Under the pieces are notes generated by a model that made no database searches, had not been told where the DNA came from, and saw only the letters and a list, made by a program, of their open reading frames with translations. A DNA stretch of 64,000 bases. Origin: an uncultured delta proteobacterium. Its GTDB lineage: Bacteria; Myxococcota_A; Polyangia; Polyangiales; Polyangiaceae. Location of the stretch: contig CAVQUB010000006.1 in NCBI GenBank assembly GCA_963716725.1, forward strand, positions 1 to 64,000, in the 5' to 3' direction. Positions 1 to 64,000 of the stretch are shown piece by piece. Position 1 is the first letter of the stretch; each line of letters opens with the position of its first letter. Made by a program: the position numbers and the translations under genes.

Positions 1-1050
1 CACGACGGCCAAGCACGAGATCCTGCGACGGTATCTCGCGGCTTGGTTCCCGATCCTCGGCACCCACCACGGCCGCATCGTCTACATCGACGGCTTCGCG
101 GGACCGGGCCGGTACAAGAAGCGGCGAGCCTGGGCTCGCCGACTGATCGCGCTCGACGTTGCCGTCAACCATCGCAAGTCGACTCACCGGCGAGATCGTG
201 TTCTGGTTCATCGAGGAGCGCGACGACCGGCTCGCGCACCTGAAGCAGGAACTCGCCGCGGTTCGCGTGCCGGCGCATTTCAAGGTGACCGCGGAGTCCG
301 GGACGCTTCCACGAGAAGTTCGGCGAGGTGCTCGACTCGATCGAGGCAGACAAGAACGCGCTCGCGCCGACGTTCGCGTTCATCGATCCGTTCGGCTTCT
401 CGGGGATCCCGTTCTCGCTTGATCGAGCGGCTTCTGAGCCACAAGCGCTGCGAGGTGTTCATCACGTTCATGGTGGACGCCATCAACCGATTCCTCGAGC
501 ACCCCGAGGACAAGGTGGTCCAGCACATCGTGGATGCCTTTGGTGGCGACGAGGCCGTCAAGATCGCGAAGGGCACCGGCGATCGCATCGTAAAGCTGCG
601 CGAGCTGTACCAGTCGAAGCTCTCGAGCGTGGCCAAGTACGTGCGCTTCTTCGAGATGCGCGACCGACAGGATCGAACGCAGTACTACCTGTTCTTCGCG
701 ACGAACAGCGAGCTGGGCCACCTCAAGATGAAGGAGGCGATGTGGAAGGTGGACCCGGACGGCGACTTCAGATTCTCCGACGCGACGAACCCCGACCAGC
801 TGGTGCTCTTCGAGGCCGATCCCACCAAGGTTCTCGCCGCGCAGGTCCGCGAGCGAGTTCCGCGCGAAGGGCACGGTCACCGGGTTCCAGGTCCGGACTT
901 CGTCGAGAACCGAGACGGCGTACCTCAAGAAGCACATGACGGGCTGCACTGAAGCAGGAGGAGGAGAGCGGGCACCTCAAGGTCGAACGAGATCAAGACG
1001 GACGGGAAGAAGCGTCGCGCAAACACCTTCCCTGACGAGAGCGAGGCTGA
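1..1050 (+). CDS. tcmP: Three-Cys-motif partner protein (TcmP family, methyltransferase-like); 5'-partial, several frameshifts
   Basis: Frame from base 1 reads [34 protein letters not shown]; later fragments [16 protein letters not shown] and [25 protein letters not shown] are typical of the family. Lies directly upstream of DUF5131. Confidence 0.85.
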
Positions 1051-1051
1051 C

Positions 1052-1821
1052 ATGGGCCTGAAGTCAGCGATCGAGTGGACCGAGTCGACGTGGAACCCGG
1101 TCACGGGCTGCACGAAGATCAGCCCGGGCTGCAAGCACTGCTACGCCGAGCGCATGGCCGAGCGGCTCCAGGCGATGGGCCAGCCGAACTACGCGCAACG
1201 GCTTCGAGCTGACGCTGCAGCCGCACATGCTGGAGCTGCCGCTGCGGCTGGAAGAAGCCGCAGACGATCTTCGTGAACTCGATGAGCGACCTGTTCCACG
1301 AGGACGTGCCGCTCGAGTTCATCCAGCGCGTCTTCGACGTGATGCGCCGGGCGCACTGGCACCGCTTCCAGGTGCTGACGAAGCGCGCCGAGCGCCTGGC
1401 CGAGCTCAGCCCGCGAGCTCGACTGGCCGCCGAACATCTGGATGGGCGTCAGCGTCGAGAACGACGACTACCGGTCGCGCATCGACGACCTGCGCGCGAC
1501 CGGCGCGCAGGTCAAGTTCCTCTCGCTCGAGCCGCTGCTCGGGCCGCTGCCCGACCTCGACCTGCGCGGCATCGACTGGGTGATCGTCGGCGGCGAGTCC
1601 GGGCCCGGCGCGCGGCCGATGGACGCCGCGTGGGTCGACGGACATCCGCGACCAGTGCCGCGAGCGCAGGCGTGCCGTTCTTCTTCAAGCAGTGGGGCGG
1701 CACGAACAAGAAGCAGGCGGGCCGAGTGCTCGACGGCCGAACGTGGGACGAGATGCCGCCGGCGCCAACCACGGTCGTGCCCGCGAAGCATTCGACGGGC
1801 AGGTCTCGCTCGCCGTGGTGA
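1052..1821 (+). CDS. DUF5131 (phage Gp37/Gp68-like, three-Cys radical-SAM-like) protein; frameshifted
   Basis: [29 protein letters not shown] (Cx6Cx2C), [36 protein letters not shown] and FFFKQWGG are spread over three frames. Confidence 0.9.
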
Positions 1822-1840
1822 CGTAGCCATGCGGCCGGAG

Positions 1841-1881
1841 CTGTTAACCGGCCCCTCTCGCCCGGCCCGACCTGTTAACCG
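1841..1881. repeat. Two 10-bp direct repeats CTGTTAACCG, 31 bp apart
   Basis: Copies at 1841-1850 and 1872-1881. Confidence 0.7.
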
Positions 1882-2040
1882 CTCTCTGCCGCTCTCGACC
1901 CGCGGGCACCTTCAGAGAGCACGATCGCGCCCCCGAGAGCCCGCCGTCGCGCGCGTCCGCGTTCTCAGGATCGCGCTCCGCGACCACGCCGCGAACGTCG
2001 CCCTCGCGCAGAACCCCGCGAACACTGGCGCTTTCAAGAC

Positions 2041-2070
2041 GAAGCCCCGCGAGTTGCCTCGCGGGGCCTC
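2041..2070 (-). terminator. Hairpin terminator downstream of tRNA-Asn
   Basis: Minus strand GCCCCGCGAG-GCAA-CTCGCGGGGC followed by TTCGTCTT. Confidence 0.65.
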
Positions 2071-2112
2071 CGTTAACTGCGCCACCACCTTCGGTTGGTG
2101 GTGGAAGAAGAA

Positions 2113-2188
2113 TGGCTCCAGCTCCTGGACTCGAACCAGGGACCCGGCGGTTAACAGCCGCCTGCTCTACCGACTGAGCTAAGCTGGA
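2113..2188 (-). tRNA. tRNA-Asn (GTT)
   Basis: 76-nt cloverleaf: acceptor stem TCCAGCT/AGCTGGA, anticodon arm GGCGG-CTGTTAA-CCGCC, T loop TTCGAGT, encoded CCA. Confidence 0.97.
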
Positions 2189-2199
2189 ATGGGGCCGCT

Positions 2200-2227
2200 A
2201 GCCTATTCAGGACGGCTTCACCGTCAA
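2200..2227 (-). promoter_or_regulatory. Sigma70-like promoter of tRNA-Asn
   Basis: TTGACG-N16-TAGGCT, with the -10 element about 11 nt upstream of the tRNA 5' end. Confidence 0.55.
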
Positions 2228-2234
2228 GCTGGAA

Positions 2235-3749
2235 CTACGGGCACTTGGAATAGCGGGCCAGAACCAGGTTCGCGCCGCTGCCGTAGACCCAACCCGCATC
2301 TCCGTTCGGGTAGGCGACGAAGTCGTCCTTCGCCCGGAAGGCACTGGTGACCGTGACCGGAGCGCCCACCGGGGCGCCCGAGTTGATGTCGAGCTCCTGA
2401 AGCGTTCGCGTGGTGCCGCTGCGCCACGCCGCGAGCAGGCGACCGTTGAACGCGACCAGGTGCGCCGAGTCGTCATCGACGGTGTTGCTCGTGAGCCAGA
2501 CCTTGGTGCTCGCGGTGCCCGTGCTGTCGAGCTTCGCCACGGCGATGTCTTTGTTGGGGCGGCCTTGAGGAGAGACGTAGCTCACCCAGAAGCCGCCGCT
2601 CACCGGCACGAAGCCGCCCAGCGCGGCGCCGCTCGTGCCCGAGCAGTTGCCCGTGGGCTCGTCCGAGATGATCTTGCTGTTGCTCCAGAGGATGGCTTTC
2701 TGGGAGTAGCAATCGGACAGGCACACCGGGCCGACCACGCTGCCGCTCTGGGCGAGGCGAACATCGAGGCTGTGACTGCATCCCCAGCTCCAGCCGCCGG
2801 CCGCCGCGCTGCCCGACAAATCGAGCTTCCGCAGCGTGTCACCGGTGTGGGCGATGTTGTCGGGCCAGCGCCGATAGATCGGGAAGTAGGCCGTGTAGCC
2901 CGCGCCGTTGAAGAGCAGTCGTCCGCCGTCGGCGAAGAACCCGCCGAAGGCGTACCACTCGCATCCGACCACGTTGTGATCGCAGCCGCCGGTCAGCGTC
3001 TTGTCGGCTGCCACGGCGCCGGCTGTGGAGAGCTTCACGAACACCAAGTGATCGGGGTTGCGCGCGACCAAGAGCCCGTAGCCGTCGCTCGACGCGGTGA
3101 AGCCGTGCACGTGCAGTCCGGGCACGCTGAAGTCCGCTCCGAGCTTGGTGCCCGCAGCGTTGACGCGGGTCACGTACACGTTGCCCGCGTTCGCCCACGC
3201 AATCGCGGTGTCGCCGCTCGGCATCACGGCCCCGTACATCGGCGTGCTGCCGGGTGATCCGGCGCCGGCGATGGTCTTCTCCGTCAGGCCGCCCGTGCAC
3301 GTTCCTCCGGTCCCGCCGGTCCCTCCGCTGCCGCCGGTTGCGCCACCCGCGCCACCCGCGCCGCCGGTTGCGCCACCCGCGCCGCCGCTCGCGCCACCCG
3401 TGCCTCCGCTCGCGCCACCGCTGCCACCGCTCGCGCCACCGCTGCCACCGCTCGCGCCACCGCTGCCACCGGATCCCGCGCCCCCGACCCCCGCGGCCCC
3501 GCCGTTCGGCGCGCCACCGAGCGATCCGCCCGACCCGCCCGCGCCGCCGCTGCCACCGCTCGCGCCGCCGCTGCCGCCGCTCGCGCCGCCGCTGCCACCG
3601 CTCGACGCATCGCTCGCGCCGCCGCTGCCGCCGCTTGCCGATGCGCCGCCGGTGCCGTCGAAGCCGACGTCGTCGTAGCCGAGGATGCTGCTGCACGCCC
3701 CCGCCAGCACCACCGCCGAGATCCCGACGAAGCGTGGTGCTCCCAGCAT
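2235..3749 (-). CDS. Secreted lipoprotein with Gly/Ser/Ala-rich linker and Cys-containing beta-rich C-terminal domain
   Basis: Lipobox VVLAGAC, about 130 aa of GGSGGAS repeats, then a globular domain with HTGD, WGCSHS and CLSDC. Confidence 0.75.
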   Translation of the reverse strand: MLGAPRFVGISAVVLAGACSSILGYDDVGFDGTGGASASGGSGGASDASSGGSGGASGGSGGASGGSGGAGGSGGSLGGAPNGGAAGVGGAGSGGSGGASGGSGGASGGSGGASGGTGGASGGAGGATGGAGGAGGATGGSGGTGGTGGTCTGGLTEKTIAGAGSPGSTPMYGAVMPSGDTAIAWANAGNVYVTRVNAAGTKLGADFSVPGLHVHGFTASSDGYGLLVARNPDHLVFVKLSTAGAVAADKTLTGGCDHNVVGCEWYAFGGFFADGGRLLFNGAGYTAYFPIYRRWPDNIAHTGDTLRKLDLSGSAAAGGWSWGCSHSLDVRLAQSGSVVGPVCLSDCYSQKAILWSNSKIISDEPTGNCSGTSGAALGGFVPVSGGFWVSYVSPQGRPNKDIAVAKLDSTGTASTKVWLTSNTVDDDSAHLVAFNGRLLAAWRSGTTRTLQELDINSGAPVGAPVTVTSAFRAKDDFVAYPNGDAGWVYGSGANLVLARYSKCP

Positions 3750-3825
3750 GGGTCGATGGTCGCTCCGACGGACGGTGCTGTCACGAGAATTGACGGCACC
3801 CCGCGCACCAGGCGACAAGGCCCCG

Positions 3826-5416
3826 GTGACGACGACGACCGAGAGCCCCGAACCGCCGACCACGCCGACCGCCAAGGCGACGGCGGACGTCGCGCGCACC
3901 GCGGGACGCGGCGGACTCGCCGTGGCGTTTGCCAAGGTCTATTTCATCTTGGTAGGTCTCGTGCAGCAGGTGATTCTGCCACGCGTGCTCGGCCTCGACG
4001 GCTACGGCGCGCTGTCGAGCGTTCTCAGCATCGCGAGCATCGCCTACAACCCCATCGTCTCGACCAGCATCCAAGGCGTGAGCCGCGCCGTCGCGCAGTC
4101 TCCGGACACCGAACAGCCGCAAGCCATCCGCCGCACGCTGGGCATCCACGCTCTGCTCGCGCTTCCGCTCGGCCTCGGCTTCTTCTTGTTGGCGCGGCCC
4201 ATCGGCGAATTGGCGGGAGCACCGCACCTGGTCGGCGCGCTGCGCATCATCAGCGGGGTGGTGGTCTTCTATAGCCTCTACACACCCTTCATCGGCGTGC
4301 TGAATGGACAGAAGCGGTTCCTGTGGCAAGCGGGGCTCGACATGCTGTACGCCACCATCCGCACCGCGGCCTTGGTGGGCGGAGCGCTGGTGCTCGCGGC
4401 GCCCTTCGGCGGCAAGGTCTCGGGCTCGGTTGGCGGCTTCGTCGGCGCCTCGGCCCTCATTTCCGTGATCGCACTCGCGCTTGTCGGCATCGGCAAGCGG
4501 GGCGCCGGCGGGCCGACGACCGCGCAGCACCTGTCGTTCATTGCGCCGCTGCTCTTCGGACAGATCCTGCTGAACCTGCTGCTCCAAGCCGACCTCACGC
4601 TGCTGCGCGCCTTCGCGGCGGAATCGGCGAAGGTGGCGGGCCTCGGGCCAGAGGCCGCCGATCCGCTGGTCGGCGCCTATCGCGCGACGCAGCTGTTCTG
4701 CTTCTTGCCGTATCAGCTGCTGCTCGCGGTCACCTTCATCTTGTTTCCGATGCTCGCCACCGCGCACCGCGACGGCGATCGCGACGCGGTGAAACGTTAC
4801 GTGAGCGCCGGGGTACGCCTCGCGCTCGTGCTGATGGGCCTGATGGTCAGTGTCACCTCCGGACTCTCGGGTCCCCTGACTGCGCCTGGTGTTCCCAGCC
4901 GAGGCCGCAGAACTCGGCGCGCGGTCGATGCAACTGCTCAGTCTCGGCTTCGGGGCCTTTGCCGTGTTCGGTATCTTGACCACCGCACTCAACAGCCTGA
5001 AGCGCGAGGTGGCGAGCATGGCCATCACCGCCGTCGCCTTCAGCTTGGTGGTCGTGCTGTGTTTCTTGCGCGTGCGCGGGACGGACTTCGGCGCGGAGTT
5101 GCTCTGGCACACTGCCACCGCGACCACCAGCGGGCTGGCGCTCGCGACGCTGGGCGCGGGCGTGCTGCTGCATCGTACCGCCGGCACCGTCGCACCCGCG
5201 GCGACCATCCTGCGCGTGCTCGTCGCCATGGCGCTCACCATCACGGTGGGCCGCTTCCTCCCCCACCCCGGCAAGCTGATGACGCTGGTCTACTCCGCAG
5301 GCCTCGGGGTGATCTACGTGGTGCTGCTCCTGATCACCCGAGAGCTCGGGAGCGCGGATCTCGCAACGGTCAAGGCCGTGCTCGCGCGCAAGGCACGGCC
5401 CGCCCCAGCGAAGTAG
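3826..5416 (+). CDS. MOP-superfamily oligosaccharide/lipid II flippase (Wzx/MurJ-like); frameshift near 4885
   Basis: RGGLAVAFAKVYF..PRVLGLDGYG, VGAYRA and ILFPMLA motifs; about 12-14 TM segments across two frames. Confidence 0.8.
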
Positions 5417-5450
5417 GCACGGCGCTCGAATCCGCCAGGAAGAGCCCCGA

Positions 5451-6398
5451 TCAGTCGGCGGCGATTCGCGTTTCGTCGATGGCTTCCCGCACGAACAGAT
5501 CCTCCAGGGTCTCGTGCCGTGGCGCCACCTCGATCACCGTCGATTTTGCGTCGAGGGCGCTGCGCAGCAGGTCGCCGATGCGCGCTTCGCCTTCGACCTC
5601 CACGATCAGCCGATCGGCGGTGCGGCGACAGCGGTGGCCGAGCTCGGTCGCGTGGGTTTCGAAGGCTTCGTCCGCGCCGAGCAAGACGATGTCTGTACGC
5701 TTCACGTCGCTCTTCAAGAGCGCCGCGAGGCGCCCGCTCACCACCACGCTGCCCTGCCGCAGAATGGTCACGTGATCGCAAAGCGTCTCGACGTCGCTCA
5801 AGATGTGCGTCGAGAAGAAGATGGTGCGCCCCTTGTCGCGCTCCTCGAAGATCAGATCGCGCACCTCTTTTCGACCGACGGGATCGAGGCCGCTCATGGG
5901 CTCATCGAGGATCAGGAGCTCGGGATCGGCGACCAGCGCCGCGGCCAGCCCGGTGCGCTGCAACATGCCCTTCGACAAGCGACGCACCGGACGATCGGCC
6001 GCGTACCAGATGCCCACCTGCTCGAGCACGGTGCGGGCGCGGGCGCGGACCTGCTTGCCAGTGAGCCCCGAGAGGCGTCCGCACATCTCGACGAACTCAA
6101 TCGGAGTCAGGTAGGGGTAAACGTAAGGGTTCTCCGGCATGAACCCGACTCGCTCCATCGCCTTGGCGCTCGGGATCGGGTGCCCGAAGATGGTCGCCGA
6201 GCCGGACGTCGGCGCGATCAGGCCGGCGAGCATCTTGATGGTCGTGGTCTTGCCGGCACCGTTGGGCCCGAGGAAGCCGAAGATGTCGCCCTGACGCACC
6301 TCGAAGCTCACCGCTTTGACGGCCTCGACCCGCCGGCGCATGAAGCCCTGCCGAAAGACCTTCCTGAGGTCGCGGACTCCGATCAGAACATCCGGCAC
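5451..6398 (-). CDS. ABC transporter ATP-binding protein
   Basis: Walker [10 protein letters not shown], signature LSKGM, Walker B LILDEP, H-loop STH. Confidence 0.93.
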
Positions 6399-6636
6399 GA
6401 CTCGGAGAGGATATCCCGACCCGCAGGACTTATCCAACTAGCTAGATTCCAAGGGGAAATCTCCTAGCGACGGGACGGATTCGACGGCACCGCCGACAAA
6501 CGCCCTTCGGGCGGGAGGGAGCCGAGCGAAATCGCGCATTTCGACCACGCGACAAAGGGTGATAAAACCCGGGCCGTCCGTGGTGCAACGCGTGCAAACG
6601 GGCATGTTCAGCCACGCGGCTCTTGAACGAGGGATC

Positions 6637-9040
6637 ATGAAAAGCTCCGGTCTTGCCTCTCTCTCCCTACTTGGTTCGCTCACCTTGGCCTCCGCCGTCT
6701 TCGCGCAGGAGCCGCTGCCGCCTCCGCCCGGTCAGCCGGGAATGGAGCCCGCTCCGGCACCCGGCGCTCCAGCACCCGGCGCTCCAGCACCCGGCGCTCC
6801 AGCAGCGCAGCCCGGCTGGGGTGCACCCCCTGCGGGCGGGGCACCCGCCGGCGATCCGAACGCAGCCGGCGCGAGCGGCAACGCGAGTTGGTCGCTCGGT
6901 GGCGGTCTTCAAACCGGTGGTGACGCGCCAGCCGGCGGCGGGGAGATGGATCCCGAGACCGAGCGCCAGTGGCGGCGCACGTCGCTGATGATCCAGAACA
7001 ACCTCGCTGGGTCGACGGGATTGCTGCACACGTCGAACGCTGGCTCCGGTGCGCCGGGCACGCTGCGCGTCGGGCTTCATCACCAGCTACTTCGCTGGCT
7101 CGGGCTTCCTCTGTGCAGGCGGCAAGTGCAACTACAACACAGCCACCAACCCCGCCGGAAAGAACGACGACGAGGTCACGCGTATCGGCGCGCACCTCAG
7201 CATGAACGCGACGCTCTTGCCCTTCCTCGAGGCCTACGCGGGCTTCCACGCCTCGGCGACCGAGAACGACCAGAGCCGCCCCCGTCTGCTCCAGGTGCTG
7301 GGAGACACCAATATCGGTCTCAAGGGCTTCCTGCCTTATCAACCCGACTCGATCTTCTCGGTCGGCGGTGAGCTCCAACTCTGGCTGCTCAACGGCACCG
7401 GCGGCGTCGGCCTCGACGGCTCGGGCACGAGCTACGCGATACGTGGCTTGGCGAGCGCGGATTTGAACAACCGCACCAACCCCGACGACCGGGTGCCGCT
7501 GCGCTTCAACATGAACATCGGCTACATGTTCGACAAATCCGGGGAGCTCGTGGTCGATACCGAGAAGGCGCGCAACGACCAGCGAATCACTCGCATCGAG
7601 CGCTACGGCCTCGACATCAACCGCGTAGACAACTTCCAGATCGGTCTCGGCGTCGAGGGCATGTTCGACTACGTGCGCCCCTTCGCCGAGTGGACCATCG
7701 ACGTGCCGATGAACCGGCAAGACTACGTCTGCAATGAGAGCCGGAAAGAAGTCGGCGACGGCTGTCTCGGCACCGACGCGGGCTTCTCGAGCTCGCCGTC
7801 GCGCGTCACGCTCGGCGCGAGGGCTTACCCGGGCATCGATGGGCTCAGCCTCTTGGCAGCCTTCGACATCGGCACGGGCGCCACCTCCAACTTCATCCAA
7901 GAGGTCGCTCCGGAATCCCCGTGGACGCTGTATCTCGGGCTGGGCTGGGCGGCGGACACCAAGAAGGAGCCGCCGATCGTCAAAGAGGTGCAGGTCGACA
8001 AGCCTGCCGCCGCGCCGGTCGCCGCGGACCGCTACGTCGCGGGCTCGGTGGTCGAGAAGGGCACCAACGCCCCGGTGGCCAATGCCATCATCCGCTTCGA
8101 CGGCCGCAACCTCACGGGCATGGTGGCGGGCGATGACGGCGCGTTCCGCACCATCGATCTGGATCCCGGCACCTACACCTTCACGGTCAAGGCCGACGGC
8201 TATCGCGACGGGCAGTGCCAAGCGACCATCCCGGCCGCGGGTGGCTTCGCTTCGGCTGGCCCACCCGGCTACACGGCCCCGGCTTACCCCGGCGCTCCTG
8301 GAGCAGCACCCATGGGCCCAGGCGGTCCCGGCATGGCGCCGGCGCCGGCGGGCAATCAGCCCACCATCGTCAACATGACGTGTGAGCTCGAGGCGCTGCC
8401 CAAGGTCGGCAACATCGTCGGCGGCTTGGTGGACGGGGAGAGCAACCAGCCGATCTCCACCGCCAGCGTGAAGATCACCGACAAGCTGAACCGAGAGCTC
8501 GAGCTGTCGGCCGACGCTTCGGGCGCCTTCCGCTTCGAGAATGTGCCCCCGGGCGCGGCCAAGATCACGGTCACGGCCCAGGGCTACTTCGTCAGCGTGA
8601 CCGAGCTCGAGGTCAAACCCCAGGAGGACCTCAGGGCCACCATCTCGCTGAACAAGCGACCCAAGACGCCGAACGTCACGGTCGCGGCCAACGAGGTGAA
8701 GCTCAAGAAGCAGGTCCACTTCGCCCACGACGCCGCAACCATCGAGCCCGACTCCCACGCGCTGCTCGAGGAGCTCGCCGACGTGCTCAAGAACCGCGCC
8801 GAGATCTCCAAGCTGGAGATCCAGGGGCACACCGACAACACGGGCTCCCCGGTGTACAACCAGCGACTCAGCCAGCAGCGCGCCGACGCGGTGCGCGACG
8901 CTCTGATGAAGCTCGGCATCGACGGCAGCCGCATGGAGTCCAAGGGCTATGGCCAGGACAAGCCGTTGGTCCCCAACGTCTCCCCAGCCAACCGATCGCG
9001 TAACCGCCGCGTGCAGCTGATCATCAAGCAGAAGAACTGA
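6637..9040 (+). CDS. OmpA-family outer-membrane protein (signal peptide, Pro-rich linker, probable beta-barrel, two carboxypeptidase-regulatory-like domains, OmpA_C); frameshift near 7070
   Basis: C-terminal IQGHTDNTG..YNQRLSQQRADAV..GYG..NRRVQ. Confidence 0.88.
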
Positions 9041-9063
9041 GTTCTGCGCAGCGCTCGCAGCGC

Positions 9064-9098
9064 AACGCCCGCGTCGCAAGATGCGGGCGTTTTCATTT
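9064..9098 (+). terminator. Rho-independent terminator after the OmpA-family gene
   Basis: AACGCCCGCGTC-GCAA-GATGCGGGCGTT followed by TTCATTT. Confidence 0.75.
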
Positions 9099-9160
9099 GC
9101 GCGGAGCGCGGGCGTTTTCATTCGCGCGGGATGCAGGCGTTTTCATTTGCGCGGAGCGCG
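9081..9160. repeat. Three 25-bp tandem copies of the terminator 3' arm
   Basis: GC(G/A)GGCGTTTTCATT(TG/CG)CGCGG repeated three times. Confidence 0.8.
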
Positions 9161-9211
9161 CAGCGCTGGGCATGGACCGACGCCGCGACCACTGCGATCC
9201 GGCCCCTCCCC

Positions 9212-9465
9212 CCCGCTCCGGCGTGGCGCTTGGCGCCCACAGCGACATCCACCACGTCGCAGCCCGCTCCGGCGTGGCGCTTGGCGCCCACAGCGACATC
9301 CACCACGTCGCAGCCCGCTCCGGCGTGGCGCTTGGCGCCCACAGCGACATCCACCACGTCGCAGCCCGCTCCGGCGTGGCGCTTGGCGCCCACAGCGACA
9401 TCCACCACGTCGCAGCCCGCTCCGGCGTGGCGCTTGGCGCCCACAGCGACATCCACCACGTCGCA
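9212..9465. repeat. Five perfect 51-bp tandem repeats
   Basis: Unit CCCGCTCCGGCGTGGCGCTTGGCGCCCACAGCGACATCCACCACGTCGCAG at 9212, 9263, 9314, 9365 and 9416. Confidence 0.95.
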
Positions 9466-9476
9466 ACCCGTCCGTG

Positions 9477-9700
9477 TCAGGCGTCGACGTCAGGATCGGG
9501 GTCGGGGGTCGGGGTCGGGGTCAGGGTCAGGGTCAGGGTCGGGGTCGGGGTCGGGGTCAGGGTCGGGGTCAGGGTCAGGGTCGGGGTCGGCGTCGGGGTC
9601 GGGGCCAGGGCCAGGGCCAGGGTCGGGGTCAGGCGTCGACGTCGGGGTCGGGGTCGGGGTCAGGCGTCGACGTCCGGGTCGGGGTCAGGGTCAGGGTCGG
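9477..9700 (+). repeat. G-rich hexamer tract (GGGGTC/AGGGTC)n punctuated by TCAGGCGTCGACGTC
   Basis: More than 25 hexamer units seen directly. Confidence 0.9.
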
Positions 9701-9731
9701 CGTCATGCGTCGGCGTCATGCGTCATCGGCG

Positions 9732-10184
9732 TCATGCGTCATCGTCGGCTTCGGCGTTCGCGTCGGCTTCGGCGTTCGCGTCGGCTTCGGCGTTCGCGTC
9801 GGCGTCGGAGGGTCGGCGTTCGCCCTCGATCTCGTGGAGCAGCTCGTCCACCCGCCGCACGTTGTCGTGACCCCGATCGTATTCGAAGCGCAGTTCCGGG
9901 AGCTTGCGCAGATCGAGGCGGGGCCCAAGGCCACGCTTGAGCCGGCTCGAAGCCTGCGACAGCGCGCCCAGCAGGGACTTCTCCAGAGCCTTCTGCCGTT
10001 TCGGATCGCCCTCTCCCACCAGCGATCGCACTGCGAGCGTCGCGACGGACAGGTCGTCACTCACCCGGACGTCGGTGACGACGACCGTGGCGAGGCGCTG
10101 GTCCCCGAGCTCCCGCAGCAACTCGGTCAGGTGCATGCGCAGGAGGCCCGCGACGCGCTCGGAGCGACGACCGGGCCGGCTCAT
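9732..10184 (-). CDS. rbfA: Ribosome-binding factor A
   Basis: RSERVAGLLR..VVVTDVRVSDDLSVA..LRKLPELRFEYD; last gene of the infB operon. Confidence 0.9.
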   Translation of the reverse strand: MSRPGRRSERVAGLLRMHLTELLRELGDQRLATVVVTDVRVSDDLSVATLAVRSLVGEGDPKRQKALEKSLLGALSQASSRLKRGLGPRLDLRKLPELRFEYDRGHDNVRRVDELLHEIEGERRPSDADANAEADANAEADANAEADDDA

Positions 10185-10576
10185 CCCCGCCCCCACTTCT
10201 CGGCCAGATCGCCGAAGTCGCCAGCGGGGCGCTCGCGGGGATCCTCGAGCCGAGACTCGATGCCACCCTGCACGCCCTCGCCGCCTTCGCCGAAGGCGAT
10301 CACCTCCGTGCGCACATCGGCCAGCACGCCGTCTGGGAGCGTTCCCGCCAGCTCGAGCAACTGCGAGATCACGCTCACGCAGTACGCCGAGTCCCGAGCC
10401 ACCGTGACCGCACCCAAGGTCGCGACTTGATGGCGTTCGACGTCGCCGACCTCCGAGATGCTGACCGGCAGGCGCGCCCGCGCCCGCTCCTTGAAGCTCT
10501 TGACGACCTGGCGTCGATCCTTGAGCGATCGCGCGCCGGGGATCTGCAGAACCAGACGTGCAACGCCGACGAACAT
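10181..10576 (-). CDS. DUF503 (YlxP) family protein
   Basis: MFVGVARLVLQIPGARSLKDRRQVVKS..SISEVG; conserved position between infB and rbfA. Confidence 0.9.
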   Translation of the reverse strand: MFVGVARLVLQIPGARSLKDRRQVVKSFKERARARLPVSISEVGDVERHQVATLGAVTVARDSAYCVSVISQLLELAGTLPDGVLADVRTEVIAFGEGGEGVQGGIESRLEDPRERPAGDFGDLAEKWGRG

Positions 10577-10673
10577 TGGGATCGAATGCTGGGTTGGAAG
10601 CCCCATTCGGCGATCGCCGAGCTTGGAGCCACATCGCGAGTGATTGGCGGAGGCGATCCGGTCGAAACCGGGT

Positions 10674-13356
10674 TCAGAGAGTCTGCTTGACCTCTTCCAT
10701 CTCGAAGAACTCGACGATGTCGCCGTCCTTGAGATCGTTGAAGCCATCGAGTCCGATGCCGCAGTCGAAGCCCTCTTTGACCTCGCGCGCGTCGTCCTTG
10801 AAGCGCTTCAGGCTCGAGACCTTGCCGCTCCAGACGATGGTGCTCTCTCGGACCAGCCGAGCCGTCGCGCTGCGACGCACCAGCCCTTGAACGACCATGC
10901 AGCCGGCGATGGTGCCCGACTTGCTGAGCTTGAAGACCTGACGAACCTCGGCCTTGCCCAGCTCCTTCTCGACCAGCGTCGGCGCCAGCAGCCCTTCCAT
11001 GGCGGCCTTCACGTCGTCGACCACGTTGTAGATGATGCTGTACTGACGGATCTCCACGGCCTCTTGCTGGGCGAGGCTCGAGGCCTTGCCCGCCGGACGC
11101 ACGTTGAAGCCGATGATGATGCCCTTCGCCGCCACCGCCAGGTTCACGTCGCCCTCGGTGATGGCTCCCACCGCCGCGTGCACCACGCTGACTTTGACCT
11201 TCGCGGTGGTGAGCTTCAACAGCGCGTCGCGCAGAGCTTCGACGGAGCCCTGAACATCGGCCTTGATGATCAGCTTCAGCTCGAGCTGGTCGGTCTCGGA
11301 CATGGCCTTCGCCAAGTCTTCCAGGGAGATCCGAGTCATCCCGGGCATCAAGCTGCGACGCTCTTTGGTCCGGCGGCTCTCGGCGATCTCTTGCGCCTTC
11401 TTGACGTCTTTGATGACGTGAACGGGATCGCCGGCCGACGGAACTTCGTCGAGACCGATGACGGACACCGGCATCGACGGGCCTGCCGACGCCACGTTTC
11501 GACCTCGGTCGTCGAGCATTGCGCGGACCTTGCCCCAGGCGGCACCCGCCAGGATGGTGTCGCCGCGGTTCAGCGTGCCGTCTTGGACCAGGATGGTGGC
11601 CACCGGGCCGCGACCTCGGTCGAGTTCGGCCTCGACCACCACGCCGCTCGCCGGGCTTCTCGGGGTTGGCGACGAGTTCGAGCACCTCGGACTGCAGCAC
11701 GACCTTCTCGAGCAAGACGTCGATGCCAGCGCCGGTGCACGGCGCTCACCTCGGAGAACATGGTATCGCCGCCCCACTCCTCGGGGACCAGGCCTTGCTC
11801 GGACAGCTCGCGACGCGCACGCTCGGGCTGCGCGTCGGGCTTGTCGCACTTGTTGACGGCGACGACGATCGGAACCTTCGCCGCCTTCGCGTGATTGAGT
11901 GCCTCGATGGTCTGAGGCATCACGCCGTCGTCGGCGGCGACCACCAGGATCACCAGATCGGTGGTCTGGGCGCCGCGCGCGCGCATGGCAGTGAACGCTT
12001 CGTGACCCGGGGTGTCCAGGAAGGTGATCTTCCCGTGGGGCGTGTCCACTGAGTACGCGCCGATGTGCTGCGTGATGCCGCCGGCTTCACCGGCCACCAC
12101 GTTGGACTTCCGGATCCGGTCCAGGAGGCTGGTCTTGCCGTGGTCGACGTGACCCATGACGGTCACGACCGGAGGTCGAACCACGCTGTTCTCGTCTACT
12201 TCTTCGACGTCGAGGCCCTGGGCCGCGACGAGCGCATCCTCTTCGCTCACTGCGACGTCGGAGACTTCCCAGCCGAACTCGCTGGCGACGATCTTCGCCG
12301 TGTCCGCGTCGAGGGTGCTGTTGATGTTCACGCCGGTCATGCCGAGGCGCATCAGCTTCATCAGCACCTCGGTGGCCTTGATGCCCATGCGACCCGCGAG
12401 GATCTGCAGGTTCACCGAGCCCTCGATCTTGACCACCTTCTTGTGAGCCGAGCGCTCCTGGGTGACGACCTGGCCCGATGCCCTTCGGCTTGGCGAACTG
12501 GCCGATGCCGCGTCCGCGCATGCCGGGGCCCGAGCGCCCTCCCATGGGACCACGCCCCATGCCCATTCCAGGTCCGCCGCGCTGAGTGCGGGCGCCGAGG
12601 CCGGCGCCGGCCTTGGCGTCGTACTGCACGCGTCGCGGAGTTGGCGCCGTGCGCACGGGCATGGTCACTCCAGGTCGACCCTCCCAGACCTCGATGCCGG
12701 TCTTGGGTGGGCTGGACGGGCGCGGCGCCGGAGGCGGCGTCGGGCTCGGCGCGGCCGCGGCCGCGGGCGCGGGCGCCGGGGCGGGCTCCGGCGGCGGTGC
12801 CGCCTCGACAACGGAAGCAGGCGCGGAAGCGGGCGCAGCCGCGACCTCTTGCGGCAGCTCCATCGCCGGCGGCGGCGGCTCGTGGCGCGGCGCGCTCGGC
12901 AGCGCGGCGGCGGCCAAAGGCGGCGCCTCTTCGACGACCGGCGGCGGCTCCATCACCGGCGGCGGCGGCTCGTGACGTGGCGGGCTCGGCAGGGGAGCCG
13001 GCGCCGCTGCCGGCGCTGACTTGAACATCGACCTCGGAGGCCCGCGGCGCCGATGCGGCGACGGGCGAGGACCGGTGAGGCTCGGCAGCGACGTCGGTGA
13101 GCTTCACCTCCGGGGGAGGGGCCGGCGGGCGCGCGGGAGCCCGGCGCTTCACGACTGTGGGGCGGATGCGTTCTTCCTCCGCCTTCGGCGCAGACTGCTT
13201 GTCGAGATGTCGCTTCACGCGCTCGACAGCATCGGGACCCACGACGCTCATGTGGTTGCGCACGTCGGTGACGCCAATTGAATGGAGCAAGGCCACCAGA
13301 GCCTTATTTTCCATGCCCAGATCCCGGGCGATCTCGTAGACACGCATCTTCGTCAT
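10674..13356 (-). CDS. infB: Translation initiation factor IF-2; several frameshifts (about 11660, 11740, 12480, 13030)
   Basis: [12 protein letters not shown]-terminus, [48 protein letters not shown]. Confidence 0.95.
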
Positions 13357-13988
13357 TCCTCCGTGGACAGGTCTGCCCCGGCTCGTCGTCCCGTTTGGGG
13401 CTCAGGCGTATGAGCCCAGTCAATGGCCTTGGCCAGTGCTCGTGCGAGCCCGGAATCGAGCACGGCAACGATGCCCGTCTCGCTTCGGTGCGTCGCTCGT
13501 CCCAACTCGTTCTTCGTCCCCCACCCACGCGCGCGCCCGGCAGCAATTGCCTCCCGCACCTCGTGGGACTCGGCCGCGGTTCGCGCGTCGCTCGCGACAA
13601 TCACCAGGCGCGCCCGGCCACCGGCCAGCGCTTCGGCCACCGCTCCAGCGCCGATTGCCAAGCTTCGGGAGCCTGAACCCGCCATCAACAAACCCACCAC
13701 TCGCCGATTGGCGGCGGCCCGGATCAGCTCGGCGAGCACCCGTGGGTCGACCTCGACGGCAGCCCGGAAGCTCCGCGACAGGCCCTTGTGCGCGGCCGTT
13801 GCCAGACACTCGGGAGCGGGGTGCACCCACGCCGCGCGCCCGCTGCCACTGCCCACGAGCACCGGCGCAAGCGACCCGTCCGGACCCCGCACAAAACGCA
13901 CCAGGTCGTCCGGGGCCGCCTCTTTCTGGCAGCCCACGCAGGTGCGGATCGAGCCGCGCGTCGAGGTAGGTCCGGGCATCGCGAGCAT
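13353..13988 (-). CDS. YlxR/DUF448 domain fused to an L7Ae-like (YlxQ-type) domain
   Basis: RTCVGC..LVRFV..GRAAWVHPAPEC, then GLLMAG..LVIVASDA..GTKNELGRA. Confidence 0.8.
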   Translation of the reverse strand: MLAMPGPTSTRGSIRTCVGCQKEAAPDDLVRFVRGPDGSLAPVLVGSGSGRAAWVHPAPECLATAAHKGLSRSFRAAVEVDPRVLAELIRAAANRRVVGLLMAGSGSRSLAIGAGAVAEALAGGRARLVIVASDARTAAESHEVREAIAAGRARGWGTKNELGRATHRSETGIVAVLDSGLARALAKAIDWAHTPEPQTGRRAGADLSTEE

Positions 13989-14001
13989 CGTCAACGGACC
14001 C

Positions 14002-15762
<1,761 letters not shown>

Positions 15763-15786
15763 TGTCTCCGTGAACTGAGCCGCGGG

Positions 15787-16359
15787 TCAGCGCCCGTGGC
15801 CGGTAGCCCGCCGTGCGGGCCCCTTCCCTTTTGGCTTGCCCTTCTTGGCGCTGCCTCCCCAAGAAAAAGTGAGGCGCCCGCTCTCGATCTGTTCGACTTC
15901 GAGGCTCAGGAGCCCCTGATCGGTCTCGAGCTGCACACGACCCGATTCGTCCAGGCCGTGAAGTGTTCCGTGAATCACCCGCTGACCGCCCAGCGCCTCG
16001 CGCAGCTTGACCTTGGCGGCCTGCCCGGCGAATCGCGAGTAATCAGCGGCCGAGTACAGCGCCCGGTCGAGCCCGGGCGACCCGACCTCGAGCCGATAGG
16101 CGTGCGTCAGCACCTCGGCCACGTCGAGCGCCGCCGAGAGGTCTCGGCTCACGTCGGTGCACAAGTCGAGGGTGATGCCCTCACCCGGCAAGCGGGCCTC
16201 GGGCCTCGAGAGGGTCAGCTCGAGCAGCCAACCGCTCCGGTCCGTCCGCCAGATCAGCTCGACCGCCTCGACGCCGTGCGCACGCAACACGGGCTCCACG
16301 ACGGCGAGCACGCGCTCGCGGTCGAGTCCGGGAAGACGTTCATGGGCGACGAGGTTCAT
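15787..16359 (-). CDS. rimP: Ribosome maturation factor RimP
   Basis: GITLDLCTDVSRDLSAALD..YRLEVGSPGLDRAL. Confidence 0.92.
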   Translation of the reverse strand: MNLVAHERLPGLDRERVLAVVEPVLRAHGVEAVELIWRTDRSGWLLELTLSRPEARLPGEGITLDLCTDVSRDLSAALDVAEVLTHAYRLEVGSPGLDRALYSAADYSRFAGQAAKVKLREALGGQRVIHGTLHGLDESGRVQLETDQGLLSLEVEQIESGRLTFSWGGSAKKGKPKGKGPARRATGHGR

Positions 16360-16452
16360 TGCAGGTTCGGTGGCGACTCGCGAGGCAGAGCACGGCCCCA
16401 CCCCGCGCTCCGGTAGATCCGAATTTTTCGGCCGAAAGCGCGGGACCCGGCC

Positions 16453-16483
16453 AAAAAAAAACGGACCCTAGTAGGGGGTCCGT
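16453..16483 (-). promoter_or_regulatory. rimP leader terminator/attenuator
   Basis: Minus strand ACGGACCC-CCTACTA-GGGTCCGT followed by a run of T, about 100 nt upstream of rimP. Confidence 0.75.
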
Positions 16484-16647
16484 CAGGATCCACCAGAGTT
16501 GTCGGCCGGCTATGTAGCCGACGGTGAGGAGGAGCGCAAGCGGCCCGAAAACCCGTGAGAATTCAGGGGGAAGAAGGGCCCTTCGGCGGCCGGTCCCGGG
16601 GACCTGTGCCCCGGCCCCTGGGGGCCCCGGAGACCGACCCCGGGGGC

Positions 16648-17868
16648 TCAGGCCAGGTTCGGCAGCGTCACCAAGTTCACGTGCAGGACCTCGTCGCTGA
16701 AGGCCATCATCTCGGTCAGGCATGCCTCGCTCGGCCGCGTGTCGGTGCGGATCTTCGCACAGCCTGCGCGTCCGCCCTCGAACACGCTGTTCTCGAGCTC
16801 TTGGATGTTGATCGCGTGGCGCTTCAGCACGCCGAGCACGTTGGCGAGCGCGCCGACCTTGTCGAGGAAGCGCACCACCAAGATGTAGCGGCCGCGGGTG
16901 TTGGCCGCGATGTTCACCACGTTGGGCACGTCGCCCTTGACCATGAAGCTACGCAGGATCCGCACGGTCTCCGCCGCGATGGCGATCTGGGCTTCGTCCG
17001 TGGAAGCGCCGATGTGCGGCGTCGCGTACACCAGACCCGCGTGCAAGATGGCGTTGTCGTAGTCCGCCACGCGAGTGTCGGGCTCGTTCGGCAAGACGTC
17101 GAGGCCGACGCGCAGATCTTTCATCGGGGCGAGCTCGACCAACGCGGGCCAGTCCATGAGGCCAGCGTCCGCGGTGTTCACCAAGATGGCGCCGTTCGGC
17201 AGCGCCGAAATCACCTCCCGCGAGATGACTCCGCGGGTGCGCTCGGTCAGCTCGAGGTGCACGCACAGGATGTCGGAGCGCTTGGCCAACTCCAGCACGT
17301 TCGGCGCCCAGCCCACTCCCAGCTCCGCCGCCCGCGCGGGGACCAGCGAGCGGCTGGTCGCGTGCACATCCATCCCGTAGGCGAGCCCGAGCCGGGCCAC
17401 GGCGCGCCCCACGTGCCCCAAGCCGATGATGCCCAGGCGGCGGCCACAGAGACCCTTGGCCTTGGCGAACTCCTGCTTCTCCCACTTGCCCGCGCGCAAG
17501 CTGTCAATGGCATCGGGGACCCGGCGATCCAAGCACCCGATCAATGTCATCGTCAGCTCTGCCACGCCGGTCGCGTTCTTGCCCGGGCAGTCGGCGACGT
17601 AGATGCCGCGCTCGCTCGCCGTCTTGACGTCGATGCTCTTCACACCCGCGCCAGCTCGGATGATGAGGTTCAGCATCACGCCGGCCTTCATGCACGCCGC
17701 CCGCACCGGGGTGCCGCGTACGATCAGCACGTTGACGTCTTTGACCGCCGCCGGCAGCGCATCGGCTCCCAGCTCCGGCTGATACGAGAGTTCCACCCCC
17801 AGGGTGCGCATCTCGTCGAGCGCAGCCGGGTCCAGCTTGTCCGCGACCAGGACCTTCATGAGGGCCAT
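16648..17868 (-). CDS. D-2-hydroxyacid dehydrogenase, SerA-like, with C-terminal ACT-like domain
   Basis: RAGAG, GLGHVG, DVLPNEP, TPHIGAST. Confidence 0.85.
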   Translation of the reverse strand: MALMKVLVADKLDPAALDEMRTLGVELSYQPELGADALPAAVKDVNVLIVRGTPVRAACMKAGVMLNLIIRAGAGVKSIDVKTASERGIYVADCPGKNATGVAELTMTLIGCLDRRVPDAIDSLRAGKWEKQEFAKAKGLCGRRLGIIGLGHVGRAVARLGLAYGMDVHATSRSLVPARAAELGVGWAPNVLELAKRSDILCVHLELTERTRGVISREVISALPNGAILVNTADAGLMDWPALVELAPMKDLRVGLDVLPNEPDTRVADYDNAILHAGLVYATPHIGASTDEAQIAIAAETVRILRSFMVKGDVPNVVNIAANTRGRYILVVRFLDKVGALANVLGVLKRHAINIQELENSVFEGGRAGCAKIRTDTRPSEACLTEMMAFSDEVLHVNLVTLPNLA

Positions 17869-17895
17869 GCTTTTATCACGAACAGCGCCAGTTTG

Positions 17896-18414
17896 TTATG
17901 GGCCCGTACGCCTGCTGGCAGAACCCCGCGTTCCGATGGCGTAGCGCGCCCCGCAGATCTCCAGGGCCGGCGCGCCGGTCTCCGTCTCCACCAGCAGGGG
18001 CGCGAGGCCGGTTTGGGCCTCCTGCCCGAGCCGCGCCTCGAAGCGTCCACCCTTCACCCGAAGGTAGACCGCGTCGTTTGCTCCGACGACCAGACTGGCG
18101 GGGTCGAGCAATTCCTCGCTGTCGTCGGAGAGCAGCAGACGAACCGCGCTGGGCTCGACCCGGAGAAATCGCACGAAATAGGGAACGTCCTCGACGGTGA
18201 AATACGTCCAGTCCCAGCCGTTGGTGAGGATGAAGCGACCGTCGTCCGGGTGGCGGTCGATCCACGATGCAAAGGCGCGCTGCATCCCCGGGTGCTCGAC
18301 GCGGGCCCCGTCGTGCCAGAAGCTCCCCTCCCCATCGAGCACGATGCTGCTCTCGCGCGAGCGCCCCTCGGGTGCCGGCCACTGAAAAAACTGGGGATGG
18401 TCCCCGGGCTTCAC
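17896..18414 (-). CDS. DUF1285-like protein
   Basis: IVLDGEGSFWHDGARVEH..FTVEDVPYFV..LSDDSEELLDP; GTG start overlaps the upstream stop. Confidence 0.65.
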   Translation of the reverse strand: MKPGDHPQFFQWPAPEGRSRESSIVLDGEGSFWHDGARVEHPGMQRAFASWIDRHPDDGRFILTNGWDWTYFTVEDVPYFVRFLRVEPSAVRLLLSDDSEELLDPASLVVGANDAVYLRVKGGRFEARLGQEAQTGLAPLLVETETGAPALEICGARYAIGTRGSASRRTGP

Positions 18415-20354
18415 TTGCCCTGTTCGATCTCCGCTACCGCACCCGACGACACGACGCCGCGCTGCTCGACGCTGCCCGTCGAGTCCGGCCATCGCACCTC
18501 GACCCCGACCGCCTCGCACGCGCCCACTCCGAAATGCGCGACCAGATCGTTCTGCATTCCGAAATGACCGTAGCCGCCACCCACCTCGCGCACCATCTTG
18601 GTGCCACCGGCGTCGACCGTGACGCGCGCGCCGATCGCGGGGGCGTTGCTGCCGGGAGCACCCTTCAATCGCACCTCGATCCACTTGCCCTTGTTCGACG
18701 CGTCGTTCTCGTAGAGGTGAACCTCGTTGGCCTTCCAGATCTTGCCGCAGTCGCGCGCGGTGCCGGAGCCGACCACCAGATCGAGATCTCCGTCGCGATC
18801 GAAGTCGGCGACCACCAGGCCGCTGGCGCAGGGGTGCTGCAGCCCCCAGGGCTTGCCCTTCTCCTGAAACTTTCCGTCGGCCTGCTGGTGGAACACGTAG
18901 AGGTACTGGTCCGCGTAGTCGCTGGTAGCCACGACTATCTCCTGGCGACCGTCGTGATCGAGGTCGCCGACCGCGGCCATCAAGCCGCCTTCGTTCCAAC
19001 CCGAGGTCGGATGCGGCAGGCTCAGGCCCTGCTCCGCCAGCCCCGCGTGTGCAAACTTGATGGATCCGCCGGAGGGATCCCCGACCAGCAGCGCGCTCGG
19101 ATCGCTGGCTTGTCCAGCCCAGAAGTGCCGGATCTCGGCGTTGTAAAGGTCCATGTTGCCGTCCCCGGTGACGTCCGCGCAGGCGGTGGCAAAGGTATTG
19201 CCGTTGTTGCGCCAGGGCAGCTTGTCGTTCGGGCTGAAGCCCGTGTTCTGGCAGCTGATCATGGGCTGGGGATTGGCTGGGCAGTCCGTGTCGCTGCTGG
19301 TGGTGCAGTAACAAAGGAACATCTGGTTGTCGGTGAAGTCGTGGTTGTCGTCGCCGGCGTACCCACTGGCCTGGCCTTGCTCGACGAACTTGCCGCTGCC
19401 GTCGTTGAGGTAGAGCAGGTTCCACTGCCGGCCATAGGCGCTGACCATGAGGTCAATGTCGCCGTCGCCATCGACGTCGCAGGAGGTCGCGCCGTAGGCC
19501 GGGCGATGATTCGTGCCGCCTTCGAGACCGTAGTCGTCGGTGGTCAGCCCTGCGCTGTCAGTGACCTCGGTGAAGGTCCCGTCGCCGTTGCCCAGGTGAA
19601 GCCGCGCCTGAGTCCCCACGTACGAAGTGCCGTAGCTCTCGTACCAGCCGACCACGAAGAGATCGATCTTGCCGTCGCGGTTCACGTCCGCAAACGTGGC
19701 GCCGCTGGTCGGCAGGCCATTGCTGGAGTGCGGCTCGAGCTTCGGCCCCAGGCTGAAATGACCCTTGCCGTCGTTGAGCATCACCTCGCTGCGGTCCAGG
19801 TCGCCCGGCGTGGGCGGCGACTGCACCTTCTTGTTGTCGGTGAAGGTGCCGCTGAACACGTCGATGTCCCCGTCGTTGTCGACGTCAGCCGCGACGGCCA
19901 GGTGGGCCGAGCGCAGCTCCTTGGCTCCGTCCCGCGTCGCGCCGAAGCCGCTGGCCACGGTCTCGTCGACGAAGGTGCGCCCGCCGTTTTGCCCCGGCCG
20001 ATTCATGAGCACGCGCATCAGCTTGGGCTGTCCCGCTTCGAGCGGATCGCGGGTATTGGTGCTCAGTGAGTGCACGAGCAGGTCGGGATAGCCGTCTCCG
20101 TCGAAATCGGCGGCCACGATGCGATTGCCCACGACGCCCGTGAGCCCCCACTCGGTCGTGCGCTTGGTGAAGGCCGGCTCGCCGCCCACCGCGTGAGCGT
20201 CACAGGCCGGCGGTGCGCCACCAGCTCCGGAGGTGCCGCCGCTGCCACCAGACCCACCACTCCCCGCACCGCCACCGCCCTCAGAGTCGGACCCACACGA
20301 CGCCGACAGGCCAAACAGAGCGAGCACCAAGGACGAAACGATGGTCTTCCGCAT
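18411..20354 (-). CDS. CRTAC1-family lipoprotein (FG-GAP repeats plus ASPIC/UnbV)
   Basis: Lipobox LSASC, multiple DxDGDGxxDL repeats, NAPAIGARV..REVGGGYG..HFGVG. Confidence 0.9.
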   Translation of the reverse strand: MRKTIVSSLVLALFGLSASCGSDSEGGGGAGSGGSGGSGGTSGAGGAPPACDAHAVGGEPAFTKRTTEWGLTGVVGNRIVAADFDGDGYPDLLVHSLSTNTRDPLEAGQPKLMRVLMNRPGQNGGRTFVDETVASGFGATRDGAKELRSAHLAVAADVDNDGDIDVFSGTFTDNKKVQSPPTPGDLDRSEVMLNDGKGHFSLGPKLEPHSSNGLPTSGATFADVNRDGKIDLFVVGWYESYGTSYVGTQARLHLGNGDGTFTEVTDSAGLTTDDYGLEGGTNHRPAYGATSCDVDGDGDIDLMVSAYGRQWNLLYLNDGSGKFVEQGQASGYAGDDNHDFTDNQMFLCYCTTSSDTDCPANPQPMISCQNTGFSPNDKLPWRNNGNTFATACADVTGDGNMDLYNAEIRHFWAGQASDPSALLVGDPSGGSIKFAHAGLAEQGLSLPHPTSGWNEGGLMAAVGDLDHDGRQEIVVATSDYADQYLYVFHQQADGKFQEKGKPWGLQHPCASGLVVADFDRDGDLDLVVGSGTARDCGKIWKANEVHLYENDASNKGKWIEVRLKGAPGSNAPAIGARVTVDAGGTKMVREVGGGYGHFGMQNDLVAHFGVGACEAVGVEVRWPDSTGSVEQRGVVSSGAVAEIEQGK

Positions 20355-20428
20355 GCACTTACCCCAACGAGCGGCGGGTCATAGCACAGCGCTCAGCTCT
20401 GCGCCGCAGGGCCGGAGGGCACGCCAGG

Positions 20429-21862
20429 TCAGTCGGGAACGACATTGGCACCACCGGGCGACGCTCCCGGCGGGGCGTGGTGAACGAAACCGCCGGCTTC
20501 GTCGTCGAGGGTCCAGGGCGCTCGCCGAGCCAGGCTCACGCCGGCCTTCGGCTTTGGGAGCCCGGGGGCTCTCGAGACCACGAGGCCGTCACCTCGGACC
20601 AACTCGAGCGCCTCGCCGGAGTTGGAGAGCCCGTTCTTTCCCAGCGACGCGACGCGCAGCAGTGCCGTGCCCGCCAGCGGCGCGGGGTCAGCGCCGCCAC
20701 CCGCCACGAAGTCGTCGCGGACGACCAGCGCGAACGCGCCCGGCGCGAGCGAATGCAGCGGCAGGGCGACCTCACCTCCGAGGTCCCGGAGCACGAACTC
20801 GGACAGCTCGACCGCCGTGGTCCCATCGTTGTAGAGTTCGACCCACTCTGACGCAGGCTCGGGGCCGAGGGGGTTGGCAAAGACCTCGTTGAGCGCGACG
20901 TGAGGCATGGGAGACGCCATTTCGAGCTGAACGTCCCCGCGGTACACCTCCACGAAGGGATCACGCCCCCAGAGCGAGAGCACTTCGGTCGAGTCGGGGA
21001 CGAGGCCGCGAATGACCAGACGCCCAAGCCCATCCTTGGAATCGAAGCGCACCTGCGTCCCGCGGGTCATGGCCCAGAGCGTCGGCACCGCCGGCGTCCG
21101 CAGCACCGCGCGATCGTCCATGACGCCGATGCAACCGGGCCCAACGCCGATCTCCGAGGGCGAGCAGGCCAGCGCTTCGACGGCGACCGGCGGGCCGGGG
21201 GTGACGGACGCAGGCTCGAACGCGAGACCAAACGCGCCCAGCGGGGGAGCGAGAGGCGCCGGCGTCTCGACGGGCATCGGGCTCGCCAAGCTGATGCAGC
21301 CCGTCCCCGCCTCGACGCGCGCCAGCATCGGAACGCGCCCGGGATCGAGAAACGCAGCCTCGACGGTTCCCGCTTCCGGCACCAGGTCGCCGCAGAAGAG
21401 CCAGTAGTCGGGTGAGGCGGGCTGCTCGGACGGGGGCCAAACGCGCTCGAGGGGCGCGCGAGCCGCACTGACCACGTCGACCACGCCTATCTCACCCTGC
21501 TCCGCGCTCGCCAAGCTGTAGCGCTCGGACAGCTCGAGCGCCGCACGGGGGCTCACCCAGCGCTCACCCTCTACGCTCCAATCGAGCGTCGGAACCCGAC
21601 GCTCGAGCAACGTCTTCGGCAGGTCACGGTTGCGGATCTTGCCCAGGTGGTAGGCGCTCAGCGTCCCACGAAAAAGCAGGACTTCGGCCCCCGTGCCCCC
21701 CAGGAGGAAGCGTGAGACGGGCTGGATCCGACCGTCGATTGGCGCCGGCTCTACGGCAACGAGGGCAGCCTTCGCCCCTCCATGGTCCGACGAGTCCCGC
21801 TCGGGCAGCGGCGCGCGACAGGCCTGCAGCAACGTTAGGGCCAGGAGCGGAACGATTCGCAT
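20429..21862 (-). CDS. Lipoprotein with C-terminal lamin-tail domain
   Basis: Lipobox LLQAC; ALNEVFANPLG..EWVELYN..LSNSGE..SPG. Confidence 0.75.
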   Translation of the reverse strand: MRIVPLLALTLLQACRAPLPERDSSDHGGAKAALVAVEPAPIDGRIQPVSRFLLGGTGAEVLLFRGTLSAYHLGKIRNRDLPKTLLERRVPTLDWSVEGERWVSPRAALELSERYSLASAEQGEIGVVDVVSAARAPLERVWPPSEQPASPDYWLFCGDLVPEAGTVEAAFLDPGRVPMLARVEAGTGCISLASPMPVETPAPLAPPLGAFGLAFEPASVTPGPPVAVEALACSPSEIGVGPGCIGVMDDRAVLRTPAVPTLWAMTRGTQVRFDSKDGLGRLVIRGLVPDSTEVLSLWGRDPFVEVYRGDVQLEMASPMPHVALNEVFANPLGPEPASEWVELYNDGTTAVELSEFVLRDLGGEVALPLHSLAPGAFALVVRDDFVAGGGADPAPLAGTALLRVASLGKNGLSNSGEALELVRGDGLVVSRAPGLPKPKAGVSLARRAPWTLDDEAGGFVHHAPPGASPGGANVVPD

Positions 21863-21931
21863 GCTCGGGCGTCGGGCGGCTGGAGGGTCGGGTTGCGGAA
21901 TTTCCGTGGTCCATGTGTTACACCCGGACGC

Positions 21932-22273
21932 GTGTCCCCCGAAGAGATCAGGGCCCTGCAGAAAGCGCTCCGCTGCTCCGCTGGCGAGCTCGCGCGGGCG
22001 CTGAAGGTGGAGCCCAAGACGGTGGTCCAGTGGGAGTCGGGCGAGCTGTTTCCGACCAAGCGCCACGTCGACAAGATGCGCGAGCTCGAGGGCCTCGGGC
22101 CGAGCGCCATCGTTCGGGCAGCGCGAGCCCCGCGCGCACCGGCCACCTTGTCGCGGCTCGCCGATCCGAAGCTGTGGGAGATCGTGCGAAAGCTCGCGGC
22201 GCACCCGACGTTCTTCGATCAGGTCGCGAGGCTGGCTGCCGAGCACTCGGAGCCGGACGACGAAGCTGGTTGA
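21932..22273 (+). CDS. XRE-family HTH protein
   Basis: EIRALQKALRCSAGELARALKVEPKTVVQWESGELFP. Confidence 0.8.
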   Translation: MSPEEIRALQKALRCSAGELARALKVEPKTVVQWESGELFPTKRHVDKMRELEGLGPSAIVRAARAPRAPATLSRLADPKLWEIVRKLAAHPTFFDQVARLAAEHSEPDDEAG

Positions 22274-22373
22274 GCCGCGCTAGACCGCGGGCTGGTGCCC
22301 GCGCAACTGCGAAGAAGCGCATGCGGCAGAGCCGCGCCGAGAACTCGCGTATCGCGAATTCTGGTGCACGACA

Positions 22374-22869
22374 CTAGTGCCGCGCGGCCGAAGTTCGAGT
22401 GGATTCGCCCCTGAGACCTGCGCTCATTTGGGCTCTCACAGGAAGGGCGGAAGAGCGGAAGGATTTGGGGTGGTCAGGCGTTAGCCTCCGCAGGCCATTT
22501 CTGAGCGCGGTCACGTTGAAGTTGACGAGCAGGCCGACGGGCAACCGCGAAAGGCGCAGATAGGTGATGACCTGCGCTTCGTAAATCGGGAGCAGCCGCT
22601 CGACCGCCTTGAGCTCCAGGAGGATACGATCTGGAAGCGACCAGGTCGAGGCGATAGGCGCTGTCAAGGTGCACGCCTTTGTAGCGGATTGGTAGCGGTC
22701 GCTGCCGCTCGAACTTGAGCCGTCGTTCGGACAGCTCGGCAGATAGACAGGCCTCATATGCGGATTCCATCAGCCCTGGACCGAGATGCCGATGCACCTC
22801 GATCAGCGCACCGATCACCTCGTCCGTCCCATCCCCAAATCTTCCGAGCTTTCGCCCTTCCTGTGCCAT
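22374..22869 (-). CDS. GxxExxY family protein (PD-(D/E)xK-like); frameshift near 22630
   Basis: VIGALIEVHRHLGPGLMESAYEACL..YRLDLV..ILLELKAV..AQVITYLRL..GLLVNFN. Confidence 0.9.
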
Positions 22870-23627
22870 CCCCGTGTGGTCGGGCCTCACTCCGAAACAG
22901 TTGCTGTCCGGCCACCATCGGAATGTCAGCGTAGCGGCGTTCGAGCGCCTGGATGCCGGTCTTCTCGTCGACGCACACGATGTGCTCCTTCTTTGGCGTC
23001 TCGTAGTAGACGCGCAGCACGTCGTCGCGCTTCCCCCTGAACTCGTCGTCGTGCGAAGTCAGGTACATTTGTTGCCGATGCGGTTGCAGGTCAGCATCCT
23101 TGAGTATGCGGCCCACCGACCGGTCGCTGATCTGAATTCCTTGCGCGCGAACGTGCACGCCAAGCAACGACGCTGACCAGTGCGTGACGGGCACGCCGAC
23201 GTCGCTCGGCGGTCGACACGCTTCTGCTTCTACTCGAGCCGCTACGGTGTCCGAGAGAGAGAGGGCGGCCGTCCCGAGCGCGGGGCGTCCGCCAGTCTCT
23301 CGCTAGGTGCCGCGCAGTCGAAGCGCTTGCGCCAGTCGTCCACCGTGCGCACGTGCACCCCGAGGAGCCGGGCGATGTCCGTCGCAGGCACTCCGTCCGC
23401 CATCATCAACACGGCCTGCGCCCGACGAACCAGCCGCTGCTCCGCCCTGGCGAGTCGCAACGCCTCCTCGATCCGCGCGCGCTCTTCAGCCCTCAGCGCG
23501 AGCGGAACCGTCGGACGACCACCGTGCGCTCGGCCCGCGAACGCGCTGTAGTCGATCATGTCACCCCACTACACCGACGACACGCACACGGAAAAGAAAC
23601 CAGCGAAACTTCTGCCGCGCGGCACTA
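22375..23627 (-). mobile_element. IS630-family derivative with intact terminal inverted repeats, truncated transposase and GxxExxY passenger
   Basis: Left end CTAGTGCCGCGCGGCCGAAGTT and right end (reverse complement) CTAGTGCCGCGCGGCAGAAGTT; TA/CTAG at both junctions. Confidence 0.85.
22890..23559 (-). pseudogene. IS630 transposase, N-terminal part only (HTH ORF plus start of DDE ORF)
   Basis: RRAQAVL..LADAPRSGRPP; HWSASLL..VGRILKDADLQPHR..CVDEKTGIQALER, ending shortly after the first catalytic Asp. Confidence 0.85.
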
Positions 23628-23713
23628 GGGCACGCCCGGCGAGACCCGCCGGCGAGGCCGACGCCAGCGGTCTCAACGGGTGGCCGACCGCGGCCGGCGA
23701 GATCCCGTAACGG

Positions 23714-25518
<1,805 letters not shown>

Positions 25519-25519
<1 letters not shown>

Positions 25520-26550
25520 CAGTCGGTGTCCTCTTTCTTCTCTTCGTCGGGGAGCGGGGAGTCTTGATCTGCGACATCGAGCACCGGCGTCGCCTCGGCG
25601 GGCTCATCCGCCTCGGCTTCGGTCTCGGCTTCGGTCTCGGCTTCGGTCTCGGCTTCGGTTTCAGTCTCGGGAGCGACGCCATCTGTTCCAAGGCTGTGGG
25701 TCGCGGCTTCTGCAATGGCCATGGCTTCGTCGTCTCGCACCGCGAGCTCCACGAAGATCGGGCCCAGGGCCTCGTCCTGCGAGAGCAGCGTCATTCGAAG
25801 ACGCGTCATCTCGAGTAGCGCAAGGAAGGTCACGACCAGGTCGGCGCGGGTGGTCTGGCCGTCGAAGAGCTGCTCGAAGGTGAGCTTCACTCTCTCGCGC
25901 AGAACGTCGGCGAGCTGGTTGATGCGCTCGCTGATGCTGAGGCGATCGAGCTGGATCTCGTGATCGATTTGGGTCTTGGCCCGGCGGAGCACCACCTGAA
26001 ATGAGTCCAGGAGTTTGAACAGGCTGATGGGCGCTAGTGGCGCCTGCCCCTCCGCCTGCGGTCCCGCGAGGCCGCGGCCGAAGACATCGCGTCCGAAGAT
26101 CGACCGGTCGGCGAGCTGCTGAGCTACCAGCTTGTACTTCTGGTACTCCAGCAGCCGTCGCACGAGCTCGAACCGCGGGTCGTCCTCGACCTCCGGCTCT
26201 TCGTCGTCCGGGGCGCTCGGATCCGGCGGCAAGAGCAGCTTCGACTTGATGTGGGTCAGGGTCGCCGCCATCACCAAGTACTCGCTCGCGATGTCGATGT
26301 TCACCTCCTGCATCAGCAGGATGTATTCGAGGTACTTCTCGGTCACGAACCCGATGGGGATGTTCATCACGTCCAGCTCATGCTGCTGGATCAAGTGCAG
26401 CAGGAGGTCGAGCGGACCTTCGAAGTTCTCGAGCTGAACGCGATAGGCGTGGACCCCGCGTTCGGCCGCGAGCTCTTCGGCGACTCGGCGGGCGGCGTCG
26501 GCGCGGCTCTCTGCGGGGGCCGGCGGAGGCGCCTCGTCCGCCGCACTCAC
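25519..26550 (-). CDS. scpA: Segregation/condensation protein ScpA
   Basis: [41 protein letters not shown]. Confidence 0.95.
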
Positions 26551-27230
26551 GACAGGACCCTCGCGGGCAGCGCGAAGAGGCTCTCGAGCCCGCCGCCCAC
26601 GAATCGGACGGGGCGCTCGATGAGCCAGGTGCGGAGCACGTTGCTGTACAGGACCATGAGCAGGAGCAAGATCGACATCGGGGCGAGGGTCTCCTGAAGC
26701 GAGTCCAACCGGCGCGGCAGGAGCCGGCTGCCATCCAGCGGTGGGATTGGCAGCAAGTTGAACACGAACAGGCCGACGTTCAGAACGTACATCGCGCGCA
26801 GCAGATACACCAAGGCGCCCCGGCCGTCCTGCGCAAACATCATCTCCGGGCTGACCCGCATGATCAGCGCGAGCGCCGCCACCGAGAGTGTTGCCAGGGC
26901 CAGGTTCGAAAGCGGCCCTGCGATGGCGACCAGCACCATCCCGCTCCGCATCGAGATCCGTCGGTTGAAGGCCGAGGGGGTGACTTGCACCGGACGGGCC
27001 CAACCGATGAACGAGAACCCGCCGAAGAGCACCGCCGCCACCGGCACCAGAATCGTCCCGAACACGTCGTAGTGCTCCAGCGGGGAGAGCGTGAGCCTGC
27101 CCTGCCGGCGGGGCGTGTCGTCGCCCAACTTGTCGGCGACGACGGCGTGCGCGAACTCGTGCACCGACAGCGACAGCACCATCGGGACGAGGTTCAGTAC
27201 GATGTTTCGGATCAACTCCGGAGAGAGCAC
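26547..27230 (-). CDS. Site-2 protease (M50)
   Basis: HEFAH, AGPLSN, FNLLPIPPLDG. Confidence 0.93.
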   Translation of the reverse strand: MLSPELIRNIVLNLVPMVLSLSVHEFAHAVVADKLGDDTPRRQGRLTLSPLEHYDVFGTILVPVAAVLFGGFSFIGWARPVQVTPSAFNRRISMRSGMVLVAIAGPLSNLALATLSVAALALIMRVSPEMMFAQDGRGALVYLLRAMYVLNVGLFVFNLLPIPPLDGSRLLPRRLDSLQETLAPMSILLLLMVLYSNVLRTWLIERPVRFVGGGLESLFALPARVLS

Positions 27231-27321
27231 GAGCGCCGCCCTATAACAGCGCCCTCGGCTGTAGGGAATCCGCCAGGGGCGCCGAGACGAATTCGAGCCC
27301 TCGCGTGCTACCCTGCCCGAA

Positions 27322-28566
27322 ATGGCGGAGCCCGACCGAGTTTGCTCGCGCTGTGGGGAGCGCTACGGAGGCGGGGTCATCTTTTGCCCCGGCGACGGCA
27401 CGCCACTCGGTGCAAAGAAGCTCCCGGTCGGTGACGACCCCTACCTCGGGGCGTGCATCGACGCCGACATCCGGCTCGAGCAACTCATCGGCATCGGGGC
27501 CATGGGCCGCGTGTACCGCGCTCGGCAGGCCAGCATGGATCGTCTGGTCGCGGTCAAGGTCTTGCACCGAGATCTGCTCTCGAGCCCCACCGTGGTCGCG
27601 CGCTTCGAGCGCGAAGCGCGCATCGCCAGTCGCCTCGTGCACCCCAACGTCGTGCACATGTTGTCGACTGGTCGCCTGCCCGAGGTCGGTCCCGAAGTGG
27701 GCGGGGAGGCTTTCTTGGTGATGGAGCACCTCGACGGGATCTCACTCCGATCTGCCCTCGCAGCCGCCGGGGGCGCGCTGAGTCTGCCACGCGCGCTGCA
27801 CGTGGTGCTGCAGTGCTGCGACGCCGTCGGCGAGGCGCACGCCCAAGGCATCGTCCACCGAGACATCAAGCCCGAAAATGTGATGCTGGTCCGACGCGGC
27901 GAGGATCCCGATTTCGTCAAGGTGCTGGACTTCGGCGTCGCGCGCATCGAACGCGCGGACGCTTCTATCGCCACCCAGGCCGGCGCCATCTTCGGCACTG
28001 CGCGCTACGTTTCACCCGAAGGCGCCCAAGGCAAGACGGCCACGGCCGAGAGTGACGTCTACTCGCTCGCGGTGCTGTTGTTCGAATGCCTGTCGGGAAC
28101 GACGCCTTTCGAGGACCAGAGCCCGGTCGCCATCTTGATCAAACACACGACCCAGCCGGCGCCGGACCTCCGGAGCGTGCCTCGCGCTGCCTATGTGCCC
28201 GCGGCCATCGCCGAGGTCATTGCGCTGAACTTGAGCAAGGACCCGCAGGATCGCGCGGGCACTGCCCGGGAACTGGGCAAGCAACTGGTGGACGCGGCAC
28301 GAAGCGGTGGGCTGTCGCCGGATGACCTGGCATTTTCGTCGACGCTCCTGGGCGGCGCCGGGCGTGCGCTGGCGCTGAGGAGCATCGATCGCACCCAGGC
28401 GCTGCCGGTGGGCGCGGATGCTCGAGACCCGACGGAGCCACGGCCGAAGGCCGCCGAGCCCACCGCGGACGATCTGCCCGTCGACCCCGACAAGCGCTGG
28501 CTGTTGGCCGTGGTGGTGCTCGGAGCGACCTTGCTGCTGCTCGCGATTGGAGGTCGTTGGCTGTGA
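27322..28566 (+). CDS. Ser/Thr protein kinase with N-terminal Zn ribbon and C-terminal TM helix
   Basis: CSRC..CPGDG, GIGAMG, VAVK, HRDIKPEN, DFG. Confidence 0.93.
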   Translation: MAEPDRVCSRCGERYGGGVIFCPGDGTPLGAKKLPVGDDPYLGACIDADIRLEQLIGIGAMGRVYRARQASMDRLVAVKVLHRDLLSSPTVVARFEREARIASRLVHPNVVHMLSTGRLPEVGPEVGGEAFLVMEHLDGISLRSALAAAGGALSLPRALHVVLQCCDAVGEAHAQGIVHRDIKPENVMLVRRGEDPDFVKVLDFGVARIERADASIATQAGAIFGTARYVSPEGAQGKTATAESDVYSLAVLLFECLSGTTPFEDQSPVAILIKHTTQPAPDLRSVPRAAYVPAAIAEVIALNLSKDPQDRAGTARELGKQLVDAARSGGLSPDDLAFSSTLLGGAGRALALRSIDRTQALPVGADARDPTEPRPKAAEPTADDLPVDPDKRWLLAVVVLGATLLLLAIGGRWL

Positions 28567-29282
28567 GGTTTCTGAGCGGCGCAATGCTCGCTTGCTTCAT
28601 ACTCGCTCCGCGAGTCACGGCCGCCCATGACGCGGAGCAGCCGCATCCTTCCGGCATTCTTGCGCCCGACCGATTGATGGGCATGGCCGAGTTCGGTCTC
28701 GGCTGGCTCGTGTTGCCGGATGCCGAGGTCTGCGTCGAGCCGAGCATCGCGGGCTGCAGCCGGGGCGACTCGAGCCTGGGTCTCGAGGCCTGGCAGATCT
28801 TCCGCGCGAACCGCTACTTCGCAGCTGGCGCCGGCCTCTTGCTCGGATTGACGCCGACGACCGACGCACCTCGAGAAGATCCGCCGGGAGTCTCCCGCGA
28901 CCACGCGCGGCGCTACTTCACGGTCGAAGGCACCGCGCGCTACTACGCCTTCACCTCACCCACCTTCGAGGCCTGGGCAGGACTCAGCGGGGGTCTGGTC
29001 GTGGTCAGCGATCGCTTCGAGTCGACCCAAGGCAAGACGGACAAGGCTCTGGTGGGACCCCGCGGCGTGACGATTCGCACCGAGGGCTACACGGTCGGCG
29101 TGGCCGCCGGCGCTGCCTACCTGTTTTCACCGAGCTGGTCCGCGGGTGCGGCGTTGCGCTACGGCAGCTGGTTTCTGCCCGAATACCCCTCGCGCTCACC
29201 CTTCGGAGACGAGGCGTCGCTGCGCGGTCAGGTCAACTTGGTGAGCTTCGGGATCAACCTGGCCTACCGCGTGCCGCTCTGA
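28563..29282 (+). CDS. Putative outer-membrane beta-barrel protein
   Basis: Signal peptide, amphipathic beta strands, C-terminal FGINLAYRVPL. Confidence 0.6.
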   Translation: MRFLSGAMLACFILAPRVTAAHDAEQPHPSGILAPDRLMGMAEFGLGWLVLPDAEVCVEPSIAGCSRGDSSLGLEAWQIFRANRYFAAGAGLLLGLTPTTDAPREDPPGVSRDHARRYFTVEGTARYYAFTSPTFEAWAGLSGGLVVVSDRFESTQGKTDKALVGPRGVTIRTEGYTVGVAAGAAYLFSPSWSAGAALRYGSWFLPEYPSRSPFGDEASLRGQVNLVSFGINLAYRVPL

Positions 29283-30040
29283 ACCGAGATCGACAAAGCG
29301 ATGAGTTCGAGCATGCGCTCGAGCACCAGCGCGGTCACCCCGAGCAGGACGATCGAGCGCAATGGCGCGAGCAAGGGCTGGATGAAGGCCGGACTCGCGG
29401 CGCGCGCAACCAGGGAGCTCGCGACCTCGACCACCATCGAAGCCACGAGCAGCGGCGTGGCCACCGCGAGCGCGACTTCGACTCCGCCGCTCAGGTTGGC
29501 GATGGCGCCGATCAACGGCTCCGAGAAGCCCAGATCCGGTCGCCCGAGCGCGCTGAGCACTCGGGTGGGACCACCGCCTTCGAGGAACATGATGGCGGCG
29601 AGCAGCGAGAGCAGAGCACCCAGGGGCGTCGCGCCGCTCTCGACGTTTGGCAGTGAGCTCGACTCGCGAGCACCCCGGAGATCATCGATGACGCCTCCCG
29701 CCATCGTGGCTGCCCACAGCGCCGCGGAGGCGCCGATAGCAATGGGGAGGCCCCGAGCGGCTTCGACCACGAGCGCGACGGGCCACGGCAGTCCGGTCGA
29801 CGTCAGCCCCGGCAGCCCGGGGGCCACGACCAGCGCGAGGGCCAGCCCCAGTGTCGCGCGCGCCGGCGCCGGAAACGCCCGGAGACCGAAGGCCGGCACC
29901 AACGCGACGGTCGGGGCAACGCGCGCCCACGCGAGGCCCAGGCGGGACAAATCGACCCCGCTCTTGGCGAGCACCTCCGCCACCTCTCCGAGCAAGCCGG
30001 CCACCGCCGGAGCATCTGCCTCGGGGCTGAGGCGCGGCAA
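29264..30040 (-). CDS. FliR/SctT (EscT)-family type III export-gate protein
   Basis: LAWARVAP..PAFG..PAPARATLGL; EAARGL..MAGGVIDDLRG; ALAVATPLLVA..SLVARAA. Confidence 0.7.
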   Translation of the reverse strand: MPRLSPEADAPAVAGLLGEVAEVLAKSGVDLSRLGLAWARVAPTVALVPAFGLRAFPAPARATLGLALALVVAPGLPGLTSTGLPWPVALVVEAARGLPIAIGASAALWAATMAGGVIDDLRGARESSSLPNVESGATPLGALLSLLAAIMFLEGGGPTRVLSALGRPDLGFSEPLIGAIANLSGGVEVALAVATPLLVASMVVEVASSLVARAASPAFIQPLLAPLRSIVLLGVTALVLERMLELIALSISVQSGTR

Positions 30041-30123
30041 CGCAATTCCGCTACAACCTGTCGTTGACGCGAGGCGGGCGGGCCAGTAACGCTTCGCCGC
30101 CCCAGGGCCAAAGGAGAGGTTTG

Positions 30124-30963
30124 ATGAGTCTCGACACGTCCACCGTCGGCTACACGACGCCCGCTTACGAGTTCAAGTACGACTGGAAGACCGTCGTGCT
30201 GTACGCGCTCGGCATCGGCGCGAAACGCGACGAGCTCGAGTACCTGTACGAGGCCAAGGGCCCGAAGGTGTACCCGACCTTCGGAGTGGTCCCCGCCTAC
30301 GCAGCCCTCGGCGACGCGCTGGTCAAGACCCAAGGCAACCTAGCGATGGTCGTGCACGGCGGTCAGACGGTGATCATGCACCGGCCCATCCCCTCCGAAG
30401 GCACGATGAAGACGGTGGCGACCATCACGGGCATGTACGACATGAAGAAGATGGCGGCGGTCACCGTGAAGACCACGACCGAAGCCAACGGCGAGCCATG
30501 CTTCGACACCGAGTGGTCGATCCTGTACCGCGGCGCCGGCGGCTTCGGTGGTCCGCCCCCGCCTCGGGAAGCAGTCCCCAGCGCTCCGAAAGACTCGCCG
30601 CGGACCTGGAGCTTCGAGGAGCAGACGAGCCCCGAGCAAGCCTTGCTCTACCGTCTCTCGGGAGATCTGAACCCACTTCACGCCGATCCGGATTTCGCGG
30701 CGATGGTGGGCTTCCCCCAGGGTCCGATTTTGCACGGGCTCTGCACCTACGGGCACGCTTGCCGAGCCATCGTGAAGAACTCGTGTGGCGGTGACGCCGG
30801 GAAGCTCAAGCGCTTCACGGTTCAGTTCCGCAAGCCCGTCTGGCCGGGTGAGGCGATCCGCACCGAAGCGGTCGCCCTCGACGGAGGCAAGCTTGCGATT
30901 TCGGTGTTTGCCGGCGGGCGTGACGACGCGGTCATCACCAATGCCTGGGCGGAGATTGGCTGA
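30124..30963 (+). CDS. MaoC-like double hot-dog (R)-enoyl-CoA hydratase
   Basis: LYALGIGA, YRLSGDLNPLHADP, ILHGLCTYG. Confidence 0.92.
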   Translation: MSLDTSTVGYTTPAYEFKYDWKTVVLYALGIGAKRDELEYLYEAKGPKVYPTFGVVPAYAALGDALVKTQGNLAMVVHGGQTVIMHRPIPSEGTMKTVATITGMYDMKKMAAVTVKTTTEANGEPCFDTEWSILYRGAGGFGGPPPPREAVPSAPKDSPRTWSFEEQTSPEQALLYRLSGDLNPLHADPDFAAMVGFPQGPILHGLCTYGHACRAIVKNSCGGDAGKLKRFTVQFRKPVWPGEAIRTEAVALDGGKLAISVFAGGRDDAVITNAWAEIG

Positions 30964-30968
30964 GCACG

Positions 30969-31792
<824 letters not shown>

Positions 31793-31796
<4 letters not shown>

Positions 31797-32311
31797 CAGT
31801 GCGGGGCGCCTTCACTCTCGCCCTGGGGCTCGTGCTCGGCGGCTGCGTGCTCACCACGCACGAAGCGCCGAGCGAGCCCCCACGCGGGGCGGTCCAGCAA
31901 GTCTGGCCGCCCCTCGGCGTGCCGCCGGCTACTCCCATCCAGAATGAGGGCGAAGAGGGCCAGAGCACGACCACGGCCGCGCGCCCCGAGACCATCGCCG
32001 CACGCCACGTCTTGGTGATGCACCGCGGCGGCATGCGCGCACCCGACACCATCACGCGCAGCAAAGAAGAAGCCAAGCTGCGGGCGGGCGAGGCCCTGAA
32101 GCGCGCACGTGCCGGCGAAGACTTCGCCAAGCTGGTCGGCGAATACTCGGATGAGCCGGGCGCAGGGGCGCGCGGCGGCACGCTGGGACGATTCCCCCGT
32201 GGCGTGATGGTCAAGGAGTTCGAGAACGCTGCCTTTAGCCTGGAACCAGGTCAGATCTCCGAAGTGATCGAGAGCCCCTTCGGCTTTCACATCATCCAGC
32301 GCACCGAGTAG
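31793..32311 (+). CDS. Parvulin PPIase lipoprotein
   Basis: Lipobox LGGC; ARHVLV..YSDEPG..GGTLG..SPFGFHII. Confidence 0.9.
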
Positions 32312-32312
32312 C

Positions 32313-33455
32313 TCAGCGCAGCATGTGCTTGGCGATCACCATGCGCTGCACTTCGCTGGTGCCTTCGCCGATCTCGCACAGCTTCACGTCACGCAGGTGG
32401 CGCTCGACGTCGAACTCTCGCGTGTAGCCGTAGCCGCCGTGGATCTGTAGCGCCTCGTTGCAGGCCCGCGTCGCGGCCTCGCTGGCGAAGAGCTTGGCCA
32501 TGGACGCCTCGGGCGCGTAGGGCCGTCCGAGATCGCAGAGCCACGCCGCGCGCCGGATCAGGAGCTCGGCCGCGTCGAGCTCGGTCTGCGAGTCCGCGAG
32601 CTTCCACTGAATGGCCTGAAACTCGGCGATCGCCTTGCCGAAGGCCCGGCGGTCCTTGGCGTATTCCAGGGCTGCACCGAGCGCGCCACGCCCGAGCCCG
32701 AGCGCCATGGCCGCGATGCTGATGCGGCCGCGATCGAGGATCTTCATCGTGTCGTAGAAGCCCTGGTCCACGGCGCCGACGCGGCTGTCGTCCGGCACCC
32801 GTACGTTGTCGAAGGTGAGCTCCACGGTGTCGCTGGAGCGACAGCCGTACTTCTCGAGCTTCTTGCTGGCGGAAAACCCAGCTGTGCCGCGGTCGACGAC
32901 GAATGCGGTGATCCCTCGCTGGGGCGGCACGGCCTTGTTCGTTCGCGCGAGCACGACGCAGAAGCCGCCGACGGAGCCCTGCGTGATGAACATCTTGGTG
33001 CCGTTGATCAGCCAATCATCGCCGTCGCGCACCGCCGTCGTCTGCATGCCGGCGCTGTCCGAGCCCGACCCGGGTTCGGTGAGCGCCCAGGCCGCCAGCC
33101 ACTCGCCGCTCGCGGCCTTCGGCAGGTACTTGCGTTTCTGTGCGTCGCTGCCGAAGCTCAGAATGTGGCTGGTGCCGAGCCCGTTGTGGCTGGCCACGGT
33201 GAGCGCGAGCGAACCGTCGACGCGCGCGCACTCCTCGACGCAGATCGCGTACGAGAGCGTGTCCATCGCCGCGCCGCCGTACTCTTCGGGGATGCGGATC
33301 CCGAGCAGGCCGAGCTCCGCGAGCTTCGGCACGATCTCGTGGGGGAAGCGCTCGTCTTCGTCCCACTGCTTGGCGTGCGGGCGCACCTCGCGTTCGCAGA
33401 ACTCGCGCACGCTGGCGCGGAGCAATTGGTGTTGTTCGGATAGCTCGAAGTCCAC
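32313..33455 (-). CDS. Acyl-CoA dehydrogenase
   Basis: WALTEPGSGSD, NGTKMFIT, QIHGGYGY, IGEGTSEVQR. Confidence 0.95.
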   Translation of the reverse strand: MDFELSEQHQLLRASVREFCEREVRPHAKQWDEDERFPHEIVPKLAELGLLGIRIPEEYGGAAMDTLSYAICVEECARVDGSLALTVASHNGLGTSHILSFGSDAQKRKYLPKAASGEWLAAWALTEPGSGSDSAGMQTTAVRDGDDWLINGTKMFITQGSVGGFCVVLARTNKAVPPQRGITAFVVDRGTAGFSASKKLEKYGCRSSDTVELTFDNVRVPDDSRVGAVDQGFYDTMKILDRGRISIAAMALGLGRGALGAALEYAKDRRAFGKAIAEFQAIQWKLADSQTELDAAELLIRRAAWLCDLGRPYAPEASMAKLFASEAATRACNEALQIHGGYGYTREFDVERHLRDVKLCEIGEGTSEVQRMVIAKHMLR

Positions 33456-33548
33456 GCCGGCTCTGCTACCACGAGTCCGCGGGGGTCACTACGGAAGCTG
33501 TTCGAGGCCCTTCGAGGCCCCAGAGAATGCGCGGCGGATCAGCCGCGC

Positions 33549-34637
33549 TCACTTGGCATCGCAGAGCTTCTTCAGGTGCTCGGCCTTCTCGGCCTCGGTC
33601 AGGCTGACCTTTTGGACTTCGGCTGCGGCCATGGTGGCCGTGACCACGTACTCCTCGTCGCCGATGCCAAAGACCTGATCGCCCTTGCGGCAGATCATCC
33701 AGGTGATCTTTGGGCTCGCGTCGTCGTCGCGCCGGTCGAAGCTGATGGCGTCGTAGGTGGTGCCCTTGAGCGCCTTCGCGCCGTCGACCTTCTTCAGGGT
33801 CGAGATCACGTCCTTGGCAGCGGCTTCGTCGGTTCGCGCCACGGAGAGCGTGCGCCAGCGCTTGGCGCCGTCTTTGTAGTAACCGATGGCGCCGACGCCG
33901 ACGCCGGAGATGCCCAGCGCGTCCCCGGTGGTGAAGGAGATGCCCATGGGCAGCAGGCCCGCGGCGGGCAGGGCGACGACCGCCTTGGGCGGCTCCTTGT
34001 CGCCGCCGATCTTCTCTCCGAGTGCCTTGGCGATGGGCGGGATGGCCTTGGCCGCGCTCTGCTTGAGCTGATCGGGCGCCTCGACCTCGTTGGTGTACGA
34101 GAGCTCGACCACGTACTCGCCTCGCCAAACGTAGGCGATGCCCGTCCCGGCCGCGGCGGCGCCGCCGGCTTCGAGCTTCGCCGGCGCCGACTCCACCGGA
34201 TCGGCGTCGGCCACGACGCGCTTGGTGAAGAACGCGTAGGCGCCGTCCTTGCTGGCGAAGTGCGAGAGGTTCACGTTGACGGCTCCCGGAGAGCCCTTGC
34301 CGTCCACGTAGCGCAGAGTCACCACGCGCTTCAGGCCGAAGCTTTTGTAGACCTCGCACTCGCCGTCGAAGAGCTCCGTGCAGACCTTGTCCAGGTTGGC
34401 CGGGGCGTTCTCACCGTAGGCGCGGGTCTCGCCGTTGGGATCCACGCAGTAGTCCCCGGCCGTCCGCGCGAACATGCCCGCCGAGACCTTGTCGGAGACG
34501 GTTCCACCGCCGCTGGCGCAGGTCCCTGGCTTGCTGCTCTGGATGGGTGGCGGCGCCGCGCCCCTCTCGGCTTCCGGGGGCTGCTTCTTGTCGCAACCGC
34601 AGAAAAGGACCAGCGCGAAGAGGGGGGCGTACCGCAT
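33549..34637 (-). CDS. Hypothetical lipoprotein (DUF6599-like)
   Basis: Lipobox LFCGC; LFDGECEVYKSFG motif. Confidence 0.6.
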   Translation of the reverse strand: MRYAPLFALVLFCGCDKKQPPEAERGAAPPPIQSSKPGTCASGGGTVSDKVSAGMFARTAGDYCVDPNGETRAYGENAPANLDKVCTELFDGECEVYKSFGLKRVVTLRYVDGKGSPGAVNVNLSHFASKDGAYAFFTKRVVADADPVESAPAKLEAGGAAAAGTGIAYVWRGEYVVELSYTNEVEAPDQLKQSAAKAIPPIAKALGEKIGGDKEPPKAVVALPAAGLLPMGISFTTGDALGISGVGVGAIGYYKDGAKRWRTLSVARTDEAAAKDVISTLKKVDGAKALKGTTYDAISFDRRDDDASPKITWMICRKGDQVFGIGDEEYVVTATMAAAEVQKVSLTEAEKAEHLKKLCDAK

Positions 34638-34830
34638 GGGGCGGACTTAGAACGAGGAGGGCGCACAGGCAATTGTTCGGCCGAGGGGGCCGGCCCCCGC
34701 TCTGAAACGATTGCATAGCGCTGCAATCCTTACTGCCCCGCCCCCGGAGCGCGCCTGGAATCACCTGAAAATTCGAGGGGGTCAGCTCGCCCGCCTCGGC
34801 ACAGGGCTTGCTCCTGGGTGCCCCGTGGTG

Positions 34831-35520
34831 GTGCGCGTACGAAATTGTGTCAGGCGGCTGGCGGGCCTCGGCGGGGGGCCCCGGCGGGGCTTCACCCTCA
34901 TCGAGTTGATGGTGGTGGTCATCATCATCGGCGCCCTGGCGGCCCTGGCGATCCCGACCATCAGCGGTCAGATGCGCTCGCGCCGGGCGCAGTTCGCGGC
35001 CAAAGAGGTCTCGAACCTCTACCGCGGCGCGCGCATGCGGGCCATGGGGCGCGGCTCGGCGGTGCTGGTGCGCTTCGATCGCACTGTCGACACCGACGAG
35101 GGGCGCTTCACCGTGCGCGAGGCCGTGCGGGGCGAGGTCGGCAACGCCGACTGCGACAGCATGCCCGTCGCGAGCTGCACCGTGCCCGACTGGACTCCCG
35201 GCGCGGCTCCGCTGCAGAGCCAGGCCATCGGGGGCCTGACGCTCAAAGGGCGCGCCGAGTACGAGAGCATCCGGGCCCGCGCCAGGAATCCGGGAAACGC
35301 CGATCAAACCGTGATGGACGTGTGCTTCACCCCGATGGGGCGCGCATTCGTGAGATACGCGGCCAACGGCCCCTTCACGCCGCTCACCGCCGTTCCGCGC
35401 GTATTGCTCTCACGGGTCGACACCGGATCGGGCGTTCCCATCGGCCCGGTGCGCTGGGTGCTCGTGCTCCCGAACGGGAGCGCACGGCTCGGCACCGCAA
35501 CCTTGGAGGCGTCGCTGTGA
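34831..35520 (+). CDS. Type IV minor pilin, FimU-like
   Basis: Prepilin motif RRG|FTLIELMVVV; start codon uncertain. Confidence 0.85.
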   Translation: MRVRNCVRRLAGLGGGPRRGFTLIELMVVVIIIGALAALAIPTISGQMRSRRAQFAAKEVSNLYRGARMRAMGRGSAVLVRFDRTVDTDEGRFTVREAVRGEVGNADCDSMPVASCTVPDWTPGAAPLQSQAIGGLTLKGRAEYESIRARARNPGNADQTVMDVCFTPMGRAFVRYAANGPFTPLTAVPRVLLSRVDTGSGVPIGPVRWVLVLPNGSARLGTATLEASL

Positions 35521-36125
35521 GCGTCAAGGCGCGCTTCCGTCGCGGCTACACCGCCGTCGAGTTGCTGATGGCCATCAGCATCTTCGCCATCGGCGCGTCG
35601 GGCGTCATCGCGATGCAGAAGGTCACCGTGCACGCCAGCAAGCACGCGCGGGATCTGACCATCGCCACCCACGTCGCCCAAGCCTGGCTCGACCAACTCA
35701 CCACCGACGCGGCGGCCTGGAACCACCCCTCGCCGAAGGTCGTGACGCCCGATCTGAACGACACGACCTGGCTGCAGCTCGTGACGAACAACGCGGGCGT
35801 GTGGGTTCGCCCGGCGTACAGCGGCGTGCGCGCCTTTGGCGCGGGCTTCGATGCGCTGGGCAACCCGGTCTCGGACGCCAACTCCGGCCAAGCGGTGTTC
35901 TGCGCGCACATCCGCCTGTCGCCGCTCTACCCCTGGCTGACCACCGGCAACGGGCTGATCCGCACCGAGGTCCGGGTCTTCTGGTTGCGCGACGGTCAGG
36001 GCGCCCCCATCAACGGCCAGCCGATTTGCGACGCCGCTACCTTGCCGGCCCTCGTCGACGACGCCGGGCTCAAATATCACTTCGTCCACCAGGCCTCCGC
36101 CGCCAAACAGAACACCGCACCGTGA
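35517..36125 (+). CDS. Type IV minor pilin, PilV-like
   Basis: RRG|YTAVELLMAISIF. Confidence 0.85.
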   Translation: MSVKARFRRGYTAVELLMAISIFAIGASGVIAMQKVTVHASKHARDLTIATHVAQAWLDQLTTDAAAWNHPSPKVVTPDLNDTTWLQLVTNNAGVWVRPAYSGVRAFGAGFDALGNPVSDANSGQAVFCAHIRLSPLYPWLTTGNGLIRTEVRVFWLRDGQGAPINGQPICDAATLPALVDDAGLKYHFVHQASAAKQNTAP

Positions 36126-37405
36126 TGTCGATCGGCACCCTCTCCACCCTTCGTCTAGCCCGTCGCCGCGGTCACCGGCGGGGCTTCACCCTCGTCGAGC
36201 TGATGGTCGCCGTCACCGGCGGGCTCTTCGTCTCGCTGGCGGTCTTCGCCATCTCGCGACAGACCGGCCGCTTCTACACCCGCGAGACCCGGGTCACGGA
36301 CGCAACGCTCGCGTCGATGGTGGGCTTCGAGCGCATCAAGGCCGACCTAGGACGCGCCGGGTTTCTCTCGAGCCCCAACATCACGGTGGATCCCAACCTG
36401 TGCGGCTCGCCGGTGGCTTACCCCTACATGCTGCGCCGGCTCTCGCCGCTGCGCATCCTCCCGGGAACCTCCCCCGCCGCGCTCTCCCAGCACATGATCG
36501 ACAACGGGCGCACGCCGGACGAGCTGATCGTCATGGGCAGCTACACCGGAGCGGAGGTCTTCCCGATCTGGAACGTGGACGTCGTCGGCAACGAGTTCAT
36601 CGTGCACTTGCAGAGCTTGACCGGGCCCCTGGGGCGCATGGGCTACGCCGCCTCGGCCAACAAACAAGCCATGCTCGAGGCCATCTTCGGCTCGGCGCGC
36701 GGGCGCGGGCTGCGCATCCAAGACCAATCCGGCGAAGTGCAGTACGGGACCATCAATCGGGTCGAGACTGCGCTCACCCCCCGCGTGGTCCTCGAGCAGC
36801 AACCGGGCCTCTTGTTCCGGCAGGGCGCCGGCAACGTCTGCGGCCTCAAGGGCAACGTGACCGGCGCCGTGGTCAACGTCGTCAATTTCGTCCGCTACGA
36901 CCTCCGCAACATCCAGGCGAACGCCAACTACGCTGCCCTCTACTCCACGGGCGGCCACCCCTACGACTCGACCACGCGTTTCGATCTGGTCCGCGCCGAG
37001 CTCGACACCGCCGGCGTGCTCATCGCCGGAACCGAGGAGCTGATCTCGGAGTACGCGGTGGATTTCAAGCTGGGCATCACCCACGCCGACAACCTGGTGC
37101 CGTCGACGACGGATCAGACCCTGCAAGAGTACCCGGCCAGCAACCCTGGGGCGATCTCGGCCCGAGCTGGCGATCTGGTGGGCGAAATCGCCGTCCAGAG
37201 CAACGGCCCGCAGCGAGTGCGCGCCGTGCGGGTGCGACTCGCGGTGAGGTCGCAGGAGCCCGACCGCGACACCAGCCCGGCCCCCCCCATCGCGGGCCAG
37301 TTCTTCCGGGTGGGCCTCGGGCCGAGCGCGGGGGCGCCCTTCGCTCGCGTCCGCACGGTCCAGGCCGACGTGGCTCTCAACAATCAGACGGCGGTTTTCT
37401 TCTGA
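36125..37405 (+). CDS. Type IV minor pilin, PilW-like
   Basis: RRG|FTLVELMVA..IKADLGRAGF. Confidence 0.85.
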   Translation: MSIGTLSTLRLARRRGHRRGFTLVELMVAVTGGLFVSLAVFAISRQTGRFYTRETRVTDATLASMVGFERIKADLGRAGFLSSPNITVDPNLCGSPVAYPYMLRRLSPLRILPGTSPAALSQHMIDNGRTPDELIVMGSYTGAEVFPIWNVDVVGNEFIVHLQSLTGPLGRMGYAASANKQAMLEAIFGSARGRGLRIQDQSGEVQYGTINRVETALTPRVVLEQQPGLLFRQGAGNVCGLKGNVTGAVVNVVNFVRYDLRNIQANANYAALYSTGGHPYDSTTRFDLVRAELDTAGVLIAGTEELISEYAVDFKLGITHADNLVPSTTDQTLQEYPASNPGAISARAGDLVGEIAVQSNGPQRVRAVRVRLAVRSQEPDRDTSPAPPIAGQFFRVGLGPSAGAPFARVRTVQADVALNNQTAVFF

Positions 37406-38113
37406 TGGCCCCTAGACGTATTCGCAGAAGCCCGAACGAGCGCGGCGCCGCGGTGTTCGTGGTGGTGCTCGCCATCACGCTGCTCACGGCCATCGGCGTG
37501 TTCGCCGTGCGCAACGCCAGTCTGGTCGAACAAGCCGCAGGCTACGGACGCCAGGCGTCGCAGACGGCCTATTTGACCGAGTACGCGGCGCGAGCGGTGG
37601 CTGCCGAGGTGGGTGACGGCGGAGCCCGGACTTACATCGACAAGGTCGCGACTGGCACCGACGAGTGCTTCGCGAACAGGCAACTCAACGCGACCGCCCT
37701 GGGTGCGGGCATCACGTACCTGCCCTGCTACAAGCTCTTCTACACCGACGTCGGCAAGCGCGTGGACGCGCACTTCCCGAGCAAGCTCCTGCTCGAGCAA
37801 CAACAGACCAACGCCGTCGGCAGCCTGGGGCCGAAGCTCGACCTGACCGGCGCCATGACGGCGATGGAAGGCATCTTCGTGGTCGAGATGACGGACCCCG
37901 CCGAGAGCACTCCCACGCCCGGCTCGGCCGTGGGGAGCAACAACCCCGCCAACACCTTCCGGGACGTGCAGCTCACGTTCACGGCTTTCGCCCGAAATCC
38001 GCCCCATCGGTGCCAATCCGGCTCAACCGTGGTGCGCAACACAATCGCTTTCGACGTCGGCCAGTGTCACCTCGCTGCGCTCGCACGTCACTCTTAGGAA
38101 CGTCCCGCGGTGA
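37405..38113 (+). CDS. Type IV minor pilin, PilX-like; probable frameshift near 37992
   Basis: ERG|AAVFVVVL, lacking Glu5 as in PilX/GspK; an alternative frame continues to ..HVTLRNVPR stop at 38113. Confidence 0.8.
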
Positions 38114-38123
38114 GGAGAGAACG

Positions 38124-41100
38124 ATGAGGCAGTCTTCCCGGCTTTTGCTCGGATCCGCGCTGGCGCTTGGCGCAGTGCTCACGGCACCGCGCGTCGGCGC
38201 GCAGGTCGACGTCAACCCTCCGCCGCCGAACGTGCTCCTGCTCGTCGATACCTCCGGGTCCATGGAGTACAAGTCGTCGAGTTCGAGCTTTCCGTCTTGC
38301 AACCCGACCCAGAACAACGTCAGCGAAAAGAGCCGCTGGATCGAGCTGGTCGAGGTGATGACCGGATCGATCGAAGACTACCGCTGCGAGTCCATCGACA
38401 GGAACGGCGCCGGGTTCAACACCGAGTACAGCATCAGCGGCACCGATCCGCCCGACCGCTACTACTCGAACCCCTACCACCGGCCCATGAGCAAGAAGTG
38501 CGCGCCCGGTCCGGGCACCCTGCCGGCCAACGCCTTCGATTGGGAAGACATCCGCTTCCGCGAGTACGACGACATCAACAAGAACTGCAACTTCGATCAA
38601 GATCCGGACGGCCTGCTCGACGACGGCGCCTTCCGCAAGAGCGTGCGCTTCGGGCTGATGACCTTCGACACCCACGCCGACCCCAAGCACGGCTACGCCG
38701 GCACCGTGGCGAACTACCCGAACGGGCGCGACGGCGCCTGGAGCTACTTCCTCGGCAGCTCGAAGCAGGGCAAGCCCGTGGGTTGCGCCGTCGATGCGGA
38801 CATGGAGGTCGGTGCACGCAACAACGCCGCGCTGCCCTGGGAGGGTCGTCTGATGACCTTCAGGCAGCCCACGGACAACCCCGAGACGCAGAACGATCGC
38901 ATCCAGCAGGTGCTGCTCGGGACCCGGCCTTACGGCGCGACGCCCATCGCCGGCATGCTCGACGACGCGCGGGAGTTCCTCTGGAACGACACGACCCCGA
39001 GATCCGCTGAGCCCCGGCAAAGAGCTCGGACCCAAGAACGACCCCTTCGTCGGCGGCGGCTGCCGCAAGAACCACGTCATCTTGCTCTCGGACGGCGAGC
39101 CGAACATGGACCTGCGCCCCTGGTGCGAGCCCAACTGCCCCTATCCGAAGCCCGAGGACACGGCGCTCACCTTGTCCACGGCTGCCGGCGCCAAGGCAGT
39201 GCCAGTGTTCGTGATCGGCTTCGCCGTCTCGAACATCACCCTTTCCAACGCCACCAACGTGGACTGCAAGAATCTGTCGCAGTTCGACCTGTCGAACGTG
39301 GCGGGCCTGTGCGCCACGTTCCCGGCTGAGTCGCAGCTCCAGGCCTGCTGCTCGCTCAATCGCATCGCGTACAACGGCGGGACCACGCGAGCCTTCTTCG
39401 CGGCCGACAAAGACGAGCTGCGCGCGGCGCTCTCGTCCATCCTGTCGGGGATCGCTGCGGCCACCTCCAGCCGCACCTTGCCGGTATTTGCGTCGGTGCC
39501 GGGCGGCTCCTCGGGCACGGGGCCCGCGGGCTTCCGTTTCTACAGCTCCTTCAAGCCCACGCAGTTCGGCCTCTGGAAGGGCATCCTCGAGCGCCAGCGC
39601 CTCATGTGCGTGCCCGACGTCAACACCGGGACAGTCGATCCGACGCCGCAGCCCCTCGACACGAGCAAGGGCGACGACTTCGTCCACAACGTGAACTCGG
39701 GCAACGGCCCGACACGGAACTTCTGGACCGTGGTGGGCACCGACAACGCCGGCAAGATCGACTCCGAGCGCAGCATCCGCCCGACCATCGGCACGGACAA
39801 GGACGGCATCGGGACCTACGGCGGAACCTCGGTCTGGGGCGGTGCGCAAAACTGGAACGACAACACACCGCCCGCGGCGATGAAGATCGACGGCACCACC
39901 TGCAAAATCGCTGGAACGCCCCCGACCTTCTTGACCGACGTCCAGTGCCGCGACCGCCACCTCAAGTGGCTCACGGGGCTCGACACGACGTCGTCGTACT
40001 CGCGCTGCCCGGTTCCGGGCGCGGCGAGCTGCAACTTGATCGGCGACGTCTTCCACTCGACGCCCCGCGTGATCGCGCGCCCGGACGAGCTCTTGCGCGA
40101 CGAGTCCTACCAGATCTTCGCGCTCAAAGAGGCCAAGCGCCACACCGTGCTCTACGCCTCCACCAACGACGGCTTCTTGCACGCCTTCAAGGTGGCCTCG
40201 GGTGACCCCGCCAGCGGCGACCCCCTGCTGGTCGACAAAGCCGAGAACAACGAGCTCTGGGCCTTCATGCCGCCGGCGGTGTTGCCCGCCGTGCAGAGCG
40301 AGTATCCGCCAGCGCACCAGACCCTGCTCGACGGCGTGCCAGTCATCCAAGACGTGGTCGCGCGGGAGGACCCGCCGAGCAGCGGCACCTTCAAGTTCGA
40401 ACGCAGCGCGGCTGACGCCCAAGGCGGCCTGGGCCAGTGGCGGACGATCCTGGTGCAGAGCTTCGGCGGCAACCGCGGCGGATACTTTGCCCTCGACGTC
40501 ACCGATCCCGTCCCCAACGTCGACCCCAAGAAGGGCCCCAAGTTCCTCTGGCAGCTCACCGAGTACGACGACGGCGATCCGCTCTTCGGGCGCGGCGGCA
40601 CGACGCCGCTGGTCACGACGATCTTCTTCGACGACGGCACCGGCGCGAAGGAGGTCGCGGTCGCCATCCTCCCGGGCGGCGAGGATCCGGATCCCCCGAA
40701 GGCCGCCCAGAAGAAGAACCGCAAAGATCAGACCCCCTCCAACGTGGACAACCGCTTCACCCCTCGCGTCGAGGTCCCGGAATACGAGGACAAGAAGGAG
40801 AACCACGCAGCACGGGCCATCACGGTCGTTCGGCTCGACACGGGCGAGGTGATCCGGAGCTTCCGGGCCGACAAGAGCAAGGCGGGCAAGCTCGACGGCA
40901 AGAGCCGCACCCTCGAAGTGGACATCGACTCGCCCATCACCGGCATTCCGGTGGCGTTCCCCGGAACCACCGGCTCCGTCACCGACCGCGTGTTCGTGGG
41001 GGACCGCGACGGCACGCTGTGGCGCATGGACCTCTCCGCAACCGATCCGGACCAGTGGAAGTTCGCGATGTTCTTCGACCTGTACGCCGGCCAGAGTTGG

Positions 41101-41808
41101 GACGCGGGCCAGCCCATCGCAACGGCACCGGTCTTGTCGGTGGATCTCCTGGGCAACGTCACCGTCGCCGTGTCCACCGGCGAGCAGGACGTGCTCTTGG
41201 CGCAGACCGGCCAGAAGAACTTCGCCTTCTCGCTGCTCGAGCGCCTGAACGCTGGCGGCACCGCCTACGAGTCACGCGCCAACTGGCTGGTCCAGCTCGA
41301 CGACGGAGAGCGTGTCACCGGCCCGGTCTCCCTCTTCAACGGAGCCCTCTACTTCACCAGTTACAAGCCAGAGGCTTCCAACTCGGGCACCGCCTGCGGT
41401 CAAGGGACCAGCCGCGTCTGGGGCATGGACTACCTCGTGGCCAAGACCGCCGGCAACGCCGTCAGCGATCTCGACGACGGCGGCAAGCCGCGCATGCCCG
41501 ACAGCGGCAACCTGGTGCAGTTCATCGACAACAACACCGCGGTGCTGGCCAACGCGGGCATCATCTTCGGCGTGGGCGTCACGCAGATGCCCTCGTGTAC
41601 CGCCGAGCAGGGCGTGACCGACAGCTTCTTCGGCTCGGGGACCCACACCTCGATCACCAGCATGACGCCAGGCAAGTTCCAGCTCGTCATGCACACCTCC
41701 GGCCAGGGCAACGTCACCGACGGCTCGCAGACCGAGCGCATCGAAATCGACCTGCCCACGCCGCCGTCGACGAGCCGGATTGATTCCTGGGCCGCGTTGG
41801 TGGAGTGA
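38124..41808 (+). CDS. pilY1: PilY1/PilC pilus-tip adhesin with N-terminal vWA domain; frameshift near 38995
   Basis: Signal peptide, NVLLLVDTSGSM (MIDAS), GDVFHSTP, TNDGFLHAF, ELWAFMP, YFALDVTDP, VGDRDGTLWR. Confidence 0.88.
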
Positions 41809-42341
41809 TCAGCGCGCCCACCGTGAATCCAACCACCGCCATCGGGCTCGCGATCGGGCTCGCCTTCGGAGCGCTCCCGGGCTGCGAGAGCAAGCAGCGC
41901 ATCGAGTTCGGCCCCAGCGCGTCGAGCTCGGCGAGGCCGATGGACCGCCTCGCGCCCGGGGAGCTCGCGCCCGGAGTCGCCGAAGTGTGGGGTTTCGTTG
42001 CCCCGCGCGAGATGCGCCTGGACCAGCGATTCCCCGCCGAGGCCTTCTTCGTCGGCGCCGTCGCGGCCGAGTCCGTGGCCAACTACGTGCGCGAGCGCGT
42101 CGACGCGGAGCGGGTCGAAATCGGCGCAGCCCGCACCGTCTTCCCCGCAGCGCGCATCAAGTCCGGCAAGCCCGATCGCGTGTACCGCTTCGAGGTGCTG
42201 AAAGTCGGCGCGGGCGCGCGGCTGGTCATCAAAGACATCACGCCGCCCCCGCTCGAGCCGGGTCTCAGCGACGAAGACCGCTGGCGCAAGGCTGGCCTCA
42301 CTCCCGACGGAAAGCCCCTCGACCCCAAGAAGGTGGAGTGA
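41805..42341 (+). CDS. Hypothetical lipoprotein coupled to pilY1
   Basis: Lipobox-like ALPGC; GTGA overlap with the pilY1 stop. Confidence 0.6.
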   Translation: MISAPTVNPTTAIGLAIGLAFGALPGCESKQRIEFGPSASSSARPMDRLAPGELAPGVAEVWGFVAPREMRLDQRFPAEAFFVGAVAAESVANYVRERVDAERVEIGAARTVFPAARIKSGKPDRVYRFEVLKVGAGARLVIKDITPPPLEPGLSDEDRWRKAGLTPDGKPLDPKKVE

Positions 42342-42384
42342 TCGCCGGCCGGTCGTGGCATCCTCTCGGGCAGGAGGCGGGAAC

Positions 42385-42741
42385 ATGCTCACACGCAAAG
42401 ATTTCTTGAGTTCGGCGCTCTTGGCCGTCGGCGGCGCCCTCGGGCTCGGCATGACCAACGCTGGTTGCGGCGGCGACGACGACGGCGGCGGCGGCGGCGG
42501 CGGCGGGACCAAGAGCTGCAGCAGCTCGTTCAGCAACAACCACGGCCACAGCCTGGGCGTCTCGCAGGCCGATGTCGACGCGGCGCAGAACAAGACCTAC
42601 AGCGTCAAGGGATCGGGCGACCACGACCACGAGGTGCTGCTCACCGCCAACCACTTCGCCAGCCTGAAGGCCGGCCAGAGCGTGTTCGTGGACTCCTCCG
42701 ACACCGGCCACATGCACACCGTCACGGTCAAGTGTAGCTGA
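42385..42741 (+). CDS. Small His-rich exported (Tat-like) lipoprotein
   Basis: TRKDFL, NAGC, NNHGH, HDHEV, GHMH. Confidence 0.7.
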   Translation: MLTRKDFLSSALLAVGGALGLGMTNAGCGGDDDGGGGGGGGTKSCSSSFSNNHGHSLGVSQADVDAAQNKTYSVKGSGDHDHEVLLTANHFASLKAGQSVFVDSSDTGHMHTVTVKCS

Positions 42742-42790
42742 CTCCCGAAGAGTCTAGCGTCTGCGTGGAGTTCGCGGTACGCCAGCGGCC

Positions 42791-43906
<1,116 letters not shown>

Positions 43907-43942
43907 AGCAACCCGGCACTTCAACCGAGAAGCGAGCGAGCG

Positions 43943-44346
43943 ATGAGCGCGAACGACGTCAAGGACGACCGCAAGTACACCAAGGACCACGAGTGGGCGA
44001 AGCGTGAGGGCAGCGAGGTGCTGATCGGCATCACGGCCTTCGCCGTGGAGCAACTCGGAGACATCACGCTGGTCAACATCGACGTGAAGCCGGGGGACGC
44101 GGTCACGGCGAACAAGAACTTCGGGACCATCGAGAGCGTCAAGACCTTGAGCGACCTGTTCGCTCCGATCAGCGGAAAGATCACGCGCGTGAACGCCGAA
44201 CTCGAAAACAAGCCCGAGCTCGTCAACGAGGACTGCTGGGACAAGGCGTGGATGATCGCCATCGAACCCGCCGACTGGGACGCCGACGCCGCTACCCTGC
44301 TCGACGCCGCGGCCTACGAGAAGCACGTCGCGGAGTCCGCCCACTG

Positions 44347-44347
<1 letters not shown>
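43943..44347 (+). CDS. gcvH: Glycine cleavage system H protein
   Basis: YTKDHEW, IESVK (lipoyl Lys), PELVNED. Confidence 0.96.
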
Positions 44348-45702
<1,355 letters not shown>

Positions 45703-45713
45703 AGAGGAAGGCC

Positions 45714-46178
45714 ATGAAGGGCGACTCTCGCGTCATCGAGCTCTTGAACGAGTACCTGCAAATCGAGCTCACCGGGCACAAGCAGTACCTGCTGGCGGCA
45801 GCGACCTTCGAGCGCTGGGGACTCACTCGCCTCAGGGACGCGGAGAAGGCCTACTCCCATGAAGAGACCGATCACGCCGCGGTGATTCTGCACCGCATCT
45901 TGCTGCTCGAAGGCACGCCCAACCTGAGCGACGCCGGCGCCGTCAGCGCTCCCGCCTCGACGACCGAGCAGCTTCGGCGGGACGAGGCGCTGGTCACCCG
46001 GGCCATCGTCCAGCTGCGAGGAGCCGTCGGTCACGCCGCCAGCGCGGGCGACGACGGGTCCCGCGCGCTCTTGGAGCACATGCTCGTCGACGAAGAGAAG
46101 CACCTCGACTGGCTCGAGCAGCAGCTGGGGCTGATTGCGACGCTCGGCGACAAAATCTACTCCCACGCGCAGATTTAG
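45714..46178 (+). CDS. bfr: Bacterioferritin-like protein with degenerate ligands
   Basis: Colinear with Bfr: MKGDSRVIELLN..ELT..QY..WGL..RILLLEG..DEEKHLDWLE. Confidence 0.85.
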   Translation: MKGDSRVIELLNEYLQIELTGHKQYLLAAATFERWGLTRLRDAEKAYSHEETDHAAVILHRILLLEGTPNLSDAGAVSAPASTTEQLRRDEALVTRAIVQLRGAVGHAASAGDDGSRALLEHMLVDEEKHLDWLEQQLGLIATLGDKIYSHAQI

Positions 46179-46282
46179 GCCGCCGGAGCGCAGCTGCCAA
46201 TCGGCGCGATCGCCCGTCATTCCAGCGATTTGCAAGGCCGCGGCCGGGCCGTGTCGATCCAGTTGACCCTCGGAGGAAAACC

Positions 46283-46642
46283 ATGGAGCGACGCGTCAGC
46301 CCCCGCACCAAGATCAGCCTGCCCCTCGCGGTGATTCGCGGCAGGACCCGCACCCTCGCCCGCTGCGTCGAGCTGTCTCACAGCGGGCTCTTGGCCATCA
46401 TGCCGAAGGGGATCCGGGACAGCGCCTTCGAGTACGTATCCGCGAGTCTGCTGCTCGACGGCGGCATCGTGCCGCTGCTCCTGCGGCGGATCCGCCTCAA
46501 GAACGAGCTGGTTGCCTATCGGATCGTGGACATCGACGACAAGTCCCAAGGTCTGCTGACCGAGTTCCTGTTCGACCAGCTGCACTCGACCTTGCCGCCC
46601 GCGCCGTCGCGACGGCTCAGCAAGCCGCCGGTCGCGGCCTGA
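46283..46642 (+). CDS. PilZ-domain protein
   Basis: ERRVSPR (RxxxR) and ELSHSG (D/NxSxxG variant). Confidence 0.7.
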   Translation: MERRVSPRTKISLPLAVIRGRTRTLARCVELSHSGLLAIMPKGIRDSAFEYVSASLLLDGGIVPLLLRRIRLKNELVAYRIVDIDDKSQGLLTEFLFDQLHSTLPPAPSRRLSKPPVAA

Positions 46643-46643
46643 G

Positions 46644-47186
46644 TCAGTCCTCTTCGGGCCTGTAAGCCGGGAACGGGTTCTTCCAGTAGCGATCGCCGGT
46701 GCGCCGGTAGACCGTGAGTCGCGCCAAGTCGACGCCGATGGTCGCACTGTAGTGGCGTCCGTCGTTGGTGCCGGCGCCCGCGCCCGCCGCGAGGGTGATG
46801 CCCCAGGGAGCGCCGAGCACGAGCTGCCCCATGCCGCCAGCCGAGCCGAGCTCCCACCATCGCTCGTAGCCGCCGAGGTCGAGCGCCGCCCCCCAGCCGC
46901 CGTTGACGAAGCCGTGGGTCGCCGTACGCATCAAGAGGCCGAGATCCGTGCCCCGACCGAAATGCGTCTGCCAGTGCAGGATGCCACCGAAGATGATGGC
47001 GTGCTTGGGCGACGTGCCGAGGCCGGTGTCGAGCTGCAGCGCGGGCTGCGAGGCGGTGGCCTCATCGCCTTGCTTCGTCCACGAATACCCCGGTGCAACG
47101 TAGAGCCACGACGAAACGTCGGCGCGCGCCGGCGCCGGGACGAGCGCCAGGCCCAGCAGGAGCGCGGTCACGACAGGACGCTTCAC
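46644..47186 (-). CDS. Hypothetical exported beta-strand-rich protein
   Basis: Signal peptide ending ARA|D; alternating hydrophobic strands. Confidence 0.6.
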   Translation of the reverse strand: MKRPVVTALLLGLALVPAPARADVSSWLYVAPGYSWTKQGDEATASQPALQLDTGLGTSPKHAIIFGGILHWQTHFGRGTDLGLLMRTATHGFVNGGWGAALDLGGYERWWELGSAGGMGQLVLGAPWGITLAAGAGAGTNDGRHYSATIGVDLARLTVYRRTGDRYWKNPFPAYRPEED

Positions 47187-47240
47187 GGGCGCCGAGGTAC
47201 CACGAACGGGCAGGCCAACCAATTGATTTCCTGGGAACTC

Positions 47241-47535
47241 TCAGGGGCTGTGAGGGAATCCCCAGCGACCGCGAAGCAAGGAGCACCGGCAGCGCTCCGG
47301 AGTCGCCGGCACCGGGGCGAGGCGAGAGCCCAGGTTGATTCGCCGCGAGACGCTGGGGCGGATCTGTGCGGCGCCGCGAGCGGCAGCGTCGTCCTCCGTC
47401 TCAGAGCCTGTGAAAGAATCCCCGCCGCCCACGAAGGAAGGAGCACCGGCAGCGCTTCGGGGTCGCCGGCATGGGGCCGAGGCGCGCGAGAGACGCTGGG
47501 TCGGGTCTGTGCGGAGCCGCGAGCAGCAGTGTCGC
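47241..47535. repeat. Two imperfect ~140-160-bp direct repeats, each starting with an IS-end-like sequence
   Basis: TCAG(G/A)G(G/C)CTGTGA..GAATCCCC..AAGGAGCACCGGCAGCGCT..GTCGCCGGCA..GAGACGCTGGG..TCTGTGCGG..CCGCGAGC at about 47241 and 47401. Confidence 0.8.
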
Positions 47536-47675
47536 GGACTGGGCGCGAGCGCTTCCGACCTGGACGCCTTCCCGCCCGGAGCTCTACCGCGCTCGAAGGC
47601 GAAACGGTCCTGCCAAGCGTCAGTTCCGGACCCACTGCGCTGCCGCTGACAAGGACCTGAGGGGGCGTCCCGTGC

Positions 47676-47742
47676 ACGACCCTTGGAAGTCCCTGGCGAG
47701 GGACGACCCTTGGAAGTCCCTGGCGAGGGACGCCCCTTGGAG
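47676..47742. repeat. 27-bp tandem repeat (2.5 copies) with internal hairpin
   Basis: ACGACCCTTGGAAGTCCCTGGCGAGGG twice plus a partial copy; stem GTCCC/GGGAC. Confidence 0.8.
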
Positions 47743-47984
47743 GGGGGCGTGCAAGCACCGTCCCACGCTCGGCGTCACGAGGGAAAGAGCACCGCATCCC
47801 CATTTCTTTCTTGACGCGTTTCCAGGCGACTCGGGCTCGCACTTCGCCGGGCATGTCACCGAAGGCCTCTCTGTTGCGCGACGAAGCTCGCCCATCGTGT
47901 TTCGCTCGAGCGACGACGCGCGACACGTTTGGACGCGTGAAACGCGCTCACCGTGTCGGCCGCGAGGCCAAAAAACAGCGTGTT

Positions 47985-49280
47985 ATGCCAGAAAGCATGC
48001 ACGCTCTCTCTTCGGTCTCCAATCGCGAGCTTCGCGAGCGCCTCTCCTCCGCCGTGAGCGCCGAGCAGCTGGCTTCTGCCGACGTCATCTTCCACCTGGC
48101 GGAGCTCGACCGCCGAAAGCTCTACCTCGAGGACGCCTGCTCCTCACTCTTCGCGTACTGCGTGGAGCGGCTCGGCTACTCCGAGGACGGCGCGAGCAAG
48201 CGAGTCCGTGTCGCCCGCTTGGTTCTGCGTTTTCCCCAGGCCCTCGACGAGCTCGCGAGCGGCGCCATCCACCTGACCGGACTGTTCCTGCTCTCCGGGC
48301 ACCTCACGGAAGACAACGCCAATCGACTCATCGCCGAGGCTCGCGGCAAGTCGAAGCGGCAGCTCGAGGAGCTGCTCGCTCGGTGGGCGCCCCGGTCCGA
48401 CGTACCGGCGACCATCACCCCGAGCGGGCCCGAGCCAGCTCGAGCGGAGTTATCAACAATGTCCGGGACAGGTGGCTCCGAGCTGTCGGCGCCGCCGCCA
48501 TCGGCGCACCGTCCTCGTGTCGAGCCGCTCTCGGCCACGAGCTTCCGCGTGGAATTCACCGCCAGTGCCACGCTCCGCGACAAGCTCGAACACGCCCGGA
48601 ACCTCCTCAGCCACGCCGTGCCGAGCGGGGATCTCGCGACCCTGATCGAGCGAGCCATCGATCAGCTCATCGCCGTGGAGACGAAGCGCCGCGCGGGCGC
48701 GGGCCAGCCACGCAAGCGCCGTGAAACTCGCGCCGGCTCGCGCCACGTGCCGGTGGAGGTCCAGCGCGCGGTGCGGGAGCGGGATGGCAACCAGTGCACC
48801 TTCGTCGATGCCGAGGGACGCCGCTGCTCCGAAAATAGACCGTCCGGCCGGGCCGGAGGAGCGCCGTCCGCTGATGCGAACAGTCGCAAGGAGCCATCTC
48901 GAGTCAGGACGCTGAACACGAGTGGTTTCCTGACCATCGAGCACGTCGACCCGTACGCGATGGGAGGACCAACGACAGTGGATAACTGCTGCTTGCTTTG
49001 TTCGGCTCACAACGCCCACCGGGCGCGACAGGTCTACGGCGAGCAGCACGTCCGGAAGAAGGTCTCGGAGGCTCGCGCGGGCCGGGAAGCGAGCGGTGTG
49101 TCTGCGGGGACTGCGGCCGAGCTGAAGAGCGAAGTGTTCGAGAAGGTGCTGGCGGCTCTGCTTCACTCGGGGTTCAAGCGGCACGAGGCGCGGCGAGCCC
49201 TCGAACAGGTGCGCTCGCTCGGAGTCGAGCCGCAGCTCGAGCCAGTGCTGCGCGGAGCGCTGGCGGTACTCACTCCCTGA
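47985..49280 (+). CDS. HNH endonuclease with DUF222-like N-terminus and RuvA-C-like tail
   Basis: LAELDRRKLY..CSSLFAYC; RHVP..VRERDGNQC..EHVDPYAMGG..NCCLLCSAHN; ALLHSGFKRHEARRAL. Confidence 0.82.
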   Translation: MPESMHALSSVSNRELRERLSSAVSAEQLASADVIFHLAELDRRKLYLEDACSSLFAYCVERLGYSEDGASKRVRVARLVLRFPQALDELASGAIHLTGLFLLSGHLTEDNANRLIAEARGKSKRQLEELLARWAPRSDVPATITPSGPEPARAELSTMSGTGGSELSAPPPSAHRPRVEPLSATSFRVEFTASATLRDKLEHARNLLSHAVPSGDLATLIERAIDQLIAVETKRRAGAGQPRKRRETRAGSRHVPVEVQRAVRERDGNQCTFVDAEGRRCSENRPSGRAGGAPSADANSRKEPSRVRTLNTSGFLTIEHVDPYAMGGPTTVDNCCLLCSAHNAHRARQVYGEQHVRKKVSEARAGREASGVSAGTAAELKSEVFEKVLAALLHSGFKRHEARRALEQVRSLGVEPQLEPVLRGALAVLTP

Positions 49281-50885
49281 GACGGTTCGTGCACACCCCC
49301 GACCAAAGGGGGGGTGCACGGGATGCCGCCTTTGGTCCCGGCAGCGGCAGCGCCGTGGGCACGAATGCCGACGGGTAGAAGGCGCGCACTGCGGCCCGTC
49401 GGTGGCCGCCCCCCATCACGAGCGCGCTGGCGACGCATTCTCGCTCTGCTGCCCGCGCGCGATTGGATAGAAGTGTTCGTGATGAGCTCTTCACACTCAG
49501 ATCCGAAACGCGGCGCCCGACTTCGACAGGCCCATCGTGAGCAACTCGGCTGGGGGCGCATCGATCTGGACGCGCAGGTACCTCACGACCACCCCGTGCG
49601 TGCCATCGCCGCGGTGATCGACCGCCTGGACCTCTCGAAGCTCTACGCTCGCATCGATGCACGCGACTCGAACCCCGGAGCGCCGGCCATCGACCCCAAG
49701 CTCTTGCTCAGCCTGTGGGTGTACGCCACCAGCGACGGCGAGAACAGCGCTCGGGAGATCCAGCGCCTGACCGAGCTGCACGCCGCCTATCGGTGGCTGT
49801 GCGGCGGGGTGAGGCTCAACCACCACACGCTCAGCGACTTTCGCAGCCACAACGCCGAGGTGTTCGACGACCTGATCACGCAGGTGCTGGCCTTGCTCAT
49901 GAGCCACGACCTGGTGGACCTCATGCGTGTCGCGCAGGACGGCACGCGCGTACGGGCCAGCGCCGGAGCGTGTTCTTTTCGCAAGGGCACCACGCTGGAG
50001 GCTCTGCGCCAGGAAGCTCGTGCACATCTGGCCGCGGTCACGGCAGACACCGAGAGCGGCTCGCGGCGAGCCGCGGCGCAGAAGCGTGCGGCCCAGGATC
50101 GCCTGGACCGGCTCGACGCGGCGCTCGCGCAGTTGCCCGGGGTCACGAAGACCAAGAGCAAGAGCGGCGCCAAGGACCCGACCCCTCGAGTGTCGACGAC
50201 CGATCCGCAGGCACGGGTGATGAAGATGGGCGACGGAGGATTCCGGCCCGCCTACAACGTGCAGCTCGCCACGACCGCCGACGACGCGCGGGTCATCGTC
50301 GGTGTCGCCGTCACCCACCGCGGCAGCGACATGGGCGAATCGACTCCGATGCTCGAGCAGATCGAGAAGCGGACGGGCGTCCGGCCACTAGAGCTCCTCG
50401 TCGATGGGGGATACGCGAAGCATGAAGCCATCGACGAAGCGGCCGCGCGCAACGTCACCGTCTACGCTCCGCTGCCCAAGCCCCGCGACGACGACGGCTC
50501 TGACCCTCACCGGCCGAGGGATACCGACAGCGCAGCCGTTGCCGCCTGGAGACAGCGCATGGCCACCGACGAGGCCAAGCAGATCTACCGGCAACGGGCC
50601 GCGACCGCCGAGACCGTCCACGCGGACGCCAAAACGCACCGCGGGCTCGACTCGCTGACCCTGCGGGGACTCGACAAGGCACTGGCCAGCGTGACGCTCT
50701 TCGCGCTCACCTACGACATCCTGCGCGCCATCACACTCGGCGTCTGACCCCGCCACCGCTCTGCTTCCGCGCTCGGACCACCCGAATCGCGTCGCGCCCC
50801 ACGCGCTCCCGCCCTGCGCCTGGGACTCGCCCTCGCTCGATTTCCCGGCGGCGCACGCTCAACCGATTTCTTCTCACCCTCTCAG
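49277..50885 (+). mobile_element. IS1182-family insertion sequence; ends approximate
   Basis: Transposase flanked by CTGAGA (49277) and TCTCAG (50880-50885); the left end abuts the HNH stop codon. Confidence 0.7.
49482..50747 (+). CDS. IS1182-family transposase
   Basis: HPVRAI..GAPAIDPKLLLSLWVY..AYRWLCGG..HHTLSDFR, QDGTRVRASA, STTDPQARVM, YNVQ, DGGY, YRQR..AETV. Confidence 0.92.
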   Translation: MSSSHSDPKRGARLRQAHREQLGWGRIDLDAQVPHDHPVRAIAAVIDRLDLSKLYARIDARDSNPGAPAIDPKLLLSLWVYATSDGENSAREIQRLTELHAAYRWLCGGVRLNHHTLSDFRSHNAEVFDDLITQVLALLMSHDLVDLMRVAQDGTRVRASAGACSFRKGTTLEALRQEARAHLAAVTADTESGSRRAAAQKRAAQDRLDRLDAALAQLPGVTKTKSKSGAKDPTPRVSTTDPQARVMKMGDGGFRPAYNVQLATTADDARVIVGVAVTHRGSDMGESTPMLEQIEKRTGVRPLELLVDGGYAKHEAIDEAAARNVTVYAPLPKPRDDDGSDPHRPRDTDSAAVAAWRQRMATDEAKQIYRQRAATAETVHADAKTHRGLDSLTLRGLDKALASVTLFALTYDILRAITLGV

Positions 50886-50908
50886 TCGGTCAGTCCAACG
50901 CCCCTCGC

Positions 50909-52747
<1,839 letters not shown>

Positions 52748-52864
52748 TCTGCCCCCGCTCGATCACCAGACCCGCACATTGAGGAAGGCCCAGAAGAGCA
52801 TGCCCGCCCGGGGAATCAAGCCGCCCGCGGGAAGTCCGCTGTTTTGCGCCTAGACTGGGGCCAC

Positions 52865-53734
52865 ATGTCCTCGAAGCTCGAGCGCATCGGGCGCCTATCC
52901 GTGAACGACCACACCCGCGACGTCATGGGCATGCGCTACGTGTATCCCGTCGTGTCGCGCCGGGCGGGGGGCGTGAGCGTCGGCGTCAACCTCAACCCGA
53001 ACAACGCCTGCAACTGGCGCTGCGTCTACTGCCAGGTCCCGGAGCTGGGCTTCGGCAAGGGTCCGCCCATCGACCTCGATCTGCTCGCGGTCGAGCTCCA
53101 CGAGATGCTCGACGCCGTCGTGAACGGCGACTTCCTGGAGCGGGCGGCGCCGGACGGCGCCCGGCGCCTCAACGACGTCGCGTTCTCGGGCAACGGCGAG
53201 CCGACCACCTCGCCCGACTTCGCGGCCTCGGTCGAGGTGGTGGCGAAGTCGCTGGAGACCTTCGCGCTGCTCGGCAACATCAAGGTAGTCCTGATCACCA
53301 ACGGATCGATGCTGGGCAAGCCCGAGCTCGAGGTCACGCTGCGCCGCCTGGCGGAGATCGGCGGAGAGGTTTGGTTCAAGCTCGACAGCGCGACCGCTGA
53401 AGGCGCGCTCCGCATCAACAGCTGTCACGCGAGTCCAGAGGAGCACCTGGACAAACTGCGACACGCCGCCCGCGCGTGCCCAACCTGGATCCAAACCTGC
53501 TGGTTTCGCTGGAGCGGCGCGGCCCCGTGCGAGTCCGAGCAGGCAGCCTACCTGGCGGCCTTGACGCGTCTGAAGGGCGAAGGCGTGCCCATCGCCGGAG
53601 TGCATCTCTACTCGCTGGCGCGCCCGTCGTTTCAGCCCGAAGCTCCGGAGCTCGCCGCCCTCGAGCCCGAGCTCTTGCGGGCCTTCGCCGCGCGCATCGA
53701 GGCCCTGGGCCTGACCGTGACGGTCAGCGCCTGA
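52865..53734 (+). CDS. Radical SAM protein
   Basis: YPVVSRRAGGVSVGVNL, CNWRCVYC, FSGNGEPT. Confidence 0.9.
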   Translation: MSSKLERIGRLSVNDHTRDVMGMRYVYPVVSRRAGGVSVGVNLNPNNACNWRCVYCQVPELGFGKGPPIDLDLLAVELHEMLDAVVNGDFLERAAPDGARRLNDVAFSGNGEPTTSPDFAASVEVVAKSLETFALLGNIKVVLITNGSMLGKPELEVTLRRLAEIGGEVWFKLDSATAEGALRINSCHASPEEHLDKLRHAARACPTWIQTCWFRWSGAAPCESEQAAYLAALTRLKGEGVPIAGVHLYSLARPSFQPEAPELAALEPELLRAFAARIEALGLTVTVSA

Positions 53735-54461
53735 GCGCGTCGTGGACCAGGCCCAGCGCGAGCACGCTGGCAACGTCGGCCGCCAGCACCCGAGCCCCGA
53801 AGCTGACCGGCGAGAATCCCGCTTGCGCCAGCAACTCTCGCTCGATGTCGACCCAACCGCCTTCGGGACCGACGGCGACGAGCACCCGGGCGTCAGCGCC
53901 GAGATCACCGCAAGCCGCCGCCACCCGAGGCAGCCGATCATCGACGTCCGCGAGCAAGCGTCGCTCGGCCTGCGGCAGTTCGTGCTCGACCAACTTTCGG
54001 AACGAGCGATGCAACGTGAGCAGGGGCATTCGTGTGTCGCGAGCCTGCACCAGCCCGGCGATCAGTCGAAGTCGGATGGCCTCGGGCTCGAGCTGGTGGC
54101 AGTCGAAGTAGTAACGCTCGACCTTCGCAGCGTTCGTGACCATCACTCGCCCGACGCCCACCGCCGCGAGCGCCGACAGGAGCCGAGCGAACACCTTTGG
54201 CCTCGGCATGGCGAGCACGAGATCGACGCGCGGCCGGGCGGGGACCGCCGCGCATCGGAGCGCTGAGGCGTCGAGCATCACCCGATCCGCGTGCACTTCG
54301 ACCACGCTGGCCAAGCCCAGCGGGCCGTCGACCACGCCCGCACGAACCGTCTGCCCGGGGACCACCCGCAGCACCTCGCGAAGGTGCCGCGCGCGCCCGT
54401 CGGCGAGCGTGACGGTGTCGCCGGCGTCGAGCTCGGCGGCGTCGAGCAAGAGCAGGTTCAC
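53724..54461 (-). CDS. rsmE: 16S rRNA m3U1498 methyltransferase
   Basis: RHLREVLR..VAVGPEGGW..FGARVLAADVA. Confidence 0.88.
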   Translation of the reverse strand: MNLLLLDAAELDAGDTVTLADGRARHLREVLRVVPGQTVRAGVVDGPLGLASVVEVHADRVMLDASALRCAAVPARPRVDLVLAMPRPKVFARLLSALAAVGVGRVMVTNAAKVERYYFDCHQLEPEAIRLRLIAGLVQARDTRMPLLTLHRSFRKLVEHELPQAERRLLADVDDRLPRVAAACGDLGADARVLVAVGPEGGWVDIERELLAQAGFSPVSFGARVLAADVASVLALGLVHDALRR

Positions 54462-57400
54462 AGCAAAGCTTCGCTGGCGTCCTTCGGGAGCTCGATGGCC
54501 TTGGACGAGATCTGGAAGTCCTTGCCGTTCCAGACCGCGTCGTGGCGCTCGAGCTTCACTGGCGCATCCTTCTTGGCGCTGCGCAGTCGCGCCAAGAAGC
54601 TGGCGCGCTCTGCGTCGGCGCCCGTGAGCAGCACCGACGAGAGCCCAGCCTTGGCCGCGTCGGTGGTCTCTCCGAGTCCCATGTCCTTGTCGTCGACCCG
54701 AGTCACGATCACGAAATCGGCGGACAAGTCGTCCCAGGTCAGCAGCACCAGCCTGCCCGGACCGCTGAAGATCTGGAGCTCCTTGAGCTCGCGCTTCACG
54801 GCCGCAGGGTTCGTGCCGGCCGGCGGCTTCTCGATCAAGCGCGCCAGACGCGAGGCCGAGAGCATCCGGGCCCAGCGCCGAGGATCGGTGGGGCCGGGCG
54901 TACCTTGCGCGTTGGCGATCTTGCGCTCGAGACGCAGCGCCTCGTCCACGCGGCCCGCGCCCGCGGCGGCTGCGGCCAGCCTCAGCCACCCAAGCGCGTC
55001 GTCCTTCGCCGTTTCGGTCAGGGTGCGGTACTGCCGATAGGCCGGCTCGTACCAGCCGTGTCCCAGATAGATGTCGCCGAGCAGCCGGCGCGAGTCGATG
55101 CCGTCCGGATCGAACTCGACGATCTCCGAGTAGGTGCGCACGGCCTCGTCGGCCAGGCCCGCACGCGCGAGCGCGTCGCCGATCTGCCGCGCAATGCTCG
55201 GCGTGAGCAGACCTTGGTCACGGAGTCGCCGGCCCAGCACCACGGCTTCGTCCTTCTTGTCGGCTTCGACCAAGAGCTTGACCAGTCGCACGCCGCCGTT
55301 GGGATCTTCCGGAGCCTTGGCGATGGCCTCGCGCACGCGGTCGATGCGCTTGTTCACGTCGCCGATCTCGGAAAGCTCGAGGTCGAGCTTCGGCCAATCG
55401 ACCGCAATGCCGAAGAGCGCCCGCTCGACGGCCGCCACCAGACGCGGATCCACGGCGCGGCGCAGGATCAGCTTGGCCAAGAACTTCTGCACTTCGGGAC
55501 GCCCGGCGAAATGCGAGAGCACCAGGCTCGCCGAGGCCTCGCCGTCGACGCGCTTCTGCATCAGATCGAGGAAGGTGCGCTCGGCGCGCCAGTCGGACAG
55601 CTCGCACGACGCGGCGGCGGCTGCGTGGCGCTGCACGAGATCCGACGGGCTCCGAGTCGTCTTCAGGCGCTTCTGCCACAGGAGCACGCGCTGCGCGATG
55701 GGGCGCGCGGCGGCGTCGCTGCAGGTCTTCGGCAGCTCCACGTCGGACACGACCCGCTTGGCTTCCTCTTTCAACTTGGCGCCGTCTCGATCGTCTTTGT
55801 CCGTAGGGGCGAGCTTCTTGAGGCGCTCCGTCGTGGGCTTCGCGTCGAATTTTCCGGTCTTCTGACCCGCGCGATAGTCGTCCCCATCAGGCCGCATGCC
55901 CGCGGGTCGCGGCAGCGCACCGAGGCCGCCGCCACCGCGGCCCTTTCCGGCAAACGCCGGCAGCCCCTCGGCTTCGGCGGGCGCGGCGGCGGTAGGCGCA
56001 GCGACCACCGGCGACGGCGTGGTCGCCACCTCGGATTTCTCATCTGCCTGATTCTCCATGTCGGCGCCCTGCGCCTGCGCCGGCGACGGCGGCGCGGCCC
56101 TCACGCCTGGCGCTTGCGCCACGCTCTTGCTCTTGGCGGGAGCGGACTCGTTCTCGCTCGAGCCCGAGAGATCGAGCTTGCTACAGCCGAGTGGCATGAA
56201 GCCCGGTGGCAGGATCGCGGCGTGCCGCTCGGCCACCCGGCGTTCGGTGGCCGGATCGACGTCGAGCAGGCTCAGCTGTTTGCCTCTGAGCTTGCTGCGT
56301 TTGCGCTGGATGCCCATCTGGTAGTACGCGGCCTCGCTCTCGAGGGCGAGGATGCTGGTGAAGGGAGTCATCAGCCCGTACTCGAGGCCGAGCGCGACGA
56401 CGCGTCCACGCTCCGCCTCGGGGCCCTGGGCGCCGCCCAGCAAGCGCCGAACGTACTCGGCCGCCCACAGCCGCGGGACGAACTCCGCGATCACGCTCTT
56501 CTCGCGTTCGGCCTCGTACTCTTTCGAGAACTGCTCGCCGCCGATGCGTCCCTTGACCTTCACGCGCTTGGGCAAGTCGTGGTGCGTTCGGGCGAGCACC
56601 ACGACCTCTTGGCCGCGGCTGACCTTGCCGCTGGCGGTCGAGAAAGGCTCGTCGAGACCCGCTCCCAGATCGATCTCGAGATCGGTGATGGTCGGCACCT
56701 TCAGCGCGGCGGTCAGCTCGAGGGCACGCGCCGTGGTCTGCTCGGCCTCGTCCACGCGGAAGGCCGTCCCGCCCCCGGCGCGCGACAGCTCGCTCAGCAG
56801 CGGATGATTCGCCTCGGAGCCGACGCCGACGGTGAACAGGCGCGCTCGCGAAGTGCCGAGGGCTCGGCGCAGGCGCTCCACGATTTGCTCGCCGCTCAAC
56901 TCGCCGCTGGTCGCGACGCCGTCACCCACGTACACCACCGCGGGCTGCTCGGCGCCGTGCAGGCGCTGCAGCGACACGTCGAACATGGCAGAGAGGTCGG
57001 TGGCACCTCCCGCGGAGTACCCCGCGAGCGCCTCCAACGCCTTGGCGATCTCGCCGTCGCTGGCGGCCGCCATGCCGTCTTTGGGGTGCAGCACGGTCGG
57101 CTGCACGTCGAGGGCGACCAGCGCAAAGCGGTCGTCGTCCGAGAGCGCCCGCAAGATGGATTCCGCCGCCGCCGTCTTGAGCTGCCGTGACGCCTCGTCT
57201 CCCGCCGCAGACGTGTCCACGACCACGACCACGTCGCCGCGCTGCTGCTTCACGCCTTTCCAGTCGAGATCGGGCGTGTAGCGCACCATGACGTAGTCGG
57301 CGCTCTCACCGTCAGCCTTGTAGCGCGAGACCGCCAGGGGCGGCCGGCGCTCGGGCAGGGTCGCTTCGAGCTGGAAGTCGGCCCGCGGCGTGTAGCCGCT

Positions 57401-58639
57401 GCGGCGCATGGTCACGCTCTTGCCGTTGCCTTCGACTCGGGCGTCCGCCAAAGTCGAGAGCTTCATCTTCGGTCCGCCCTCGCCCAAATCGACCCGCAGC
57501 GAGAACTCGCCGATGCGGACCGGATCTCCGCGGCCCATGGGGAAGACGTAGCTCAGCTTGCCGTCGTTGGACGGGTTGATCTGCACGTAACGCAGGACCA
57601 CGCGGCGGGCGCCGCCGGCGGGCACGGGGTAGATGCGCGCGCGGTAGCTGCGGGCGTCCACCCACTCGAGGATGGCCGGCGAGTGCCCCGAGCTCTTCGC
57701 CGCGCCGTACTGCGCCGCGGCCTCTTTCGACTCGATGAACTCGCCCTCGACCAAGACGCCGTTGGTCTCGAGGGCGAAGCTCGTGACGCTCGCGTCGTCG
57801 GGCACCGTGAACCAGTACCAGCCCTCGACGTCGCGCTCGCCGGGATTGAAGAACGACTGATCGACCTCGGTCTCGCTCAGCCCCTCGCGGACCACCGCGC
57901 GCACACTCTGCCGCGCCACCTCGAGACGCCGGGCCGGACTGCCGGCCACCGCACCAACGTCCACGCCGTAGATGGTCCCGGAGCCCGCTCCAGGCACTCC
58001 CGTCCCTGAGGCAAAGTCCGCCATGCCGCCGGTCCAGTCTTCCCAGAACGCGAGGGCAGCGACCACGGGCGCCGCGTCGGCCTTCACCGTCGCCTGCTCG
58101 CCGGCCTTCACCTCTGCGCGGCCGCCTTTGCCCGTGACCGTGGCCATGCCGCGCGCCACGTAGATGCTCGCGTCGGCGCCGTCCCGCCGGATCGCCACCC
58201 CGGTTTCGGCCGCGGTCACCGCTGTGCCCGCCACCTGGTGCACCATGGGCTTGCGATCCGTCGGCGGTGCGTCGAGAAAATATTCGCCCTGCTCGAGCAC
58301 CACGGACTCGGCACCGAGGGCGATGCTGCTCTCGGAGCGCATGAACAGGCGTGAGCCATCGGGCAGCCTCACCAGCGCGCGCGCGCCTTTCTGGGTCGAG
58401 ATCTTCGCGTCGGAGAGCAGCGGCGTCCCACTCACGGCTCGCGCCGGTCCCTGCCCCAGATCCACGCTGACCTCACCGGCCGCGAGCTCGAGCCGAGCCT
58501 GAATCGGCAACGCCTTGCTGGGTGGCGCTTTCTTCAACGCCACCGCCAACAGCGCGGCAACGAACAACGCGAGCCCGAGCAGCGCCAGCACGAGCCTGGT
58601 GATGGTGCGCGCGCGCGCCGATTTGAGATTCTCGCTCAT
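54458..58639 (-). CDS. Membrane-anchored FecR-like / VIT / vWA / TPR protein
   Basis: TM helix, FecR-like ALVRLPDGSRL, VIT TEVDQSFFNP..EGWYWF, vWA VVVVDTS..GATDL..GDG, GLMTPFTS, TPR tail. Confidence 0.82.
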   Translation of the reverse strand: MSENLKSARARTITRLVLALLGLALFVAALLAVALKKAPPSKALPIQARLELAAGEVSVDLGQGPARAVSGTPLLSDAKISTQKGARALVRLPDGSRLFMRSESSIALGAESVVLEQGEYFLDAPPTDRKPMVHQVAGTAVTAAETGVAIRRDGADASIYVARGMATVTGKGGRAEVKAGEQATVKADAAPVVAALAFWEDWTGGMADFASGTGVPGAGSGTIYGVDVGAVAGSPARRLEVARQSVRAVVREGLSETEVDQSFFNPGERDVEGWYWFTVPDDASVTSFALETNGVLVEGEFIESKEAAAQYGAAKSSGHSPAILEWVDARSYRARIYPVPAGGARRVVLRYVQINPSNDGKLSYVFPMGRGDPVRIGEFSLRVDLGEGGPKMKLSTLADARVEGNGKSVTMRRSGYTPRADFQLEATLPERRPPLAVSRYKADGESADYVMVRYTPDLDWKGVKQQRGDVVVVVDTSAAGDEASRQLKTAAAESILRALSDDDRFALVALDVQPTVLHPKDGMAAASDGEIAKALEALAGYSAGGATDLSAMFDVSLQRLHGAEQPAVVYVGDGVATSGELSGEQIVERLRRALGTSRARLFTVGVGSEANHPLLSELSRAGGGTAFRVDEAEQTTARALELTAALKVPTITDLEIDLGAGLDEPFSTASGKVSRGQEVVVLARTHHDLPKRVKVKGRIGGEQFSKEYEAEREKSVIAEFVPRLWAAEYVRRLLGGAQGPEAERGRVVALGLEYGLMTPFTSILALESEAAYYQMGIQRKRSKLRGKQLSLLDVDPATERRVAERHAAILPPGFMPLGCSKLDLSGSSENESAPAKSKSVAQAPGVRAAPPSPAQAQGADMENQADEKSEVATTPSPVVAAPTAAAPAEAEGLPAFAGKGRGGGGLGALPRPAGMRPDGDDYRAGQKTGKFDAKPTTERLKKLAPTDKDDRDGAKLKEEAKRVVSDVELPKTCSDAAARPIAQRVLLWQKRLKTTRSPSDLVQRHAAAAASCELSDWRAERTFLDLMQKRVDGEASASLVLSHFAGRPEVQKFLAKLILRRAVDPRLVAAVERALFGIAVDWPKLDLELSEIGDVNKRIDRVREAIAKAPEDPNGGVRLVKLLVEADKKDEAVVLGRRLRDQGLLTPSIARQIGDALARAGLADEAVRTYSEIVEFDPDGIDSRRLLGDIYLGHGWYEPAYRQYRTLTETAKDDALGWLRLAAAAAGAGRVDEALRLERKIANAQGTPGPTDPRRWARMLSASRLARLIEKPPAGTNPAAVKRELKELQIFSGPGRLVLLTWDDLSADFVIVTRVDDKDMGLGETTDAAKAGLSSVLLTGADAERASFLARLRSAKKDAPVKLERHDAVWNGKDFQISSKAIELPKDASEALL

Positions 58640-58762
58640 GGTTTCCTCCGCCTGTTTCTACCAGGCGTCCCTGTGACGGGATGTTCCTGCGCCTGGGCCG
58701 GTTTCACAAGTCAAGGTCGAGATTCTTTGCCTGGACCGGCCGGGCGCGGATCTCTGAGAGTT

Positions 58763-60259
58763 CTAGAAGGCGAAGTCGAGCGCTCGAGTGGCGTTGGCGC
58801 GGACCTGCGCCTTGGCCTTACGCTGCGCCGCCGCGGGGTCGCCGCCCTGCGCAGCCGGCGGCGCGAGCCCGCGTTCAGCCTTGCCGAGGGCGGCCGACTG
58901 GTCCGCGAAGTCCTTTTCGAGGCCGGGCTTGGCCGGCGCCGGTGCGCGCCCCAGCGCCCGAGTGCGCTCCCGGCCGAGGGCATCCAGCTGCGAACGGAGC
59001 TTCTGGCGCGCTTCCTCGGGCCGGCCCGCGGCGTAGAGCTCGTTGACCTCGTTCAGCACCGCGGAGGTCTGGCTGCGTTGCATGCGTGCGAGCACCACGG
59101 GATCGAGCTCGCTGACGCTCTCCGGGTCGTCGACGTAGAGCGCGCTCAGCTTGCCCTGGCTGCCCTCGTGAAGCCCCGCGCTCGATCCCTTTGCCAGCTC
59201 GTCGTAGGCCAGCCTCACCTCCGCAATGGGCCGTTCTCCGCTCGCTCCGCGCGGCACGCGCAGGGCGATGAGCAGCGTCTTTTCTTCGCCGGAGCTGAAG
59301 CTGCCGAGGGGAACGAAGATCTGGTTGCCCTCCCGGCGGAAGGTGCGGTCGAAGACGCGTTCGGCGTCGACACCCGGGGCGAGCGCGATGGCCACCTCGG
59401 CGTTCTTCGCGATGGACTTCGCCAGCGTCTCGAGTTCTTGGTCGAAGACGCGGGGCAGATCGCCGGCGTTCTCGACGAAGTGATGCCGACCATTGGACTC
59501 GATGGCCAGCACGTTCATCACGCGCTCGTTGTACTCGACGTCGACTCCCACGCTGCTGATGCTCGCTCCCATGTTGCGGATGCGCGCGCCCAGCGCGCGG
59601 AAGCCCTCCAGATCTCGCACTCCTGTCGTGGGCTCGCCGTCCGAGAGCAGCAAGATCCGATCGAGCATCCCGCTCCGCTGCCGGAGCTGAGCCATGCCTT
59701 CGTCGAGCCCGCAGGAGATACAGGTGTCGCCTTGGGGCGTGATGCCCGCGAGGGCGGAGCTGACCCGATCGCGCGACGAGGAATCCACCGTGGTGGGCGC
59801 GACCAGCACCTCGGCGCTTTGGTTGTAGGCGATCAGGCTCACGACGTCTCCATCGCGGAGTCTCCGGACCATGCCCCGGGCTCCGTCGATGGCGTTCTGG
59901 ATCCGCTGGCCCTTCATCGAACCCGAACGATCGACCACGATGGCCAGGTTGAGCGGCGACGGCGCGAATGGAGCGTCGGCCTCGTCGGCGGTCACGTTGA
60001 CCAGCAGCAGCGTCGAGTTGTCGGTGTCTGCCAAGAGCTTGGCGTGACCGAGCCGCCCCTCGAGGGCCAGGGTTCGACCGCTGCTGAAGGACGCTCCCGA
60101 GTGGGGTTGGTCGATGGGTCGTCGGATGGGCTGCGGCGCGTCGGAGGGCAGCTCCGAGCCGACCTCGAGGGATCGGGCCGGATCCGTCAGGGACCATACG
60201 GACACGCTCGAGAGCAGCATGCCAGCGCCCGCGAGGGCTGCGACGCTCTTCACCTTCAT
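58763..60259 (-). CDS. Exported vWA-domain protein (YfbK-like)
   Basis: LNLAIVVDRSGSM, GDT, LLLSDG, GVDVEYNE. Confidence 0.88.
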   Translation of the reverse strand: MKVKSVAALAGAGMLLSSVSVWSLTDPARSLEVGSELPSDAPQPIRRPIDQPHSGASFSSGRTLALEGRLGHAKLLADTDNSTLLLVNVTADEADAPFAPSPLNLAIVVDRSGSMKGQRIQNAIDGARGMVRRLRDGDVVSLIAYNQSAEVLVAPTTVDSSSRDRVSSALAGITPQGDTCISCGLDEGMAQLRQRSGMLDRILLLSDGEPTTGVRDLEGFRALGARIRNMGASISSVGVDVEYNERVMNVLAIESNGRHHFVENAGDLPRVFDQELETLAKSIAKNAEVAIALAPGVDAERVFDRTFRREGNQIFVPLGSFSSGEEKTLLIALRVPRGASGERPIAEVRLAYDELAKGSSAGLHEGSQGKLSALYVDDPESVSELDPVVLARMQRSQTSAVLNEVNELYAAGRPEEARQKLRSQLDALGRERTRALGRAPAPAKPGLEKDFADQSAALGKAERGLAPPAAQGGDPAAAQRKAKAQVRANATRALDFAF

Positions 60260-60339
60260 CTGCGATCCTTCCGAGAACGGCCCCGAGGACCGGGCCTTAC
60301 ACTCTGGTCCCTGGTGACGTGCGAGCCGCCGGATGGATC

Positions 60340-61536
60340 TCAGCCGGCGCCGCGGTCGGCGGCTCGGGCCCGCGCCCGGCGAGCCCGCCGCGACCGCGCG
60401 TGCCGGATGTAGCTCTTCATGGTCAGGCGCTTGCCGAAGCACAAAAGCACGTCTCCGGTCAGGATTTGGCGGTCGCCCCGGGGGTTCGGGATGGTCAGTC
60501 CCCCGCGCAGGATGCTGAGCACCATCACGTCTCGGTCCCGCAGCCCGGCCTCGCGCAGCGTGCGACCGGCCAGCGCCGAGTCGGCGGTCACCTGAAGCTC
60601 GGCGACGCCGTAGCCCGCCTCGAGCGTCAGTCGTTGGCGCAGATCGACCTCCGGAAAGGCGACCTGCTCCTCGAGGTGCTCGACGATGTGATCGGCCACG
60701 TCGATGCCGGTGGCGGCCTCTATGCCCTCGAGCCCGGGTGACGAGTTCACCTCCAAGACCTGCGGACCGTCCGCCGTCTCGAGTAGATCGACCCCTGCGA
60801 CGCGGAGTCCCATGATCTGCGCGGCGTGGATGGCGGCGCGCTCGTAGGCCGGCTCGAGTCGAAGCGGCTCCGCGCGGGCGCCCCGGTGCACGTTGGCGCG
60901 GTACTCCTCGTCCCGGGCCAGCCGGCGCATCGCCGCGACGACGCGATCGCCGACCACGAACGCGCGGATGTCGCGGCCACGGCTCTCGCTCACGAATTTC
61001 TGGATCAAGACGTTCTGGCGCGCGCTCTGCAAGGTCTCGATGATCGCCTCGGCGATCTTGGTGGTGTCGGCCAAGATCACGCCGATGCCCTGGGTGCCCT
61101 CGAGCAGCTTGATGATCACCGGTGCTCCACCGACCTGATCGATGGCGTGCAGCACGCTGCGGCGGTCGCGCACGAAGGCGGTGGGTGGAATGCCCAAGTC
61201 GTGGCGGGACAGGACCTGAGTGCCGCGGAGCTTGTCGCGGGAGACGCTGATGGCGTTGGACGACGCCAGCGTGAACACGCCCATCTGTTCGAACTGGCGC
61301 ACCACCGCGGTTCCGTACAGGGTGATCGAGGCGCCAATGCGCGGGATCACCGCGTCGTAGCGCCGGAGCGGCCGGTTCTTGAAGAAGAGCTTGGGGTGCC
61401 CTTTCTCGATGCCCATGCTGAAGCGCAGGGTATTGAGCACCTTGGGCGAGTGTCCGCGGCCGACGCAGGCCTCGCGGAGGCGCCGCGTGCTGTAGGCCCG
61501 CGGGCTGCGCGACAGGATCACGATGCGAAGCGTCAC
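60340..61536 (-). CDS. rimK: RimK-family alpha-L-glutamate ligase with C-terminal TrkA-C (RCK_C) domain
   Basis: YSTRRL, IPRIGAS, RDKLR, KLLEGTQGIGV, RANVHRG, EVNSSPG; then DSALAGRTLRE..GDVLLCFG. Confidence 0.92.
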   Translation of the reverse strand: MTLRIVILSRSPRAYSTRRLREACVGRGHSPKVLNTLRFSMGIEKGHPKLFFKNRPLRRYDAVIPRIGASITLYGTAVVRQFEQMGVFTLASSNAISVSRDKLRGTQVLSRHDLGIPPTAFVRDRRSVLHAIDQVGGAPVIIKLLEGTQGIGVILADTTKIAEAIIETLQSARQNVLIQKFVSESRGRDIRAFVVGDRVVAAMRRLARDEEYRANVHRGARAEPLRLEPAYERAAIHAAQIMGLRVAGVDLLETADGPQVLEVNSSPGLEGIEAATGIDVADHIVEHLEEQVAFPEVDLRQRLTLEAGYGVAELQVTADSALAGRTLREAGLRDRDVMVLSILRGGLTIPNPRGDRQILTGDVLLCFGKRLTMKSYIRHARSRRARRARARAADRGAG

Positions 61537-62015
61537 CCTGCCGACTCCGGTGCGACCGAGCGAACGCGCCGCTTGGTCTTCGACAGCACGTAGATCTTGC
61601 CGGCATCCACCAGAAAGCGTCGCGCCAGGGCCGAGCGCCCCAGCAGCATCCGGAAGCGCATGCGCTCACGGCTGACCAGGCTGAGCTCTACCTCTTCGGC
61701 GACCGGACCAATTTGCAGCGTCGCGCGCACGAAGAGCCGCAGCTCGGACTCGCCGCTGGACGCACGAACGCGACCTCGACGTACCACCTTCGCTTCGACG
61801 GTGACGCGCCGATCGAGCTTCTTGCGGTGCAGGCGCACGTCGAAGCGCACGCGCCCATGAGGCAGCTCCTGCACGTTCTCGACGTGCAGCGCGCTGGACC
61901 GAGCGCCGGTGTCGAGCTTGGCGCGCATGCGGCGCACGTTCCACTCGGGGATGTCGACGAGCTCTGCGAAGCCCACGACCAAAGGCAAGCGATGAGAACG
62001 CTGTTCGTCGGTCAC
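61533..62015 (-). CDS. RimK-associated retropepsin-like peptidase (RimB-like)
   Basis: AKLDTGARSSALH..FRMLLGR. Confidence 0.88.
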   Translation of the reverse strand: MTDEQRSHRLPLVVGFAELVDIPEWNVRRMRAKLDTGARSSALHVENVQELPHGRVRFDVRLHRKKLDRRVTVEAKVVRRGRVRASSGESELRLFVRATLQIGPVAEEVELSLVSRERMRFRMLLGRSALARRFLVDAGKIYVLSKTKRRVRSVAPESAG

Positions 62016-62078
62016 TTGGGCTCGCCCCCGAGCCCGAGACTCTGCCCGAGCCACCCCGAAAAATCACCCGCCCCGGCG

Positions 62079-63185
62079 TCAGCGGGCGATTTCGCGAGGG
62101 GGCTGGGCGGTGGCCGCGGGTTCTGGCTGACCGTCCGAGGTGGCCGCCCGGGCGACGAAGGTGGCCAGCCCCGCGATCAGGCTGAGCAAGACCACGATGA
62201 GGAGGCCCGTGCGCAGGGGCACTTCCGCTGGTTTCGCGGCGATCGGCCTGGCGGATGTGGGCACGGTCGGTTCGGGCCGGCCGCTCGACGGGGCCGGCGC
62301 CGTGCCAGACTGGGGCGGGGTCGACGGGCGAGCCGGCGTCGGCGCGGGCGGGGCCGACCGCGCGACCCCGCCGGTTGCGAGCACCGGCTCGAGCTCGTGC
62401 AGGACATCCGCGGCGGATCCCGGCCGATCGTCCGGGTGCTTCTCGAGCAGCTCGAAGAGCAATCGCTCGACGCCCTCGGGAAGCACCTGCTTCAGCTCGC
62501 CTTCGAGCGGCGCCGGCGGACGGGTGCATTGCATCTCGAGCAACTCGCGCGGCGAGGGCGACTCGAAGGGCGGCTTTCCGGTCAGCATCTCGTAGAGCAG
62601 GAGCCCGAGCGCGTACAGGTCGCTGCGCGCGTCGATGCTCTTGGCGTCGATCTGCTCGGGGCTCATGTACTGCAACGTACCGACGCTGTGAGTCGTGGTC
62701 TTGCTGAGCGCTTGCACCACCTTCGCGATGCCAAAGTCCATCACTTTGACGCTGCCGTCGGCCAGGAGCATCACGTTCTCGGGCTTCAGGTCCCGATGCA
62801 CGATCGCGGGCTCCGCTCGATGCGCCGCGGCGAGGGCTGCCGCCACCTGCACCGCGATGTCTACCGCTTCGTCCCAGGGCAGCGGCCGGCGTTGGCTCAG
62901 GCGGCTGCGCAGCGTGCGACCTTCGAGGTACTCGAGAACCATGACCAGGCGGTCGTCGACCTCGATGCACGCGAGGCAACGGACCACGTTCGGGTGATCG
63001 AGCTGGGCCATGATGGCCATCTCGTTCAGGAAGAGCCGCCGGCCCTGCTCGCTCTCGGCCAGCTCCGGGCGCAGCACTTTGAGAGCGACTCGGCGGTGCG
63101 AGAGGCGCTCTTCGGCCTCGTACACCTTGCCCATGCCGCCCTCCCCGACCAGCCGCCGCACCAGGTATTCGCCCATCCGCTCCAT
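62079..63185 (-). CDS. Ser/Thr protein kinase with C-terminal TM helix
   Basis: GEGGMG, HRDLKPEN, DFG, GTLQYMSPE. Confidence 0.93.
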   Translation of the reverse strand: MERMGEYLVRRLVGEGGMGKVYEAEERLSHRRVALKVLRPELAESEQGRRLFLNEMAIMAQLDHPNVVRCLACIEVDDRLVMVLEYLEGRTLRSRLSQRRPLPWDEAVDIAVQVAAALAAAHRAEPAIVHRDLKPENVMLLADGSVKVMDFGIAKVVQALSKTTTHSVGTLQYMSPEQIDAKSIDARSDLYALGLLLYEMLTGKPPFESPSPRELLEMQCTRPPAPLEGELKQVLPEGVERLLFELLEKHPDDRPGSAADVLHELEPVLATGGVARSAPPAPTPARPSTPPQSGTAPAPSSGRPEPTVPTSARPIAAKPAEVPLRTGLLIVVLLSLIAGLATFVARAATSDGQPEPAATAQPPREIAR

Positions 63186-63360
63186 CGGTCGACTCCTTCA
63201 TACGCGCGAGTTGGGGAAAAGGTGCTCGGGAAACGCGGCCCGGCCCGCGGCCGGTCCCCGCGGGCCGACCCCCGGGCACCCCCCCCCTCGGGGCTGATCC
63301 TCGGCCTTTGGGCGAGCTTCCGCTTGCCCAGACCGCGTTTCGTTGACAGGTTCCGCCTCG

Positions 63361-64000
63361 ATGGACGCCACCGGCAGTCACGAATCGAACCGCGCCTACT
63401 ACGACGCCTTCAGCGAGGGTTACGAGGACCACCGCGGCGAGAACGATCCGGGCGGCTACCACGACCTGCTCGACGAGCTCGAGGCCGACTTCGTCGCGCG
63501 CTTCGGGCGCGGGCGCGACGTGCTCGAGATCGGATGTGGCACCGGCCTGGTGCTGTCGCGCATCGCTCGCTTCGCAGGCTCCGCGCGCGGGCTCGATCTT
63601 TCGCCGGGCATGTTGGAGAAGGCCCGAGCCCGAGGGCTCGACGTGGTGGAGGGCTCTGCGACGGATCTGCCCTTCCCGCATTCGAGCTTCGACGTCACCT
63701 GCTCGTTCAAGGTGCTGGCGCACGTGCCGGAGATCCGCGTGGCCCTCTCGGAGATGGCGCGCGTCACCCGACCTGGCGGCATCCTGATCGCCGAGTTCTA
63801 CAATCCTTTCAGCATTCGCGGCCTCGCGAAGAAGCTGGCGCCGCACGGCAAGATCGCCCAAGCGGCCCACGAGGGTCACGTCTTCACCCGCTTCGATTCG
63901 CCGCGCACGGTCGCGAAGCTCCTGCCCCCGGGCTGCGAGATCGTGGATTCACGAGGCATCCGCGTCGCCACACCGACGGCGCGCGTCATGCGTCACCCGC
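63361..64000 (+). CDS. Class I SAM-dependent methyltransferase; 3'-partial
   Basis: Open frame from ATG 63361: VLEIGCGTG..GLDLSPGM..LPFPHSSFDV..EMARVTRPGG. Confidence 0.9.
   Translation, partial: MDATGSHESNRAYYDAFSEGYEDHRGENDPGGYHDLLDELEADFVARFGRGRDVLEIGCGTGLVLSRIARFAGSARGLDLSPGMLEKARARGLDVVEGSATDLPFPHSSFDVTCSFKVLAHVPEIRVALSEMARVTRPGGILIAEFYNPFSIRGLAKKLAPHGKIAQAAHEGHVFTRFDSPRTVAKLLPPGCEIVDSRGIRVATPTARVMRHP

Follow-up and report, generated by a model that had tools for sequence, protein, structure and literature searches.

A TcmP and DUF5131 gene pair beside tRNA-Asn in a Polyangiaceae genome: a candidate mobile two-gene module for DNA modification

Introduction

A contig from an uncultured member of the Polyangiaceae (GenBank assembly GCA_963716725.1, contig CAVQUB010000006.1) opens with two neighbouring genes in broken reading frames, one for a methyltransferase-like protein of the TcmP family and the other for a three-Cys protein of the DUF5131 family. 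Such a locus raises three questions: (i) whether the pair has decayed or has been garbled by assembly; (ii) whether it belongs to a known kind of mobile module; and (iii) what the two proteins could do together. The window analysed here corresponds to the first 64 kb (64,000 nt) of this contig (hereafter C6), within a genome (G000) of 7.9 Mb in 35 contigs, with 68% G+C and 84% completeness. The source names of its nearest database proteins likewise point to Polyangiaceae. Taken as a whole, and with moderate confidence, the locus is best explained as a most likely intact module of the PDC-M30 type, located at the tRNA-Asn-proximal edge of an island, whose breaks are assembly errors and whose role would lie in radical chemistry on DNA bases in phage-host conflict.

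Gene identities and layout of the locus

The features at the left end of the window are the following:

2..1061, plus strand: TcmP gene of the PDC-M30A type, a long form that ends in a winged helix (TIGR04474; PADLOC PDC-M30A, 3e-27)
1052..1821, plus strand: DUF5131 (phage Gp37/Gp68) three-Cys, radical-SAM-fold gene (PF07505; PADLOC PDC-M41B/M30B)
1822..2112, no strand: spacer between the pair and the tRNA, with two strong minus-strand hairpins directly downstream of tRNA-Asn (fold z = -3.59)
2113..2188, minus strand: tRNA-Asn(gtt), the start of the chromosomal backbone common to the congeners, collinear with genomes G001, G002 and G003

Both gene identities given by an initial annotation, made from the sequence alone, are correct. 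The TcmP model TIGR04474 reaches 124.6 bits over positions 2-952 (cut-off of 53) despite the frame breaks, and the protein, read across frames 2/3/1/2, is approximately 50% identical to family members, its C-terminal pieces matching the family consensus by eye. As for DUF5131, three fragments within 1052-1821 score 76.4, 93.0 and 93.2 bits against PF07505 (cut-off of 28.9). In PADLOC, the first gene matches PDC-M30A (3e-27) and the second one PDC-M30B/M41B (7e-28 and 2e-29), i.e., an A and a B component lie adjacent to each other, which upholds the earlier view of the pair as a defence candidate. When searched against PHROGs, DUF5131 falls into phrog_2045 (function unknown there) and TcmP has no match.

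The motifs which had been quoted for both proteins are all present in the respective genes. In TcmP, YIDGFAGPG is read in frame 2 (about nt 83-109) and FIDPFG in frame 1 (nt 379-396). In DUF5131, the Cys codons at 1109, 1130 and 1139 form a Cx6Cx2C motif inside a 12-residue stretch (nt 1106-1141); all of 48 homologues have C27 and C30, and at least 90% of them retain C20.

The first base of the window is also that of contig C6, so that TcmP lacks about 17 codons at its N-terminus. The W.L.PHT-like N-terminus that would be expected there is encoded at no contig end of the genome, and none of the other contigs overlaps positions 1-2200. Given the indel errors, the position of the TcmP/DUF5131 junction is approximate: the genes, previously described as being 1 bp apart, have that spacing in one frame only (TGA at 1048-1050, ATG at 1052), whereas an alternative TcmP stop (TGA at 1059-1061), which overlaps the start of DUF5131, suits the family consensus better by eye.

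Regarding the surroundings of the pair, an Rfam scan of positions 1-3000 matched the tRNA alone, and a promoter and terminator scan of positions 1-2400 returned nothing above chance. Positions 1842-2119, which comprise most of the spacer, show 91% identity to the genome of another genus.

Origin of the frame breaks

There are about 11 frame changes in TcmP (counted partly by eye) and five in DUF5131. If these frameshifts were real, both genes would be pseudogenes in a decayed locus. What speaks for decay is the sheer number of frame changes (about 16 within 1.8 kb), together with the fact that public sequencing runs cover at best a 0.08 share of the stretch; this best share, found when the runs were screened, is probably due to the tRNA and, thus, the evidence on the indels comes from genome comparison.

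That comparison argues strongly against decay, as the essential genes rpoB and rpoC are equally damaged in this assembly: they are broken into 12 and 13 pieces, respectively, in G000 but consist of one open frame each in the congener G002. In two overlapping DNA alignments of rpoBC between both genomes (about 5.9 kb), G000 carries extra bases at 67 and 58 sites, nearly all of them single, and lacks bases at 18 and 5 sites only. The indel density at the locus is of the same order as in rpoBC, although the region is a contig end.

The DUF5131 gene provides a second line of evidence. Its nucleotide identity is 85% to the gene of G002 and 80% to that of genome G026 and, against both of them, the same five sites (1196, 1248, 1412, 1636 and 1658) appear as single extra C's. 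Once these five extra columns are set aside, the gene contains no stop codon, shows 80% amino-acid identity over 244 codons and has a dN/dS of 0.29. Furthermore, every family motif is kept in the window copies of both genes. Given that the events are nearly all +1, that all five in DUF5131 are C and that stops are absent at this dN/dS, decay is very improbable. The frameshifts are almost certainly assembly artefacts, namely +1 insertion errors, as judged from these sequence comparisons, and the locus is very probably intact in the organism; the initial advice to repair the frameshifts was sound for this reason.

Across the assembly, this amounts to approximately one spurious inserted base per 100 nt and, therefore, any "pseudogene" call in it is unsafe. 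In this sense, the window serves chiefly as a correction, since the locus is very probably not decayed.

The insertion at tRNA-Asn

Starting with the tRNA-Asn gene and continuing to its right, the contig remains collinear with G001, G002 and G003, at an identity of 74-82%. By contrast, positions 1-2112 of the window are not found beside tRNA-Asn in any of these three congeners; relative to them, the pair sits on an insertion at tRNA-Asn, in agreement with the tRNA-island setting suggested at the outset. In G002 and G003, the sequence to the left of tRNA-Asn corresponds to contig C15 of G000 (at about 19-36 kb), ending at ars genes, which in G002 lie 1.3 kb from the tRNA. As the left flanks of these congeners are on C15, positions 1-18,990 of C15 plus positions 1-2112 of C6 are most simply regarded as at least one insertion, of at least 21 kb, at tRNA-Asn, split by assembly. 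The arrangement suggests an island of at least 21 kb that would continue on C15, the join between C15 and C6 being given by synteny alone, without sequence overlap.

The putative left part of the island (C15:1-18,990) contains two tyrosine-integrase ORFs (641-1543 and 2609-4075), two RHH proteins, an amidoligase with GGACT proteins, sulfur-metabolism genes, serine-recombinase remnants, MazF and a pair formed by a SWIM protein and an SNF2(DUF3670) protein. In this stretch, PADLOC recognised generic helicase models and a cysteine desulfurase only. Of the nucleases, helicases and integrase which had been recommended as targets of an upstream search, integrases and an SNF2 helicase are present on C15:1-18,990, the left neighbour by synteny, and no restriction-type system was recognised there. 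A comparison of the tRNA region with C15:1-21,000 for att repeats yielded only chance-level matches of 9-15 nt, none of them convincing, and no deviant G+C was seen in the island.

The pair as a known candidate module

The window pair is an ordinary copy of a widespread mobile two-gene module, of the type of the PADLOC candidate PDC-M30, and it is nothing new in kind. A sister candidate, PDC-M41, likewise has a TcmP-like A component and a DUF5131 B component. The PDC sets derive from genes found inside BREX, DISARM and type I restriction-modification systems; their authors term them candidates (Payne et al., "guilt by embedding," bioRxiv 10.1101/2024.01.29.577857). As PDC-M30 and PDC-M41 are candidates only, membership confers no known function. 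A full-text literature search on both families and their candidate systems found no functional study; in two reports on Sinorhizobium (S.) meliloti, a TcmP gene is placed near hna (PMC12445080) and TcmP genes are counted among prophages (PMC12429752).

The genome itself carries a second, intact copy of the pair on contig C8, in reversed order: DUF5131 (250 aa) and then TcmP (378 aa). The C-terminus of this TcmP corresponds to the "GMT-like wHTH" domain PF22560, and the protein scores 214 bits with TIGR04474. The C8 copy was used for the structure models and searches described below.

Linkage and neighbours across genomes

A scan of species-representative genomes recovered 80 loci with an M30-type TcmP. 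DUF5131 is adjacent to it on the same strand in 67 of them, upstream in 48 and downstream, as in the window, in 19. Three further loci have DUF5131 in other positions (next to TcmP but convergent in the first, and at distances of 706 bp and 6.4 kb in the other two), and the remaining 10 showed none. In two of these 10, TcmP is at a contig edge; in the other eight, the adjacent gene matches the SPL and Radical_SAM models (four representatives were scanned). One of these SPL-like partners is fused to a restriction-modification specificity-subunit (S-subunit/MAD5-like) domain and lies in an operon with RadC and an N6-methylase. A natural protein of 558 aa is a fusion of DUF5131 and TcmP. Two long DUF5131 proteins, P0280 and P0288, were considered as TcmP fusions and rejected as such. 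In the window, DUF5131 comes directly after the end of TcmP or overlaps it, and the 67 loci with the same kind of linkage bear out TcmP as the partner of DUF5131. A prediction of the complex between both proteins, run without controls, gave a score of 0.00, a value which tells neither way.

When all flanking ORFs within 7 kb in the 80 loci were clustered, no third gene proved to be recurrent. The largest neighbour family other than the SPL-like partners is that of ABC ATPases, present in six of the 80 loci. In 12 loci, the pair is located in or beside Hma or restriction-modification genes, i.e., HsdM-type methylases, SNF2 helicases and DUF499 or DUF1156 proteins; representatives of the SNF2, DUF499 and DUF1156 proteins match HmaA, HmaB and HmaC, and the pair sits between hma genes. 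No recurring defence-type neighbour was found in the other 68.

The two partners differ in conservation. The median identity to the C8 proteins is 58.8% for DUF5131 and 50.7% for TcmP, with DUF5131 being the higher one in 58 of 63 loci. In G002, a near-identical DUF5131 (85% at the DNA level) is paired with an M41A-type TcmP, instead of the M30A type found here; the partner has thus been swapped between close relatives. This G002 locus adjoins an integrase, tRNA-Thr, a 1468-aa SNF2 helicase and a type IIG-like protein.

With regard to mobility, 181 of 50,697 phage records and 433 of 72,556 plasmid records contain DUF5131, and M30-type TcmP was detected by tblastn in 10 Gordonia phage records. 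In one of these 10, phage ThankyouJordi, the annotation was inspected: the pair is flanked by the integrase on one side and the immunity repressor on the other, and TcmP begins 4 bp past the repressor gene. In temperate actinobacteriophages, the integrase-repressor region is known for lysogen-expressed defence genes.

These data bear on the claim that the pair would be the self-marking arm of a larger, restriction-type defence system whose other genes lie left of the window. Such a service role could draw on the 12 loci in or beside Hma or restriction-modification genes and on the pair of G002, with its adjoining SNF2 helicase and type IIG-like protein. Nevertheless, the 80 loci share no recurring third gene, no restriction-type system was recognised in what is probably the left neighbour (C15:1-18,990), and the pair of ThankyouJordi has no annotated nuclease gene beside it (one phage locus). 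The claim is not supported by these observations, and a self-marking role is improbable.

Structural model of TcmP

The model of TcmP (55 sequences, pLDDT 85.8) adopts a class I methyltransferase fold. Its best Foldseek hits belong to the RlmJ/DUF519 family (E from 3e-7 to 1e-6), and VIA gives Z values of 16.9 for 2oo3 and 15.7 for Escherichia (E.) coli RlmJ, with about 207 residues aligned and the next family at 14.1. The alignment with RlmJ starts at the N-terminal motif X helix, with model residues 7-9 placed onto chain residues 5-9, and runs onward from there.

The invariant residues of TcmP are K18-H19, D45/G46/G49/P50/G51, E85 and D142-P-F-G-W146, its motif I being YxDGFxGPGxY. In RlmJ, the functional residues described include K18/H19, motif I, E118 and D164 of DPPY (PMC3814359). 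By chain position and aligned ranges, rather than by residue-level superposition, K18-H19, motif I, E85 and D142 of TcmP would correspond to these RlmJ sites. Consequently, the methyltransferase-like character originally assigned to TcmP is sustained by its top structural match and by invariant residues at the presumed counterparts of RlmJ motifs X, I, II and IV. The DPFGW of TcmP departs from the (D/N)PP(Y/F/W) pattern. At the sequence level, the TcmP profile found no match among PDB sequences, the winged helix (PF22560) was the sole match in a Pfam scan, and hhalign gave a probability of 7% against E. coli RlmJ, on motif I only.

As RlmJ acts on RNA, an RNA substrate is possible: TcmP, like RlmJ, and DUF5131, by analogy with the radical-SAM rRNA/tRNA methylases, would act together on rRNA or tRNA. 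The closest solved relatives of TcmP are indeed rRNA m6A methyltransferases, and Cfr, MiaB and TYW1 are among the lower structural matches of DUF5131. Set against this are four points: (i) the active site of RlmJ is itself described as being of the DNA-m6A type (PMC3814359); (ii) the nearest relative of DUF5131 acts on DNA; (iii) a restriction-modification specificity domain is part of one of the SPL-like partners, as a fusion; and (iv) the genomic neighbours are DNA-modification systems. An RNA-modifying pair has, in view of this, a low probability.

Structural model of DUF5131

The DUF5131 model (48 sequences, pLDDT 92.4) is a radical-SAM barrel. Foldseek returned six hits at E<=1e-3, all of them spore photoproduct lyase (SPL). 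VIA, which is independent of Foldseek, also placed SPL first (Z 14.0, rmsd 3.0, 196 residues), followed by viperin (11.7). SuiB, lysine aminomutase and lipoyl synthase came next, and radical SAM enzymes make up most of the top 25 matches. RadicalSAM.org, in turn, places DUF5131 in Megacluster-5-2 and spore photoproduct lyase in Megacluster-5-3 (PMC9477430). The canonical CX3CX2C motif is replaced by Cx6Cx2C in DUF5131, and PF04055 gives no hit. The earlier proposal of a radical enzyme is thus in line with the predicted fold, which is closest to that of spore photoproduct lyase.

SPL is a repair enzyme and, therefore, repair is possible too. In a DNA-repair module, DUF5131 would reverse a lesion by SPL-like radical chemistry, TcmP would find and flip the damaged base, and mobile elements would carry both genes to the benefit of the host or the phage. 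Not only is SPL the nearest solved structure to DUF5131, but genuine SPL-family genes take its place beside TcmP in eight of the 80 loci. On the other hand, the swapping of TcmP between close relatives and its lower conservation suit target diversification better than the recognition of a fixed lesion, and the pair occurs inside Hma and restriction-modification loci. Besides, no LexA-like palindrome was seen by eye upstream of the C8 pair, and DUF5131 does not match the SPL HMMs. All in all, repair is unlikely, but it is the first of the alternatives to be considered.

Proposed mechanism

The best guess for the pair is a two-subunit DNA-directed radical-SAM modifier, whose action could be envisaged in the following steps: (i) TcmP, an RlmJ-like protein with a SAM-binding methyltransferase fold and a C-terminal winged helix, would be the swappable recognition subunit, which would bind nucleic acid, most likely DNA, and present a flipped base; (ii) DUF5131, the more conserved SPL-like radical-SAM enzyme, would join TcmP in a complex and hold a [4Fe-4S] cluster through its Cx6Cx2C motif; (iii) cleavage of SAM by DUF5131 would allow 5'-deoxyadenosyl-radical chemistry on the base presented to it; and (iv) the outcome would be a covalently modified DNA base, used in phage-host conflict. 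What the data show are the identities of the genes, their folds, linkage and mobility, and the artefactual nature of the breaks, whereas cluster binding, SAM cleavage, the substrate, the complex and the biological role belong to the proposal. The module would be self-contained, moving on phages, plasmids and islands and often landing in methylation-based defence loci. The order of events put forward initially, i.e., that the pair would methylate a base and then modify it by radical chemistry, is purely conjectural.

Within this framework, a more specific version can be put forward tentatively, with the caveat that it is rather doubtful as it stands: the pair may act as a sequence-directed two-subunit enzyme, in which the swappable TcmP picks and flips the base and the SPL-like DUF5131 writes a covalent base modification of a new kind into DNA or else places a targeted lesion into invading DNA. 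If this were true, the pair would represent a new chemical class of epigenetic mark, or a restriction-free defence, spread across many phyla via phages, plasmids and islands. Among the alternatives, repair comes first, an RNA substrate second and a service role for a nearby restriction system third.

Observations that count against the mechanism are the noncanonical Cys motif of DUF5131, the DPFGW of TcmP, the fact that the sequence likeness between TcmP and RlmJ is confined to motif I, the RNA substrate of RlmJ, the repair function of SPL and the 68 of 80 loci in which no defence-type neighbour recurs.

The family is large (41,566 DUF5131 clusters at 50% identity). As it is tied to methylation-based defence systems, an experimental answer on its chemistry would matter. 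For this purpose, the window copy is a poor start, and the intact C8 copy or a phage copy would be better choices.

Comparison with known systems

In general terms, four points of reference can be distinguished for this pair. With respect to PDC-M30 and PDC-M41, both the A and B models are matched, the two genes lie side by side on one strand, and TcmP, being long and having a winged helix, is of the M30A type. There is no difference in kind; what sets the window copy apart is its truncation at the contig end and the assembly errors that disrupt it.

With the RlmJ/DUF519 family (23S rRNA m6A2030 methyltransferase; PDB 2oo3, 6qe5 and 4blu), TcmP appears, by chain position, to share the N-terminal K-H, the G-rich motif I (YxDxxAGxGRY), the acidic residue of motif II and the Asp-Pro of motif IV. 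However, there is no HMM-level kinship between them, motif IV reads DPFGW in TcmP and DPPY in RlmJ, and TcmP has an extra C-terminal winged helix (PF22560), whereas RlmJ acts alone on rRNA.

Spore photoproduct lyase (SplB; PDB 4fhc-4fhg) is the nearest solved fold of DUF5131, belongs to a common RadicalSAM.org megacluster and has family members that replace DUF5131 beside TcmP in the eight loci mentioned above. In contrast, DUF5131 is shorter (about 250 aa versus 340 aa), carries Cx6Cx2C instead of CX3CX2C, and falls outside the SPL HMMs.

Finally, the NCBIfam "radical SAM mobile pair" A/B (TIGR04471/TIGR04470) has a partner of another family, and the score of DUF5131 against pair protein A (81.7 bits) is far under the cut-off of 355 bits. 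In any case, DUF5131 is distantly related to this protein A (5e-23), and both systems are two-gene mobile modules.

The probable tRNA-Asn island and its flank

The window pair, composed of TcmP (TIGR04474, with a methyltransferase fold) and DUF5131 (PF07505), probably belongs to an island that continues on another contig of the source genome, C15:1-18,990 (locus L113), where the following genes were found:

Recombination: two tyrosine integrases and serine-recombinase remnants
Sulfur metabolism: cysteine desulfurase, rhodanese and DsrE genes
Other: RHH proteins; an amidoligase and two GGACT-like ORFs; MazF; an SNF2 (DUF3670) helicase paired with a SWIM zinc-finger protein

Around the tRNA-Asn gene, the window contains:

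1842-2112, downstream of tRNA-Asn: non-coding stretch; it contains two strong hairpins, and its fold z is -3.6
2235-3935, minus strand: 566-aa ORF

The non-coding stretch matches no Rfam family; it is 91% identical to its counterpart in one genome of a different genus and ~72% identical to counterparts adjoining tRNAs in several further genomes. The 566-aa ORF, conserved in congeners, has a probable signal sequence and an extended Gly/Ser-rich repeat region (GGSGGASGG...).

Quality of the assembly

In the rpoB-rpoC region of the source genome (C3:9,000-18,000), spurious single-base insertions, mostly of G or C and outside homopolymers, occur about once per 100 nt; rpoB is split into 12 pieces and rpoC into 13. 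This implies the same error for the whole window, and frameshift or pseudogene calls anywhere in this genome are unsafe. Its completeness figure (84%) has probably been lowered by these insertions.

A second pair and the architecture of DUF5131 proteins

The same genome carries a second pair, with the gene order reversed and a protein identity to the window pair of about 55-70%:

C8:402,279-404,180 (locus L009:10280-12181): intact DUF5131-TcmP pair

A tyrosine integrase lies ~7 kb upstream of it.

Among proteins P0245-P0390, many DUF5131 representatives (300-460 aa) give matches that are split into 3-4 separate stretches and interrupted after residue ~115-120, which suggests a common insertion site, occupied by an intein or an inserted domain. 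Two longer representatives, P0280 (711 aa) and P0288 (736 aa), carry ~470-500 aa of additional sequence C-terminal to DUF5131. This sequence is unlike TcmP, and in one of these proteins there is a weak match to N-formylglutamate amidohydrolase.

TcmP in defence-type loci

At one locus, TcmP forms part of an operon:

L104:4043-11101: RadC, N6-methylase with an HSDR_N domain, 312-aa ORF, 802-aa fusion, TcmP

The 802-aa protein joins a MAD5/HsdS-like specificity domain to a radical SAM domain resembling that of spore photoproduct lyase (SPL). At three other loci (L085:1795-10340, L067 and L075), the hmaA, hmaB and hmaC genes of Hma defence systems flank or adjoin TcmP-DUF5131 pairs.
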